A stretch of DNA of 64,000 nt from assembly GCA_038087875.1 (NCBI GenBank), contig CM075989.1, positions 7,070,001-7,134,000 on the forward strand, written 5' to 3'. A program made the translations under genes and the position numbers. This document shows positions 1 to 64,000 of the stretch, piece by piece. How positions within the stretch are numbered: position 1 is the first letter of the stretch; each line of letters starts with the position of its first letter. This DNA is from Malacoraja senta. Its lineage: Eukaryota. A model generated the notes under the pieces. The model saw only the letters and a list, made by a program, of their open reading frames with translations. It did not search any database and was not told where the DNA came from.

Positions 1-245
1 TGGGCAATTGTACCAGAGATAATCCATTGTTTTGAGGAAGACAGGCTTAACATGCGGGTTGTTTTGATGGTAGTTAGCGTTTTTTCTGATAACTGGTTCA
101 AAGGTTCGGAAAGGTTTTAAAGAGCAAACATGCATCTCATATTTTCCAAATGGATATAGTGTAAGAGGATTTTGATGGGATTCTTCCCCATTATTTATAG
201 AAGATAAACGATGAAATGATGTATGATATGAAGTAATTTTTGATT

Positions 246-550
246 GAAAGATGCAGCGTGGAAAAAGGCCCTTCGACCCAACAAGTGTACGCCAACCCGT
301 CGATCACCTGTTCGCACTAGTTCTATAGTATTCCATTTTGGGGGCAATCCACTAGGGGCAATTTACAGAGACTAATTTACAGAGGCCAAACCCGTACGTC
401 TTTGGGATGAGGGAGGAAACCAGAGCACCTGGAGGAAATCCACGTGGTCACTTGAAGAACATGCAATCTCCACACAGACAGCATCTAAGGTCAGGATCTA
501 ACCTGAGTCTCTGGCGCTGTGAGGCAGCAGCTCTACCAGCTGTGTCACCT
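246..550 (-). mobile_element. HE1-like tRNA-derived V-SINE (diverged)
   Basis: Reverse complement of the SINE consensus seen ~30 times in the window: tRNA-like head, V-domain, GGGCCGAAGGGCC tail. Confidence 0.8.
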
Positions 551-1374
551 TGCGACTCTATCTATTTGATAAGATAGATAGAAAATGATTTCTACTTGTG
601 GAGGGTGATGTTTAGGATATGGGTTTAGTGTAGGAACTGAGGTAAAACAATCAGACATGATCTCATTGAACAGGCAGCAAGCAGGAAGGCCCAAGGAACC
701 AACTCCCATGCCCATTAATTGTCTTATGTTTCCAGGAGAAGGGACATAACAGAATTAAAATGTGGTCAAACAGGATTAATTTCACAAAGAAGCACTTCTT
801 CACACAGAGGAAGTTCAATCCAGGAACTCACTCCTCCCCCCCCCCCAAAAAAAAAATGGCAGTCATATCAGGGGGTAAGTCATGTCCATTGAATCAATTG
901 AAAAGCAAAGATCTGCAGATGTTGGATATCTGAAATACAAAGCAAAAAGTGCAAGAATGCTCAGCAGATCCAACAGCATCCGTGGGGAGTGAACGAGGGA
1001 TAACGTTTCACTCTATCAGAATTATTTATCAAACTCGTCATCAAAGTTGTCCACTTCATACTTTCTTTTTATGATGAAAAGAATGAAGAGTATCGATCCA
1101 TGGAATGATTTGTAACATGGCTTCTGATGGAGAGACTGGAAGATCTATTATGATCAGTCTGGATAAGTCTTTCAAAAAGTAAATAGAAAAAGATGGTGAC
1201 AGTAGACAATTGATATCTGTACATTAGGCAGAGGAAAGACGTTCCTCTCTGTAGTATTAAAAGGGTTATCCCTTATCCTTAGGTGAAGGGTTTGAGTTCC
1301 AGATTTCCCCATCAAGAAAACACCCTCATGGTAACTATTCCGCTGGGTCACCTTAGAATCACGGAGATTCAAGC

Positions 1375-1938
1375 AGATTCTACAGGTGTGACGTAGAAAG
1401 CATTTTATCAGGATGCATCACAGCTTGGTTTGGGAACAGCTCCATCCAAGACCGCAAGAAATTGCATAGAATTGTGGACGCAGCCCAGACCATCACGCAA
1501 ACCAACCTCCTTTCCATTGACTCCATCTACAATTCACAAGGCCTCGGCATGGCCACCATCATAATCAGGGATGAGTCCTTTTCTCCCATCGGACAAGAGG
1601 TACAGAAGCATGAAAAAGTACATATCCAGATTTAGTTTAGAGATTCTGGGACAGTATCTTCCTAACTGTTATGAGGCAACTGAACGATCCTACCAACAAC
1701 TAGAGAGTGGTCCTGAGCTACTATCTACCTCAATGGAGACCCTTGGACTAACTTGAATCGGATTTTACGGGACTTTATCTTGGGCTAAATGTTATTGCCT
1801 TTATCATGTATCTGTACACAGTGGATGACTCGATTGTAATCATATACAGTCTTTCCATTGACTGGTTAGCATGCAACAAAAGCTTTTCACTGTACCTCTT
1901 TCACTGTACAGGTGACAATAACTAAACCAAACTTAACT
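1375..1938 (+). mobile_element. Rex1/Babar-like LINE 3' fragment
   Basis: Encodes degraded ESILSGCITAWFGNSS..RKKL.RIVDAAQTITQTNLPSIDSIY; 3' UTR ...gtgacaataa-(ctaaa) tail; same 3' UTR at 23335-23566 and 37505-37772. Confidence 0.75.
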
Positions 1939-3327
1939 TAGACACTCCAGATGCTGGAATCTAAGGAGGTTAGGCACGATTTCATCCTGAAACATCATCT
2001 ATACTACAGCCTTCACAGATGCTGCCTGACCCACTGAGTTCCTCCTGCAGTCTATTTTTTGCTCCTCTGAATCATATTTGTTTCCAATTAAGTTTTTAAC
2101 GGTTAATGTTTCTGTAGCTGATCACGTGTATCAAATACAGCTGTTAAGTTCTGCTTCTATCCATTTTGTTTTGAGTCACAAAATCGACCTTTAAATTCTC
2201 AAACCAATAGATAATCATGCTGAGAGCAGAACAATTTTCGCCATTTTTTTTAGCAGAGGCAATTGAACACTTCCTGGAGAGTGAAGTTGTCAAATATTTG
2301 CTTTTCTATCATGCTGTTTTATCACGCCAAGTTTCTGAGAGTAACCAAGATAACAACATCCTACTGGAACTGAAGTTTTATGTATCAATTCCAGCAGGAT
2401 ATTGAACACAGAGTAAAGACCTCAACCGAGAGCAATATAACAAATCCTTCACTACTTTGGTCCATCGGAAACTGTTCACTTAGAAGCCTATGGTTTACAA
2501 ACAATTGTAGCCACAAGGAAATAGTCAAAAAGATTAGAAGATTGAAGAGTATTGGTCTCTGGTATCATAAGTTCTTGGAGTAGAATTAGGCCATTCGGCC
2601 CATCAAGTCTACTCCGCCATTCAATCATAGCTGATCTACCTTTCCCTCTCAACCCCATTCTTCTGCCTTGGCCCCATAACCCCAGACACGATTTGGTACA
2701 TGTATGATTCCTTACACAGTGATTAAGGTGGAGACGGAAAGATCTATGATGATCAGTCTGGAGGAACTCCGCAGGTCGGGCAGCATCTGTGGAGGGAAAA
2801 TGGAAAGACAATACTTTGGCTTGGGATTCATCTTCAGACTGAAGAATTTAGTCCTTGATGTCTGGCTGGGATTTTACAACGGTAATCGATTTTCCACTGC
2901 ATATGTCTTCATATCGAGATGGCTTTCTCTGCTGATTTCTTGCCCTAGTGGATACTTGGCAACCATTTACCAGCCAGCTCCATACTGCTGCCAATGGTGT
3001 GGAATGGCTTGAGAATTTAATTCCATGCGACAATTACTAATGAAAGCAACTTTAATCAATGAAAGATCAAAGGGTCATCATCACCGAACAGCGATTAACT
3101 AGTCCGATTTTGCTGTGTTTACTCATTCTGAATTTCCTGCTTCTTCTAAAATACTCTTGGTGTGCATTTATTTACCGTGGCTGGACAAGGGCTCCATCAA
3201 CCTCACCAGTCCTGTGCGCTGCCCAGCTGAGCTGGATCACAACAGCTATGGATGCACGGGCAAGTCTCAAATGACTCCCGCTGTATAATCCATCTCCATT
3301 CAAATCCAGGTGGGAATTGGACACATT

Positions 3328-3472
3328 CAGTGGCGGACTGGCCAGGATGTCAGCTTGCCCGATGGCAAGTGGGCCCCTGATGAAGTGGGCCCCCTATATC
3401 AAGTGGGCCCCTGATGAAGTGGGCCCCCTTTGTCTCCTGGCAACCAATATTTTTAGACCCAGTCCGCCACTG
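3328..3472. mobile_element. hAT-type MITE, 145 bp
   Basis: Perfect 14-bp TIR CAGTGGCGGACTGG; exact 8-bp TSD GACACATT (3320-3327, 3473-3480); internal AAGTGGGCCCC repeats. Confidence 0.93.
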
Positions 3473-3675
3473 GACACATTAGTGGGAAGCCGAGAACAAA
3501 GAGGGATCCAGTGGAGGGAATCTGCCGAGAACATAGAGACATCAACAATCTGTAGTATGAACCAGGTTATCCCTTATCCTGTAGTCAAGGGTTTAAGTTC
3601 CAGATTTCCCCATCAAGAAAACACCCTCATGGTGACTATTCTGCTGGGTCACCTTAGAATCACGGAGATTCAAGC

Positions 3676-3970
3676 AGATTCTACAGGTGTGCCGTAGAAA
3701 GCATTTTATCAGGATGCATCACAGCATGGTTTGGGAACATCTCCACCCAAGACCGCAAGAAATTGCAGAGAATTGTGGACGCAGCCCAGACCATCACACA
3801 AACCAACCTCCCTTCCATTGACTCCATCTACACTTCACGCTGCCTTGGCAAGGACACCAGCGTAATCAACGATGAGTCACACCCGGTCACTTCCTCTTCT
3901 CCCCTCTCCCATCAGACAAGAGGTACAGAAGCGCGAAAAGACACACCTCCAGATTCAGGGACAGTTCCTT
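3676..3970 (+). mobile_element. Rex1/Babar-like LINE fragment (duplicate of the 1375 copy)
   Basis: ORF 3763 QRIVDAAQTITQTNLPSIDSIYTSRCLGK; same 5' junction as the 1375 copy. Confidence 0.75.
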
Positions 3971-4272
3971 CGGCAAGTCTGAGGAAGGGTCTCGACCCGA
4001 AACGTCACCCATTCCTTCTCTCCAGAAATGCTGCCTGTCCCGCTGAGTTACTCCAGCATTTTGCGTCTATCTTCGCCAGCATGACTCCTCTAATAAAATA
4101 CTTTTGTAACGTTGTCGGTGCACGAAACGTGGTGACTCTTTGTGTCCTTTGTGCATCGAATGCAAAAACGAAGAATTTCACCGTACCGATGTACGTACGT
4201 GCGGCAATACAATATCATTGGATCATTGATTGGATCTCCACTTTGGTTCAGTCTTGCAGCTTTTCTGACCTT

Positions 4273-4788
4273 GGTGAGGCCACGGCTGGAGGAGTGTGTG
4301 CAGCTCCGGTCGTCCCATTACAGGAAGGATGTTGAAGCTTTGGAGAGAGTGCAGCAGAGGTTCACCAGAATGCTGCCCAGATTAGAGGGTATTAATGGTA
4401 AAGAGAGGTTGCACAAATTAGGATTGTTCTCTCTAGGGCATCAGAGGCTGAGGGTGGGACATGATGGAAGAATATAAAATGATATCCCTGCAAGAGGCAT
4501 AGACAGGGTAGACAGTCAGAACCTTTTTCCCAGGGTGGAAGTGTCAGTGACAGGAGAGCACTTCCTTGAGGCGAGAGGGGCAAATTTTAAAGGATTTGTG
4601 CAGGGCCAGAGTGGCAGGGGCCTGGAATATGTTTCCAGAGGAGGTGGTGGAGGCAGTTAGGATAGTGGGATTCAAGAGGCTTTTAGATACGTAGGGAATG
4701 GAAGGATCATGTGCAGGCAGAGGAGATTAGTTTAACTTGGCATTGTGTTCAGCATGGACATTGTGGGCCCTGTTCCTGTGTTGTATGA
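4273..4788 (+). mobile_element. CR1/HER1-like LINE 3' fragment
   Basis: LVRPRLEECVQL.S.HYRKDVEALERVQQRFTRMLP, the CR1 ORF2 C-terminal motif; tail gtgggcc..ctgttcctgtg shared with the SINE. Confidence 0.85.
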
Positions 4789-4789
4789 T

Positions 4790-5110
4790 TTAGTTTAGTT
4801 TAGTTTAGTTTAGAGATGCAGGGCGGAAACAGGCCCTTCGGCCCACCGGCTACGCGCCGACCAGCGATCCCCGCACATAAACACCATCCTACACCCACTA
4901 GGGACAATTTTTACATTTACCAAGCCTACAAACCTGTACGTCTTTGGAGTGTGGGAGGAAACCGAAGATCTCGGAGAAAACCCACGCAGGTCATGGGGAG
5001 AACGTACAAACTCCGGACGGACAGCACCCGTAGTCGGGATCGAACCCAGGACTCCGGTGCTGCATTCGCTGTAAGGCAGCAACTCTACCGCTGCGCCAGC
5101 GTGACCGCCC
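4790..5110 (-). mobile_element. HE1-like V-SINE, near full length
   Basis: tRNA-like A/B-box head, V-domain, (CTAAA)n tail. Confidence 0.9.
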
Positions 5111-5946
5111 TGTGAAGATTGCACCCTTGGTGATGTCCACTGTTCGACATTTGGACACCAATATCGAGGACACTGGGGCCCGGTGTAACCCAAGAAGATA
5201 ACAATATAAGAACATGACTCAGCTGACGTCTCATCTTCCCCTTCCTGCCCGATTCCCACAATCCTTGATTCTCCTGCAGTCTAAAAATCTATTCCTGTCT
5301 GTCTTCATTATAATTAGCAACTCATTATTCAGAGCTGTCCGTGATAATATAAGTGCCAATGATGCACAATTTTTCTCGCAAAGTTACTAATTTATTCACT
5401 GTAACCTTGAAAGAGGCCATTCATCCCATCAGATTAATGCCGGCTCCCAGCAGATATTCCTCCCCCCCCCCCCCCCCACCCCCTCACCCAATCGCCCCTC
5501 CGAACCATTGTCATTCTTATTTACCGATTTAGACTTTAGAGACACAGAACGGAAACAGGCCCTTCGGCCCACCAAGTCCATGCCGACCAGCGATCACCCC
5601 ATACACTAGCACTATACTACATGTTACTTACACACTACTAGCTCTGCATTGTCCTTATTCTGCCATGTTTATACCCAACTACACAGACACACATTCTGAT
5701 TACGTTGGTATCAAACGCACTAAGGTCAAGTGTAACCAAGAAGATAACATAGAAGCATAGAAAATAGGTGCATGAGTAGGCCCTTCGAGCCAGCACCGCC
5801 ATTCAATATGATCATGGCTGATCATCCAGAATCAGTACCCCGTTCCAGCTCCTTCCCCATATCCCTTGATTCCCATAGCCCTGAGAGCTAAATCTAACTC
5901 TCTCTTGAAAGCAATATAACAAAGAGCAGAATGAGTAGCATATGAA

Positions 5947-6133
5947 AGAGCTGCAGATACTGATTTATGCCGTAGATAGACACAAAAAGCTGGAGTAACT
6001 CAGCATCTCTGGCAAAAATGAATAAGGGTCCCTGAAGAAGGGTCTCGACCCGAAACGTCACCTATTCCTTTTCTCCAGAGATGCTGCCTGACCCACTCAC
6101 TGAGTTACTCACCAGCTTTTTGTGTCTATCTTC
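5947..6133. mobile_element. Penelope-like pLTR fold-back unit with hammerhead motif
   Basis: Inverted arms flank CTGAAGAAGGGTCTCGACCCGAAACGTC (6032-6059). Confidence 0.8.
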
Positions 6134-8059
6134 AGCAGAAGGAGTAGGTCACACACCCCTCATGTCCAGGCTGGTCTCTGGTTTCAACTTCACCTCCCTG
6201 CCCATTTCCCACAATCCGTACAGACGCAAGGAACTGCAGAAGCTGCTTTACAAAAAAAAAGACACAAAGTGCTGGAGTAACTCAGCAGGTCAAGCAGCAT
6301 CTCTGGAGAACGTGGATAGGTGACGTCTTGAGTCGGCACCCTTCCTCAGTCTAAAGAAGGTTCCTGACCCTGGAAAGTTGTCTATCCATGTTCTCCAGAG
6401 ATGATGCCTGACCTGCTAAGCTACTCCAACACTTTGTGTCTGTCTTTCCAACAATCCTTGATTCAACAGCGGCCCAAAAACACACCTCCAGATGTAATCC
6501 GGACCTCCGGTACTGTCTGTGTGGAGTGTGTGCATTCTCCCGATGACCATATGCATTTCCTGGAGGTGTGTAGGAAAGAACTGCAGATGCTGGATTAAAT
6601 CGAAGGTAGACACAAAATGCTGGAGTAACTCAGCGGGTCAGGCAGCATCTCTGGAGAGAAGGAATGGGTGATGTTTCGGGTCGAGGCGCTAAACGGCACC
6701 CATTCCTTCTTTCCAGAGTAGGTGCTCTAGTCTAGAGACACAGTGCGGACACAGGCCCGTCGGCCCACCAAGTCCACACTGACCAGCGATCACCCGTTCT
6801 ACCTTATCCCACTTTCTCATCCACTCCCAACAGACTTGGGGTAGTTAGTTCTACAGAGACCCATTAACTTAGCAACCCACATATCTTTCAGATGCAAGAG
6901 GAAATCCACATGTGGGAAGAAACTCCGCACACATAGCAGCCGAGGTCAGGATCAAACCCGTGTCTCTTGCACTGTGAGGCAGCAGCGCTATCATCTGCAC
7001 CACTGTGCCACCACTACCAGTCTACCAACTTCCGAGTGTTTCCTCCCACACCCCAAAGATGTAGGGACGAGTAAATTAATTTGGCCGCTGTTACTTGCCC
7101 TATAGTATCTGGAAGCTGGTGATAAGAATGTAGAGTAGGATTTGTGTAAATGGATGGCTGATGCTCGGCATGGACACGATGGGCCGAAGGGTCTATTTCT
7201 CTCCTGTACAACTCTATTGCTCTGTTCCACCTGATCCACAGCAGCAGATTTAGAGTTCAATCTCGTCTCCTTCTGCTGAATATTAAACAGAAGTTAAGAC
7301 TAATTGAGTGTAATCAATGGTGCGAGTGCGTAAGATTACACTGTTCAGGGGAAGGCAATAATTCGCAAGTATAAAGACAGCTGTGCATGCTTTTATCGGA
7401 GATGGAGAGTTGAAAGAGCGAGGTTCTCTCTGCGTTTAAAGGAAAAGAGGTCAAGAAATCTCTGGAGGGCTGAATGATAACACTGCAGTAAGTCATTGGC
7501 AGAGAGTGTCCGCAGTGTAACACAGCATCAAGAACTCGTCCCTTCCCCCATCAACCTTGTGAGTTTCCTTGAAAACCACTTCCCGACTCTGGGGAACAGT
7601 GCAATCCGGTTTCTTTATAGAAATGTTGGAAGGAGCTGCAGATGCTGGTTCACTCCGAAGATAGACACACAGTGCTGGAGTATAACTCAGCGGGTCAGGC
7701 AGCATCTCTGGAGAAAAGGAATAGCTGACGTTTCGGGTCAAGACCGTTCTTCAGACGGAGAGCCAGTCTTTATGGATGATGTATTTACTATACCATCTTC
7801 GGTTCAGATCTTAATCTTCACAGTGCTTCATCTATATTCTCTGATGATGGCCTAGTTTGGTTTGGTTTCGAGATACAATATGGAAACAAGACCTTAGGCC
7901 CACCGAGTCCATGCCGACCATCGATCACCTGTTCACAACAGTTAATTGTTATCCCATTTTCACATCCTCTCCCTACACACTAGGAGCATTTTTACATCGG
8001 CTAATTTACCTATAAACCCGCACGTCCTTGGGATGTGGGAGGAAACCAGAGCACCCGGC

Positions 8060-8343
8060 CCAGTGGCGCAGTGGTAGAGTTGCTGCCTTACAGCGGCAGA
8101 GACCAGGGTTCGATCCTGACCACATAAGATGTCTGTACAGAGTATGTACGTTCTCCCTGTGACTACGTGGGTTTTCTCCAGGATCTCTGGTTCCTACCAC
8201 GTTACAAAGACGTACAGGTTTGTAGGTTAATTGGCTTCCTAGTGTGTAGGATAGAATTAGTGTTAACGGGTATTCATTGGTCTGTGTGGACTCAGTGTAC
8301 TGAAGGGCCTGTTTCCACGCTGTATCTCTAAACTGAACTAAAA
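8060..8343 (+). mobile_element. HE1-like V-SINE
   Basis: tRNA head, V-domain and tail; adjoins a partial minus-strand copy at 7854-8055. Confidence 0.85.
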
Positions 8344-9092
8344 CATGCTCAGTCCAACAAAGGCAATCTAGGTGACCTAGGTGAGGTGATCCATGACAGA
8401 GGGGATCTAGGGCCTTAATACTGGGTTTGTTGACCTGGAGAGGAAGCTGACATTAGAATATGGAAGAGTACTGCACCGGAAGAGGCCCTTCGGCCCAAAA
8501 TGTCCATACTGGGCATGATGCCGAGACCAACTAATTTCCTCTGCCTGCAGATGTCCCACTGAGTGATAGGACACAACTTTAACCTCTCCATGCTGTACAA
8601 TTACCACACCTGGACATAAAAACTCTTCCTTCTTTCAAAACATTTCCCTTCAATCGTTTTTTCCGTATCTAATCAAATTCCGTTCTGGTCCGGTGGGGGC
8701 ACTTGAGCCGAAACTCCATTGTTAATCCATCAACCTTAATTTTCCATTAAGGTTTTCTGTACAAACTTGAACCTACCTTGCTAATAATGCGTGAGACAGA
8801 TGGTCCGTTTGTATAAGGCCGAGGCTAAATAGGCTCCCTCTAATCTCCTTGAGTGCACTGCCGGTCGTTAACGCCCTTGGCACCGCTGACTAACTGGTAG
8901 AATCGGTCTTTGGGGTTTTTTTTTTAAACACCTGTTTTCTCCTCTGTTGACGCATGTGAGAACAGCTTTCTATTCAAAATAATTTTCAATAGTAATACCA
9001 ACGTGGTCAAAGGGAGGGGCAAAGACGAACATAAATGATGCTCACTTCACCCGGTAATGTACCAGCATTGAACAACTAACATTTGTTAAATG

Positions 9093-9332
9093 TTTAAGAA
9101 GGAACTGCTGATGCTGGAAAATCGAAGGTAGACAAAAATGCCGGAGAAACTCAACGGGTGCGGCAGCATCTATGGAGCGAAGGAAATAGGCAACGTTTCG
9201 GGTCGAGACATTTTTACATCAGCCAATTTAAGGTAATTCGGGTCTGAAGAAGGGTCTCGACCCGAAACGTTGCCTATTTCCTTCGCTCCATAGATGCTGC
9301 CTCACCCGTTGAGTTTCTCCAGCATTTTTGTC
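9093..9332. mobile_element. Penelope-like pLTR fold-back insertion with hammerhead motif
   Basis: 15-bp TSD AACATTTGTTAAATG (9078-9092, 9333-9347); inverted arms; hammerhead core from 9244. Confidence 0.88.
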
Positions 9333-9539
9333 AACATTTGTTAAATGATCGGATTTCCTTTACTGGATCTTTGGCATGATGCTTGGCTCCTTCACATGTT
9401 ATGTTTCCTGTGTTACTGGAGTTGTGTAAACATCTCCAGCATGGAGATGCAAGGACATACCAGTTCAGCTGGTAATCTTTCAGTGTTATGCAGAATAGAA
9501 TCTGAGGACCAGCACATATGCAAAGGTGCACTCTCCATC

Positions 9540-10252
9540 TATCTCATTTTCTCTGTCTTTCTTTTTCTCTTCCCTCTTTCATCTCATTCTCCCTCCCCCT
9601 CCCATTTCCCTCTCTCTCTCTTTCCCCTCTTTCCCTTCTCTCTCTATCTCTCACCTATCTTGCTCGCTCTCTCTCACCCTCCCTGCTTCGCTCTCTCTCT
9701 CTCCCATCTCTCTTTATTTCTCATTTATCTTTCCCTCTCCTGCCGCCCTCCCCTCTCCCTTCCTGCCCCACCTACTCCCTCCCTGCCTCACCCTCTCTCT
9801 CTTCCCCCTGTCTCTCTTTCCCCTTCCCTCTTCCCCCTCTCTCTTCCCCCTCTCTCTTCCCCCCTCTCTCTTTCCACCCTCTTTCTTCCCCCTCTCTGTT
9901 CCCCCTCTCCCTTTCCTCCCTCTTTCTTCCCTCTCTCTTCCTCCCCCTCTCTCTTCCCCCTTCTCTCTTTCCCCCCTCTCTCTTCCTCCCCTCTCCCTTC
10001 CTCCTCCCTCTCGCTTTCCCCCTCTCTGTTTCCCCTCCCTCTCTCCCTCACCACTCTCTTTGCCCCTCTCTCTCTCCCCCTCTTTCTTCCTCCCCCTCTC
10101 TCTTCCCCTTCTCTCTTCCTCCCCCTCTCTCTTCCCCCTCTCAGTTTCCCCCGTATCTCCCTTCCTCCCCCTCTCTCTTTCCCCCTCTCTGTTCCCCCCC
10201 CCTCTCTCTTCCCCCCTCTCTCCCCCCCCCCCCCCTCCCACCTCTCCCCTTC
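9540..10252. repeat. Polypyrimidine (CT-rich) low-complexity tract
   Basis: ~700 bp almost entirely C/T with CTCTCTTCCCCC-like units. Confidence 0.95.
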
Positions 10253-10642
10253 TCAGAGAAGAATGGTGCAGGTGGCTGGATGAAGGGAACAGCTCACACT
10301 GTTCTTCTGTTCTGGTTCTTCAGTGAAACCAACAGTGATTATCGGCTTCATCCTCCGCCATCTGTTCTGGCTCACCCACCCTCACTGTACGCTCGCTGTG
10401 TCAATCACCTCACTGGCTTCTGTCACGAAACATGGAACCAAATACGGGAATCATGGCCTTAGCAACAGGCCTGGCCAGGTGCGGCTGTGGGTGACTAATC
10501 GAAGAGGCATTCATTAATTAGCACCTCATTTTCTTTCCTACATACTGTTACACTATGCCCTTCAGTCTGACGAACTAGCTTTATATCCTGAATTCCATCA
10601 AGCACATTTTCAGAATGCACTTATAACAGATGTACATATAAC

Positions 10643-11080
10643 TATAGACAATGGACAATGCACAATATGTGCAGGAGTAGGCCATTTGGCCCTTCGAGCC
10701 AGCAATGTGATCATGGCTGATCATCCACAATCAGTACCCCGTTCCTGCCTTCTCCCCATATCACCTGATTCCGCTATCTTTAGAGCCCTATCTAACTCTC
10801 TCTTGAAAGTATCCAGAGAACCGGCCTCCACCGCCCTCTGAGGCAAAGAATTCCACAGACTCACCACTCTCTGTGTGAAAAAATGTCTCCTCGTCTTCCT
10901 AAACAGTGGCCCCTGGTTCTGGACTCACCCAACATCGGGAACATGTTTCCTGCCTCTAGCTTGTCCAAACCCTTAATAATCTTATATGTTTCAATAAGAT
11001 CTCCTCATCCTTCTAAATTCCAGAGTATCCAAACCCAGCCGCTCCATTCTCTCAGCATATGACAGTCCCGCCATCCCGGA
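10643..11080 (-). mobile_element. CR1-like LINE 3' fragment
   Basis: Matches the CR1 3' end and UTR seen at 33631-34213; followed by a plus-strand CR1 piece at ~11090-11447. Confidence 0.85.
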
Positions 11081-11620
11081 AACGTGCAGCATAATGAAAG
11101 GCCTGGATAGAGTGGGTGTGGAGAAGGGAGAAGATGTGGGGAAGTGGGAGAGTTCAGGATGAAAGGGCACAGCTTAAGAATTAAAGGACGAACCTTTAGA
11201 TTGGAGATGTCGGAACTTCTTTAGCCAGAGTGTGGTGAATCTGTGGAAATTCGTTGCCACAGACGGCGGTGGAGGCCGTCGTTGGGTAGTTGTAAATACC
11301 GCAGATTGATAGCTTCTTGATTAATAAGAGCATCAGAGGTTATGGGGAGAAGGCAGGAGAATGGGGTTGAAGGGGGAAAATAGATCAGCTTTATTGGAAT
11401 GGCAGAGCAGATACGATGGGCCAAATGGCCTCACTGTGCTCCTATGGCCTTTCATACACCCACTGCCTCCTCTTCACTAACACTATTTAGAATTGGCAAC
11501 CAAGTTTTCTAGTAGTTGTATCGTCTGTTTCCTGTCAGTTTCAGCCGAGGAATGGAAATGACCAACAGAGGATGGCAGGCACTTGCTACATGGTCACTCC
11601 ACTCCCAGACATGGCTGAGG

Positions 11621-12698
11621 TAGGGCCGGCCTTAGGAGGTGCGGGGCCCAATTGGGAACAATTTTGGTGAGCCCCAGGTTCCCAGCCAAGGTCAGTAGAA
11701 TCATAGAAATACAAATAAAGTCTATTATAGACTTTATATTTCTATGGTAGAATGGAAAGTAATCAAAATGTGCGCTTAAAAAGTGCATGCGAGTTAATGG
11801 ACCAAACAGATCTCAGCTACATTTTAATATAAAATTGCATACACGTAAGCCTACAAGTAACAAACAAAATGTATAGATCACCTCTGAAAAGTACATAGTT
11901 ACAATACCACTTGTTTTAGTGACTGTGAAAGGAAAAAAAAAAAATTAATTAACTAGATCCTGGCAAACCAATAACTATTGGCGAAAAACCAGTCCAGGCA
12001 TTGAATTTTGGGCTTCAGCCCCATCCTACCCTTTGGGCTTCTATCCCATCCTAACTTAGCTGTGTGTGTGTGTGTGTGTGTGTTAGTTGTCTGTGCATTA
12101 TGTGTGTGTGGGAGGGAAGGAGAGAAAGAAGGGAGGGAGGGAAGGAGAGAAGGGAAAAGAGAGAGAGGAAGGAGAGAGCGAAGGAGAGAAGGGAGGGAGG
12201 GAGGGAGAGAAGGGAGGGAGGGAAGAAGGAAAGGGAGGGAGGGAAGGGAAGAAGAGAAGGGAGAGAGAGGGCCAGCGGCGGGAACGGATGCCGGGGTCCA
12301 GGTGAACGCGTGTGAGCTGAGGCCAAGGTTTGTAAACGTTGCTCCAACCCCGGCCCGGCCCTCCCTGTATTGTTCACCGCGTCTCCCCGGAGAGAGAGAG
12401 GGGTGGAGCCGGGGCTGTGTGCGTGAAGCACGGCAACTGGAGGGGCGGGAACGCTGCCCTGGGACCGTGAGAGACCTCCCCCTCTCCCCCTTCTCCATTC
12501 CCCCTCACACCCCCCTCCCCGCTTACCCCTTTCTTCCCCCTCCACCCCTCTACTCTCTCTCCACCCCTCTCTCCCCCCTCCACCCGGGGTAGATCTACCC
12601 AAGCAGAGAGCGGAGCTTTGGATTACTAGCGGGGGGCTCCCCTTAGGCGCGGGGCCCAATTGGGAGCAATCGGTCCAATCGACTTAAGGCCGGCACTG
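11621..12698. mobile_element. Non-autonomous hAT-type DNA transposon, 1078 bp
   Basis: TIRs TAGGGCCGGCCTTA / CAGTGCCGGCCTTA (rc); exact 8-bp TSD GGCTGAGG (11613-11620, 12699-12706); subterminal GCGGGGCCCAATTGGGA at both ends; internal (TG)n and GA-rich tracts. Confidence 0.92.
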
Positions 12699-13017
12699 GG
12701 CTGAGGCACCTCTTCACGACAACACTGCAACCACCATTAGACCCGTCTGAAGAAGGGTCTCGACCAGAAACGCCACCCATTCTTTCTCCCCAGAGATGCT
12801 GCCTGTCCCGCTGCGTTACACCAGCTTTTTGTGTCCGACCACCATTTTGAGTTGGGGCGAGCATGACTCAGCTTGTACATTCGTGCAACATCGCAGCTTG
12901 CAACGGGCAGAGGAGAAATGAACATACTGGATGGGTCTACCCTGCCATTGGACTCAAGTCGGCCAGTTAACAGTCAACTTCAATTGAGATGGGATCACTG
13001 AGGGCTTGAACTCTCAG

Positions 13018-13310
13018 TAGCACAGTTGTTCGGGCCACAGCCTCACAGCACCGACGACCTGGGTTCGATCCTGAACTCGGGCGCTGTCTATGTGAAGTTT
13101 GCACATTCTCCCTGTGACCACACATGTGTTTCCTTATGGCGCTCCGGTTTCCACCCACCTCCCAAAGACTTGCAGGTCAGTTGGTTAATTGGCCTCTGGA
13201 ACATTGCACCTGTGGGCGTAGGGAGTGGAAGCAAAAGTGTGATGATATAGAACTAATGTGATGGTCGGCGTGGACCTGATGGGCTGAAGGGTCTGTTTCA
13301 ATGCCGTTAT
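13018..13310 (+). mobile_element. HE1-like V-SINE (diverged)
   Basis: B-box GGTTCGATCC, V-domain and tail. Confidence 0.8.
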
Positions 13311-13443
13311 CTGCCAATCCAAAAAAACGGTAGTGAGAGGCAGGCCAAGCAACTGCTGAATGATGATGGCTTCTCTGTTGAGCATTTTAGCAAGACCAAC
13401 GCACAGACTTTGCCTTGGACCCGACAATGGAAGGATCGGAGAC

Positions 13444-13480
<37 letters not shown>

Positions 13481-13589
13481 AACACATGATGACGCTTCAC
13501 AATTGTTCAATAGATGTGAAGGGCACAATTTGTCTTTCACAACGTGCTGCCGGCTGACGGGAACAATTCCACAAGAAAACAACGGCAGG

Positions 13590-13982
13590 CAGCTGAAGAT
13601 AGACACAACGTGCTGGAGTAACTCAGCGGGACAGGCAGCATCTCTGGAGAGAAGGAATAGGCTGACGTGTGTGGGAAAGAACTGCAGATGCTGGTTTAAA
13701 TCGAAGGTAGACACAAAGTGCTGGAGTAACTCAGCGGGACAGGCAGCATCTCTGGAGAGAAGGAATGGGTGACGTTTCGGGTCGAAATCATTCTTCAGAC
13801 AGATGTCAGGGGAGTGGGTGCTACAGAGATAAAATGTTGTCGGAGACAGTAAGACTGGTAGGAGAACTGGGAAGGGGGAGGGGATGGAGAGAGAGGGAAA
13901 GCAAGGGCCACTTGAAGTTAGAGAAGTCAATGTTCATCCCGCTCTTACAGGTCTACGTTTTGGGTTGAGACCCTTCATCAGA
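13590..13982 (-). mobile_element. Penelope-like element 3' end (ORF C-terminus, 3' UTR and pLTR repeats)
   Basis: Minus strand 13943-13911 encodes SGMNIDFSNFK, resembling the end of PLE GIY-YIG ORFs; followed by a hammerhead-like motif (13800-13771) and a repeated pLTR segment. Confidence 0.8.
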
Positions 13983-14043
13983 GGCAGCTGAGATGCACGG
14001 ATGCACGCCAAGCCTAATGAGATATCTCTGTGTCTGGTGTCTC

Positions 14044-14448
14044 CAGCAGCTCGTTCCATACACCCGCCACCCTCTGTCTGAAAAAGTTACCCCTCGGGTT
14101 CTCATTAAATCCTTCCCCCTTCACCTTAAACCTATGTCCTCTAGTTCTCGATTCCCCTACTCTGGGCAAGAGGCTCTGTGCATCTACCCAATGTATTCCT
14201 CTCATGATTTTGTACACTTCTATAAGATCACCCCTAATCTTCCTGTGCTACAAGAAATGGAGTCCCAGCCTGCTTAACCTCCCCCTATAGCTCAGGCCCT
14301 CAAGTCCTGGCAACATCCTTGTAAATCTTCCCTGCACCCTTTCCAATTTGACAAACATCTTTCCTATAATATGGTGCCTAGAACCGAACTATAATGCCCT
14401 AAATGCGTCCTCACCAATGTCTTATGTAACTGCAACATGACCTCCCAA
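14044..14448 (-). mobile_element. CR1/HER1-like LINE fragment
   Basis: YKIMRGI..VDAQSLLPRVGESRTRGHRFKVKG..GNFF.QRV..VWNEL. Confidence 0.85.
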
Positions 14449-14621
14449 ATCCCCATCCTCAGCAAGTCTGGCAGTATCTACGGACAGAGATACTGAGTCA
14501 ATATTTCACGGTTAATGACCTTCATTCTGATCTCTGATGAAACGTCACTAACTGAAGTCAGAGATCAAAGTTTCATACAGTGTCGGAGCAAGCTCTGGCC
14601 CCATCAAGCATCCATTTCCAT

Positions 14622-14904
14622 CAGGGATCGGCAACCTTGTTCTGCATAGGGGCCAGGACGCATGTCTGTGCGCGGATGGCGGGCCACATCTATCACGTGT
14701 ACATGATACATGGATCCCGCCCCCATCCCGCCCCGGATGGCAGGCATCAAATCACGTGTTCACAGAAGGTGCGCGGCCGTGCCGGAGGCTTTGCGCAGGA
14801 TGCGGTACAGCCAGAACTCGGCCCTCGGCTGTACCGCATGCAGGCCGGATAATTTCGGGTTACGGGCCGCATTCGGCCCGGGGGCCGTAGGTTGCCGACC
14901 CCTG
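14622..14904. mobile_element. hAT-Charlie-like MITE, 283 bp
   Basis: TIR CAGGG(A/G)TCGGCAACCT 15/16; 8-bp TSD ATTTCCAT/ATTTACAT; subterminal GGGCC motifs. Confidence 0.9.
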
Positions 14905-15291
14905 ATTTACATCAATCCTACCCTGATCCCATTTTAGTAGCCGTACGTTTAAGTGAGTGGTTGAATTTTGGGGGAAGTTTGTGGGAATATTGGGAAGAAG
15001 ACAGTGAGATTATTGTAAGTGGGAGTTTAATGATTATCACAGACTCGTTAGAACAAAGAGCCTTTCCTTATGCTGAACAATTCCATGACTGTGATACTAT
15101 AGCTGAAAATCATTACAATTTGAAGTTTTAAAATGCTCAGTGAAATAGATAATTAAACGCAAGCCGTGTCATTTAATTGAACGCAAGAACAGAGAATTGG
15201 AAGACGTTAGTGTTAGCCTTACAGAGATTAATCGCCCTGAGGCAAGAATTGAGAATGGGAGGATTTACCCCTTTCACACAAGAGACAACCT

Positions 15292-15600
15292 TTAGTTTAG
15301 TTGACCTTAGTTTACTTTAGAGATACAGCATTGAAAAAGGCTTTTCGGCCTTCCGAGTACATGCCGACCAGTGATCACCGCCTACTCTCGCACTATCCTA
15401 CACACAAGATACAGATTATAATTTTACCGAAGCCAATTAACCTATAAACCTGTACATCCTTGAAGTGTGGGAGAAAACCGGAACACCCGGAGAAAACCCA
15501 CACGGTCACGGTGGAGAACGTACAAACCCCGTACAGACAGCACCCGTAGTCAGGATCGAACCCGGGTCAGCAACTCTAACGCTGCACCACTGTGCCGCCC
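15292..15600 (-). mobile_element. HE1-like V-SINE
   Basis: Consensus match. Confidence 0.85.
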
Positions 15601-16054
15601 CTGTGTCTTGTGCAATAAATACTCTTGAAACATTTGAGGCTACTCTGATGAATTATTGGCTGGGAACTTGGATGTGAACGCTAGGGTTAAATCTGGCGAG
15701 TTCCCTGCGGAATGGGTTGGATCCTGAATTGAAGAGTTGGATCAAAGAGCGAAATCAGTCAGAAAGTAGAATAGTGGAGTTCCGGGATTCTGAAATACTG
15801 ATTTGGTCAGGGAACAGCCTTGGCAAACCTTTCCTTGTGAGATCAGACGAGGTGCCACAGTGGACTAGCGAGACAATTATGCAGAAAATAACTAAGGAGA
15901 AGGTCAAATGTTCTATAAGAATTATAGTATGTTTACAACACAGAAAGAGGCCACTCACCCCATGGTGCTCATCCTAGCAAAAACTGATGCTGCTTAGAGC
16001 ACTAACAATTGTAATCTCACGGTGCACAGCCTTACAGAGATAATAAACAGTCAA

Positions 16055-16540
16055 AACAAGGAAATGCACATACTATGTACAACAGAGAACACAAAGTACT
16101 GGAGTAACTCATCGGGTCAAGAAGCATCTCTGGAGAACATGGATAGGTGATGTTTCTGGTCGGGATCCTTCTTCAGACTGATTGTAGGGAAGGGGAAATG
16201 AAATCGAGGGCAGGCAGGGCAATGTAATGGGTTGGCACGGGTGACCGGGTGGTGGTGGGGGGGGGGGGGGGTTGATAGACATATGGATGGAACTAAGGCC
16301 TGAGATTAGAGCAGAAGGTGTGATACAAACAGATTGAAGGGTTGCGATTTGTGAAATCTGAAGAAGGAATGTAGAATGGGGAAAGGGAGAGGGGGAGAAG
16401 GAGAAGGCGGAGAGAAATAGATGTGAGCACAGGGGGGGGGGGCGGGAGGGAGAGAGGGGAGCACACGGGGGAGTATGCAGAGGGGGGGAGAAGGGAGGAG
16501 GGTTTGTTTGTCGTTATCTAAAATTGTAGAATTCAATGTT
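16055..16540 (-). mobile_element. Penelope-like element 3' end
   Basis: Minus strand begins NIEFYNFR-stop, then a pyrimidine-rich UTR, a degenerate hammerhead (~16178-16148) and the pLTR tail. Confidence 0.75.
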
Positions 16541-16756
16541 TAATTAACCTTCAGTTTGGCTTTGGGATGTGGGAGGAAACCAATGCATGCAGCAGAAACC
16601 CACGCAGTCTAGGGAGAACATACAAACTCTGCACAGGCAAAACCAGAGACCAGGATCGAACCAGAGTCGGAAGAGTGGTGAGGCAGCTGCGTAACCTGCT
16701 GCGACACTCTAAACTCCTGGCTAAGTGTGCTTTGTACAGCTCTAGAAGAACCTATA

Positions 16757-17050
16757 GACTTTAGAGTTACAGCGTGTCAACTGGCCCTTCGGCCCACGCC
16801 GACCATCGATCACCCCGTACACTAGCTCTATCGTACACGCTAGAGATAACTTACAATTTACCAAAGCCAATTAACCTACAAACCTGCACGTCTTTGGAGT
16901 GTGGGAGGAAACCGGAGCACCCGGAGAAAACCCACGCGGTCACAGGGAGAACGTACAAACTCCATACAGACAGCACCCGTAGTCAGGATCGAACCCGGGT
17001 CACTGGCCCAGTAAGGCAGCAACTCTACCGCTGCGTCACCGTGCCGCCCC
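16757..17050 (-). mobile_element. HE1-like V-SINE
   Basis: Consensus match. Confidence 0.9.
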
Positions 17051-17851
17051 ACGCTTCACTCTTGTCGACTGCTCCTCAGCAGATGAAGGCATGTATCCCA
17101 AATGCCTACTCGGCCACCTCATCAGCCTACCACACTCTTCTTCGATTCAAAATTGGATGCTACATAACATTTAAGCAAATGGGTTACGTAATGCCTCCTG
17201 CATAATTCTCTTAGGTGTGAACTGTCAGCGAGGGCTTCTTTGCTATTGTGTAAAACAGCAGTGGGGAAATTTCATCTGCATGGTTCCTTAAGCAAAAAAT
17301 CATCTTCATACTGCCTTGCTGTTTCCAAAAACTGAAAGCACAACGTGAAAGCAGAGCTACCAAAGAATTGAAAGACCGAGAGGAGCGGCAGGGGAGGCTG
17401 GCAATTCTGACAGAAAATGCATGAATTGTTCATGTTTGAAATATAAACAAGTGTCTCTGCTTTGAAGTTGTGGATTTGAGGAATTGTGCGAAGGAGACTT
17501 CTGGGCAGGTTGGAGATGGGACTCAGATCATGGAAAACATACTGTAGCTAATTAAATCTCGCTGTAATTAATTTGATTGCGCGTTTGTAAGAAAATGCAT
17601 TGGAGCACATTAAACAGATGCGGGGGACTGGGCAAACCAGCAACCGCCGCTGGACACGGAGATGAAGGTGGAAGTAAACAAATCTGTGATTAACAATGTG
17701 TCAGGTTGACATCTTTACTTAACAGAAAACAAAGCAAGGCTTGGGAGAGAAGGTAGATTCAGGGATTAAACAGTGGTCTACAGATTATTGTCAACAACCC
17801 AATTTAATACATGAAGGACTATGTGATAGATAAATAGCTCCCCCTTTCTGT

Positions 17852-18158
17852 TTTAGACTTTCGAGATACAGCACGGAAACAGGCCCTTCACCCCACCGGG
17901 TCCGTGCCGACCTGCGATCATCCCGTACACTGGCACGATTCTACACACTAGGGACCATTTACAATTTTACCAAAGCCAATTAACCTACAAACCTGCACGT
18001 CTTTGGAGTGTGGGAGGAAACCGGAGCACCCGGAGAAAACCCACGCAGCCATGGGGAGAACGTGCAAACTCCGTACTGACAGCAGCCGTGGTCAGGATCG
18101 AACCCGGGTCTCTGGCGCTGTAAGGTAGCAACTCTACCGCTGCGCCACCGTGCCACCC
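17852..18158 (-). mobile_element. HE1-like V-SINE
   Basis: Consensus match, full length. Confidence 0.9.
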
Positions 18159-18629
18159 TGTTGTAAGTATCCAACCTCCTTAAGAGGCTGACTCTCAAGG
18201 AACGTTTCTATTAAACTGCAAAGGGTGCAAAAGAGATTTACTTGGCTCTTAACGGTACCTGGAGCGTTTGAGTTGTAAGGAGCGATGGAAGAGGCTGTGT
18301 CTTTTTTCCCCCCAGGAGTGTAGGAGGCTGAAGGGGACACCTTACAGAGGTATAACATCATGAATAGCCACAGCCATTTCCCCAGGGCAAGGGGAATCTA
18401 AAACTAGAGGGAGTAGGTTTAAGGTAAGAGGGGAAAGATTTAAATTGGACCTGAGGGGCAGCTTTTTCACACAGAGAATAGTGTGTACATGGAGTTGAGA
18501 AAGGAAATGGTAAAATTGGGTATGATTAGGAAATTTAAAGGACACTTAAACTGACACCAAGATTGGACGGTCCAGCAGTTTAGAGATGAGCTTTTATATT
18601 TATTTATTTATTTGTTTGTTTGTTTATTT

Positions 18630-18927
18630 TTGAGACGCAGCAAGGAAACAGGCCCTTCAACCCACCGAGTCCGCGCCAACCAGCGATCCGCCTGCACTAA
18701 CTTAATCCTACACCCATTAGGGACAATTTACAATTTTACCAAGCCAATTAACCTACAAGCCTGTATTTCTTTGGAGTGTGGGGGGGAAACCAGAGCACCC
18801 GGAGAAAACCCGCGCAGGTCATGGGGAGAACATGCAAACTCCGTACAGACAGCACCCAAAGTCAGGCTTAAACCCAGTTCACTGGCAACTGTAAGGCAGC
18901 AACTCTACCGCTGCGCCACCGTGGCAG
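18630..18927 (-). mobile_element. HE1-like V-SINE
   Basis: Consensus match. Confidence 0.88.
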
Positions 18928-19149
18928 CCTTTATTTGGTATAGGTGATGTTTCGGTTCGGGATCCTTCTTCAGGCTGGGATGCTGCCTGCCTCGTTGAGT
19001 TACTCCAGCACTTTGTGCCTTCGTCCACACTGTTAACTCTGTGGGCTTCATGCGAAAAAGGTGTTTTACTGCATCCTGGTGTGTGTAACAATAAACTAAT
19101 CTGAATCTGGCGTTAAAGATCCCACGACATGGTAATACTTCGACAAGGC

Positions 19150-19365
19150 CGGAAATTAATCCCTGTAACCTGGTCCAATTTAAACCGCATTTCTAAAGCA
19201 CATTGTTTGCTGTTTATTACATCACTACTTGTGGGAGCTCGTTGTGAATAATTGGCTGCTGTATTGCCATCATTAGAACTCTGATTACACTTCAAAAGGT
19301 AAATCACTGATTGGAGGTCATTGGAAAAGGAATGCTAGAAGTGTTATGGAAATGTTTTTTCTCTC
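19150..19365 (+). mobile_element. Ancient Deu-domain SINE relic (SacSINE1-like)
   Basis: ttgtgggagctcgttgtgaataattggctgc...ttacacttcaaaag resembles the Deu-SINE core and tail as I recall it; similar relics elsewhere in the window. Confidence 0.6.
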
Positions 19366-19684
19366 TGGTGTGGAATAATATTTAATGGAGCGGAGGATAA
19401 AAGTCACAGTGCGATCCCTCCCTCAGCCTGGGGTAAAACACCAGAAGCCAAGACAAGGCTAGGAACTGCAGGAGGAACTCGGTGGGACAGGCAGCATCGG
19501 CGGGAGAGGCTGAAGGAGGATCCTGACCTGAAACACTGTCTGTCCATTTCCCACCACAGATGCTGCCTGTTCTGCTGAGTTCCTTCCTGAGTTTTACTCA
19601 AGATGTTAGTATCTGAAGTCTCTTATGTCTCCATGCACTCCTTCAGGTTGGTTCTGCCAATAGCTGGTGGAGCAAGGCCTCATT

Positions 19685-20010
19685 CCTCTTCTTCAGCCCT
19701 TTGCTCCTTTTATGGAGCATAGGCCATTGACAAATGTCCTCCATCTCACTCGGTTGTTGGTAGTTATTTCGAGATCTCCCCAGTTGAGCCCACTCTCAGA
19801 CAGTTGAGCCCTGAAGCGACCTCTTTTCCTTTTCCTTGGGGGTTCCATTTCAGGGCTTTCCGGGTGATGTTTGTGGCAGGTTTCCTGAGGATGTGCCCAA
19901 TCCAACTCCATTTTCTCCTTTGAATTTGTAAGTCAATGGGCTCCTGGCTTGTTCTTTTCCACAGGTCCACATTGCTTACTTTGTCTCTCTTACATGGCCT
20001 CTTCACGCAG
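19685..20010 (-). mobile_element. RTE-clade LINE 3' fragment
   Basis: DKVSNVDLWKRTSQEPIDLQIQRRKWSWIGHILRKPATNITRKALKWNPQGK; GAA-like tail. Confidence 0.88.
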
Positions 20011-20034
20011 ACAATACAGAGTTTTATAGACAGT

Positions 20035-20272
20035 ACAGAGTGTATGGAGTTTGTAAGATCTCCCCGTGACCTGCGTGAGTTTGCTCCAGGGGCTCCGGTT
20101 TCCTTCCACATTCCAAAGGTGTAGAGGTTTGTAGGCTAATTGCCTTCTGTAAATTGTAAATTGTCCCCAGTGTGTGTAGGAAAGTGTTATTGTATGGGGA
20201 TCGATGGTGGGCACGGACTCGACGGGCTGAAGGGCCTGTTTCTACGCTGTATCTCTAAACTAAACTATACTA
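20035..20272 (+). mobile_element. HE1-like V-SINE, 5'-truncated
   Basis: V-domain and tail. Confidence 0.85.
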
Positions 20273-20369
20273 ACCAACATTGTAATTGGCTGCTCATTAT
20301 CTTGCAAGAGTCGTAGTACTGAAGTGTCATTTGGAATTGTGCAAAATCATAAATGATCACGAGATTGCT

Positions 20370-20550
20370 CAGAAAATGGAAACCATGAATTGTACTGAAT
20401 TCTATAAAATTGTGGGATCCCCAAAAATCATATAGATTTATTGAATAATACAGAATTGTGGAATTCTACATAATTCAATAAACGTATATGATTTTTGAGA
20501 TCTTATAATTTTATAGAATTCTGTATGATTCCTAGATTTCCATTTTTCTG
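20370..20550. repeat. AT-rich imperfect palindrome (~180 bp)
   Basis: Arms GAATTCTATAAAATT..AAAAATCATATA..TTTATTGAAT mirrored around ~20458-20461. Confidence 0.85.
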
Positions 20551-20899
20551 GAATTGTGAAATTCTATAACATACAAACTCATAGCTGATGTGGAACCACA
20601 TGTGACTCTAGAATTCTTTACCAATGCATACCATGGAATTAAATTGAAAATTTAAAAAGTACTGTAGATGCCAGATATCTGAAATAACAACAGGCTAGAA
20701 ATGCTCAGCAGTTCTGGCAACATCTGTGGAAAAAGAAGCAGAGTTCATATTTTAAAATGACTACTCTTCACCAGGACTGGTAGAAAACCTAAACCGTTAG
20801 CTCGGCTTCTCTCTCCACAGATGCTGCCTGACCTGTTGAGTGTTCGCAACGCTTTTTGTTTTTGAATCAAACTGAGAACCATAGAAATGTAAAGATTCA

Positions 20900-21497
20900 T
20901 CGGACTGTGGAGGACTTCAAGTACCTGAGAGAGAGGATGCAGAGCTCGGAGAATGATATCAAGGTCCGGAAAGCACTCGCATGGAAAGCCCTCAATAACA
21001 TGGGGAAAATCTGGACGTCTCGGATGTGTAAGGGTCTCAAACTGAGATTCTTCCATTCAACTGTAGAGACCACATTGTTGTACGGGTGTGAGGCATGGAC
21101 TCTCACTCGGGTACTGTCCAAGTCTCTCGATGGTACCTACACCCGAATGCTCAGAAAAATTCAAAATGTCACCAACGCCCAGCTCTATGGGGAGATTCCA
21201 CCTCTGACCGAGAAGATCAGGTGGAGAAGGATGAGGCTCGCTGGTCACTTCCACCGCCACTCAGAAACGACCAGCAAATAAGGTTGTGCTGTGGGATCCC
21301 ACCCATGGAAGATCTGACCCGGGACGGCCAATCAAGGCTATGCTGAAGACGTTGATGGAAGGCGCATGTGTAGAGACAAAAGAGGAGCTTGCCAGCTGCA
21401 TGGAGGACAGAGATGTGTGGTGCGTCCGTCACCGTGCCTGTCGGAAACCAGCACCACTGCGTCATCAATGTTTTCAATGATTTAATAATAATAATAT
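20900..21497 (+). mobile_element. RTE-clade LINE 3' fragment
   Basis: VEDFKYL..SSENDIKVRKALAWKALN.M.KIW..LKLRFF.STVE..LLYGCEAWTLT..LDGTYTRMLR..RRMRLAGH; (TAA)n tail. Confidence 0.9.
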
Positions 21498-21536
21498 TAA
21501 ATAAGTGGATAAAATTGAATAGAATTTTTTATTTTT

Positions 21537-21816
21537 TAGTTTAGAGATACAGTGTGAAAACAGGCTCTTTGGCCCACCATGTCCATGCCGACCAGCGATC
21601 ATTCATACACTAGTTCTATCCTACACACTAGGGGCAATTTACAGAGGCCAATTATCTTACAAACCCGCACGTCTTTGGAATGTGCACCCAGAGAAACCCC
21701 CCGTGGTCATCGGGAGAATGAGCAAACTCCCTACAAACTGCACCCGGAGTCAGGATCAAACCCGGGTCTCTGGCGCTGTTGGGCAGCAACTTTACCGTTG
21801 TGCCACTGTGCCACCC
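21537..21816 (-). mobile_element. HE1-like V-SINE
   Basis: Consensus match. Confidence 0.85.
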
Positions 21817-24494
21817 CAAATTATATATTGTAGGATCTTGTTGAACCATTTGGAATAGAGAACAATGGAATTATTGATTCTGATTGCATATCAAAAGATT
21901 ATAGAGAAAAGGAGGCCATTTGGCCCATATGCCAATGCTAGCACTTAAGGGTTAGCGACTAGTTCCACTCCCTTCATCTTTCCCTGTGATCTCTCACATA
22001 CTGGCACTGGGGTGCCATTCACTCTGGACACTAAGATGGAAACTAGGTCTTTATGACAGTCTACCTTCAATCAGAGTAATCACCAGCGGGAAAAATGGTC
22101 GATCGACAATCCTGACTGGCTTTTCTTTTCCAATGCTGATCAATTATATCTTTCTAGTAAATAACTGCAGAATTAAAATATTTAAGCAGACGCCACTGCG
22201 AGGCTTTCGCGCTAAATCCCGCACTGTTCTCGCTTTATTCTCCAAAGAATGTTTCATTTAGACTAAAATAATTACTGGTGATCTGGGCATCGTTATCAAA
22301 AGAAAGATGCAAAGGCTTTTGAGCTGTTACAGCAGTGGTAATCTGTGTACATTGAGGCTCGCGGTTGTGTGGAAAACAGAATGCAGCACAGAGAGGGTGA
22401 AATTGTGGACAATGCACAAATGTGAGTCTGTTATACAGGGAATAATGCACAGAATGGTATAGGTTAAGCGTAGGCTGCGGTGTGTATACACCGGGTAACA
22501 CTGAGAGTGTTATACAACGGGTTAATGTATCAAACAGACGGTGCACACTTCAATAAAGGGAGCAGGTTATTATGAGGAATGCTCACATCAGACCTTGAAA
22601 AGGTGATAGAAAATCAACATAATAACATGGAGAAGAATAGAACCAACACAGGCCATAACCTTCCCCTCTACCATTAACACTATGTTTCAAATCAAAAGAG
22701 TCCTGTTCTTTCAATAAAGTCCTGAACATTCTCCAAAATCATACGGTTTTGAGCATGACAAATTTAAAAAGTAAGGTTCTAATTTGTTACTGTCTCATCT
22801 CATTTCCACTGAGACAGTAGATCATTTGCAATGAACATTGATTGATTTTGGAGTATATCTTTGTGTATTTTCTCTTAGAATCCTGAGACTGAGATTATTC
22901 ATGTCATAGATTATAGTCATGGAGCTATACAGTTTGGAAGCAGGCCCTTCGGCCCACCTTGTCCATGCCGACCATGGTGGCATATTGGCCTAGTCCCATT
23001 TGCCTGCATTTGGCTCATAGCCCACTAAACCCGTACTATCTATATATCCATCCAATTGACTTTTAAAGTCATATTTGTATCAGCTTCTGTAGCTTCCACT
23101 GGCACCTCATTCCTGATAAGGACGACCTTCTGAGTGAAAAGGTTGCCCCTAAGATCCCTCTAAAGTCTCTCTCTAAAGCCTATGCCCTCTAGAGTCACTT
23201 ACAGCACGGAAACAGGCCCTTCAGCCCAACATGCCCACATCAGCCAACAGGTCCCATCTACACTAGTCCCACCTGCCTGCATTTGACACATATTCCTCTA
23301 AACATGTCCCACCCATGTACCTGTCTAAGTGCTGGAGTCCCGAGAGCAGTGCTGAACTACCATCTACCTTTTTGGTGACCCTCGGACTATCCTTGATTGG
23401 ACGTTACTGGCTTTACCTTGAACTAAACGTTATTCCCAAATCATGTATCTATACACTGTAAATGGATTGATTGTAATCATGTATTGCCTTTCCGCTGACT
23501 GGTTAGCACGCAACAATAGGTTTTCACTGTACCTCGGTACACGTGACAATAAACTGAACTGAACTGATCTAGAGTCACACAGCAAAGAAACAGCCCTGAC
23601 GGCCCATTGAATTCATGATGATCATCAGGCATTTAATAACTTACCCTTTCGGCTAATCCTACACTAATCTCATCTTTATTTTCCGCACGTTCCCATCAAC
23701 TACCCTCACCCATTAATTTCCACCACTCACCTATACCTGGAATGGGCACCGCTTATAAGAACTAGAGCACAGACCGAACTTTGAAACATGGCGCCTCTTG
23801 CATGCGGGCTCAGTGGATTATTTCTGTACACTTGCTAATCGGAAATGTGTTTTGGGTACAGAAATACTCGACTGGACTGTTTGTGAGAAAATAATTTCAC
23901 TGTGCGTTTGCACGTTGCACATGTGACCAATAAAACCACCACTGAACCACCAACACAATGGACTAATGGACTAAACCCGCAAGCTTTCCTGATGTAGGTG
24001 GAAACCAGAGCACCTGGAAACCCATGCATTCACTGATCCAGACAAGACCCGTTGTCAGGATCGAACTCGGGTCTCTGGAGCTACGAGGCAGCAAGTCTAC
24101 CATCCTGCCTTCATTTATCAAATTGATTTCCTTGCATAATATGGTAGACTACTTCATCACTGACAGCAAATAAAGTATGGAGAATATTTTTTCAAGTGTT
24201 GCTGTTTGACACTTCCAGCAAAATACACAAATTCACATAATTAATAACTGGATTTTAAACCTCAGCATCCAGTTGGATATTAATGATGTACTCAAAACAT
24301 ATAATGATCCTGAAAGATTTGGTGATCTCTGCGGCAAGAACTTCCCTTTCCCCAAGTCCTGCAGCAGTCCTCAGCCAGTTCAATTAGATCCTGGACATCC
24401 ATCAGTACTGATGTCTGCAAGTTGACTGGCCCATTGACACTGAAGAAATCTCACCAACAGCAAAGCAGGGATCAAAACGCACCATCTTTTGCAG

Positions 24495-25125
24495 ACCAAG
24501 ATGCCCCATCAACACTGGTCCTACCTGCCTGCATTTGGCCCATATCTCTCTAAACCTTTCCTATCAATGTACCTGTCAAAATGTATTTTAAGTGTTCTTA
24601 TGATACCTGCCTCAACTGCCTCCTCTGGCAGCTCGCTCCTAAGCTAGCCCCATTTGCCTGTGTTTGGCCCATATCCCTCTAATCCATGGACCTGTCCAAG
24701 TGCTGTTATAGTGCCAGCCTCAACTACCACCTCTGGTGGCTCTTTCCATCTGCCCACCACACTCTGTGTGAAAATGTTGCCCCTCAGGTTCCTATTAAAT
24801 CTTTCCCCTATCACCTTAAACCTGGTTCTTGATTCCCCTACTCTGGATATTCCCCTACATGGTGCATTCATCCTATCTATTCCCCACCATGATTTTATAC
24901 ACCTCTATAAGATCACCCCTTATCCTCCTGCACTCCAAGGAATAAAGTCCTAGCCTGCTCACCTTCTCCCTATATCTCATGCCTTCAAGTCCTGGCAACA
25001 TCTTTATGTGCAAAGACTTTCTTTGCAATCTTTCCAGCTCCACAACAATCCTCCCTGCAGCAGGGTGACCAAAACTAAACACAACGCTCAAATACAGCCT
25101 CGCCGATGTCTTGTGCAACTGGAAC
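24495..25125 (-). mobile_element. CR1/HER1-like LINE 3' fragments
   Basis: LERLQRK..MLPGLEG..Y.EK..RLGLYSLECRR.RGDLIEVYKIM. Confidence 0.8.
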
Positions 25126-25829
25126 TTCAGTTTTAACCAGGTAGACACAGACATCCTGAAGTTGCTGCCAGATTCGTGGCATCATGACAGGTAGTAGCGT
25201 AAGTGTCACTGATCACTGAGCATTGCATCCCATGCTTATTGAAATACCTGCAACTCACAGGAGAACCCATCCAAGTCGTAAAACAGGATGGAAGTGGCAT
25301 AAGCAACATATGAACATGTGGAAATAGGGGGGTGATACAAAGAACAGGTCTGCACATAGAATGAAGATGATGAACTGGAAGAAGAGGTCCCACAACTTCA
25401 CAATGTTCAATGTCCGTTACTTGGGTATTTAGAACCAAACAAATTCCAATCCTACAATTTTTTTTAGCAACCAACTGGATTTGGGAGGAAGGTCTCAATT
25501 TGAAAAAGATAATGGCAAGGAACTAGTTTGTATTCCTTTTATATATATAGTCTGATTTCTTAAAGTAATTGGCCAATCTGGTGTTGAAGATGCCAGAATT
25601 ATATCGACAAAATACTTCCAGGAACAAAATGAGTTTCTGCAATCTTCACATTTGTTTACGAAGCACAGTCTCAAAAGCTGGACTTGACAAGCAAGTCTTA
25701 AAATTAAGCTTTTACTTTAGCTTAGGGATACAGTGCGGAAACAGGCCCTTCGGCCCCCCGAGTCTGCACTGACCATCGATCCCCGCACACTAACACTATC
25801 CCACACACACAAGGCTAAGGACAATTTAC

Positions 25830-26159
25830 ACATCATCAAAGACCCATATCATCCTGGCCACACACTCATCTCATCACTGCCATCGGGAAGAAGGTACAGG
25901 AGCCTGAGAACTGTAACGTCCAGGTACAGGAACAGCTTCTTCCCTACAGCCATCAGGCTATTAAACACTACAACCTCATAAGCTCTGAACCACAATGGAC
26001 TATTATTATTATTATTACACTGTTACTGTTTGTTCTTTTTTTTTCTGAGTTTTTGTTATTATTTATTTTGATTACATATTCTGTTGTGCTGCAGCAAGTA
26101 AGAATCTCATTGTTCTATCTGGGACATATGACAATAAAACACTCTTGACTCTTGACTCT
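25830..26159 (+). mobile_element. Rex1/Babar-like LINE 3' end nested in an HE1-like SINE (25717-26352, minus)
   Basis: IIKDPYHPGH.L.S.LPSGRRYRSLRT.TSRYRNSFFP.AIRLLN; (CTTGA)n-like tail; the SINE resumes after it. Confidence 0.85.
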
Positions 26160-27411
26160 ATATCAAGCCAATTAACCTACAAACCTGTACATCATTGGAG
26201 TGTGAGAGAAAACCAAAGATCTCGGAGAAAACCTCGCAGGTCAAGGGGAGAAAGACCAAACTCCATGCAGACAAGCACCCGTAATCAGGATCGAACCCTG
26301 GTCTCCGGCGCTGCAAGTCCTGTAAGGCAACAACTCTACCGCTGCGCAACCATGGTCAGAGTCAGATAGTTTCTGGAAGCTTTTGAGTATTATTTTCTTT
26401 ACATTCCTGATTACAATCTGAGCTAGTAAATTTTATATATGTTATTTTAACATAACATCAATATGTTTCTCCTAGAATCATACAGCGTGGAAACGGGCCC
26501 TTCAGCCCAACCTGCCCACATGGACCAACATGTCCCATCTACACTAACCCAATTGCCTGCGTTTGGCCCATATCCCTCTAAACCTGTCCTATCCATCTAC
26601 CTATCTGATTGCTTCTTAAATGCTGCTAGAGTCCCTGTCTCAACGACACCCTCCGGCAGCTCGTTCCATTAACCCACCACCTTTTGCGTGAAAAGTTACC
26701 CCTCAGATTCCTATAAAATCTTTCCCCCTGATGAATATTTATCACTCAGACAACACCATAAATATAATTCATTGGTTATTATCACATTACTGTTTACGTG
26801 ACGGTTATGCATAAATTAGCAGCTGTAATTGCTACCTCAGTGTCAACGTTTCCAAAAATTGGTTGGAATAAATATTGGGAGATCAATAAATTGTGAAATC
26901 CGGTACAAACATGTTAGGGTTTTTTATTTCTCTGTAACATATTGAAGAAAATTGGCATTGCGGTTTTAGCATGAATTCTATTACTTACAGTGAGATTTAG
27001 TGCTTTGCTTGTGCCACTGATCAGACTCTGCGATAATTTGAAACACTTTGCTATCTAAGTGCATTTTGATTAAACTGCTTTAATTTCAGAACCATTATGC
27101 TAGAGTGTACGTTTATGCTTCATGCTACTTAGACATTCCTGAAGGGTACTATTGACAACTTTCACATGAAAGTAAATGTTTTCCTCCTGAGAGATGATAG
27201 CCATATTTTATTACAGCTTAAATAAGCAGTTTTTTTTGTGCTGGGCTGTAGGAATAGTCAGTCTTTGAGTAACGGCGCAACCCTTGATTACAGTTTGTTG
27301 CCGTTCTCCCTGAGGAGTTATTTTTTTTTGCTTTCTTCTGGATTATTCTGCCTGTTTTTATCCAACTACCTATTTATTTTCTGCTGTTCTGCAAATTCCT
27401 CCACCCACATG

Positions 27412-27715
27412 CTCGGTGACGCAGGGGTAGAGTTGCTGCCTTACAGCGCCAGAGACCCAGATTCCATCCTTGACTCTCGGTTCTGTCTGAACGGAGTTTG
27501 CACGTTCTCACTTTGACCTGGTGGGTTTTCTCCGGGCGCCCCGATTTCCTCTCACACTCCAAAGACATGCAGGGTTGTCGGTTAATAATTGGTCATTTTT
27601 GGTAAATTGTCCTTAGTGTGTAGGATAGTGCTAGTGTACGGGTGATCACTGGTCGACGCGGACTCGGTTGCCCAAATGGCCTGTTTCCACACTGTCAGTC
27701 TAAATTAAACTAAAC
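27412..27715 (+). mobile_element. HE1-like V-SINE
   Basis: Consensus match. Confidence 0.85.
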
Positions 27716-27751
27716 ACGCGTGAAACAGTTTCGGATGAACCTATCATAGCA

Positions 27752-28790
27752 ACATAGAAACATAAAAAATAGGTGATGGAGTAGACCATTTGGCCCTTCG
27801 AGCCGGCACCGCCATTCAATATGATCATGGCTGATCATCCAAAATCAGTACCCAGTTCCTGCTTTTTCCCCATATCCCTTGATTCCGTTAGCACAAAGAG
27901 CTAAAACGAACTCTCTCTTGAAAACATCCAGTGAATTGGCCTCCTGCCTTCTGTGGCAGAGAATTCCACAGATTCACAACTCTCTGGGTGAAGAAGTTTT
28001 TCCTCATCTCAGTCCTAAATGGCCTACCCTTTATTCTTAAACTGTGACCCCTGGTTCTGGACTCCCCCAACATGGGGCACATTTTTCCTGCATCTAGCCA
28101 GTCCAATCCCTTAAGAATTTTATATGTTTCTATAAGATGCCCTCTCATCCTTCTAAATTCCATGAATACAAGCCCAGTTGACCCATTCTTTCATCATATG
28201 TCAGTCCCGCCATCCTAATCTGACATCATTCAGATAATAATCTGCCTTCTTGTTCTTGCCACCAAAGTGAATAACCTCACATTTATCCACATTATACTGC
28301 ATCAGCCCACTCACCCAACCTATCCACGTCACCCTGCAGCCTCATAGCAACCTCCTCATAGCTCACACTGCCACCCAGCTTTGCGCCATCCGCAAACTTG
28401 GAGATGTTACATTTAATTCCCTCGTCTAAATCATTAATATATATTGTAATTAACTGGGGTCCCAGCACTGAGCCCTGCGGCACCCCACTAGTCACTGCCT
28501 GGCATTCTGAAAAGGACCCGTTAAATCCTACTGTTTGCTTCCTGTCTGCCAACCAGTTCTCTATCCATGTCAATACCCTATCCACAATGCCATGTGCTCT
28601 AATTTTGCACATTAATCTCTTGTGTGGGACCTTGTGAAAGGCTTTTTGAAAGTCCAGATACACCACTGGCTCTCCCTTATCCATTCTAGTTGTTACATCT
28701 TCAAAAAATCCAGAAGATTAGTCAAGCATGATTTCCCCTTCATAAATCCATGCTGACTTTGACCGATCCTGTCGCTGCTTTCCAAATGCA
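27752..28790 (-). mobile_element. CR1 LINE reverse transcriptase fragment with 3' UTR (internal deletion near 28216)
   Basis: VYLDFQKAF.KVPHKRL..TSGVPQGSVLGPQL..IYINDLDEGI..SKFAD; C-terminal motif and (CTATGTTT)n-type tail. Confidence 0.93.
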
Positions 28791-29913
28791 GTCCAATCCA
28801 ATCAATAACTTGCTGCTGGCAAACCAAGCAAAGCTAAACATGGGCTCTCAAAGTTCATCAGTCACCTGAGAAGCCATAGAATTGGAGTGAATAATTGTTA
28901 CCACTGATCACCCAAGACACCATCGAAGGAGAAGTTAGCAGAACCCATGAAAGTCCAAATGCAGTGAGAAATTGCCATCACACACAGTCTCTTGCCCAGA
29001 GCAGATGAATCGAGGACCAGATGACATAGGTTTAAAGTGAAGGGGGAAAGATTTAATAGGAATCTGAGGGGTAACCTTTTCACACTAAGTGCAGTGGGTG
29101 TATGGAGCGAGCTGCCAGAGGAGGTAGTTGCGGCAGGGACTGCCGCACATTTAAGAAACAATTAGACAGGTACATGGATAGGACAGGTTTAGAGGGATAT
29201 TGACAAAAACACAGGCAGGTGGGACTCGTGTAGATGGGGCATTTTGGTCAGAGTGGGCAAGTTGGACCGAAGGGCCTGTTTCATACTGTATGGCTCGATG
29301 ACACTGTGATACTTCCCACAATGCCCAAGGGCTAAACTATCTTCAAAGTTATAATGTAGGAAACCGAGCAGCAAACTTGCAGCTAACAAACTCTTGCAAA
29401 GAGCAACGTGACACTAACCCAGATCAAATATCTTAGCCATGTCAAATGAGGATTAATTATTGCCCAGGACATTTGAGCTAATTCCCCTGTCCTTCTTGGA
29501 AATGGCCCCATTGGATCATTTCCTAAGCAATACAGTCAACTGAAAACCAGCAACCTTTACAATGTACCATTTCCTGACGAATATGGGAGGTATTGGCCTG
29601 GACATATAGCTCATAGAACAGTGTGCCACATGACCCTTCGGCAAACGTTGTCCATGATGCCAGCTTAAACTAATCTCCTCTGCACACAGTCCATGTCCCT
29701 CCACTTCCTCCATCGAAAAAACATCTTAAATGTCACTATCATGTCTGCCTCTGCCACCACCCCTGGCAGTGCTTTCCAGGCACCCACCAACTGTATGTAT
29801 GAAAAAACTTGCCCCGCACTTCGCCTTTAGACTTTGCCCCTTTCACCTTAACGTTTTGCCCTCTCGTCTTTGAAATTTTCACCCTGGGTGAAAGGATGTA
29901 ACTGTCTAAGCGT

Positions 29914-30210
29914 TGGCACGGTGGCGCAGCGGTAGAATTGCTGCCTCACAGCGCCAGAGACCCGTTTGATCGGGTGCTGTCTGTGCGGAGTTTGTACTGT
30001 ACGTTCTCTCGTGACTGCGTGGGTTTTCTCCGGGTGCTCTGGTTTCTTCCCACACTCCAAAAGACGTGTGTCTTTGTAGGCTAATTGGCTTGGTAAAAAT
30101 TGCAAATTGTCCCTAGTCTGTAGGATTCTTAACGTGGGGGGATCGCTGGTCGGCGTGGGCTCAGTGGGCCGAAGGGCCTGTTTCCATGCTGTATTTCTAA
30201 AAACTAAAAC
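29914..30210 (+). mobile_element. HE1-like V-SINE
   Basis: Consensus match. Confidence 0.87.
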
Positions 30211-31789
30211 TCATAGGAGTGGAATAAAATGTTGCCTTCATTCAACAATTTCCAAGACTCTTTCAAATATACACAGATTTTTCAAATATACACATTCAGT
30301 GGTCATTGATAGAAAACAGCTGCATTTCTTCCCTTAAGAGAAGACTACATAGTTCACTCAGTGATCTAGAGAGGATTTTGCAACTTTTGTTGATATGGTT
30401 ATTTTTTTCCCTCTAATTATTTAACATTGAAGGGGCTGAAGCAGTCCGAAGTCTGACGCTATATTAGACCTCTGTTGGGCCAATGTTAGATATACTTGCG
30501 CTGGTGCTGATAATGACTGCATTAACCTTGTGTCTCTGCCATTGTTGAAGATCTCTGCATGGATGCATTGTCAACACTGCAGCGGTGTCAAGTTGCAGGT
30601 TTTGAAGCAGTTCACCCTCTGGGTCATGGCTAGACTGTTTGTGTTGCACCAGTTTTCATGGCGCTGCCTCAGTACTGCATCCAGTTCGTGGCTATATCTC
30701 TTGGCTGGTAAGCCAGTGACTTCAATTGATGATCCAGATTAAAACGGGTCAAAATTCCAAGGTATTAGGAAAATTAAATATAATGAATTTGTAATCTGGA
30801 ATTTAAAAAAAAGAAACAAGCACCTGTAATGTTTACACTGAAACGATACTGGTAATGGAGGAGGTCTGAAAGAATTTTTGGGAGGAGAAGGTTGTTTAGC
30901 TTAGTTTAGTTTCGAGATATAGCATGGAAACAGGCCCTTCTGCCCAGTGAGTCCACATCGACTATCAATCACCCATTCACATGAATTCTATGTTATCCCA
31001 CTTTCTCAACCACTCCCTGCCACTAGGGGTACATTTACAGAGGGCCCACATGTCTTTGGGATGTGGGAGGAGACCAGACCACCCGGAGGAAACCCACGCT
31101 ATCCTAAACTCCACACAGACATCACGTGTGGTCATAATGGAAACAGGGTCTCTGGAGTTGTGGGGCAGCAACTCTACCTGTTGTCCCGAAATGAGCTGCT
31201 CAAAAATTAGATTGATATCCTTTGGCATTTAAGAGAATGAGAGGTGATCTTATTGAAATATATTAAATCCTTAGGGGTTTAATGACACAGAAGATGTTTG
31301 GTGGCTTCAACTGGTCAGATAATCTCAAAGAAGGGGACACAGTGACAAGCTTAGCGGGGCATTCATGCAAAACTGCAAAGTGCAAAGGAAGAACTTCTTG
31401 CTGAGAGTGATGGTGAATCTTGGAATTCTCTGCCGCATAGGGTTGTGGATCATCAAGGGGAACTTGAAAGAGGAGAGTGGAAGATCAGAAATCTGAGTTC
31501 CTCGGGGAGTGGGAGCTGAAGAGGTGAGGCCCGACTATTGCATGATCATTGCTGTTCATGCCTTTCAATATGATCACCATTTATCATATTGAATGGCTTG
31601 AGGGGCCGAGTGGCTTACTCATAGAGTGATACAGTACAGAAACAGGACCCTTGGCACAACTTCCCCATCTACACTAGTCCCACCTGTCTAAATTTGCCCC
31701 ATCTTGCTCTACACCTTTCCTATCCAGGTATATGTCCAAGTGTCTTTTAGATGTTGTAACAGTATCTGCCGTCTATGTGAAAAAAGTTT

Positions 31790-32090
31790 GGGGCAGCAAG
31801 GTGGCGCAACGGTAGAGTTGCTGCCTTACAGCGCTTGCAGCACTGGAAACCTGGGTTCGATCCTGACCACGGGTGCTGTCTGTACTGAGTTTGTACGTTC
31901 TACCCTTGACCTCGTGGGGGGGGTTTTCGCGACCTTCGGTTTCCGCCCGCACTCCAAAGACGTTTGTAGGTTAATTGTCTTGGTATAAGTGTAAATTGTC
32001 CCTAGTGTGTGTAGGGATCGTGTGAATGTGTGGCGATCACTGGCCAGTGTGGACTCGGTGTGTTTCCGCGCTGTATCGCTAAACTAAAAA
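31790..32090 (+). mobile_element. HE1-like V-SINE
   Basis: Consensus match. Confidence 0.85.
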
Positions 32091-32476
32091 AACGGAAGTT
32101 GTCCCTCAAGTTCCTATTAAATCTTTTCCCTCTCATCCTAAACCTATGTCCTCTGGTGATAGACGCAAAATGCTGGAGCAACACAGCGGCGACAGGCAGC
32201 ATTTCTGGAGAAAAGGTGATGTTTCAGGTCGAGACGGCGTAATCCAGCAACTGCAGTTCCTTCCTGCACACTATGTCCTCTGGTTCTCGATTCCCCAACT
32301 CTGGGTAAAAGAGTAAAAGGCTCTACTGTTTTATTACTATATCATATTGTCCTTCCGGGCTTGTGGCAAAAACCTCTGTGGTTCACTGACGCCCAATAAA
32401 ACCTGCAGCCCAAATTCATTCTGAACCCTGTGACCCCCAGACCCATAGCAATGTGGTGGACTCTTATCTATACCAT

Positions 32477-32617
32477 GTGGGAGATTGCAACCCTCAAGTG
32501 ATCTGCCGCCCTGTTTCGACGAATGCAATCAACCTGGCGTGCACAATCAAATAAGATCAAATAGAACAAGTTGTCCTACAACTTTAGGCTGTGCACGCCA
32601 TATGCAAGAAGAAGAAG
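32477..32617 (+). mobile_element. Short retroposon with HDV-like ribozyme head and (GAA)n tail, copy 1
   Basis: 11-bp TSD ATCTATACCAT (32466-32476, 32618-32628); close match to 49517-49656. Confidence 0.85.
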
Positions 32618-32694
32618 ATCTATACCATAAAATGGCCCAGAAAAACTTCCAGTTCAAGGGCAAGAAATGACTTTGCCTATGAATAAATTAATGT

Positions 32695-33351
32695 TCTTAA
32701 GACAGTGGAATTGATTGTAGACTTTAGGAGAGCTCCCCCTCCCCTCCCCCCACTCACCATCAACAACACCACAGTCACATCTGTGGAGTCATTTAAGTTC
32801 CTTGGAACCATCATCTCCAGGGGCCTTAAATGGGAGGTCACCATCGACTCCACCATCGAAAAGGCCCAACAGAGGATGTACGTCTTGCGGCAGCTGAGAA
32901 AACACAATCTGCCACAGGCAATGATGGTCCAGTTTATACTGCCATCATAGAGTCTGTCCTCACCTTCTCCATCATGGTCTGGTTTGGCTGCAGCGCATCG
33001 TTCGATCAGCCGAGGAGGTTGTTGGTTGCAACCTTCCCCCCATCGACGAACTGTACACTGCAAGGGCCAGGAAGTGAGCGGGTAAGATCAACTCTGACCC
33101 CTCTCACCCGAGCCACAAACTCTTTGAAGCACTTCCCTCTGCAAGGCGACTCCGGACTGTCAAAGCCGCCACAGCCAGACATAAAAACAGTTTTTATTCC
33201 ACGAGCAGTAGCTCGTGGAAAATGTTTTAATATAATGTTTTATTCTTTATTGTTTACTGTTTACTTGCGAGCAAAGCACCAAGGCAAATTCCTTGCATGT
33301 ATACACACTTGGCTAATAAAATGTATTCAATTCAATTCAATTCAATTCAAT
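32695..33351 (+). mobile_element. Rex1/Babar-like LINE 3' fragment
   Basis: ELIVDFRR..PLTINN..V..VESFKFLGTIIS..LKW..KAQQRMY.LRQLRK; (ATTCA)n tail. Confidence 0.9.
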
Positions 33352-33630
33352 AACTGCAGGAATAGAGCCAGATCTGCTTCTGTGTCAGAACTGTACCGAT
33401 GCCAAGTCAGGCAGTTACTTTAATCAAAAAGCAAAAAAAACTCCAAGTGGTGGAAATCTGAAAAAGGTATAGAAAATGACCAAAATGTCAGACAGCATCT
33501 GTGGAGAGGAAAACAGAGAGATGTGTATAAAATTATGAGACATAGTAGGCAGTCAGAACCTATTTCCTAGAATGGAAATATGAAATACTCGAGGGTAAAG
33601 GTGAGAGGGGCAAAGTTTAAAGGAGATGTG

Positions 33631-34213
33631 TTGTACAGGGTCTTGGTGAGACCACACCTGGAGTATTGCGTACAGTTTTGGTCTCCAAATCTGAGGAAAG
33701 ACATTGTAGCCATAGAGGGAGTGCAGAGAAGGTTCACCAGACTGATTCCTGGGATGTCAGGACTTTCATATGAAGAAAGACTGGATAGACTTGGCTTATA
33801 CTCGCTAGAATTTAGGAGATTGAGGGGGGATCTTATAGAAACGTACAAAATTCTTATGGGGTTGGACAGGCTAGATGCAGGAAGATTGTTCCCGATGTTG
33901 GGTAAGTCCAGGACAAGGGGTCACAGCTTAAGGATAAGGGGGAAATCCTTTAAGACCGAGATGAGGAAAAACTTTTTCACACAGAGAGTGGTGAATCTCT
34001 GGAACTCTCTGCCACAGAGGGTAGTTGAGGCCAGTTCATTGGCTATATTTAAGAGGGAGTTAGATGTGGCCCTTGTGGCTAAGGGGATCAGGGGGTATGG
34101 AGAGAAGGCAGGTACGGGATACTGAGTTGGATGATCAGCCATGATCATATTGAATGGCGGTGCAGGCTCGAAGGGCCGAATGGCCTACTCCTGCACCTAT
34201 TTTCTATGTATCT
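33631..34213 (+). mobile_element. Young CR1 LINE 3' fragment nested in an older CR1/HER1 fragment (33520-34440)
   Basis: Uninterrupted ORF2 C-terminus to the stop at 34125 (LVRPHLEYCVQFWSP..RGDLIETYKIL..FFTQRVVNLWNSLP); ATGTG duplicated at both junctions. Confidence 0.93.
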
Positions 34214-35230
34214 ATGTGGGGCAAGTTTTTATTTACACAGAGGGTGGTGAGTAGCTGGATTGCCCTGCGGGGGTGTTTGGAGGCTGATAAAATAGTGGCA
34301 TTTAAGACATTTTCGATAAATACATAGATGTGCATGGAATGGAGGGATATTGATCATGTACAGGCACATAAGACTTGATCTTAGCATCATGTTTGACACA
34401 GGCATTGTGGGCCGAAGGGCCTGTACTGTACTGTTCTAAGTTCTGTTACAGAACTTTCATTGGGACACTTTGGTTGTCCTGAGACATTAACTGCTTCCTG
34501 CTCCATAGATGCTGTCTATGTGGAAATTTCAAATATTTCAGATTTTTCCCCCCCAATTGGTATTAGAGGTGGTGGTGCGGGATTTATCAGTGTAACTGGA
34601 AAGGCTGTGCATAAGATTGAAGAGGGCAGGGTGACGGAATTAACAAACCAGCAAAACTATAAAATCAATATTCCTCTCAATCAAAATACTGCAGATGCTG
34701 GGAATCTAAAAATGGAACAAAGGTTGGAAAAACTCAGCAGGTCAGTCAGCATCTGTGGGGAGAGAGAGAGAGAGAGGGAGAGAGAGTGGAGGGAGACACA
34801 GTCGATCATTCTTATCAATTGAAACAATAACTCTGTTTCTCTCTCTGAGAAAACCGGGTGAGTGTTTCCCCTTGCATTTTCTGTTTGTACATCAATATTC
34901 TACCCGAGGCAGAGGGAATACCCAGTGTTGTCACCACCAATGCCTACTGTGTGTGAACATTCATCCGCACCGAACCATGACCTTGCTGTTTTACAGAGGC
35001 CCGCTGGCGTCTGGCAGAAGGGGGGGGGGGGGTTATTGGACTAAAGAGGGGGGAAAGGGACGCTTCGGACTGGGGAAACATTTGAGCCCAGCCCTGCCCT
35101 GCAGCAAACGGCGGAGGATTGTCCCAGGAGTGTACTGCTCCCTTTGCACGGATGGTACCGACTGTAGCCCAGATCCACATCGTCCCACACGGGGGAGGGG
35201 AGCGACTACCTGCCTCCACAAACACCTCAC

Positions 35231-35312
35231 CTGGCGTCTGCTGTGAGGTTTTATGGAGGCAGGTAATATCAGCGTTAATATCAACCCATCGCCGAGATAC
35301 AACGTCTGAAAC
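35231..35312 (-). other. Candidate exon 2 of an unidentified minus-strand gene
   Basis: Acceptor ..ttttggtgttag|G and donor CAG|gtgagg; 82 nt; unique CpG-rich sequence. Confidence 0.5.
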
Positions 35313-35616
35313 CTAACACCAAAATACATGTCTACAAAGAACCGCAACGTACATTATTAGTTGGATATTCATCTCCAAGCGTATTTTTCTAAGACTCCCA
35401 CACCATGAATGTAAGACAGCGACAGATACATCATTTGACCATTTTTACCAAATCGCACACTTTATTAAACAAGTTAGCATCCTCTGGTCTGACTCGTTTA
35501 AGTTTTACAGCGAGGAGGGATTCTCCTCTAGTGGGTGGCTGACTGAAATATCAATTTAGCTCCACGGGGCCAGAGCAAAAGACGAGATAGATAGCCAGAG
35601 GCACCTGTCAACTCAC

Positions 35617-35860
35617 CGCAATAAACACGATGACAGCATCTCCTACTTCAGAGCGGACTGGGACACGGGCAAGACGGTCGGTCGGGAGGGGATGGAGGGG
35701 GCAAAGGAAAGATGTGACCCCGTTAAATTCGAGCGAGTGAGCCGGGTCCCGGGAGCGTAACCGAGCGGAGCCGACAGCGCTCGCTAACTCTCTCCTCTCC
35801 TCTCCTCTCCTCTCCTCTCCTCTCCTCGCCGCCGCTGCGAGGAACAGGCAGAGTGGGAGG
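35617..35860 (-). other. Candidate first exon / 5' UTR of an unidentified gene
   Basis: CpG-rich, GCGGCGGCGAGGAG and (GAGAG)n leader; donor GCG|gtgagt at 35617/35616; 5' boundary approximate. Confidence 0.6.
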
Positions 35861-36340
35861 AGGTGGGAGGAGGAGGAGCGAGGGGGGAGGAGGCAGGGCA
35901 GGGAGCAGAGGATTTGCCGTCTCTGCAAACGATCCGGGAAGATAAATAGGAAATCTAGGACGCTGTGTGTGTGTGTGTGTGTGTGTCGAAGCGCGTTGAC
36001 ACACCTCGAGTGATGGTGAAGATAGGCACAGAAAATGCTGGAGCAACTCAGCGGGACAGGCAGCATAGCATCTCTGGAGAGAAGGAATGGGTCGAGACTG
36101 AGAGTCAGGGGAGAGGGAGACACAGAGATAAGGAAGGGTAGGTGTGAATATGAGACGCTTTAACTCCTTCCGAGCAAGCAAGAAATGGTGCAATCTCATT
36201 TCTTGTGTAGGAAGGGACTGCAGATGCTGGTTTACACAAGAGGATTGACACCAAATACTGGAGTAACTCAGTGGGACAGGCAGCATGTCTGGAGAGGTGC
36301 TGGGTTGGCCCAGCCTGTGTGTTTTTGAGACCCTTCTTTA

Positions 36341-36373
36341 GTCTGAAGAAGGGTCTCGACCCGAAACGTCACC
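36341..36373 (+). ncRNA. Minimal type I hammerhead ribozyme motif (representative PLE pLTR copy)
   Basis: CUGAAGA-A-[GGGUC UC GACCC]-GAAAC-GUC; palindromic ACGU helix III. Confidence 0.7.
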
Positions 36374-36917
36374 CATTCCTTCTCTCCAGAGATGCTGCCT
36401 GTCCCACTGAGTTACTCCAGCAAATTGTGTCAACCTTCAATATTATTTCTTCCCATCTAGAGTTGGGGGGGTGGGGGGTGGGGGGGGGGGTTTACCGTGT
36501 GTTTCTCCCTGGTTACGGATTGGTGCCCACTTTGGCTCAGAGCACCGGCAGCGCACCGCATTGCCAATGCAGTTTGTCCTGTTCAACGCTGAACCAGCAG
36601 CGTGCACCTCGCTAGCGCTGGTAGACAGAAAAGGGAGCAGTCATTCATTATCTGTATCCACCCACAGCAAAAATAAAATCTGCACGTTCTGGAAATCTGA
36701 AATAAATAATCAGAAGACGGTGCGATTACGCAGCAGGTCAGGCAGCATCGTCTGAAGAAAGGTCTCGACCTGAAACGCCACCTATTCCGTGTGGCGTGGT
36801 GGTTCTAGGGTCTCTGATGGTCAGCATGGACTCAATGGGCCGAAGGGTCTGTTTCCGTGCAGAGTGGCTCTATGATGACATTTTACGACAAGTAACGGGA
36901 AAGAGGATTAATAATAT

Positions 36918-37101
36918 TTAAGAAGGAACTGCAGATGCTGGAAAATCGAAGGTAGACAAAAATGCTGGCGAAACTCAGCGGGTGAGGCAGCATCTATGGA
37001 GGGAAGGAAATAGGCAACGTTTCGGGCCGAAACGTTGCCTATTTCCTTCGCTCCCGAGATGCTGCTGCACCCGCTGAGTTTCTCCAGCACCTTTGTCTAC
37101 C
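36918..37101. mobile_element. Penelope-like pLTR fold-back insertion
   Basis: 17-bp TSD AAGAGGATTAATAATAT (36901-36917, 37102-37118); arms mirror around TTTCGGGCCGAAA. Confidence 0.9.
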
Positions 37102-39109
37102 AAGAGGATTAATAATATGGGTTTTAAGGAGCATCTGCAAAGTTGAAGAAGGGTTAGAGGGGAATGAGATTTGGGGAGGGAATTTCAGAGTTTAGGACCT
37201 GGGGGGTGGGGGGGGGGGGGTCTGAAGAAAGAGCACATAAGACAATCTAGGGATGATTGTGCAGTTATATTTGGAAGAACTCTGATAATGCTAAGGGTTG
37301 GAGGAGACCACTGGGAAGGGATATGGCCATGGAATGATTTGAAAATACGTATCAGAATGGTACAGCTGGGGCTGGAAATGTAACCACCTTGTGAATCACT
37401 GAACATAGAACACAGGGCAGTACCGCACAGGAACAGGCCCCTTTTGGCCCACAATGTCCCTGTCAAACATGATGCCAAGTTAAACTAATCTCCTCTGCCT
37501 GCAGATCAGTTCAGTTGTACCGAGGTACAGGGAACAGGTTTTGTTGTGTGCTAACCAGTCAGCAGAAAGACAAAACATGATTACATTCAAGCCATATAGA
37601 GTGTATGGATTACATGATAAGTGAATTACGTTTAGTGCAAGGTAATGCCAGCAAAGTCCGATCAAGAATAGTCCAAGGGTCACCAATGAAGTAGATAGTA
37701 GTTCAGGATTCCTGACTGGTTGTGGTAGGATGATTCAGCTGCCTGATCACAGCTGGGAAGAAACTGTCCCTGATGATCCATATAACTAGATTATAGAACA
37801 TAGAACATACAGTGCATGAACAGGCCCATCGGCTCACAATGTCTGCACTGAACATGATGCCAAGACCAACTCTTATTTGCCTGCACATAATCCATATCCC
37901 TCCATTCCCTGCATGTCCATGTACCTATCCACAAGGTTCTTGTGCCTTCACCACATTCCAGGCACTCACCACTCTCTGCTTAAAATACTTGCCCTGCATA
38001 TCTCATTTAAACATTGCCCCTCCAACCTCAGAGCAACGCTCTCTAGTCTTTGATATTTCCACCCTGGGAAAACCATCTACCCTATCTATCCCCCTCATAA
38101 TTTCATATCAGGTCTCCATTCAGCCGCTGGATGGTTTATATCGTAGTAAAAACATGTTGACCAGTGTCTCAATTTCTGAAGTCTGAAGAAGGGCCCCGAC
38201 CCACAACATCACCCATCCTTTTTTCTCAGGATGCAGCCAGACCAGCTGAGTTACTCCAGCACTTTCTGTCTATCTTTGGTATAAACCAGCACCTGCAGTT
38301 CTTTGTTTCTACTCTCAAATTCATTTCATGGGCTCAATGAATTTTGGAGGAAGAGTGCCATTCCCTAACATTATTATAAAAGCTCTGGTGTTGCTACCTA
38401 AACGATTGCAGTTCTCAGCAGAAATGTCTTACAACTGAAAGCAGAGAGAGGAAATCTCTCATTGATTTCCAGATGACGAATCCTGTTGTAAATTCAGCAA
38501 GTGTGAGCAGTGTAGGAAGAGAGAGCGAGCTTACAATGGCCACAAAGGGTGGCAAATCAAGGTGACAGGGGCCAATACCTTCTGGGAAAGCTGGTCTAAA
38601 AATTACAGTCTTGTTCCCTACAACACATCTGGTATAAATGTTGGCAAAAGCGGCGTCACAGGAAAAAATCTCACTCGGTAGACACTGATGCAGAATCAAT
38701 GATTCTCAAACAAAAACATCATTGAGATAAAATTAATTAGTTTAGGAGGGAGATAAATTAGATCAGGGCAAGAATGCAACTCATGCAGAAATAATGACAG
38801 ATACTTTTTACACACCTTCCCTGACATTCATGTCTGTTGTCTTCAGAAAGAGAAATTGTTAGCACAATAGGAGAGAAAAAATAAACCAACCCTTTTTCAC
38901 CTCTCCTCCCAGGTCCGAAGATGGGACGACGGTTCACTAGACGACCGGATGGAGGCGACGGCTGTAACAGGCCTTTATTGCCAGCTGCAGTTGGAACTGT
39001 GGAGTGGAGCCAAACCCTGGCGACTATTGCATATGATATGTGGACTCAGTGGGCTGTTTCCATGCATTATGTACTTAACCACAGATCGTACTTATGTTTG
39101 GCAATGATT

Positions 39110-39395
39110 TTTAGTCTTTTAGAGATACAGCGTGGAAACAGGCCCTTCGGCCCACAAAGTCTGCACCAACCAGCGATCCCCGCACTTTAACACACACTAG
39201 GGACAATTTACATTTATACCAAGCCAATGTACGTTTTAGGAATGTGGGAGGAAACCAAAGGTTTTGGAGAAAACCCATGCAGGTCACGGGGAGAACGTAC
39301 AAACTCCGCACAGACAACACCCATAGTTGGGATCGAACCCAAGTCTCTGGCGCTGCAAGCGCTGTAAGGCAGCAACTCTGCGCCACCATGCTGTC
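39110..39395 (-). mobile_element. HE1-like V-SINE
   Basis: Consensus match. Confidence 0.88.
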
Positions 39396-39856
39396 CCATC
39401 TTACTAATCTTACTGATCTGTATGGGGAAAAAAAATCTCACCGTATTTCAGTACACGTGATAATAAAGGAACCACTGAATGATTCTCCTCAAAGATTCAG
39501 CAAACAGGTTTTCCCAAAGTAATCCAATCCCATACTAATTATTGACCCATTCAATGTCCGAATTATAAGCCATTGGCCAAGCATGCATTCAGTCCCCAAT
39601 CAATGAACCATTTTCTCCCTGACCCGCTGAGTTACTCCAGCATTTTGTGTCTTGTTTTCAACTGAAACAGATCTTGTTATTCATACACCAGTGGCTCCAC
39701 GTCCATCAATGTGTACATAAGCATATTGTTTATACATTGTTGGCAGGATATTTGACATTGATGTCCTCACACTCAACCTCTATCTTGTCCTTGTCTGATA
39801 TTAATATTCGCATACTTTTTAAATTGAATGACTGAGCCAAAGAAGGGAATAAGAAG

Positions 39857-40157
39857 TTTAGTTTTAGTTTAGTTTAGGGATGCAGTGTGGCAACAGGCCC
39901 TTCGGCCCACCGAGTCCGCACTGCCCAGCAATCATCCCGTACACTAGCACTATCCTACACACTAGGGACAATTCACAACCTTTACGGAAGCCAATCTGTA
40001 CGTCTTTGGAGAGTGGGAGGAAACCAGAGCACCCGGAGAAAACCCACACAGTCACAGGGAGAACGTACAAACTCCCTACAGACAACACCCGTAGACAGAA
40101 TCTAGGTCTCTGGCGCTCTAAGGCAGCAACTCTACCACTACGCCACCATGCCGCCCC
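39857..40157 (-). mobile_element. HE1-like V-SINE
   Basis: Consensus match. Confidence 0.88.
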
Positions 40158-40179
40158 TAAGGCGATATTTTTTCTCCTT

Positions 40180-40710
40180 CACTATGCTCTAGTTAAGCCT
40201 AATATCCGAGGAAGGATGTGTGTGTTTTAGAGGGTCCGGTGGAGGTTTACGAGAATGATATCAGTGATGATTGGGTTAATGTATGATGACCATTTGAAGG
40301 CTCTGGGCCTGCACTCACTGGAGCTTAGTCGAATGAGGGGGGATCTCATTAAAACCTACCAAATAATGAAAGGCCTAGATAGAGTGGACGTGGAGAGGAT
40401 GTTTCCAGGACTGGGAGAGACTAGGACCAGAGGGCACAGCAGAATTTAAGGAGAAATCATTAGAGTGGAGAAGAGGAAGAATTTCTTTAACCCAAGGGTA
40501 GCGAATCTGTGGAATTCATTACCACATATGGCCCAAGAGGTATTTTTAAAGCAGAGATTAATGGGTTCTTCATTAGTAAGGGTGTCAAAGATTACGAGGA
40601 GAAGGCAGGGGAACGGGGTTGAGAGGGAAAAATAGATCAGCCATGATCGAATGGTGGTGCAGACTCAATGGGCCGAATGGTCTAAAGCTGCTCCTGCGTC
40701 TTATGGTCTA
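40180..40710 (+). mobile_element. CR1-like LINE 3' fragment
   Basis: LKALGLHSLE..RMRGDLI.TYQI.KGLDRVDVERMFP..GETRTRGHS plus 3' UTR. Confidence 0.85.
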
Positions 40711-41312
40711 ATCGTAGCAACCAGACTGAGATAAGTTAACTCAATGGAGATCAAACCAAATAGTGACCAGGCCTGCATAGCCTAGCAACACACTGTGTAT
40801 TTATAAAGAGCAAAGTGCGTTTAAATGTCATATGTGCCGGCAATGGAACAATGCAATTTTTCCATTCTGTCCCATTTGCTTGTCGAGTCACAAGAGAAAC
40901 TCGTCACCTCCCCCTCTTTTGTGAAGCATAGTTTCCACAAGGACGATATGACTGACAAATGACTTCAGATATGCTTGTCACTCCACTGACATTATTCCCA
41001 ATATATTTCTCTTTTCTTCAATAATTAATTTGTGTTTGTCACTGAGTAGTTCTTCAGCACCCTGCTGGATTATGTACCATCGTCTGATGTAGGATGAAGG
41101 TGAGAGTGGGTGGGGAAGAGGAGAGAGGGGAAACAATAATGTCATTAGTGACATTCATTGACATTAATGACAATAAATAGTCAAAATCAACTAAATACAT
41201 TTTCCTAATGTTATGGTTGGTTTATTATTATTTTTCCCACTTGTGCTGAGATACAATGAAAAACTTTGCTCTGCATGCTATTCAAGCAAATCATAGTATA
41301 TATGAATATATA

Positions 41313-41625
41313 GGGCGGCACGGTGGCGCAGCAGTAGAATTGCTGCCTTACAGCGCTTGCAGCAGCGGAGACCCGGGTTCAATCCTGACTACGAGTGCTT
41401 GTCTGTATGGAGTTTGTACGTTCTCACCGTGACCGCGAGGGTTTTCTCCGAGATCTTCGGTTTCCTCCTACACTTCAAAGACGTACAGGTTTGTAGGTTA
41501 ATTGTCTTGGTGCAAATGTAAATTGGCCCTAGTGTGTGTAGGATGGTGTTAATGCGCGGGGATCGCTGAGCAGCGCGGACTCGCTGGGCCGAAGGGCCTG
41601 TTTCCGCGCTTTATCTCTTAAACAA
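41313..41625 (+). mobile_element. HE1-like V-SINE, full length
   Basis: GGGCGGCACGGTGGCGCAGC head, V-domain and tail. Confidence 0.9.
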
Positions 41626-41884
41626 AATTAGGTGGTAAAAAATAAAAAATAAACAGTGTAGAATATAGTGGTACAAATACAGAGAAAGCACAGTTACAAA
41701 ATAGTGCAAGGGCCACGATGCGGTTGGGAGATTGTGAATTCATCCTTAACATATGAGAGGTCCATTGAAGAGTCTGATAACAGTGGGGAAGAAACTGTTC
41801 CTGAATCTACGTTCTTTCAAATGTTTGCATCATCTGCATGATGAGAGAGGGGAGAAGAGAGAATGACCAGGGCGTGAATGGTTT

Positions 41885-42190
41885 AATTTAGATTAGCTTA
41901 GAGATAGAGTGTGGAAACAGGCCCTTCAACCCACCAAATTCATGTCGACACGCGATCCTTGCTCACCAACACTATCCCACACACATTAGGGACAGTTTAA
42001 AATCTTACCAAGCCAATTAGCCCACAAACCTGTACGTCTTTGGAGTGGTAACCAGAGCTCCTGGAGAAATCCCATGCGGTCAGAGGGAGAAGGTACAAAC
42101 TCCGCACTGGCAGCACCCGTAGTCAGAATCAAACCCGGGTCTCTGGCGCTAAAGGGCAGCAATTCTACCGCTGCGCCACTGTTCCGCCCT
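41885..42190 (-). mobile_element. HE1-like V-SINE
   Basis: Consensus match. Confidence 0.87.
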
Positions 42191-43621
42191 AATGGTCTTT
42201 GATTATGTTGGCTGCTTTTCCAAGGCAGCATGAAGTGTAGATGGAGTCAGGGAAGTAGTTAGGGTGAGGAGAGGCCGCTTTGTATGTGGGCTGTGTCCAC
42301 AACAGTCTGCAATATTTTGCGGTCTCGGGGGGGGGGGGGGGGAGCAGTTGCCACAACAAGCTGAGTTGTATTTGGATAGGATGCATTCTAAAGGTTTTGC
42401 TGTTGGCGAGCACAGATGGCTTGAAGGAAGAATTAAAAAAAACTTAAAGGTAGAAAGGAATTGTAGGGTACCTTAAGATGGTTAGTTTAAGAAGGATGGA
42501 AGGAGGCTTGAGTGTACCATGAATATAACATGATATATTTGGGCCTTTTGTGTGCATGGTTAATCCAAAATCTGATCAGTTTGGAGCAGGACCTAGATTT
42601 CCATCGTCTCCAGTTTCAAGTTAAAGTGCGTTGACATTTCTATAGCACCAGTCACAGCCTCATGATGGACTAACATACTTAGAGGCAAATAAAGTACTTT
42701 TGAAGTGAGTCAAATATAAAAATATGTTCTAATACTGCACTAAATAACTCCCAGAGGCAGCAGTGTAATATTGGCAAATAATTCAGTGATTACCGTTGGC
42801 CGGAGAATAAATCTTAGAATTAAGATATCTCCCGCCGTGTTCAATCTTTGCATGAAGTTGTCCTCAGTATTGCCCTCACAGCTAAGACATATCAGTGCCC
42901 TATAGCACAACATGGCAGGATCATTCTACAAATCCAATTATATATCCTACATTACAACACTTGCCACCTACAAGGTTACTTTGTCTGTAAACTGCTTTGG
43001 AGCATGTAAAGGTCATGAAAAGCACCAAATTCAGTATTTCTTTTCATTTTACGAGTACATTTAGCTCCTCCCTTGTCACGACTGACTACCCATTGTAAGC
43101 AGCTCCTGACACCAGTCTTTAGATTTTAGACTTTAGGCTTTAGAGATTCAGCGCAGAAACAGGCCCGTCGGCCCACCGAGTCCGCGCCAACCAGAGATCA
43201 CCCCGTACGCTCGCACTATCCTGCACGCTAGGGACAATTTACAATTTACAGAAGCCAATTAACCTACAATCCCTGGGATTCAGAGGCACATCCCAGGTAA
43301 TAATAAAACTATAACTCTGCTTCTCTTTCTGCAGTTGCTTCTCGGCTTGCTGAGACTTCCCGTCATTTCCTGTATTTATTCTTAATATTTCCCCTTGTTG
43401 GGCTGGACCTGTTCTTGCAGAAAAATAAAGAGAGGCCGTGAGATGGAACTTATTGATTTGGCCACTCAATAAACCTTCTCTGAGTCTCCCTCCTTTGATT
43501 AAAAAGGCAATGCAAAAAGGATGCTGGTGTTTAATGGCCCATGTAAAATGACTTGCACTATTATCCAAATTACCTCGATCAGTGGGCAGCACGGTGGCGC
43601 AGGAGTAGAGTTGCTGCCTTA

Positions 43622-43856
43622 AGGGCCTGTCCCAATTAGGCGACTCTTTAGGCGACTGCCAGGGACTAGTTTTAATGGAATTCACCTACGACACCTGGCG
43701 ATAACCTACGACCGCACCTTCGATAACAACTACGTCAACCTACGACAACCTACGACAGCAAAATTGTCGCTACTGGCGCCGAAAATTTTACATGTTGAAC
43801 ATTTTGCGGCAGTCGCCTGTAGTCGCCCAAAGAAGCGCCTAAGTGGGACAGGCCCA
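43622..43856. mobile_element. PIF/Harbinger-type MITE nested in an HE1-like SINE (43584-44175)
   Basis: TIR GGGCCTGTCCCA(A/C)TTAGGCG; TTA TSD; internal CCTACGAC repeats. Confidence 0.9.
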
Positions 43857-45414
43857 TTATTGTGCATATAGTGGCAGAGACCCAGGTTTGATCCCGACTA
43901 CGGGTGCTGACCAGGATTCGAAACTGACCACGGGTGCTGTCTGTGTGGAATTTGTACGTTCTCCCCGTGACCCGCGTGGGATTTCTCCGAGATCTTCAGT
44001 TTCCTCCCACACCCTAAAGACGTACAGGTTCGTAGGTTAATTGGCTTGGTATAAATGGAAAATGGTCCCTAATGTGTGTGTAGCGTAGTGTTAATGTGCG
44101 GGGATCGCTGGTCGGTGCGGACTCAGTGGGCCGAAGGACCTGTTTCCTCGCTGTATCTCAAGAACCTAAAACTAAGTAAGGAGAATTTTTAAAAGAAACA
44201 GGGATGAAAAGGCAAGGTCCCTAATGTGGAATGACGGCTAAAAAGTGTTTGGAAACTAGAAAAAAAGATAATGTTTTATTTATTTTGTAAATCATTCAAA
44301 ATCAATTTCAATCTCTCCAATGTATTAAAGAAATGGGTTTATTGAGAGACTTTACTGTGCTGCATCTTTTCTGCTGTGGATGCACTTTATGCCAGAGAGA
44401 TGTGGGAGTAAACACTACCTTTATTAATTCCTCCTTCATTAACTGATAGCTGTTGGACTTCCCAACGCAGTTTAATTGCAGCTCGTGCCATTGCATTTAT
44501 CCACTACATCACTCTTAATTCGACAAGAGCAGCGTATTCCAACTCAGTCAGCAAGTCCAGAGATGGTTCTCTAGTTAATTGCACTCACAATCCTCTTCCC
44601 TGGCCTTTCCTTATTTTCTCAGACAGGAGGAGGAAAATTAATAATCTGATTCTCGTTAACGTTGCCAAGTTGGGGGCAAAGGGTGCTGCATTTTACAGAG
44701 TTGCCTCTCAGCCCCTAATAATTCCGCACACTTGGTCGAGTCCAACATATCATTAGAGAGAGTACAACTCTTATGAAGACCTAAATCTGATAATCCTAAG
44801 GCTGGATAAGTCATTGAAAGAGGATTATGTAGACAATGCAAGCTGCTCCCCAAATATAGATGCATTCTTGTCCATTTATTTAGTTTGATTTTTTCGTGTC
44901 ATCTTTACTGCTTTCTGCTCAGGTGAAAAGGCTTTACACTTTGAGTTGGTCGTCTAGCAAATTAAGGAATGCTTCTCCAATACATAATTTCTTAAGCTGT
45001 TTGTGAAGTAGTGGGAATGAACCTGAGCTTGCCGTTAAGTCTGTTGACAGATTGGCATACAGGCTCTTTTCATCAATCATGACCATGTTTCCTGCCTGGA
45101 GATGATCCTCACTGACTGAGGTGATCATCACTGCATAATCAACAGAGATATACTTGCCCTCATTGAAAACAATGCATGTCTGCTTTCTCCTTGTCCAGCT
45201 GCAGAGGCAAGGCATTATTTACTTTGCAATATTAAACTTTGACTGCACTGCACACAATACAAAGACATTACTTTTCCGATAGGAACAAACATCTAATTTC
45301 ATGTTTCATGTATTTTGTGTTTTTATGACTGTTGGCAGATCAACTTCCCTCCTGGGATGAATAAAGTTCTATCGTATTGTATAAGAGCTACACAAAGTGC
45401 TAGCGCAACTAGCT

Positions 45415-46500
45415 CTTGGCATCTCCAAGTTTGCGGATGACACAAAGCTGGGTGGCAGTGTGAGCTGCGATGAGGATGCTATGAGGCTGCAAGGTGACTT
45501 GGATAGGCTGGTTGAGTGAGTGGGCAGATGCAGCATAATGTGAATAAATGTGAGGTTATCCACTTTGGGGGCAAGAACAGGAAGGCAGATTCTTTTCTGA
45601 ATGGTGTCAGATTAAGAAAAGGGGAAGTGCAATGAGACCCGGGTGTGCTTGTACATCAGTCACTGAAAGTAAGCATGCAGGTACAGCAGGCAGTGAAGAA
45701 AGCTAATGGCATGTTGGCCTTCATTGCGAGAGGATTTGAGTTTAGGAGCAAAGAGGTCCTATTGCAGTTTTACAGGGCCCTGGTGAGACCGAACCTGGAG
45801 TATTGTGTGCCATTTTGGTCTCCTAATTTGAGGAAGAACATTATAGCTATTGAGGGAGTGCAGCGTAGGTTCACCAGGTTAATTCCCTGGATGGCGGGAG
45901 GAACATATGATGAAGGAATGGGTCGACTGGGCTTGTATTCACTGGAATTTAGGATGAGAGGGGATCTTATAGAAACATAAACTTCTTAAAGGATTGGACA
46001 GGCTAGATGCAGGAAAAATGTTCCTGATGTTAAGGGAAACATAGAAACATAGAAAATAGGTGCAGGAGGAGGCCATTCGGCCCTTTGAACCAGCACCGCC
46101 ATTCATTGTGATCATGGCTGATCATCCACAATCAAAAACCCGTGCCTGCCTTCTCTCCATACCCCTTGGTTCCGCTAGCCCCAAGAACTCAAACTAATTC
46201 TCTTTTAAAATAATCCACAGTCCAGAACCAGGGGTCACAGTTTAAGAATAAGGGGTAGGCCATTTAGGACTGAGATGAGGAAAAATGTCTTTATCTAAAG
46301 AATTGTGAATCTGTGGAATTCTCTGCCACAGAAGGCAGTGGAGGCCATTTCACTGGATGTTTTCAAGAGAGAGTTAGATTTAGCTTTTAGGTCTAAAGGA
46401 ATCAAGGGGATTTGGGGAAAAAGCAGGAACTGAGTACTGATTTTAGATGATCAGCCATGATCATATTGAATGGCGGTGCAGGCTCGAAGGGCCAAATGAC
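45415..46500 (+). mobile_element. CR1 LINE RT-to-3' end fragment with an inverted CR1 3' UTR inserted at ~46037-46217
   Basis: SKFADDTKLGG..LQGDLDRL; KVSMQVQQAVKKANGMLAFI..LVRPNLEYCV.FWSP. Confidence 0.92.
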
Positions 46501-47500
46501 CTTTGCGGCAGAAGCTGTCACTCCCACATTGGTCTCTTCAGCTGTTCTAGCCGAGGTTTGGAGCAAGCAGCCAACAACTAGGATGCGTCACCCATGGTCA
46601 GTCATGAATGAGGGGGGCCTACGACGACACACACTAGGGACAATTTACACTTATACCAAGCCAATTAACCTGCATAGCTGTATGTCTTTGGAGTGTGGAG
46701 AAAACCGAAGATCACGGAGAAAACCCACATGGTCATGGGAAGAACGTGCAAACTCTGCACAGACAGCACCCATAGTCAGGATCAAACCTACTGCTATACC
46801 GCTGCGCCGTGATGTGTAGGAATAAACTGCAGATGCTGGTTTAAACTGAAGACAGACACAAAAAGCTGGAGTAACTCAGTGGGTCAAGCAGCATCTCTGG
46901 AAAAAAGGGATAGGTGACGTTTTGGATCGAGACCCTTCTTCAGACTGAGAGTTAGGGGAAAGGGAATCAAGAGATGTAGATGGTGATATGGAGAGATACA
47001 GGACAAATGAATGTGAAGCGGAGAACAGGAGGAATCACAGAAGGGGAGCAGTGCGAGAGAGTGCTGCAGAACTCCTGTCGAAGAGAGGAGGAGAACTTGT
47101 TCAAAGTAGGCATACATTGAGAAGATTTCACAGTGGAGCAGACAAAACCATGTTGTTTGCTACAAAAGCTTTGAGGTCTCTGAATGTTACTCTTCAATAA
47201 TTATATTCCTAGAAAGATGTTTTTATTTGCAAGCAGAGGAAGTTGAGCATTTTCCAGGCCTCATAGCAATATTACATTTATTTTTATTGAAAATGTTTGT
47301 TGAGCTGGAGACCAAACACATTTTTTACAGAGGAATGTACCGTATACCCAATGTGCACCACACTATTTTCATTCCTTCCTTGCTCCTACAATCTACTAAG
47401 TTTATACTCTTTGTTTCCCTGGATTCTTCTGCTTCTGCACTTGGGTTTTTGTCCAGGTTTCTGACTTCATAGGAACAAATCGTAATTTGGAGGAACTATT

Positions 47501-47790
47501 TGGGGCGGCACAGTGGCACAACTGGTGGAGCCTCTGCCTCACTGTGCCAGCGACCCGGGTTCAATCCCGACCTTGGATGCTGTCTGTGTGGAATTTAACT
47601 GTGTGGGTTTCCCACGGGTGCTCCGGTTTCCTGCCACATCCCAAAGATGCGCGGGTTTGCAGATGAATTGGCCCCTAGTGTGTAGGGATTAGATGAAAAA
47701 ATGGGATAAGATAGAACTAGTGTGAGCGGGTGATCAGTGATCAGCGTGGACTCGGTGGCCTGTTTCCTTATTGTATCTCTAAAGCTAAAA
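47501..47790 (+). mobile_element. HE1-like V-SINE
   Basis: Consensus match (older subfamily). Confidence 0.82.
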
Positions 47791-47919
47791 TATTGATCAT
47801 TAAACACCTCAGAACTGCTCCAATATTGAGTTAGCTCCCAGTTTGTTCTAGATCTCTGCTCTATTTTCCCCCCTTCAAACCATACATCTATGATATTGTT
47901 GCACGTTAAAAACAAAACC

Positions 47920-47995
<76 letters not shown>
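47920..47995. repeat. (GATA)n microsatellite
   Basis: Direct reading; adjoins TTTATTGTCA, so possibly the tail of a minus-strand LINE stub. Confidence 0.97.
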
Positions 47996-48459
47996 TCCTT
48001 TATTGTCATCTCATCAAATTAATCTCATCATGAAGCAGACAATTTTTGTTTTTTAAGTTTTACAAGTGAGTGCAAGGATGATGTTTCTCCTAGTTGGTAC
48101 GTCTGAGCTCAGGGGACACAGTTTCAGAATGAGGAGTGGTCCGTTAAATCTGTGATGGAGAGGAATCTCTTCATTCAGAGAGGAGTGAATCTTAGGAATA
48201 GTCGAGCCCAATTAAAATGTATTCCTTCTCCTAAATATTTAAACCAGACCAACGAATAAATGAGAGTAAAGATCTCAATTATAACTCCAGGATGTCATCA
48301 TGTGATGTTTTATGGTTTTTGATCCTGCGGCCTAGGGTATGACAATGACTACTCCGATACTCACTGTAGGGTGAACTCACATGAGATGGTTCATTTATAG
48401 TGACAAGAAGATCCAGGTTGCAGGCGGGGCACTCTGCCCCGCTATTAGTGGGCATGTGA

Positions 48460-48775
48460 GAAGGCGCTGGCCATCTTGGGCTTGTCCCGGTAGCTCAGTC
48501 CTAATCTCCAAGGAGGAAGCGTGGGCATCTCAGGCTTGTCTCAGCAGGTCACCCGAGATGCTGGCGGTCTCAGGATTACCCTGGCAGCTCAGCCCTGAGC
48601 TTGAAGAGGAGGTGCTGGTGGTCTCAGGATTACCTTGGTGGCCCAGCCTCTGTGTGTGGGCGCCTTCTCTCATTGTCTCTGGGCAGGTAAGAGGTAATGG
48701 GAATCTCAGGTTTGGCCTGGCCACTGTATGGGCTTAGAGGAGGCGCTGGTTGTCTTGGGCTCGTCCTGGCAGAGA
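48460..48775. repeat. Degenerate GC-rich minisatellite (~40-55-bp unit)
   Basis: Recurring GCTGG..(G/A)TCT(C/T)(A/G)GG..CC(T/C)GG(C/T)AGCTCAG motif. Confidence 0.65.
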
Positions 48776-48785
48776 CAGTCTCTCC

Positions 48786-48816
<31 letters not shown>

Positions 48817-49516
48817 CCTCTCCCACTGAGTCATGATATATGTCAGCGTCAAGATGTTATGCAACTTGTAAAGAAAACTTGGGAAGCTGAAGTTTCATCC
48901 AAATGACTGGAGCCATGGGATAGCATGATGCTGGCAAAGTGAGTGAACACTTAAGCACAAGGAATCTCCACTCATTTGCTACATAAATATGTAATCATAT
49001 TCACCATAATGGTAAAATAAATATTGTATGCTCCAATTGCAATGTTTACTTTTTATTAGCAGGAATTGAAAGTTAAATGAAAGTTAAATAAGTAGGGAAA
49101 AAAATGCTGAAAATGTTCGGCAGGGCATTTAGTGTGTACTGTTAATGCTTCAAGTCGATCTTTCATCAGTTCTGAAACGTTTGCTCTCTTTCTGTTCCCA
49201 CAGATGCTGACTGACTAGCTGAGTATTTTTGTATTATGTTTCAGTTTTGTGGAAGCTGCAGATATTTTACTATTGGACTAAAATAGTAGGGAGAGGTCCC
49301 ATTACCTACAATTAGAACACAATCTAAAAGCGAACCACATTCAAAGATTTCCTTTGCTCCATAAATGCTGCCTGACCCGCTGAGTTTCTCCAGCATTTTT
49401 GTTTACCTTCAAAAATGACAAGTTGTGATCTGGAAATGTAAGGGGCCTCATCTCCCATCCACCTCCTTCAATGTTATTTGGTGTTGACTCTTACCAACTA
49501 CTGACACTGTAAAGGT

Positions 49517-49570
49517 GGGGTGGGAGATTGCAACCTTCATGTGGTCCGCCCTGTTTCAACGAATGCAATC
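49517..49570 (+). ncRNA. Minimal HDV/CPEB3-like self-cleaving ribozyme (predicted)
   Basis: P1 GGGGUGG/CCGCCCU, P2 GAUUGCA/UGCAAUC, P3 ACC/GGU, L3 UUCAUGU, J4/2 CGAA. Confidence 0.8.
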
Positions 49571-49656
49571 AACCTGGCGTGCACGATCAAATAAGATCAA
49601 ATAGAACAGGTTGTCCTACAACTTTAGGCTGTGCACGCCATACGCAAGGAGAAGTA
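49517..49656 (+). mobile_element. Short retroposon with HDV-like ribozyme head and GAA-like tail, copy 2
   Basis: 14-bp TSD GACA(C/T)TGTAAAGGT (49503-49516, 49657-49670). Confidence 0.87.
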
Positions 49657-50196
49657 GACATTGTAAAGGTGCAAGATGCATGCTTCAAAACCAAATATTG
49701 AATTTTCTGAAGCACAAGGTGCTGGAGGAACTCAGAGGGTCAGGCATCATCTATGGGGGGAAAGAACAAGCAACGTTTCGGGTCAGGACCCTCCTTCAGA
49801 CCGCTGTGATTCCCAGTGCTCGCCAGCTGTTCAACCATTTTCTGACCCAGACTCGCTACTACAGCCATTGTGTCTTTCCTCAGCACTCGATTTACACACA
49901 AGAGTCTGAAGAAAAGGTCGCGACCCGAAACGTTATTTGTCCATTCCCTCCGGAGATGCTGCCAGACCCGCTGACTTCCTCCAGAACTTTGTGCTTTGCT
50001 CAAGTTTCCAACATCTACAGTTTCTTGTGCCTCCATATGATTTTCTATTTCAGCTTTGGTACTGAGGATGCTTGAATGACATTAGAACAAGATCAGTTGG
50101 GGAAAAAAAGGTTTAATAGGTAATAATTTTGCCCAGAGAACCATTATCACCTGAGCACATCAGGTTAAGAAAATATAACATTCTAGAAATAGTTTT

Positions 50197-50425
50197 TTTA
50201 GTTTAGTTTAGAGATACAGGCCTTTCGGTCCACCGGATCCACACCGACCAGCAATCCCCGCACATTAACACTATCCTACACACACGAGGGACAATTTACA
50301 TTTATACCAAGCCAATTAACCAACATACCTGTACGTCTTTGGAGTGTGGGAGGAAACCGGCGCTCCTGGAGAAAACCCACGCGGTCACGGGGAAAACATA
50401 AAACTCTGTACAGACGGCACTGTGC
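50197..50425 (-). mobile_element. HE1-like V-SINE (partial)
   Basis: Consensus match. Confidence 0.85.
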
Positions 50426-51060
50426 CATAGTCAGTCAGTTAACACTGAAGGAGGGTTTTGCAGATTTCTAGCATTGGCTTTTATCCATGTCCTCATTCAT
50501 CATCTACATACACCTTCAATGCTCATACTTGCTGGACCTGATGGTAACTTTCAGCAATTCTGTTTTTATTTATTTCAATTTTCCAGTATCTCCTCTACTT
50601 TGCTTTTAGATAAAGAAGCTATGCTAGCACTTCATGAATCTGTCAAATACTCTCTCGTGTTCTGTTATCTACATCGTTCATTTGCATTCACAGACATCAG
50701 TGCAACAGCTGGAAGCTGCAATTATAGAAGCAAGGCTATGACCAATCAGAACACACACATAGATAGTAGCTCCAAACACTCAAATCACCATCATAAACTT
50801 ACAGAAACAATCGCATGATCAAGGTCGCTCCTATCCATCATAATCTGGCTTCATAGATAGTGTCTGACAATCAGCGAACACTCCCCCCTCTCCTGCTTTG
50901 CCATCTCTTGATCATTAGACATGTCCATGAATGTTGATGACCTTCAGTTGTTTGATCACTAATAACATTCGAGACTAAATGTCTGGCCATAAGTCAGTGC
51001 CTTCGGTTATAATAATTGAGTCTGAGTAGATTCCTTCGAGAGGGCGGCATTGGGTTGATT

Positions 51061-51376
51061 GGGCGGCACGGTGACACCGCGGTAGAGTTGCTGCCTTACG
51101 ACCCGGTTTCGATCCCGACTACGGGTGCTGCCTGTACGTAGTTTGTACATTCTCCTCATGTCCTACGTGGGTTTTCTCCGGGTGCTCTGGTTTCCTCCAA
51201 CACTCCAAAGACAAACAGGTTTGGCTTTTCTCAAGAATTAATTGGCTTTTCTCAAGAATCTAAATTGTCATTAGTGTTTAGGATGGTGCTAGTGAACGGG
51301 GATCACTGGTCAATGAGGAATCAGTGGGCCGAAGGGCCTGTTTCCACACTGTATCTCTAAACTAAACTAAACTAAA
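51061..51376 (+). mobile_element. HE1-like V-SINE
   Basis: Consensus match; small internal duplication TTGGCTTTTCTCAAGAAT. Confidence 0.88.
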
Positions 51377-51466
51377 AGTTTTGGTATTGTTGCTTCATTT
51401 GGCGAGACTGTCAGTAAATCTTATATGGAGGAGGTTTTTCTGTGGGTTGTTATTTCTGCAGAGTTA

Positions 51467-52332
<866 letters not shown>

Positions 52333-52444
52333 TTAAGCATTAGATAATTCCATTTGAAGAACACGAAAGGCTCCAGAACGCTTTGGCCAGTTCTAACAGC
52401 GAACTAATCAATTAGAAAAGTTTCTTGGGGTATTACCCGAAGGA

Positions 52445-53075
52445 CCTAGAACAGACCCTTCAGCCCACAACGTCCACGCCTGTGCCTCGTTAAACTAATC
52501 TCCTTTATGTGTATATGATCCATATCCCTCCAACCCCTGCATATCCATGTGCCTATCTAAAAGCTTCTTAAATGCCACTGTCATGGCTTACTCCACCACC
52601 GCCCTTGACAGTTCTTCCTGGTACGCGCCAGTCTCCATGTTAAAAAACATGCCCCGCACATCTCTTTTATACTTTGCCCCACTCACTCTAAGGCTCTGCC
52701 CTCTGGTCTTTGACTTTGCTACCCTGCAACAAAGGGTTCTGAGTGTCCACCCTATCTAAGCTTCTCATAATTTGATATACTTCTATCAGGTCTCCGCGCA
52801 CCAAATTCAAGTTTGTCCAACCTCTCCCTATAATTCAGTCAGCATTTGGGTAAAATTCTTTACACTCTCTCCAAACCCTCCATATACTTTCTGGAATGGG
52901 TGACCAGAATTGCACACAATACTCCAATGGCTGCCTGGCCAAACGTTTGTAATACTACAGTATGACTACCTGATTCCTATACTCAGTGCCGTGATCAGTG
53001 AAGGCAAGCCTTCTTTACCACTTTATCCATTTATCTTGACACTTTCAAGGAGCTCTGGACTTGGACCCCAACACT
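52445..53075 (-). mobile_element. CR1/HER1-like LINE 3' fragment (diverged)
   Basis: Reverse complement of the 4273-4788 type sequence. Confidence 0.75.
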
Positions 53076-54169
53076 TCAGTAGATCAAAATGTTTAAGAAG
53101 GAACTGCAGATGCTGGAAAATCGAAGGTAGACAAAACTGCTGGAGAAACTCTCCCTCAGCCCACTGGCTCCACCTCTTCCTTTCTCCTTGCCCCCCCCCC
53201 CCCCCCGCCCCACAAAAAGGTGGGTGATGTATCAGGTCGGGATCCTTCTTCAGTCTGTTTACGGAAACAGTCCACCAGTTTACAGAAAGCTTCATGTCGA
53301 TGAAGGACCACCTGCTTTTGTGCTGATTCATGATGAACAGGCTGACCTGGCTCTACTCTAAAAACACAGGCTCTTCTCAATGTTGCTGTTGAATATATTC
53401 AAGCACCTTTCAGAGAATTTGCTTCACACCAAACTAAAATAGCCCTCCTTTTTTGCCTTCTCTTTGGTGTTTATCTTGAATCCATACCCTCTGGTTACAC
53501 TAACAATCATCAAATCATTAATACTACTCATAACACTTCCCCTATATCTCCCTCTAATCTTCTCTCCATTGGGAAGAATAACTCTTGACTTCTTTTTTAT
53601 GCAACTGGTCTTACACCAGTAAATCCCAATGGCATCTTCTCCAAGGCTTTGCATCCATCTTGTGACATCAATGAAGGATTCTAATAGAAGGTCAATGGAA
53701 GCTGCAGTTCCTGGAGTAGGTCTCGGGCAATGAAAATATTTCAACTCAATTTACTTCCCAGCTTTGCTTACTGAATGTATTTCTTGAAAGTTGGCTCGTT
53801 TTTAAATGTGAAGGAAATGGTGCAATCTCCTTGGACCTCAAAACAATTATTTAAATCCTGAAACATTAATATTAATGTTCCTCTTGGAGGTTACAGAGTT
53901 GATATTTCTCAAAGTTACATTACTTTACAGCACAAAAACTATTGGACCCAACTGGTCCTTATGAGCAGATACAAGAAACTGTAGATGGTGGTTCACAAAA
54001 AAAAGACACAAAGTGCTGGAGTAATTCAGCTGAGTTATTTCATTGGTACACGTGAATGTTTTACGTCACTCCCAATTCCCTTCAAAGTCATATTTTATCA
54101 AACCATACTCGCAAATCTTTCCATTTATCCTTCATTATGCATCATAGAATATTTCTCCGAGCTTTTAGC

Positions 54170-54402
54170 GGGTGGCACGGTGGCACAGCGCCAGAGATGG
54201 GTGGTGTCTGTACGAAGTTTCCCCGTGACCACGTGGGTTTTCTCCGGGTGCTCTGGTTTCTTCCCACACACCAAAGACGTACAGGCTTGCAGGTTAATTG
54301 GCTTTGGTACAAATTGTCCCTAGTGTGTAGGATAATGCTATGTACGGGTGATCGCTGGTCGGTGTGGACTCGGTGGGCCATATCTCTAAAACTAAAATTA
54401 AA
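54170..54402 (+). mobile_element. HE1-like V-SINE (internally deleted)
   Basis: Consensus match. Confidence 0.85.
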
Positions 54403-54942
54403 ACCATTGCCTTTATGACAGACTGCCCTGTCTGAACAGTGATAAATGCTTATTCATTTTCACATGGACCAGCTGGTCCCAAAGCAACAGGCATCCTCTG
54501 GAAAGATCGGTGGCAATTAATATATTCCAAACAAGTGGCACAATCTTTTTTTCTCGGCAATGATCAAAAATCTGTTGAGAGCCCAGTTAACATTTCATAA
54601 ATAGTCCACATTTGCATCTGGCATTCAATAGAATAATGAAGAATTCAAAAATATATTAATTATTAAAGAATGTCAACAATTTGTTCAAGACAGCCACAGC
54701 AGGATAGTCATTATTTTTCACTCAAGTGATCACAATTATAAAAGACTTTCTTTAATTAGTACGGTACAACAGAATCCACTTGATATTTGTATTCGTCCAA
54801 TGTACTGTATTGATGGAGGAAACAAGCTTGCATTAATCACATCATAATGCTTTCCATGGTTTGATAAGCCCTGCCTCGTAAAACCATCTCCATTTGCCAG
54901 CCACCCTCAACTGCACATATATTATCATTTTGAGCATAAGTA

Positions 54943-55808
54943 GGCAGTGGAGGTCAATTCACTGGATGTATTCAAGAGAGAGTTAGATATAGCTCTTAGG
55001 GCTAACAGAACCAAGGGATATGGGGTGAAAGCAGGAACAGGGTAGTGATTCTGGAAGATCAGCCATGATACATAGATACATAGATACATAGAAAATAGGT
55101 GCAGGAGTAGGCCATTCGGCCCTTCGAGCCTGCACCGCCATTCAATACGATCATGGCTGATCATATTGAATGGTGGTGCTGGCTCGAAGGGCCGACTGGC
55201 CAATTACTGCACCTATTTTCTATGGTTCTATGTCTATGTTTCTAAGATTTAGAAAGGCATGAGGCAGCTGTATTGGACTTCAGTTAGGCCGCAATATGGT
55301 GTATTGAGTGCAGTTCTGGTTGCCCCATTACAGATGGGATGTGAAGGCTTTGGAAAGGATGCAGAGGAGGTTTACCAGAGCGATGCCTGGATTAGAGGGA
55401 ACTACTTACGAGGAGAGGTTGGACCAACTTATATTGTTTTCTCTGGAATGCGGGCAGACCTGATAGAAGTATATAAAATGATGAGAGAAATATATAGGGT
55501 GATCTGTTTCCCAGAATGGAAATTTCAAAGAGTAGCGGGGAAAGGAGAAACGATGAATGGAGATGTGGGGGGGGGGCAAATTGTTTTACACAGAGGGTGG
55601 TAAATGCCTGGAACACACTGCCAGGGGTGGTAGTGGAGGCACTTACGATAATGGCATTTAAGGGACCTGGATAAACACATGGATATGCAGGGAGTGGAGG
55701 GATGTGGATTATGTGCAGGCAGATAAGGATTGGTCTTGGCATCATGTTCGGCATGGGCATTGTGGGCCAAAGGGCCTGTTCCTGTGCTGTACTATGTTCC
55801 ATGTTCTA
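54943..55808 (+). mobile_element. Two adjacent CR1-type 3' fragments
   Basis: CR1 3' UTR with tail to ~55245, then an older HER1-like fragment to ~55808. Confidence 0.8.
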
Positions 55809-56084
55809 TCATTCCCTTACAATCTCAGTCTTGGCTTAGTGATCATCTCTGGCTCAAATTCCAATTCACACCAAAACAGTCGTGGATCAGAGGAAAGACT
55901 GCATTGTTTGCAGACTTTTAAATGCAATATCAAACTGAGGCCTGTCTCTGGTGGACATAAAGAATATAATGGTTAAAAAATGCTGGAAATCGGAAATATA
56001 AACTGAAAATGGCGGAAATACTCAGGAAGTCAGTCAGCATGTGTGGAGAGAAAAAAACAGACCCAACATTTAATATTGTCCCTG

Positions 56085-56386
56085 TGAGGTGGCACAGTGA
56101 CACAGCGGTAGATTTGCTGAAGCAAGAGACCTGGGTTCGATATTGACTGTAGGTGCTGTCCGTGTGGAGTTTGTACGTTTTCCCTGTGACCGTGTGGGTG
56201 CCCTGGTTTCCTCCCACATTCCAAAGACGTACAGGTTTGTAGATTAATTGGCTTTCGTAAATTGCCTCCCGTGCGTAGGTTGCGTAAGTGGGATAACGTA
56301 GAACTAGTGCAGAAGTGATCGATGGTCAGCGTGGACTCGGTGGGCAGCAGGGTCGGTTTTCATGCTTTACCTCTTAAACTAAAACT
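56085..56386 (+). mobile_element. HE1-like V-SINE
   Basis: Consensus match. Confidence 0.85.
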
Positions 56387-56858
56387 ACCCTAGAAAACTT
56401 ACTCAGTCAGCAGAAAGAATGGTGAAAAATGTTTCCCTTTCTACAGTTGCTGCTTGACCTGCTGAGTATTTGAATCAGTCTGAAGAAGAGTCCTGATGCA
56501 AAACGTTGCCTATCCATTACCTCCATAGATGCTGCCTGACCCACAGAGTTCCTCCAGCACATTATGTTTTGCTCAGGATTCCACCAAATTCAGTCTCTTG
56601 TGTGTCTCAGTATTTCCAGGATATTTTCTTGTTATTAAACATCACTGATCACAACTTTATGGCGGCATGGTGGCGTAGCAGTAGAGTTAGTGCCAGAGAC
56701 CCGGGTTCGATCCTGACCACGGGTGCATGCAGTTTGTACGTTCTTCCCGTGATTTGCGTGGGGTTTCTCCAAGATCTTTCTCCCACACTCCAAAGATGTA
56801 TAGCTTTGTAAGTTAAATGGCTTGGTACAAATATGAAATTATCCCTAGTGTGTGTAGT

Positions 56859-57151
56859 AGAAACATAGAAACATAGAAAATAGGTGCAGGAGTAGGCCGT
56901 TCGGCCCTTCGAGCCTGCACCGCCATTCAATATGATCATGGCTGATCATCCAACTCAGTATCCTGTACCTGCCTTCTCTCAATACCCCCTGATATCTTTA
57001 GCCACAAGGGCCACATCTAACTCCCTCTTAAATATAGCCAATGAACTGGCCTCAACTACCTTCTGTGGCAGAGAATTCCAGAGATTCACCACTCTCTATG
57101 TGAAAAATGTTTTTCTCATCTCGGTCCTAAAAGATTTCCCCCTTATCCTTA
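56859..57151 (-). mobile_element. Young CR1 3' end nested in an HE1-like SINE (56661-57247)
   Basis: 12-bp TSD AGTGTGTGTAGT; close match to the reverse complement of ~33930-34213. Confidence 0.92.
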
Positions 57152-57579
57152 AGTGTGTGTAGTGTGAATGTGCGGAGATCGCTGGTCGGCGCGGACTCGG
57201 TGGGTCGAAGGCCTTGTTTCCGCGCTGTATCTCTAAGCTAAACTAAATTTAATTTTCGAAGAACATGGTGATGTACCCCAACATACTAAAGCAGACGATC
57301 TAAATATTGTTCTTTGAATGAGTTTCCTTTCTGGAGATTTACTTTCATGTTTCCGACATTGTGAGACAGCACCTGAGTAATATCCCATAGTCGCTACAGT
57401 GTTTGGGATGTTCAGAGATTGTCGAGTTGAGTTTGAGTTGAGTTTGGTTATTTATCACATGTACCGAGGTACAGTGAAAAGCTTGTGTTGTGTGTTAATG
57501 AATCAGCGGAAAGACAATACGTGATTACAATCGAGCCGTCCACAGTGTACAGATATATTCTCAATCATATTCTCAATCG

Positions 57580-58325
57580 GCAGCATTTGGGAATGGAAAA
57601 TTGTTGGTTGCATGAGAATCTGTTCAAAAAATACATTATTGCACATCACACGCTGGTATTCTGCACATAAATCTTGAAATAAATTGCCGAACAATGTGTC
57701 ATCGTGTTACCGTTTTAAATAACAATGTTTAACACGACAAATCTATATTTGAAGGCAAACATTATCTATGTAAAATACAGCAAAAATAAATTAAATTAAT
57801 ATACTCACTATCACAGGAAGGGTCAAACCTTCTGAAAATGTTATTAATAATCAGCATACAACTGCTCTGCCCATGTGTATAAATCAATGAAAAATGTATT
57901 TTTACAGTTATTTTGTATAATACGAAATAAAATTAACTGTTTGATCTTTTGTTCCATAAAGCAAAATCAATGTTCTGTAGGCTCGGCAAAGACTTTTAGA
58001 CAGTGCATTCATTCACTTAAATGTACTGTGAATGCAAAAGGGCAGTGCAATTTATGCAAAGCCAGTCTTATAAATCATGAGCAAGATTGCCAAGCTTTCC
58101 TGTGTCCATTTCAAGGCACTTTACAATGCTTTCACTACTCTTAGAGCGCAGGAAGAACTCTTTAAGTTTTTGCACGTAGCTACTCAATAACAAAAATTGT
58201 TGGGGAACTAATGTTGAATATTTTTCAAGAACGTTACAATCTTCACCATTTTCCAGACGTTTGTATAGCTCCATTTTCTGTTTTAATGTTAGAACAACTT
58301 CCACTTTATACCTTGGCACTGGGGA
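57580..58325 (-). pseudogene. Degraded Tigger/pogo (CENP-B/Jerky-like) transposase
   Basis: VVLTLKQKMELYKRLENGE (psq-type HTH start), then KL..F...S......KL.NL...L*DW, and further on an EQI...MLP segment; stops and frameshifts present. Confidence 0.6.
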
Positions 58326-58431
58326 AAATATTCTGACTGGTTGCATCATGGCCTCTTCATCATGGACACGCTAGAGGCAGGAAACATGTTCCCGATGTTG
58401 GGGGAGTCCAGAACCAGGTGCCACTGTTTAA

Positions 58432-59179
58432 AGGGCCTGTCCCACTGCGGCGACTTAATTGGCGAGTTTAGAAGAGTTTGTCCTCGACTCATACTCGCAG
58501 CATGGTTGATACGAGGTCCTAGGAGGTCTTTGTAACTCTCCTTCATGCTCGAGAGTAGTCCCCGCGTACTCGAGGCCTCAGTTAGGTCGCGGCGTTTTTT
58601 TCAACTTGCTGAAAAATGCCCACGAGTAAAAAAAAGGTCGCCATTGAAAAAATCTATATTTTTTTACTCGTAGGTTTGGTCGAGGTAGGTCGTAGTAGGT
58701 CATAATGCTATCGTACGTAATCGAAGGCAATCGAAGATAATCGAAGGAGGTCGAAGGTAAAGCTCGTTGAGAATAAAAAGGTAAGTAAACCGACCGGTAA
58801 TGTTAAATCCCCGCTAAACTTTATTAAAAGTTGTCTGGCTTCTTAAAAGTGTCTCCACTCCTTCTCCCCCCTTCTCTCCCCCCCCCCCCCCCCCCCACCC
58901 TCTCCACGTTCTCTAAAGGACTTACCGTAACTGTGCCAACCGTTTTTTACCTTCCTGTTCATCGCGGGTGTGAATTTCAGACAGCGCTCCCCCGCTTTCC
59001 CTGGCCGCCGCCTTTGCGATGTATTTGTGTGTTTGTGTGTGTGCAGACGGTCAATCCGGCTCACGGTTTCATCTCCGACGGTCGATCCAGCTTGAGGTTT
59101 TTCAGGCGACTGTCTTTGACCTTCAGAGCTTGAAGGTCGAAGACAGTCGCTGAAAAGTCGCGTTAGTGGGACAGGCCCT
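58432..59179. mobile_element. Non-autonomous PIF/Harbinger-type transposon nested in a CR1 3' fragment (58360-59460)
   Basis: TIR AGGGCCTGTCCCACT; TAA TSD splits the CR1 sequence ..GTT-TAA-GAATAAGGGG. Confidence 0.92.
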
Positions 59180-59710
59180 TAAGAATAAGGGGTCGGCCAT
59201 TTAGAATGGAGATGAGGAAACACTTTTTCACACAGAGAGTTGTGAGTCTGTGGAATTCTCTGCTTCAGAGGGTGGTGGAGGTCGGTTCTCTGGAGACTTT
59301 CAAGAGAGAGCTAGATAGGGCTCTTAAAGATAGCAGAAGCAGGGGATATGGGGAGAAGGCAGGAACGGGGTACTGATTGGGGATGATCAGCCACGATCAC
59401 ATTGAATGGCTGTGCTGGCTCGAAGGGCCGAATGGCCTAATGCACCTATTGTCTATTGTCTCATGACAATTCCAACTGCTAGGAATGGTGGACTCAGCCC
59501 AGTCCATCATGTGTACAGCCCTTATCATCTTCAAATGCATTGGCATGAGGTGCCTACTTCAAGAAGGCAGCATCTATCATCAAGGATCTCCACCATCCAG
59601 GCAATGTCCTCTTCTTGTTAGTACCATCAGGCAGGAGAAACAGAAGCCTGAAGTCCCACACCAAATTCAGGATCAGTGACTTTCCTACGGGTTTTAAGTT
59701 CTTGAATCAA

Positions 59711-60514
59711 AATGATAGCAGGCAGCCTTGGAAGCCTTACCCCACTACTCAAGCCTCACGTCAAAAACCTTGGCGTGATATTTGACTCAGCGCTGAAATT
59801 TGACAAACAAGTCAATGCCGTGGTAAAAGCTAGCTTCTTTCAGCTTCGGACGATAGCTAAAATAAAACAATTCCCCCACTTTGATGACCTCGAAAAGATC
59901 ATCCACACATTCATCTCCTCCCGCCTAGATTACTGCAACTCCCTTTACACTGGCATCAGCCAATCTTCCCTGTCCCGCCTGCAACTGGTCCAAAACGCCG
60001 CAGCGAGACTCCTGACGGGCACCCGAAAAAGGGACCACATCACCCCGTTCCTGGCCTCTCTCCACTGGCTCCCTGTGCGGTTCCGTATAAACTTCAAGAT
60101 CCTCCTCCATGTCTACAAAGCCCTCAATGGGCTTGCCCCCACCTACATAAAAAGTCTTCTCACCCACCACTCCACCTCCAGGTCCCTCAGATCGGCCGAC
60201 TTGGGTTCCTGAATATCCCGCGGTCTAGGCATAAGCTCAGGGGCGACCGCGCCTTTGCAGTTGCAGCCCCTAGACTGTGGAACAGCATCCATTTCCCATC
60301 AGAACTGCCCCCTCCATCAACTCTTTTAAGTCAAGACTAAAAACTTATCTATACTCCCAAGCCTTTCCTGACGTCCTCTGAGTGAGGGCTACATGTATAT
60401 ATGTATGTAGTTTGTTTGTTTGTGCTATTCTTATAACAAATGTAAAGCACTTTGGCCAACGAGAGTTGTTTTTTAAATGTGCTATATAAAGAAATGTGAC
60501 TTGACTTGACTTGA
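59711..60514 (+). mobile_element. L2-clade LINE 3' fragment
   Basis: VKNLGVIFDS.L.F..Q..SSRLDYCNSL..LQLVQNAAARLLT..HITP.LASLHWLPV.FRI.FKILL; (GACTT)n tail; CTTGAATCAA at both ends; nested in a Rex-like fragment (59484-60800). Confidence 0.94.
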
Positions 60515-61256
60515 CTTGAATCAACCTGCACAGCTCGAATCCTACCTCAGCTACAGAACATTATGGACCACGTTTAGCACCACCGTGGAGTTGGTTACAG
60601 ATTTTAGATTATTTGCTTTATTGTTTTGCTTTTATTTGCACAGTCTTTTTTTTCTGTTTCACTGTCTTGTAGAATTTATGTGTAATTTAAGTATAATTTG
60701 TTTTGTGACTTGTCTGAGTCTATATATCTGTGATGCTGCTGCAAGCAAGTTGTTTTTATTGTACCTGTACTTCTCCCGACGACAATAAACTTGGGTTGGC
60801 TTGATTTGCATATCTGGCATGGTGGGTAGATGGGAGAAATACAGTTTACAAAACACAATAGGGACCAGCCTTCACTTGTAAACAAACAAGAGAGACCTAT
60901 GGAGTAACTCACCGGGTCAGGCAGGTTCTGGAGAAAAGGAACAGGTGACATTTCAGCTTGGAACCCTTCTTCAGACTGTAAGTCTGGTGTAACCTGTCCC
61001 TTTTCTGCTGCCTGATCATCTGAGTTACTCCAGAACATTGTGTCTACCTTTGGTGTAAACAAGCAACTGCTGTTCCTTTCTACACATGAAGGACCTATAC
61101 CTGCCCATTGCCGATACCAACAATTCTGCCATTTTATTTAACTACCTACCATAGAATTTTAATTCTTGGTCTGCTACGGCGTGATTGAACTGAAGTCTCC
61201 AGCTTTACAGACCAGATCTATGGATAACTAGTCTCGTAGTTCTACTGGTCTACTAA

Positions 61257-61720
61257 AGGGCCTGTCCCACTTGGGCGATCTAAGCTGCGAGTTTAGAAGA
61301 GTTTGCCCAGGAATCAAACTCGCAGCATGGTCGGCACGAGGTCCTAGGAGGTCGTATGAGGTGGCTGGAACTCTCCTTCATGCTTGAGTGGGGTTCCCGC
61401 CTACTCAGGGCCTCACTTAGGTCGTGGACATTTTTTCAGCATGTTGAAAAAATTTCCACGAGTAAAATTTGGTCGGCATGGTTCTTTTTCACTCGTAGGG
61501 CAGTGGAGTGGGGTAGCTATTTACTTACTGGCAGTCGAGGGCAGCCGTAGGCCATTTCCTTCGCTGACCGGCCATTTTGATTGGCTCATTGGAGTTTCAC
61601 GACCCAGAAAGACCTACCGGTAGGTAAAATGCCCGCTAACTTTATTAAACCTCTTAAAAGTGTCTCCACTCCTTCTCTCTCCCCTTCTCCCCCCCTTCTC
61701 TCCCCTTCTGTCTCCCCTTC
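61257..61720. mobile_element. PIF/Harbinger-type element, right end missing
   Basis: TAA + AGGGCCTGTCCCACT left TIR; collinear with ~51467-51910. Confidence 0.88.
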
Positions 61721-62019
61721 TGTTTTCATATTTCATATTTCATTTGGCCACTCTCTCTCTCTCCGCCACTCCCCCCCTCTCTCTCCGTCCTCCCCCACCC
61801 TAGTTCTCTGACTAGTTTCACTGTCCTCCTGATTTATTTTCCTGTCTGTATGCCTCATTGTCACCTTCCCCTCAGCCAACAATGAATCATTCTACATTTC
61901 CTTGATCGGCGTCTGCATTGATCTGTTGTTTTCACACCTTACATTCTCTTTGTATCCGTCCATATCTCCAGTTTCCCTCTCCCCTGACTCTATGTCTGAA
62001 GAAGGGTCTCGGCCCTGTA

Positions 62020-62611
62020 TACGAAGGGACAGAGCTGTGTGTAGTTTCTGAGGAGGCTTCACTCTATCAACGACTGCAGTAAGATGCTACTGATTTTCTA
62101 TCAAGTGGTGGTGGCCAATGCCATCCTCTTCGCTGTCGCGTGCTAGGGTAGCAGGTCGAAGGCCGTGGATGCCAACAGAATCATCAAGGTCATCAGGAAC
62201 TCCACTCTGTCCTGGGAGTGGAGTTGGATTAATTGGAGGTGGTCTTGGAGGGGAGGATGCTCCTCAAACTGCGGATCATCTTGGACAATACAGATCACCC
62301 CCTCCATGACACACTGGTCAACCTGAGGAGCACCTTCAGCAACAGACTGGTTCCACCAATAAGCTAGGTGACACATAACGCCACAGGAGATCCTTTTTCC
62401 CTGTGGCTATCAAACTCTACAACTCCTCCCCCTTCTGTCGTGGGGTAGACTGACTCCCCCCCCCTCCCTCCCATCCCAATCTATACACAGCCACAGTCCT
62501 GGACTTTCCACTCATCACTTCAATTTGAAGTTTCATGTATCTTGTGTTTTCTGACTGTTGACAGACCAATTCCCCTCCTGGGATAAATAATGTTCTACCG
62601 TATCGTATCGT
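62020..62611 (+). mobile_element. Rex1/Babar-like LINE 3' fragment (degraded)
   Basis: Degraded FYQ.VVA.AI.FAV.C..HPLHDTLV.LRSTFSNRL; (GTATC)n tail; same 3' UTR stub at 45290-45380. Confidence 0.75.
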
Positions 62612-63117
62612 GACAACCAGAAATTGACACTGTCTGTTGCCACCATGCATATTAACATTGACATTGGGCCCATTGAGCTTGCTCCGACCATTGATAAGAT
62701 CATAGGTGATCTCACTGTGACCTCAGCTCCATGTTGTCATCTACCCAGAGTAAGTTGGGGCCACTCTCACCATGCGTTTAATGCACCTTGAGGAAGAAAA
62801 TTCCGAAGAAAATTCCAAAGAAGACATGCCCTCCACAACCTCATATTGGACTGAGATGAAAATAAATGTCTTTACACTGAGGGTCATGAATCTTTGGAAT
62901 TCAATAACCCAGAGGGCAGCACAAGCTTACTCAGCTATTGAAAATATTTAATGCTGCAATTGATTTTTGGACAGTGAAGGGATCAGAAAAGTTGGACAGA
63001 AAAGAGGGCGAGACCCAGAATCAGCAATGGTCTCTTTGACAGATGGAGAGTATCAAGGCTTGTATAAAACTTGCTCTTGCTCGTATTTTTTATGTTCTAC
63101 TTTCATCTGCTGCCTTG

Positions 63118-63400
63118 AAAGAAACTTGGACTTGCAGAGTGCCTTTCACAACTTCAGACATTTCAAAGCAATGTAGAAGCAATAAAATATTTTATAACTG
63201 TTCTCTGGCACAGTGCAGGAGGAACAGGGAATTCTGCAGATGGTAAACTCCCACAAACATCAGCAAGATAATGAGCACATCATGATTTTATTGATATTGA
63301 TTGTGGGATAGATTTTGGCCAAGAGGCCACTCTGAACTCCTCCACCTTTCATCGGATAATGGTATAGGGGGGAGGTTTACAGTCTCTTGTGTCAGACAGT
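63118..63400 (-). mobile_element. Ancient Deu-domain SINE relic
   Basis: Reverse complement resembles 19150-19365 (aaactcccacaaac..ttggcca). Confidence 0.55.
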
Positions 63401-63424
63401 TTCAATTTAATTAGAGCATTTTCA

Positions 63425-63975
63425 GGGCAGCACAGCCAGTACAGTTGCTGATTCACAGCTCCAGAGACCCAGGTTCAATCCTGACTCCGGGTGCTCTCTG
63501 TTGGGAGTTTGCACGTTCTCCATGCGACCAGATGGGTTTCCTCTGGATACTCCGATATCCTCCCCCAGGGGCAAGACGTGTGGGTCAGTAGGTGAAGGAA
63601 AGAACTGCAGGTGCTGGTTTTAATCAAAAATAGACACAAAATGCTGGAGTAACTTAGCGGGACAGGCAGCATCTCTGGAGAGAAGGAATGGGTGATGTTT
63701 TGGGTCGAGACCCTTCTTCAGAACGTCACCCATTCCTTCTCTCCAGAGATGCCGACTGGCCCGCTGAGTTACTCCAGCATGTGTATCTATCTTGGGTTAG
63801 TAGTAAGTTGGTTGCTGTAAATTACACTGATTGTGAGGGCAGGTGGTAATATCTGTGGAGAGTTTATAGGAATGTTGAGATATTCTAGAGGGTTTAGTGC
63901 AGGATGATTGTACAAATTGGTGCATAATGGACAACCTGAACTCAATGGGCTGAAGGGCCATGCGGTATAATACCA
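63425..63975 (+). mobile_element. Old HE1-like SINE interrupted by a PLE fold-back unit (~63592-63793)
   Basis: SINE head and V-domain, inverted pLTR pair, then SINE tail. Confidence 0.75.
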
Positions 63976-64000
63976 TGACTCAATGCCTGTGGAAAAACTG

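Follow-up and report, generated by a model that had tools for sequence, protein, structure and literature searches.

A short retroposon headed by a predicted minimal HDV-like ribozyme, its Vingi-type partner LINE and a probable relationship to the mammalian CPEB3 ribozyme

The window, a stretch of 64,000 nucleotides of Malacoraja senta DNA, harbours at 49517-49656 of its forward strand one copy of a retroposon of about 140 nt, whose first 54 nucleotides form a well supported, predicted minimal HDV-like ribozyme. Judged by sequence comparison, the element is non-coding and non-autonomous and derives by internal deletion from a Vingi-type LINE of the same genome, here called V1. It is probably freed by predicted self-cleavage at its first base, G1, and moved by the protein of the LINE. 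We further consider it very probable, from the sequences compared below, that the CPEB3 ribozyme of mammals descends from the head of a Vingi element. The widest reading is that Vingi LINEs across animals share an HDV-like head, that this head repeatedly gave rise to tiny retroposons in this genome (two of them without P4), that the CPEB3 ribozyme is a domesticated form of it and that the link has not appeared in print; on balance we favour this reading.

Inspection of the window copy located all helices where the sequence-only reading had placed them: P1, P2 and P3, the GU and C49560 were all present, and so was the target-site duplication that it had described as adjoining G1. The features of the window copy, and of a second copy in the window, are:

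49503-49516 (+), 5′ target-site duplication, 14 bp, 13/14 identical to 49657-49670
49517-49570 (+), predicted minimal HDV-like ribozyme with P1, a 2-nt J1/2, P2, P3 and L3
directly 5′ of G49517 (+), predicted cut site
49517-23/49546-52 (+), P1, opened by a wobble of G1 with U
49526-32/49564-70 (+), P2, 7/7 paired
49533-35/49543-45 (+), P3
C49538-G49553 (+), P1.1, one pair only
49553-54 (+), GU after P1
within 49517-49570 (+), P4 remnant, a single U-A pair closing a 3-nt loop
C49560 (+), putative catalytic C in J4/2, part of the predicted ribozyme core
49517-49596 (+), LINE 5′-derived segment covering the ribozyme and ~25 nt of 5′ UTR (nt 1 to ~80 of the partner)
49575-49640 (+), long hairpin in the 3′ half with 10-nt arms at 49575-84 and 49631-40
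49597-49610 (+), linker at the deletion junction, 14 nt, partly duplicating the preceding bases
49611-49645 (+), LINE 3′-derived segment with the last codons, the stop codon TAG (49625-27) and 3′ UTR
49646-49656 (+), (AAG)n tail, two changes from a pure repeat
49657-49670 (+), 3′ target-site duplication
32477-32617 (+), second, more decayed copy, 92% identity

Two details of the earlier reading hold for the window copy but not for the family. The L3 sequence UUCAUGU arose by a C>T change at 49540, the family state being UUCACGU, and the vestigial P4, UUCAA in the window copy, is UUCGA in most copies. The tail, which had been called GAA-like, is better written as (AAG)n. The second copy, flanked by an 11-bp duplication (32466-76/32618-28), is devoid of the first three G, has an altered P3/L3 and a 3-nt insertion, and was not matched by ribozyme model R1. 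Rfam searches gave no match at gathering level across the whole window, and an E-value scan of the 49517 locus returned only five weak matches, all unrelated. Nested folding of the whole element was unremarkable (z of −1.1 and −1.2), a measure that is uninformative here because the proposed structure is a pseudoknot. The 3′ half, on the other hand, was tested in copy L006, a near-majority copy, where it folded with a z of −4.0 and none of 200 shuffles was equally stable. One arm of its hairpin comes from the LINE-5′ part and the other from the LINE-3′ part. Two substitutions relative to the LINE lengthen the pairing of these arms (49575-49584/49631-49640) from 7 to 10 bp, and an intermediate state with 9-bp arms is common among the copies; selection on this hairpin is possible.

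To assess the fold, 23 copies from seven families of the genome were aligned. In this alignment 91% of the helix cells were paired, a value that fell to 39-51% when the alignment was slid. Changes on both sides of a pair numbered 82 against 22.7 in shuffles, a level reached by 0/500 shuffles, although relatedness within families inflates these cell counts. Other measures of covariation were unexceptional, since the number of pairs with a both-sided change was reached in 38/500 shuffles and that of further pair types in 95/500. Seven positions were invariant in the 23 copies (T20, T21, C22, T26, G37, T38 and A46), including the C22-G37 pair, and C44, the putative catalytic C, was kept in 22 of them. 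A structure descriptor had no matches in 263,574 or in 83,450 shuffled bases. Moreover, further Vingi-type families of the genome carry the identical fold directly upstream of their ORFs. P1, P2 and P3, proposed at the outset from one copy, covary as helices, and the fold is kept across the sister families by compensatory change. The whole is a nested double pseudoknot of P1, P2, P3 and P1.1 with the conserved core of HDV-like ribozymes (L3, the G of P1.1, and the C and A of J4/2), and its predicted cut site is the boundary of the element.

We then determined how the element is represented in the genome. In 1.94 Gb, an internal 22-mer matched 8,129 times and a 3′ 22-mer 6,718 times (≤1 mismatch), whereas the reversed 22-mers had none in the same genome; the family thus comprises about 8,000 or more copies. 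Ninety loci were fetched, 75 of them distinct; 30 had been selected as the best full-length matches and so lean towards completeness. The start lies at nt 1-3 in 70 of the distinct loci. Duplications of at least 7 bp, mostly 9-15 bp with a median of 11, flank 62/75 loci compared to 3/75 controls, and directly adjoin G1 in 47 of the 62 (hand count). When 30 loci were picked by a 3′ motif alone, 26 were full length; among the other four, one was truncated at nt 20, another at nt 89, and two share only the last ~40 nt. Forty full-length copies from two motif-chosen sets differed from the majority by 4.4% on average, and P1, P2, P3, P1.1 and the catalytic C were all intact in 24 of them. A SINE-sized retroposon with its 5′ end at the predicted cleavage site, which had been anticipated from the single copy, was recovered, in high copy number. 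Duplications of variable length together with a simple-repeat tail are as in SIDE-type elements. A tRNA-derived (Pol III) SINE was considered and rejected, as ARAGORN found no tRNA gene in the element and its head is the LINE's own 5′ end. The family is also present in sequencing runs labelled as other organisms. At both tested CpGs, the family as a whole shows two to three and a half times as many G>A as C>T changes; subfamilies that propagated, or cDNA-strand editing, could account for this.

The partner, a 3.1-kb single-ORF APE-RT LINE in the genome of the element, shares both ends with it, as the earlier reading had foreseen for a LINE: the element consists of the first ~80 nt and the last ~40 nt of V1. 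Element nt 2-77 are 91% identical to LINE copy L143 and nt 1-82 are 87% identical to L123, while nt 95/100-138 match LINE 3′ ends at 80-97%, with the end of the frame visible in L061. This locus has only the last ~40 nt in common with the element; upstream lies a frame that ends in a CCHC-type finger and whose stop codon corresponds to window positions 49625-27. An upstream walk from L061 passed through endonuclease and RT domains and then reached the same ribozyme head, the number of candidates falling from 481 at the 3′ end to 126 at about 1 kb and 18 at about 2.3 kb upstream of it. PF14529/PF03372 (endonuclease) and PF00078 (RT) were detected in broken V1 copies, and none of the copies examined has an intact frame, all being broken. 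One full-length copy, L160, is flanked by an 11-bp duplication. The ATG of V1 lies about 110 nt from its 5′ end, which gives a 5′ UTR of that length, and its head differs from that of the element by U5-A for U5-G and by CUAA for CGAA in J4/2.

An intermediate was also found, L123, in which 80 nt of the head are fused to a 1.5-kb tail at the junction point of the short element. The 14-nt linker (49597-49610) had no match in the LINE 5′ or 3′ ends. The element is hence bipartite in the manner of a SIDE, with LINE 5′ and 3′ ends, the linker besides and no ORF, and the initial view of a SINE headed by an RNA gives way to that of an internally deleted LINE derivative. Some LINE copies contain inverted 5′ pieces; of the 15 rows listed, duplicate loci included, 11 have the end of the piece at LINE nt 2-18 and four have it at nt 63 or 138. 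This fits a template that began near G1, be it by cleavage or by transcription. Inverted pieces of the extreme 5′ end were seen in many truncated V1 copies (L112, L116, L125, L141, L148, L157, L094, L097 and L108); the pattern resembles twin priming near the ribozyme.

The sequence-only reading had suggested an RTE LINE as the partner. To our knowledge, RTE LINEs have none of the following, all of which were found here: a ~110-nt 5′ UTR and a C-terminal CCHC-type finger in V1, and Vingi-type heads in its sisters. An RTE partner was therefore discarded; the LINE that has both ends in common with the element shows the architecture of Vingi. Relatives of V1 have single endonuclease-RT frames of ~1,000 aa on contigs of ~3.3 kb, among them P0005 (72% identical), with a single frame of 1,019 aa. 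No RNase H family was detected among the 120 relatives listed, nor in six V1 pieces, P0005 or three sister ORFs. Vingi elements are defined by a single ORF with an APE endonuclease followed by an RT (PMC13708176), the order found here, and the absence of RNase H separates Vingi from Ingi. A FastTree RT tree of V1, its sisters and one short outgroup joined V1 with the sisters, its deep nodes being weak. The assignment of V1 as Vingi-type is suggested by its architecture and by sister 5′ ends that match Vingi ends in Repbase.

By analogy with R2 and L1Tc/NARTc, we infer cleavage, lack of a promoter and mobilisation in trans. Read-through from a host promoter would transcribe a copy of the element. 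The 54-nt nested double pseudoknot would then cut before G1, freeing an RNA that starts with the first base of the element. The APE-RT protein of the LINE would bind the common 3′ end with its (AAG)n tail, and insertion would follow by target-primed reverse transcription. Owing to the shortness of the RNA, most copies would be full length and keep the ribozyme, while LINE copies would be mostly truncated; the large excess of short copies would be due to this difference.

It is unlikely, although the best of the competing explanations, that the head acts mainly as an internal promoter, like Pr77 of L1Tc, or as one of Pol III type, with transcription beginning at G1 and the ribozyme, which lacks P4, being slow or no more than a vestige in this family. 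Pr77 of L1Tc/NARTc combines promoter and ribozyme (PMC4035085), and sharp 5′ ends are equally consistent with a start site. Poly(A) reads were at hand from another organism, where individual copies are indistinguishable and most are decayed; no pile-up of RNA starts at G1 was seen in them, and 132 and 129 reads, 261 together, continued upstream past G1 into unrelated flank. As to the catalytic C, genome-wide counts were 221 for C44T, 423 for G45A, 192 for C41T and 693 for G42A, with 2,637 intact; C>T at C44 is not rarer than at the neighbouring CpG and no selection on this base is shown by these counts. However, stem sequences vary between families with pairing kept, which is predicted for an RNA structure and not for a DNA promoter. 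Against a promoter also stand the boundary of the element, which coincides exactly with the HDV cut position, and the lack of a tRNA gene. Furthermore, the alligator element SINE2-1_AMi, which has a tRNA head upstream and whose 7-bp P4 stem is that of the CPEB3 ribozyme, has two alignment-invariant L3 bases changed, as expected if an active ribozyme, which would cut off the tRNA head, had to be disabled. We retain predicted self-cleavage at G1 as the preferred reading.

The asymmetry at the catalytic CpG was discarded as functional support, since the neighbouring CpG is equally skewed: among the first 100 listed copies, hand counts gave 12 G>A and 4 C>T at the catalytic CpG, and 16 versus 8 at its neighbour. 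In the poly(A) reads, in which the family is represented but strand cannot be assigned, the skew between sense and antisense depth was greater than that of a neighbouring repeat and is given no weight here.

The likeness to the CPEB3 ribozyme was examined with the Rfam model RF00622 (cut-off of 35 bits). For L006, CPEB3_ribozyme was the best Rfam match with G1 in register, but at 17.5 bits (E 0.021) it stays below the cut-off, and the window copy had no match. The genome as a whole gave 51 matches, 39 of them above the cut-off and the best at 64.2 bits (59 candidates scored), whereas 14 control genomes had none. Thirty loci fetched with this model consist of heads of a LINE family, V3, and of four short families, B-E; the element family is called A. 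Members of these families include:

L213-L216, L218, L219, L222, L223, L229, L232 and L193:633-3674 (− for L193), V3
L233, L235 and L239-L242, family E, about 135-175 nt, P4-less
L224, L226, L228, L234 and L237, family C, old and low-copy, about 105 nt
L217, L221 and L225 (family B); L227, L230, L236 and L238 (family D), short ribozyme-headed repeats

V3 accounts for 12 of the 30 loci, and an endonuclease frame was detectable in nine. It is a young LINE family with 96-99% identity between copies, open frames of 876-1,014 aa and a head that scores up to 64 bits; some copies repeat the first half of the ribozyme in tandem at the 5′ end. In family E, duplications of 11-12 bp and AAG tails occur in five of six copies, and by eye its 3′ end resembles that of the LINE in L195. 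The P4 stem of family C is that of CPEB3, and a wider search retrieved only four copies of it. No duplication was present in 12/12 copies of families B, C and D; as retroposons, these three are less secure than A and E.

Among other LINEs, a strict descriptor matched 0/16 further loci of this genome, many of them truncated or decayed, and model R1 matched 3/16. A fifth LINE family, L200:552-623 (+) and L203:3691-3762 (−), has P3 and L3 flanks in common with family A, while its J4/2 aligns poorly. Only 4/20 metagenome LINE loci with a 5′ region matched the descriptor, three of them from one family. A Vingi-type LINE family from metagenomes (L271-273) reached 55.6 bits, with 35 of the first 37 ribozyme bases as in the CPEB3 consensus. 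L277 and L285 are metagenome Vingi-type LINEs with HDV-like heads whose stems are not CPEB3-like.

The supplement of PMC5786205 (2018) gives 5′ ends of the Repbase elements Vingi-2_Gav (gharial), Vingi-4_Crp, Vingi-2_SPur and Vingi-1_BF. Compared by eye with the CPEB3 consensus, Vingi-2_Gav agrees at 38/40 positions before P4 and 14/14 after it (52/54 in total), and Vingi-1_BF at 34/40 and 12/14. The ribozyme would then be the standard 5′ end of Vingi across animals, and the likeness to CPEB3, taken in the sequence-only reading for a resemblance, would be one of shared descent. The element itself has the topology, the 2-nt J1/2, the L3, the GU, the single-pair P1.1 and the CGAA of the mammalian ribozyme, but it is without a P4 stem, and by eye family A differs from the Rfam consensus on both sides of 10/17 helix pairs, all of which still pair. 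Unlike the mobile, multi-copy element, the CPEB3 ribozyme is single-copy and intronic. It has been reported as unknown outside mammals.

Could Vingi heads and the CPEB3 ribozyme be alike because both converged on an optimal HDV-type sequence? Small ribozymes can converge, and in this genome no CPEB gene shares a contig with any of the 51 matches to the CPEB3 model (59 candidates scored). Nevertheless, we consider convergence quite improbable and infer descent from a Vingi head because the identity extends over the P1, P2, P3 and P4 stems, whose sequences are not fixed by catalysis, compensatory double mutants restoring activity (PMC9901934); because HDV and CPEB3 ribozymes have only six bases in common (PMC2950038); and because the human genome keeps an ancient trace of Vingi, X12_LINE (PMC5753468). 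The exchanged pairs of family A likewise argue against a single optimal sequence.

Least probable is that the fold persists because the RNA uses it otherwise (5′-end protection, start of translation or binding of the RT protein), with cleavage incidental: such roles have been proposed for R2 and L1Tc ribozymes (PMC6765202, PMC13708176), but the retained putative catalytic C and L3 core speak against it, and a role in translation would be pointless for a non-coding element.

Ribozyme-headed bipartite elements as such are known from trypanosomes and R2, and the kind of element is not new. NARTc, RIME and SIDER of trypanosomatids (L1Tc/ingi clade) are likewise bipartite with a ribozyme head, whose activity is demonstrated whereas that of our element is predicted (PMC4035085). 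The present family differs in its vertebrate host, its size of ~135 nt, its ~8,000+ copies, a nearly lost P4 and the (AAG)n tail. Bipartite Vingi derivatives with internal deletions are known from hedgehog, namely those of Vingi-1_EE, together with Vingi-derived parts of SINEs (Kojima 2011, as cited in PMC5786205). The R2 SIDEs of Drosophila also combine a ribozyme head with a 3′ recognition end and move in trans; R2 belongs to the RLE elements and targets 28S rDNA specifically, in contrast to the dispersed and APE-driven element described here (PMC3414825). A P4 domain is absent, too, from minimal HDV-like and theta ribozymes, which come from metagenomes and phages, whereas the minimal form found here heads a vertebrate retroposon (PMC10879173).

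In the open literature we found no description of a Vingi with a ribozyme or of a link between Vingi and CPEB3, the search not extending to Webb 2009, Webb and Luptak 2011, Ruminski 2011 and Kojima 2011; nor did we find, in a search that left Repbase, Dfam, patents and bioRxiv supplements aside, a record of the element family. Sea urchin, lancelet and lamprey were reported by Webb 2009 to have active HDV-like ribozymes; these may be Vingi heads like the ones described here, and their CPEB3 likeness was perhaps already noted.

Among human ribozymes, that of CPEB3 is the best studied, and it has been linked to memory. With Vingi heads, the outgroups that were lacking and a specific donor would be at hand, which makes the origin of the CPEB3 ribozyme testable. 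With its predicted ribozyme, Vingi would join the LINE clades known to bear ribozymes. Minimal ribozymes without P4, whose origin has been described as undetermined, would gain a eukaryotic home. Vingi-1 is also used in RNA-only gene-writing platforms that retain the Vingi-1 5′ UTR (PMC13708176); if its head is self-cleaving, this would bear on the design of gene-writing templates.

The window contains other repeats as well. LINE fragments are located at 19764-20135 (−), 20832-21281 (+), 28292-28717 (−), 33571-34125 (+) and 59706-60212 (+), which we take from their motifs to be RTE-, CR1- and L2-like. In addition, many copies of a ~320-bp repeat and of a ~100-bp repeat are found in the window.
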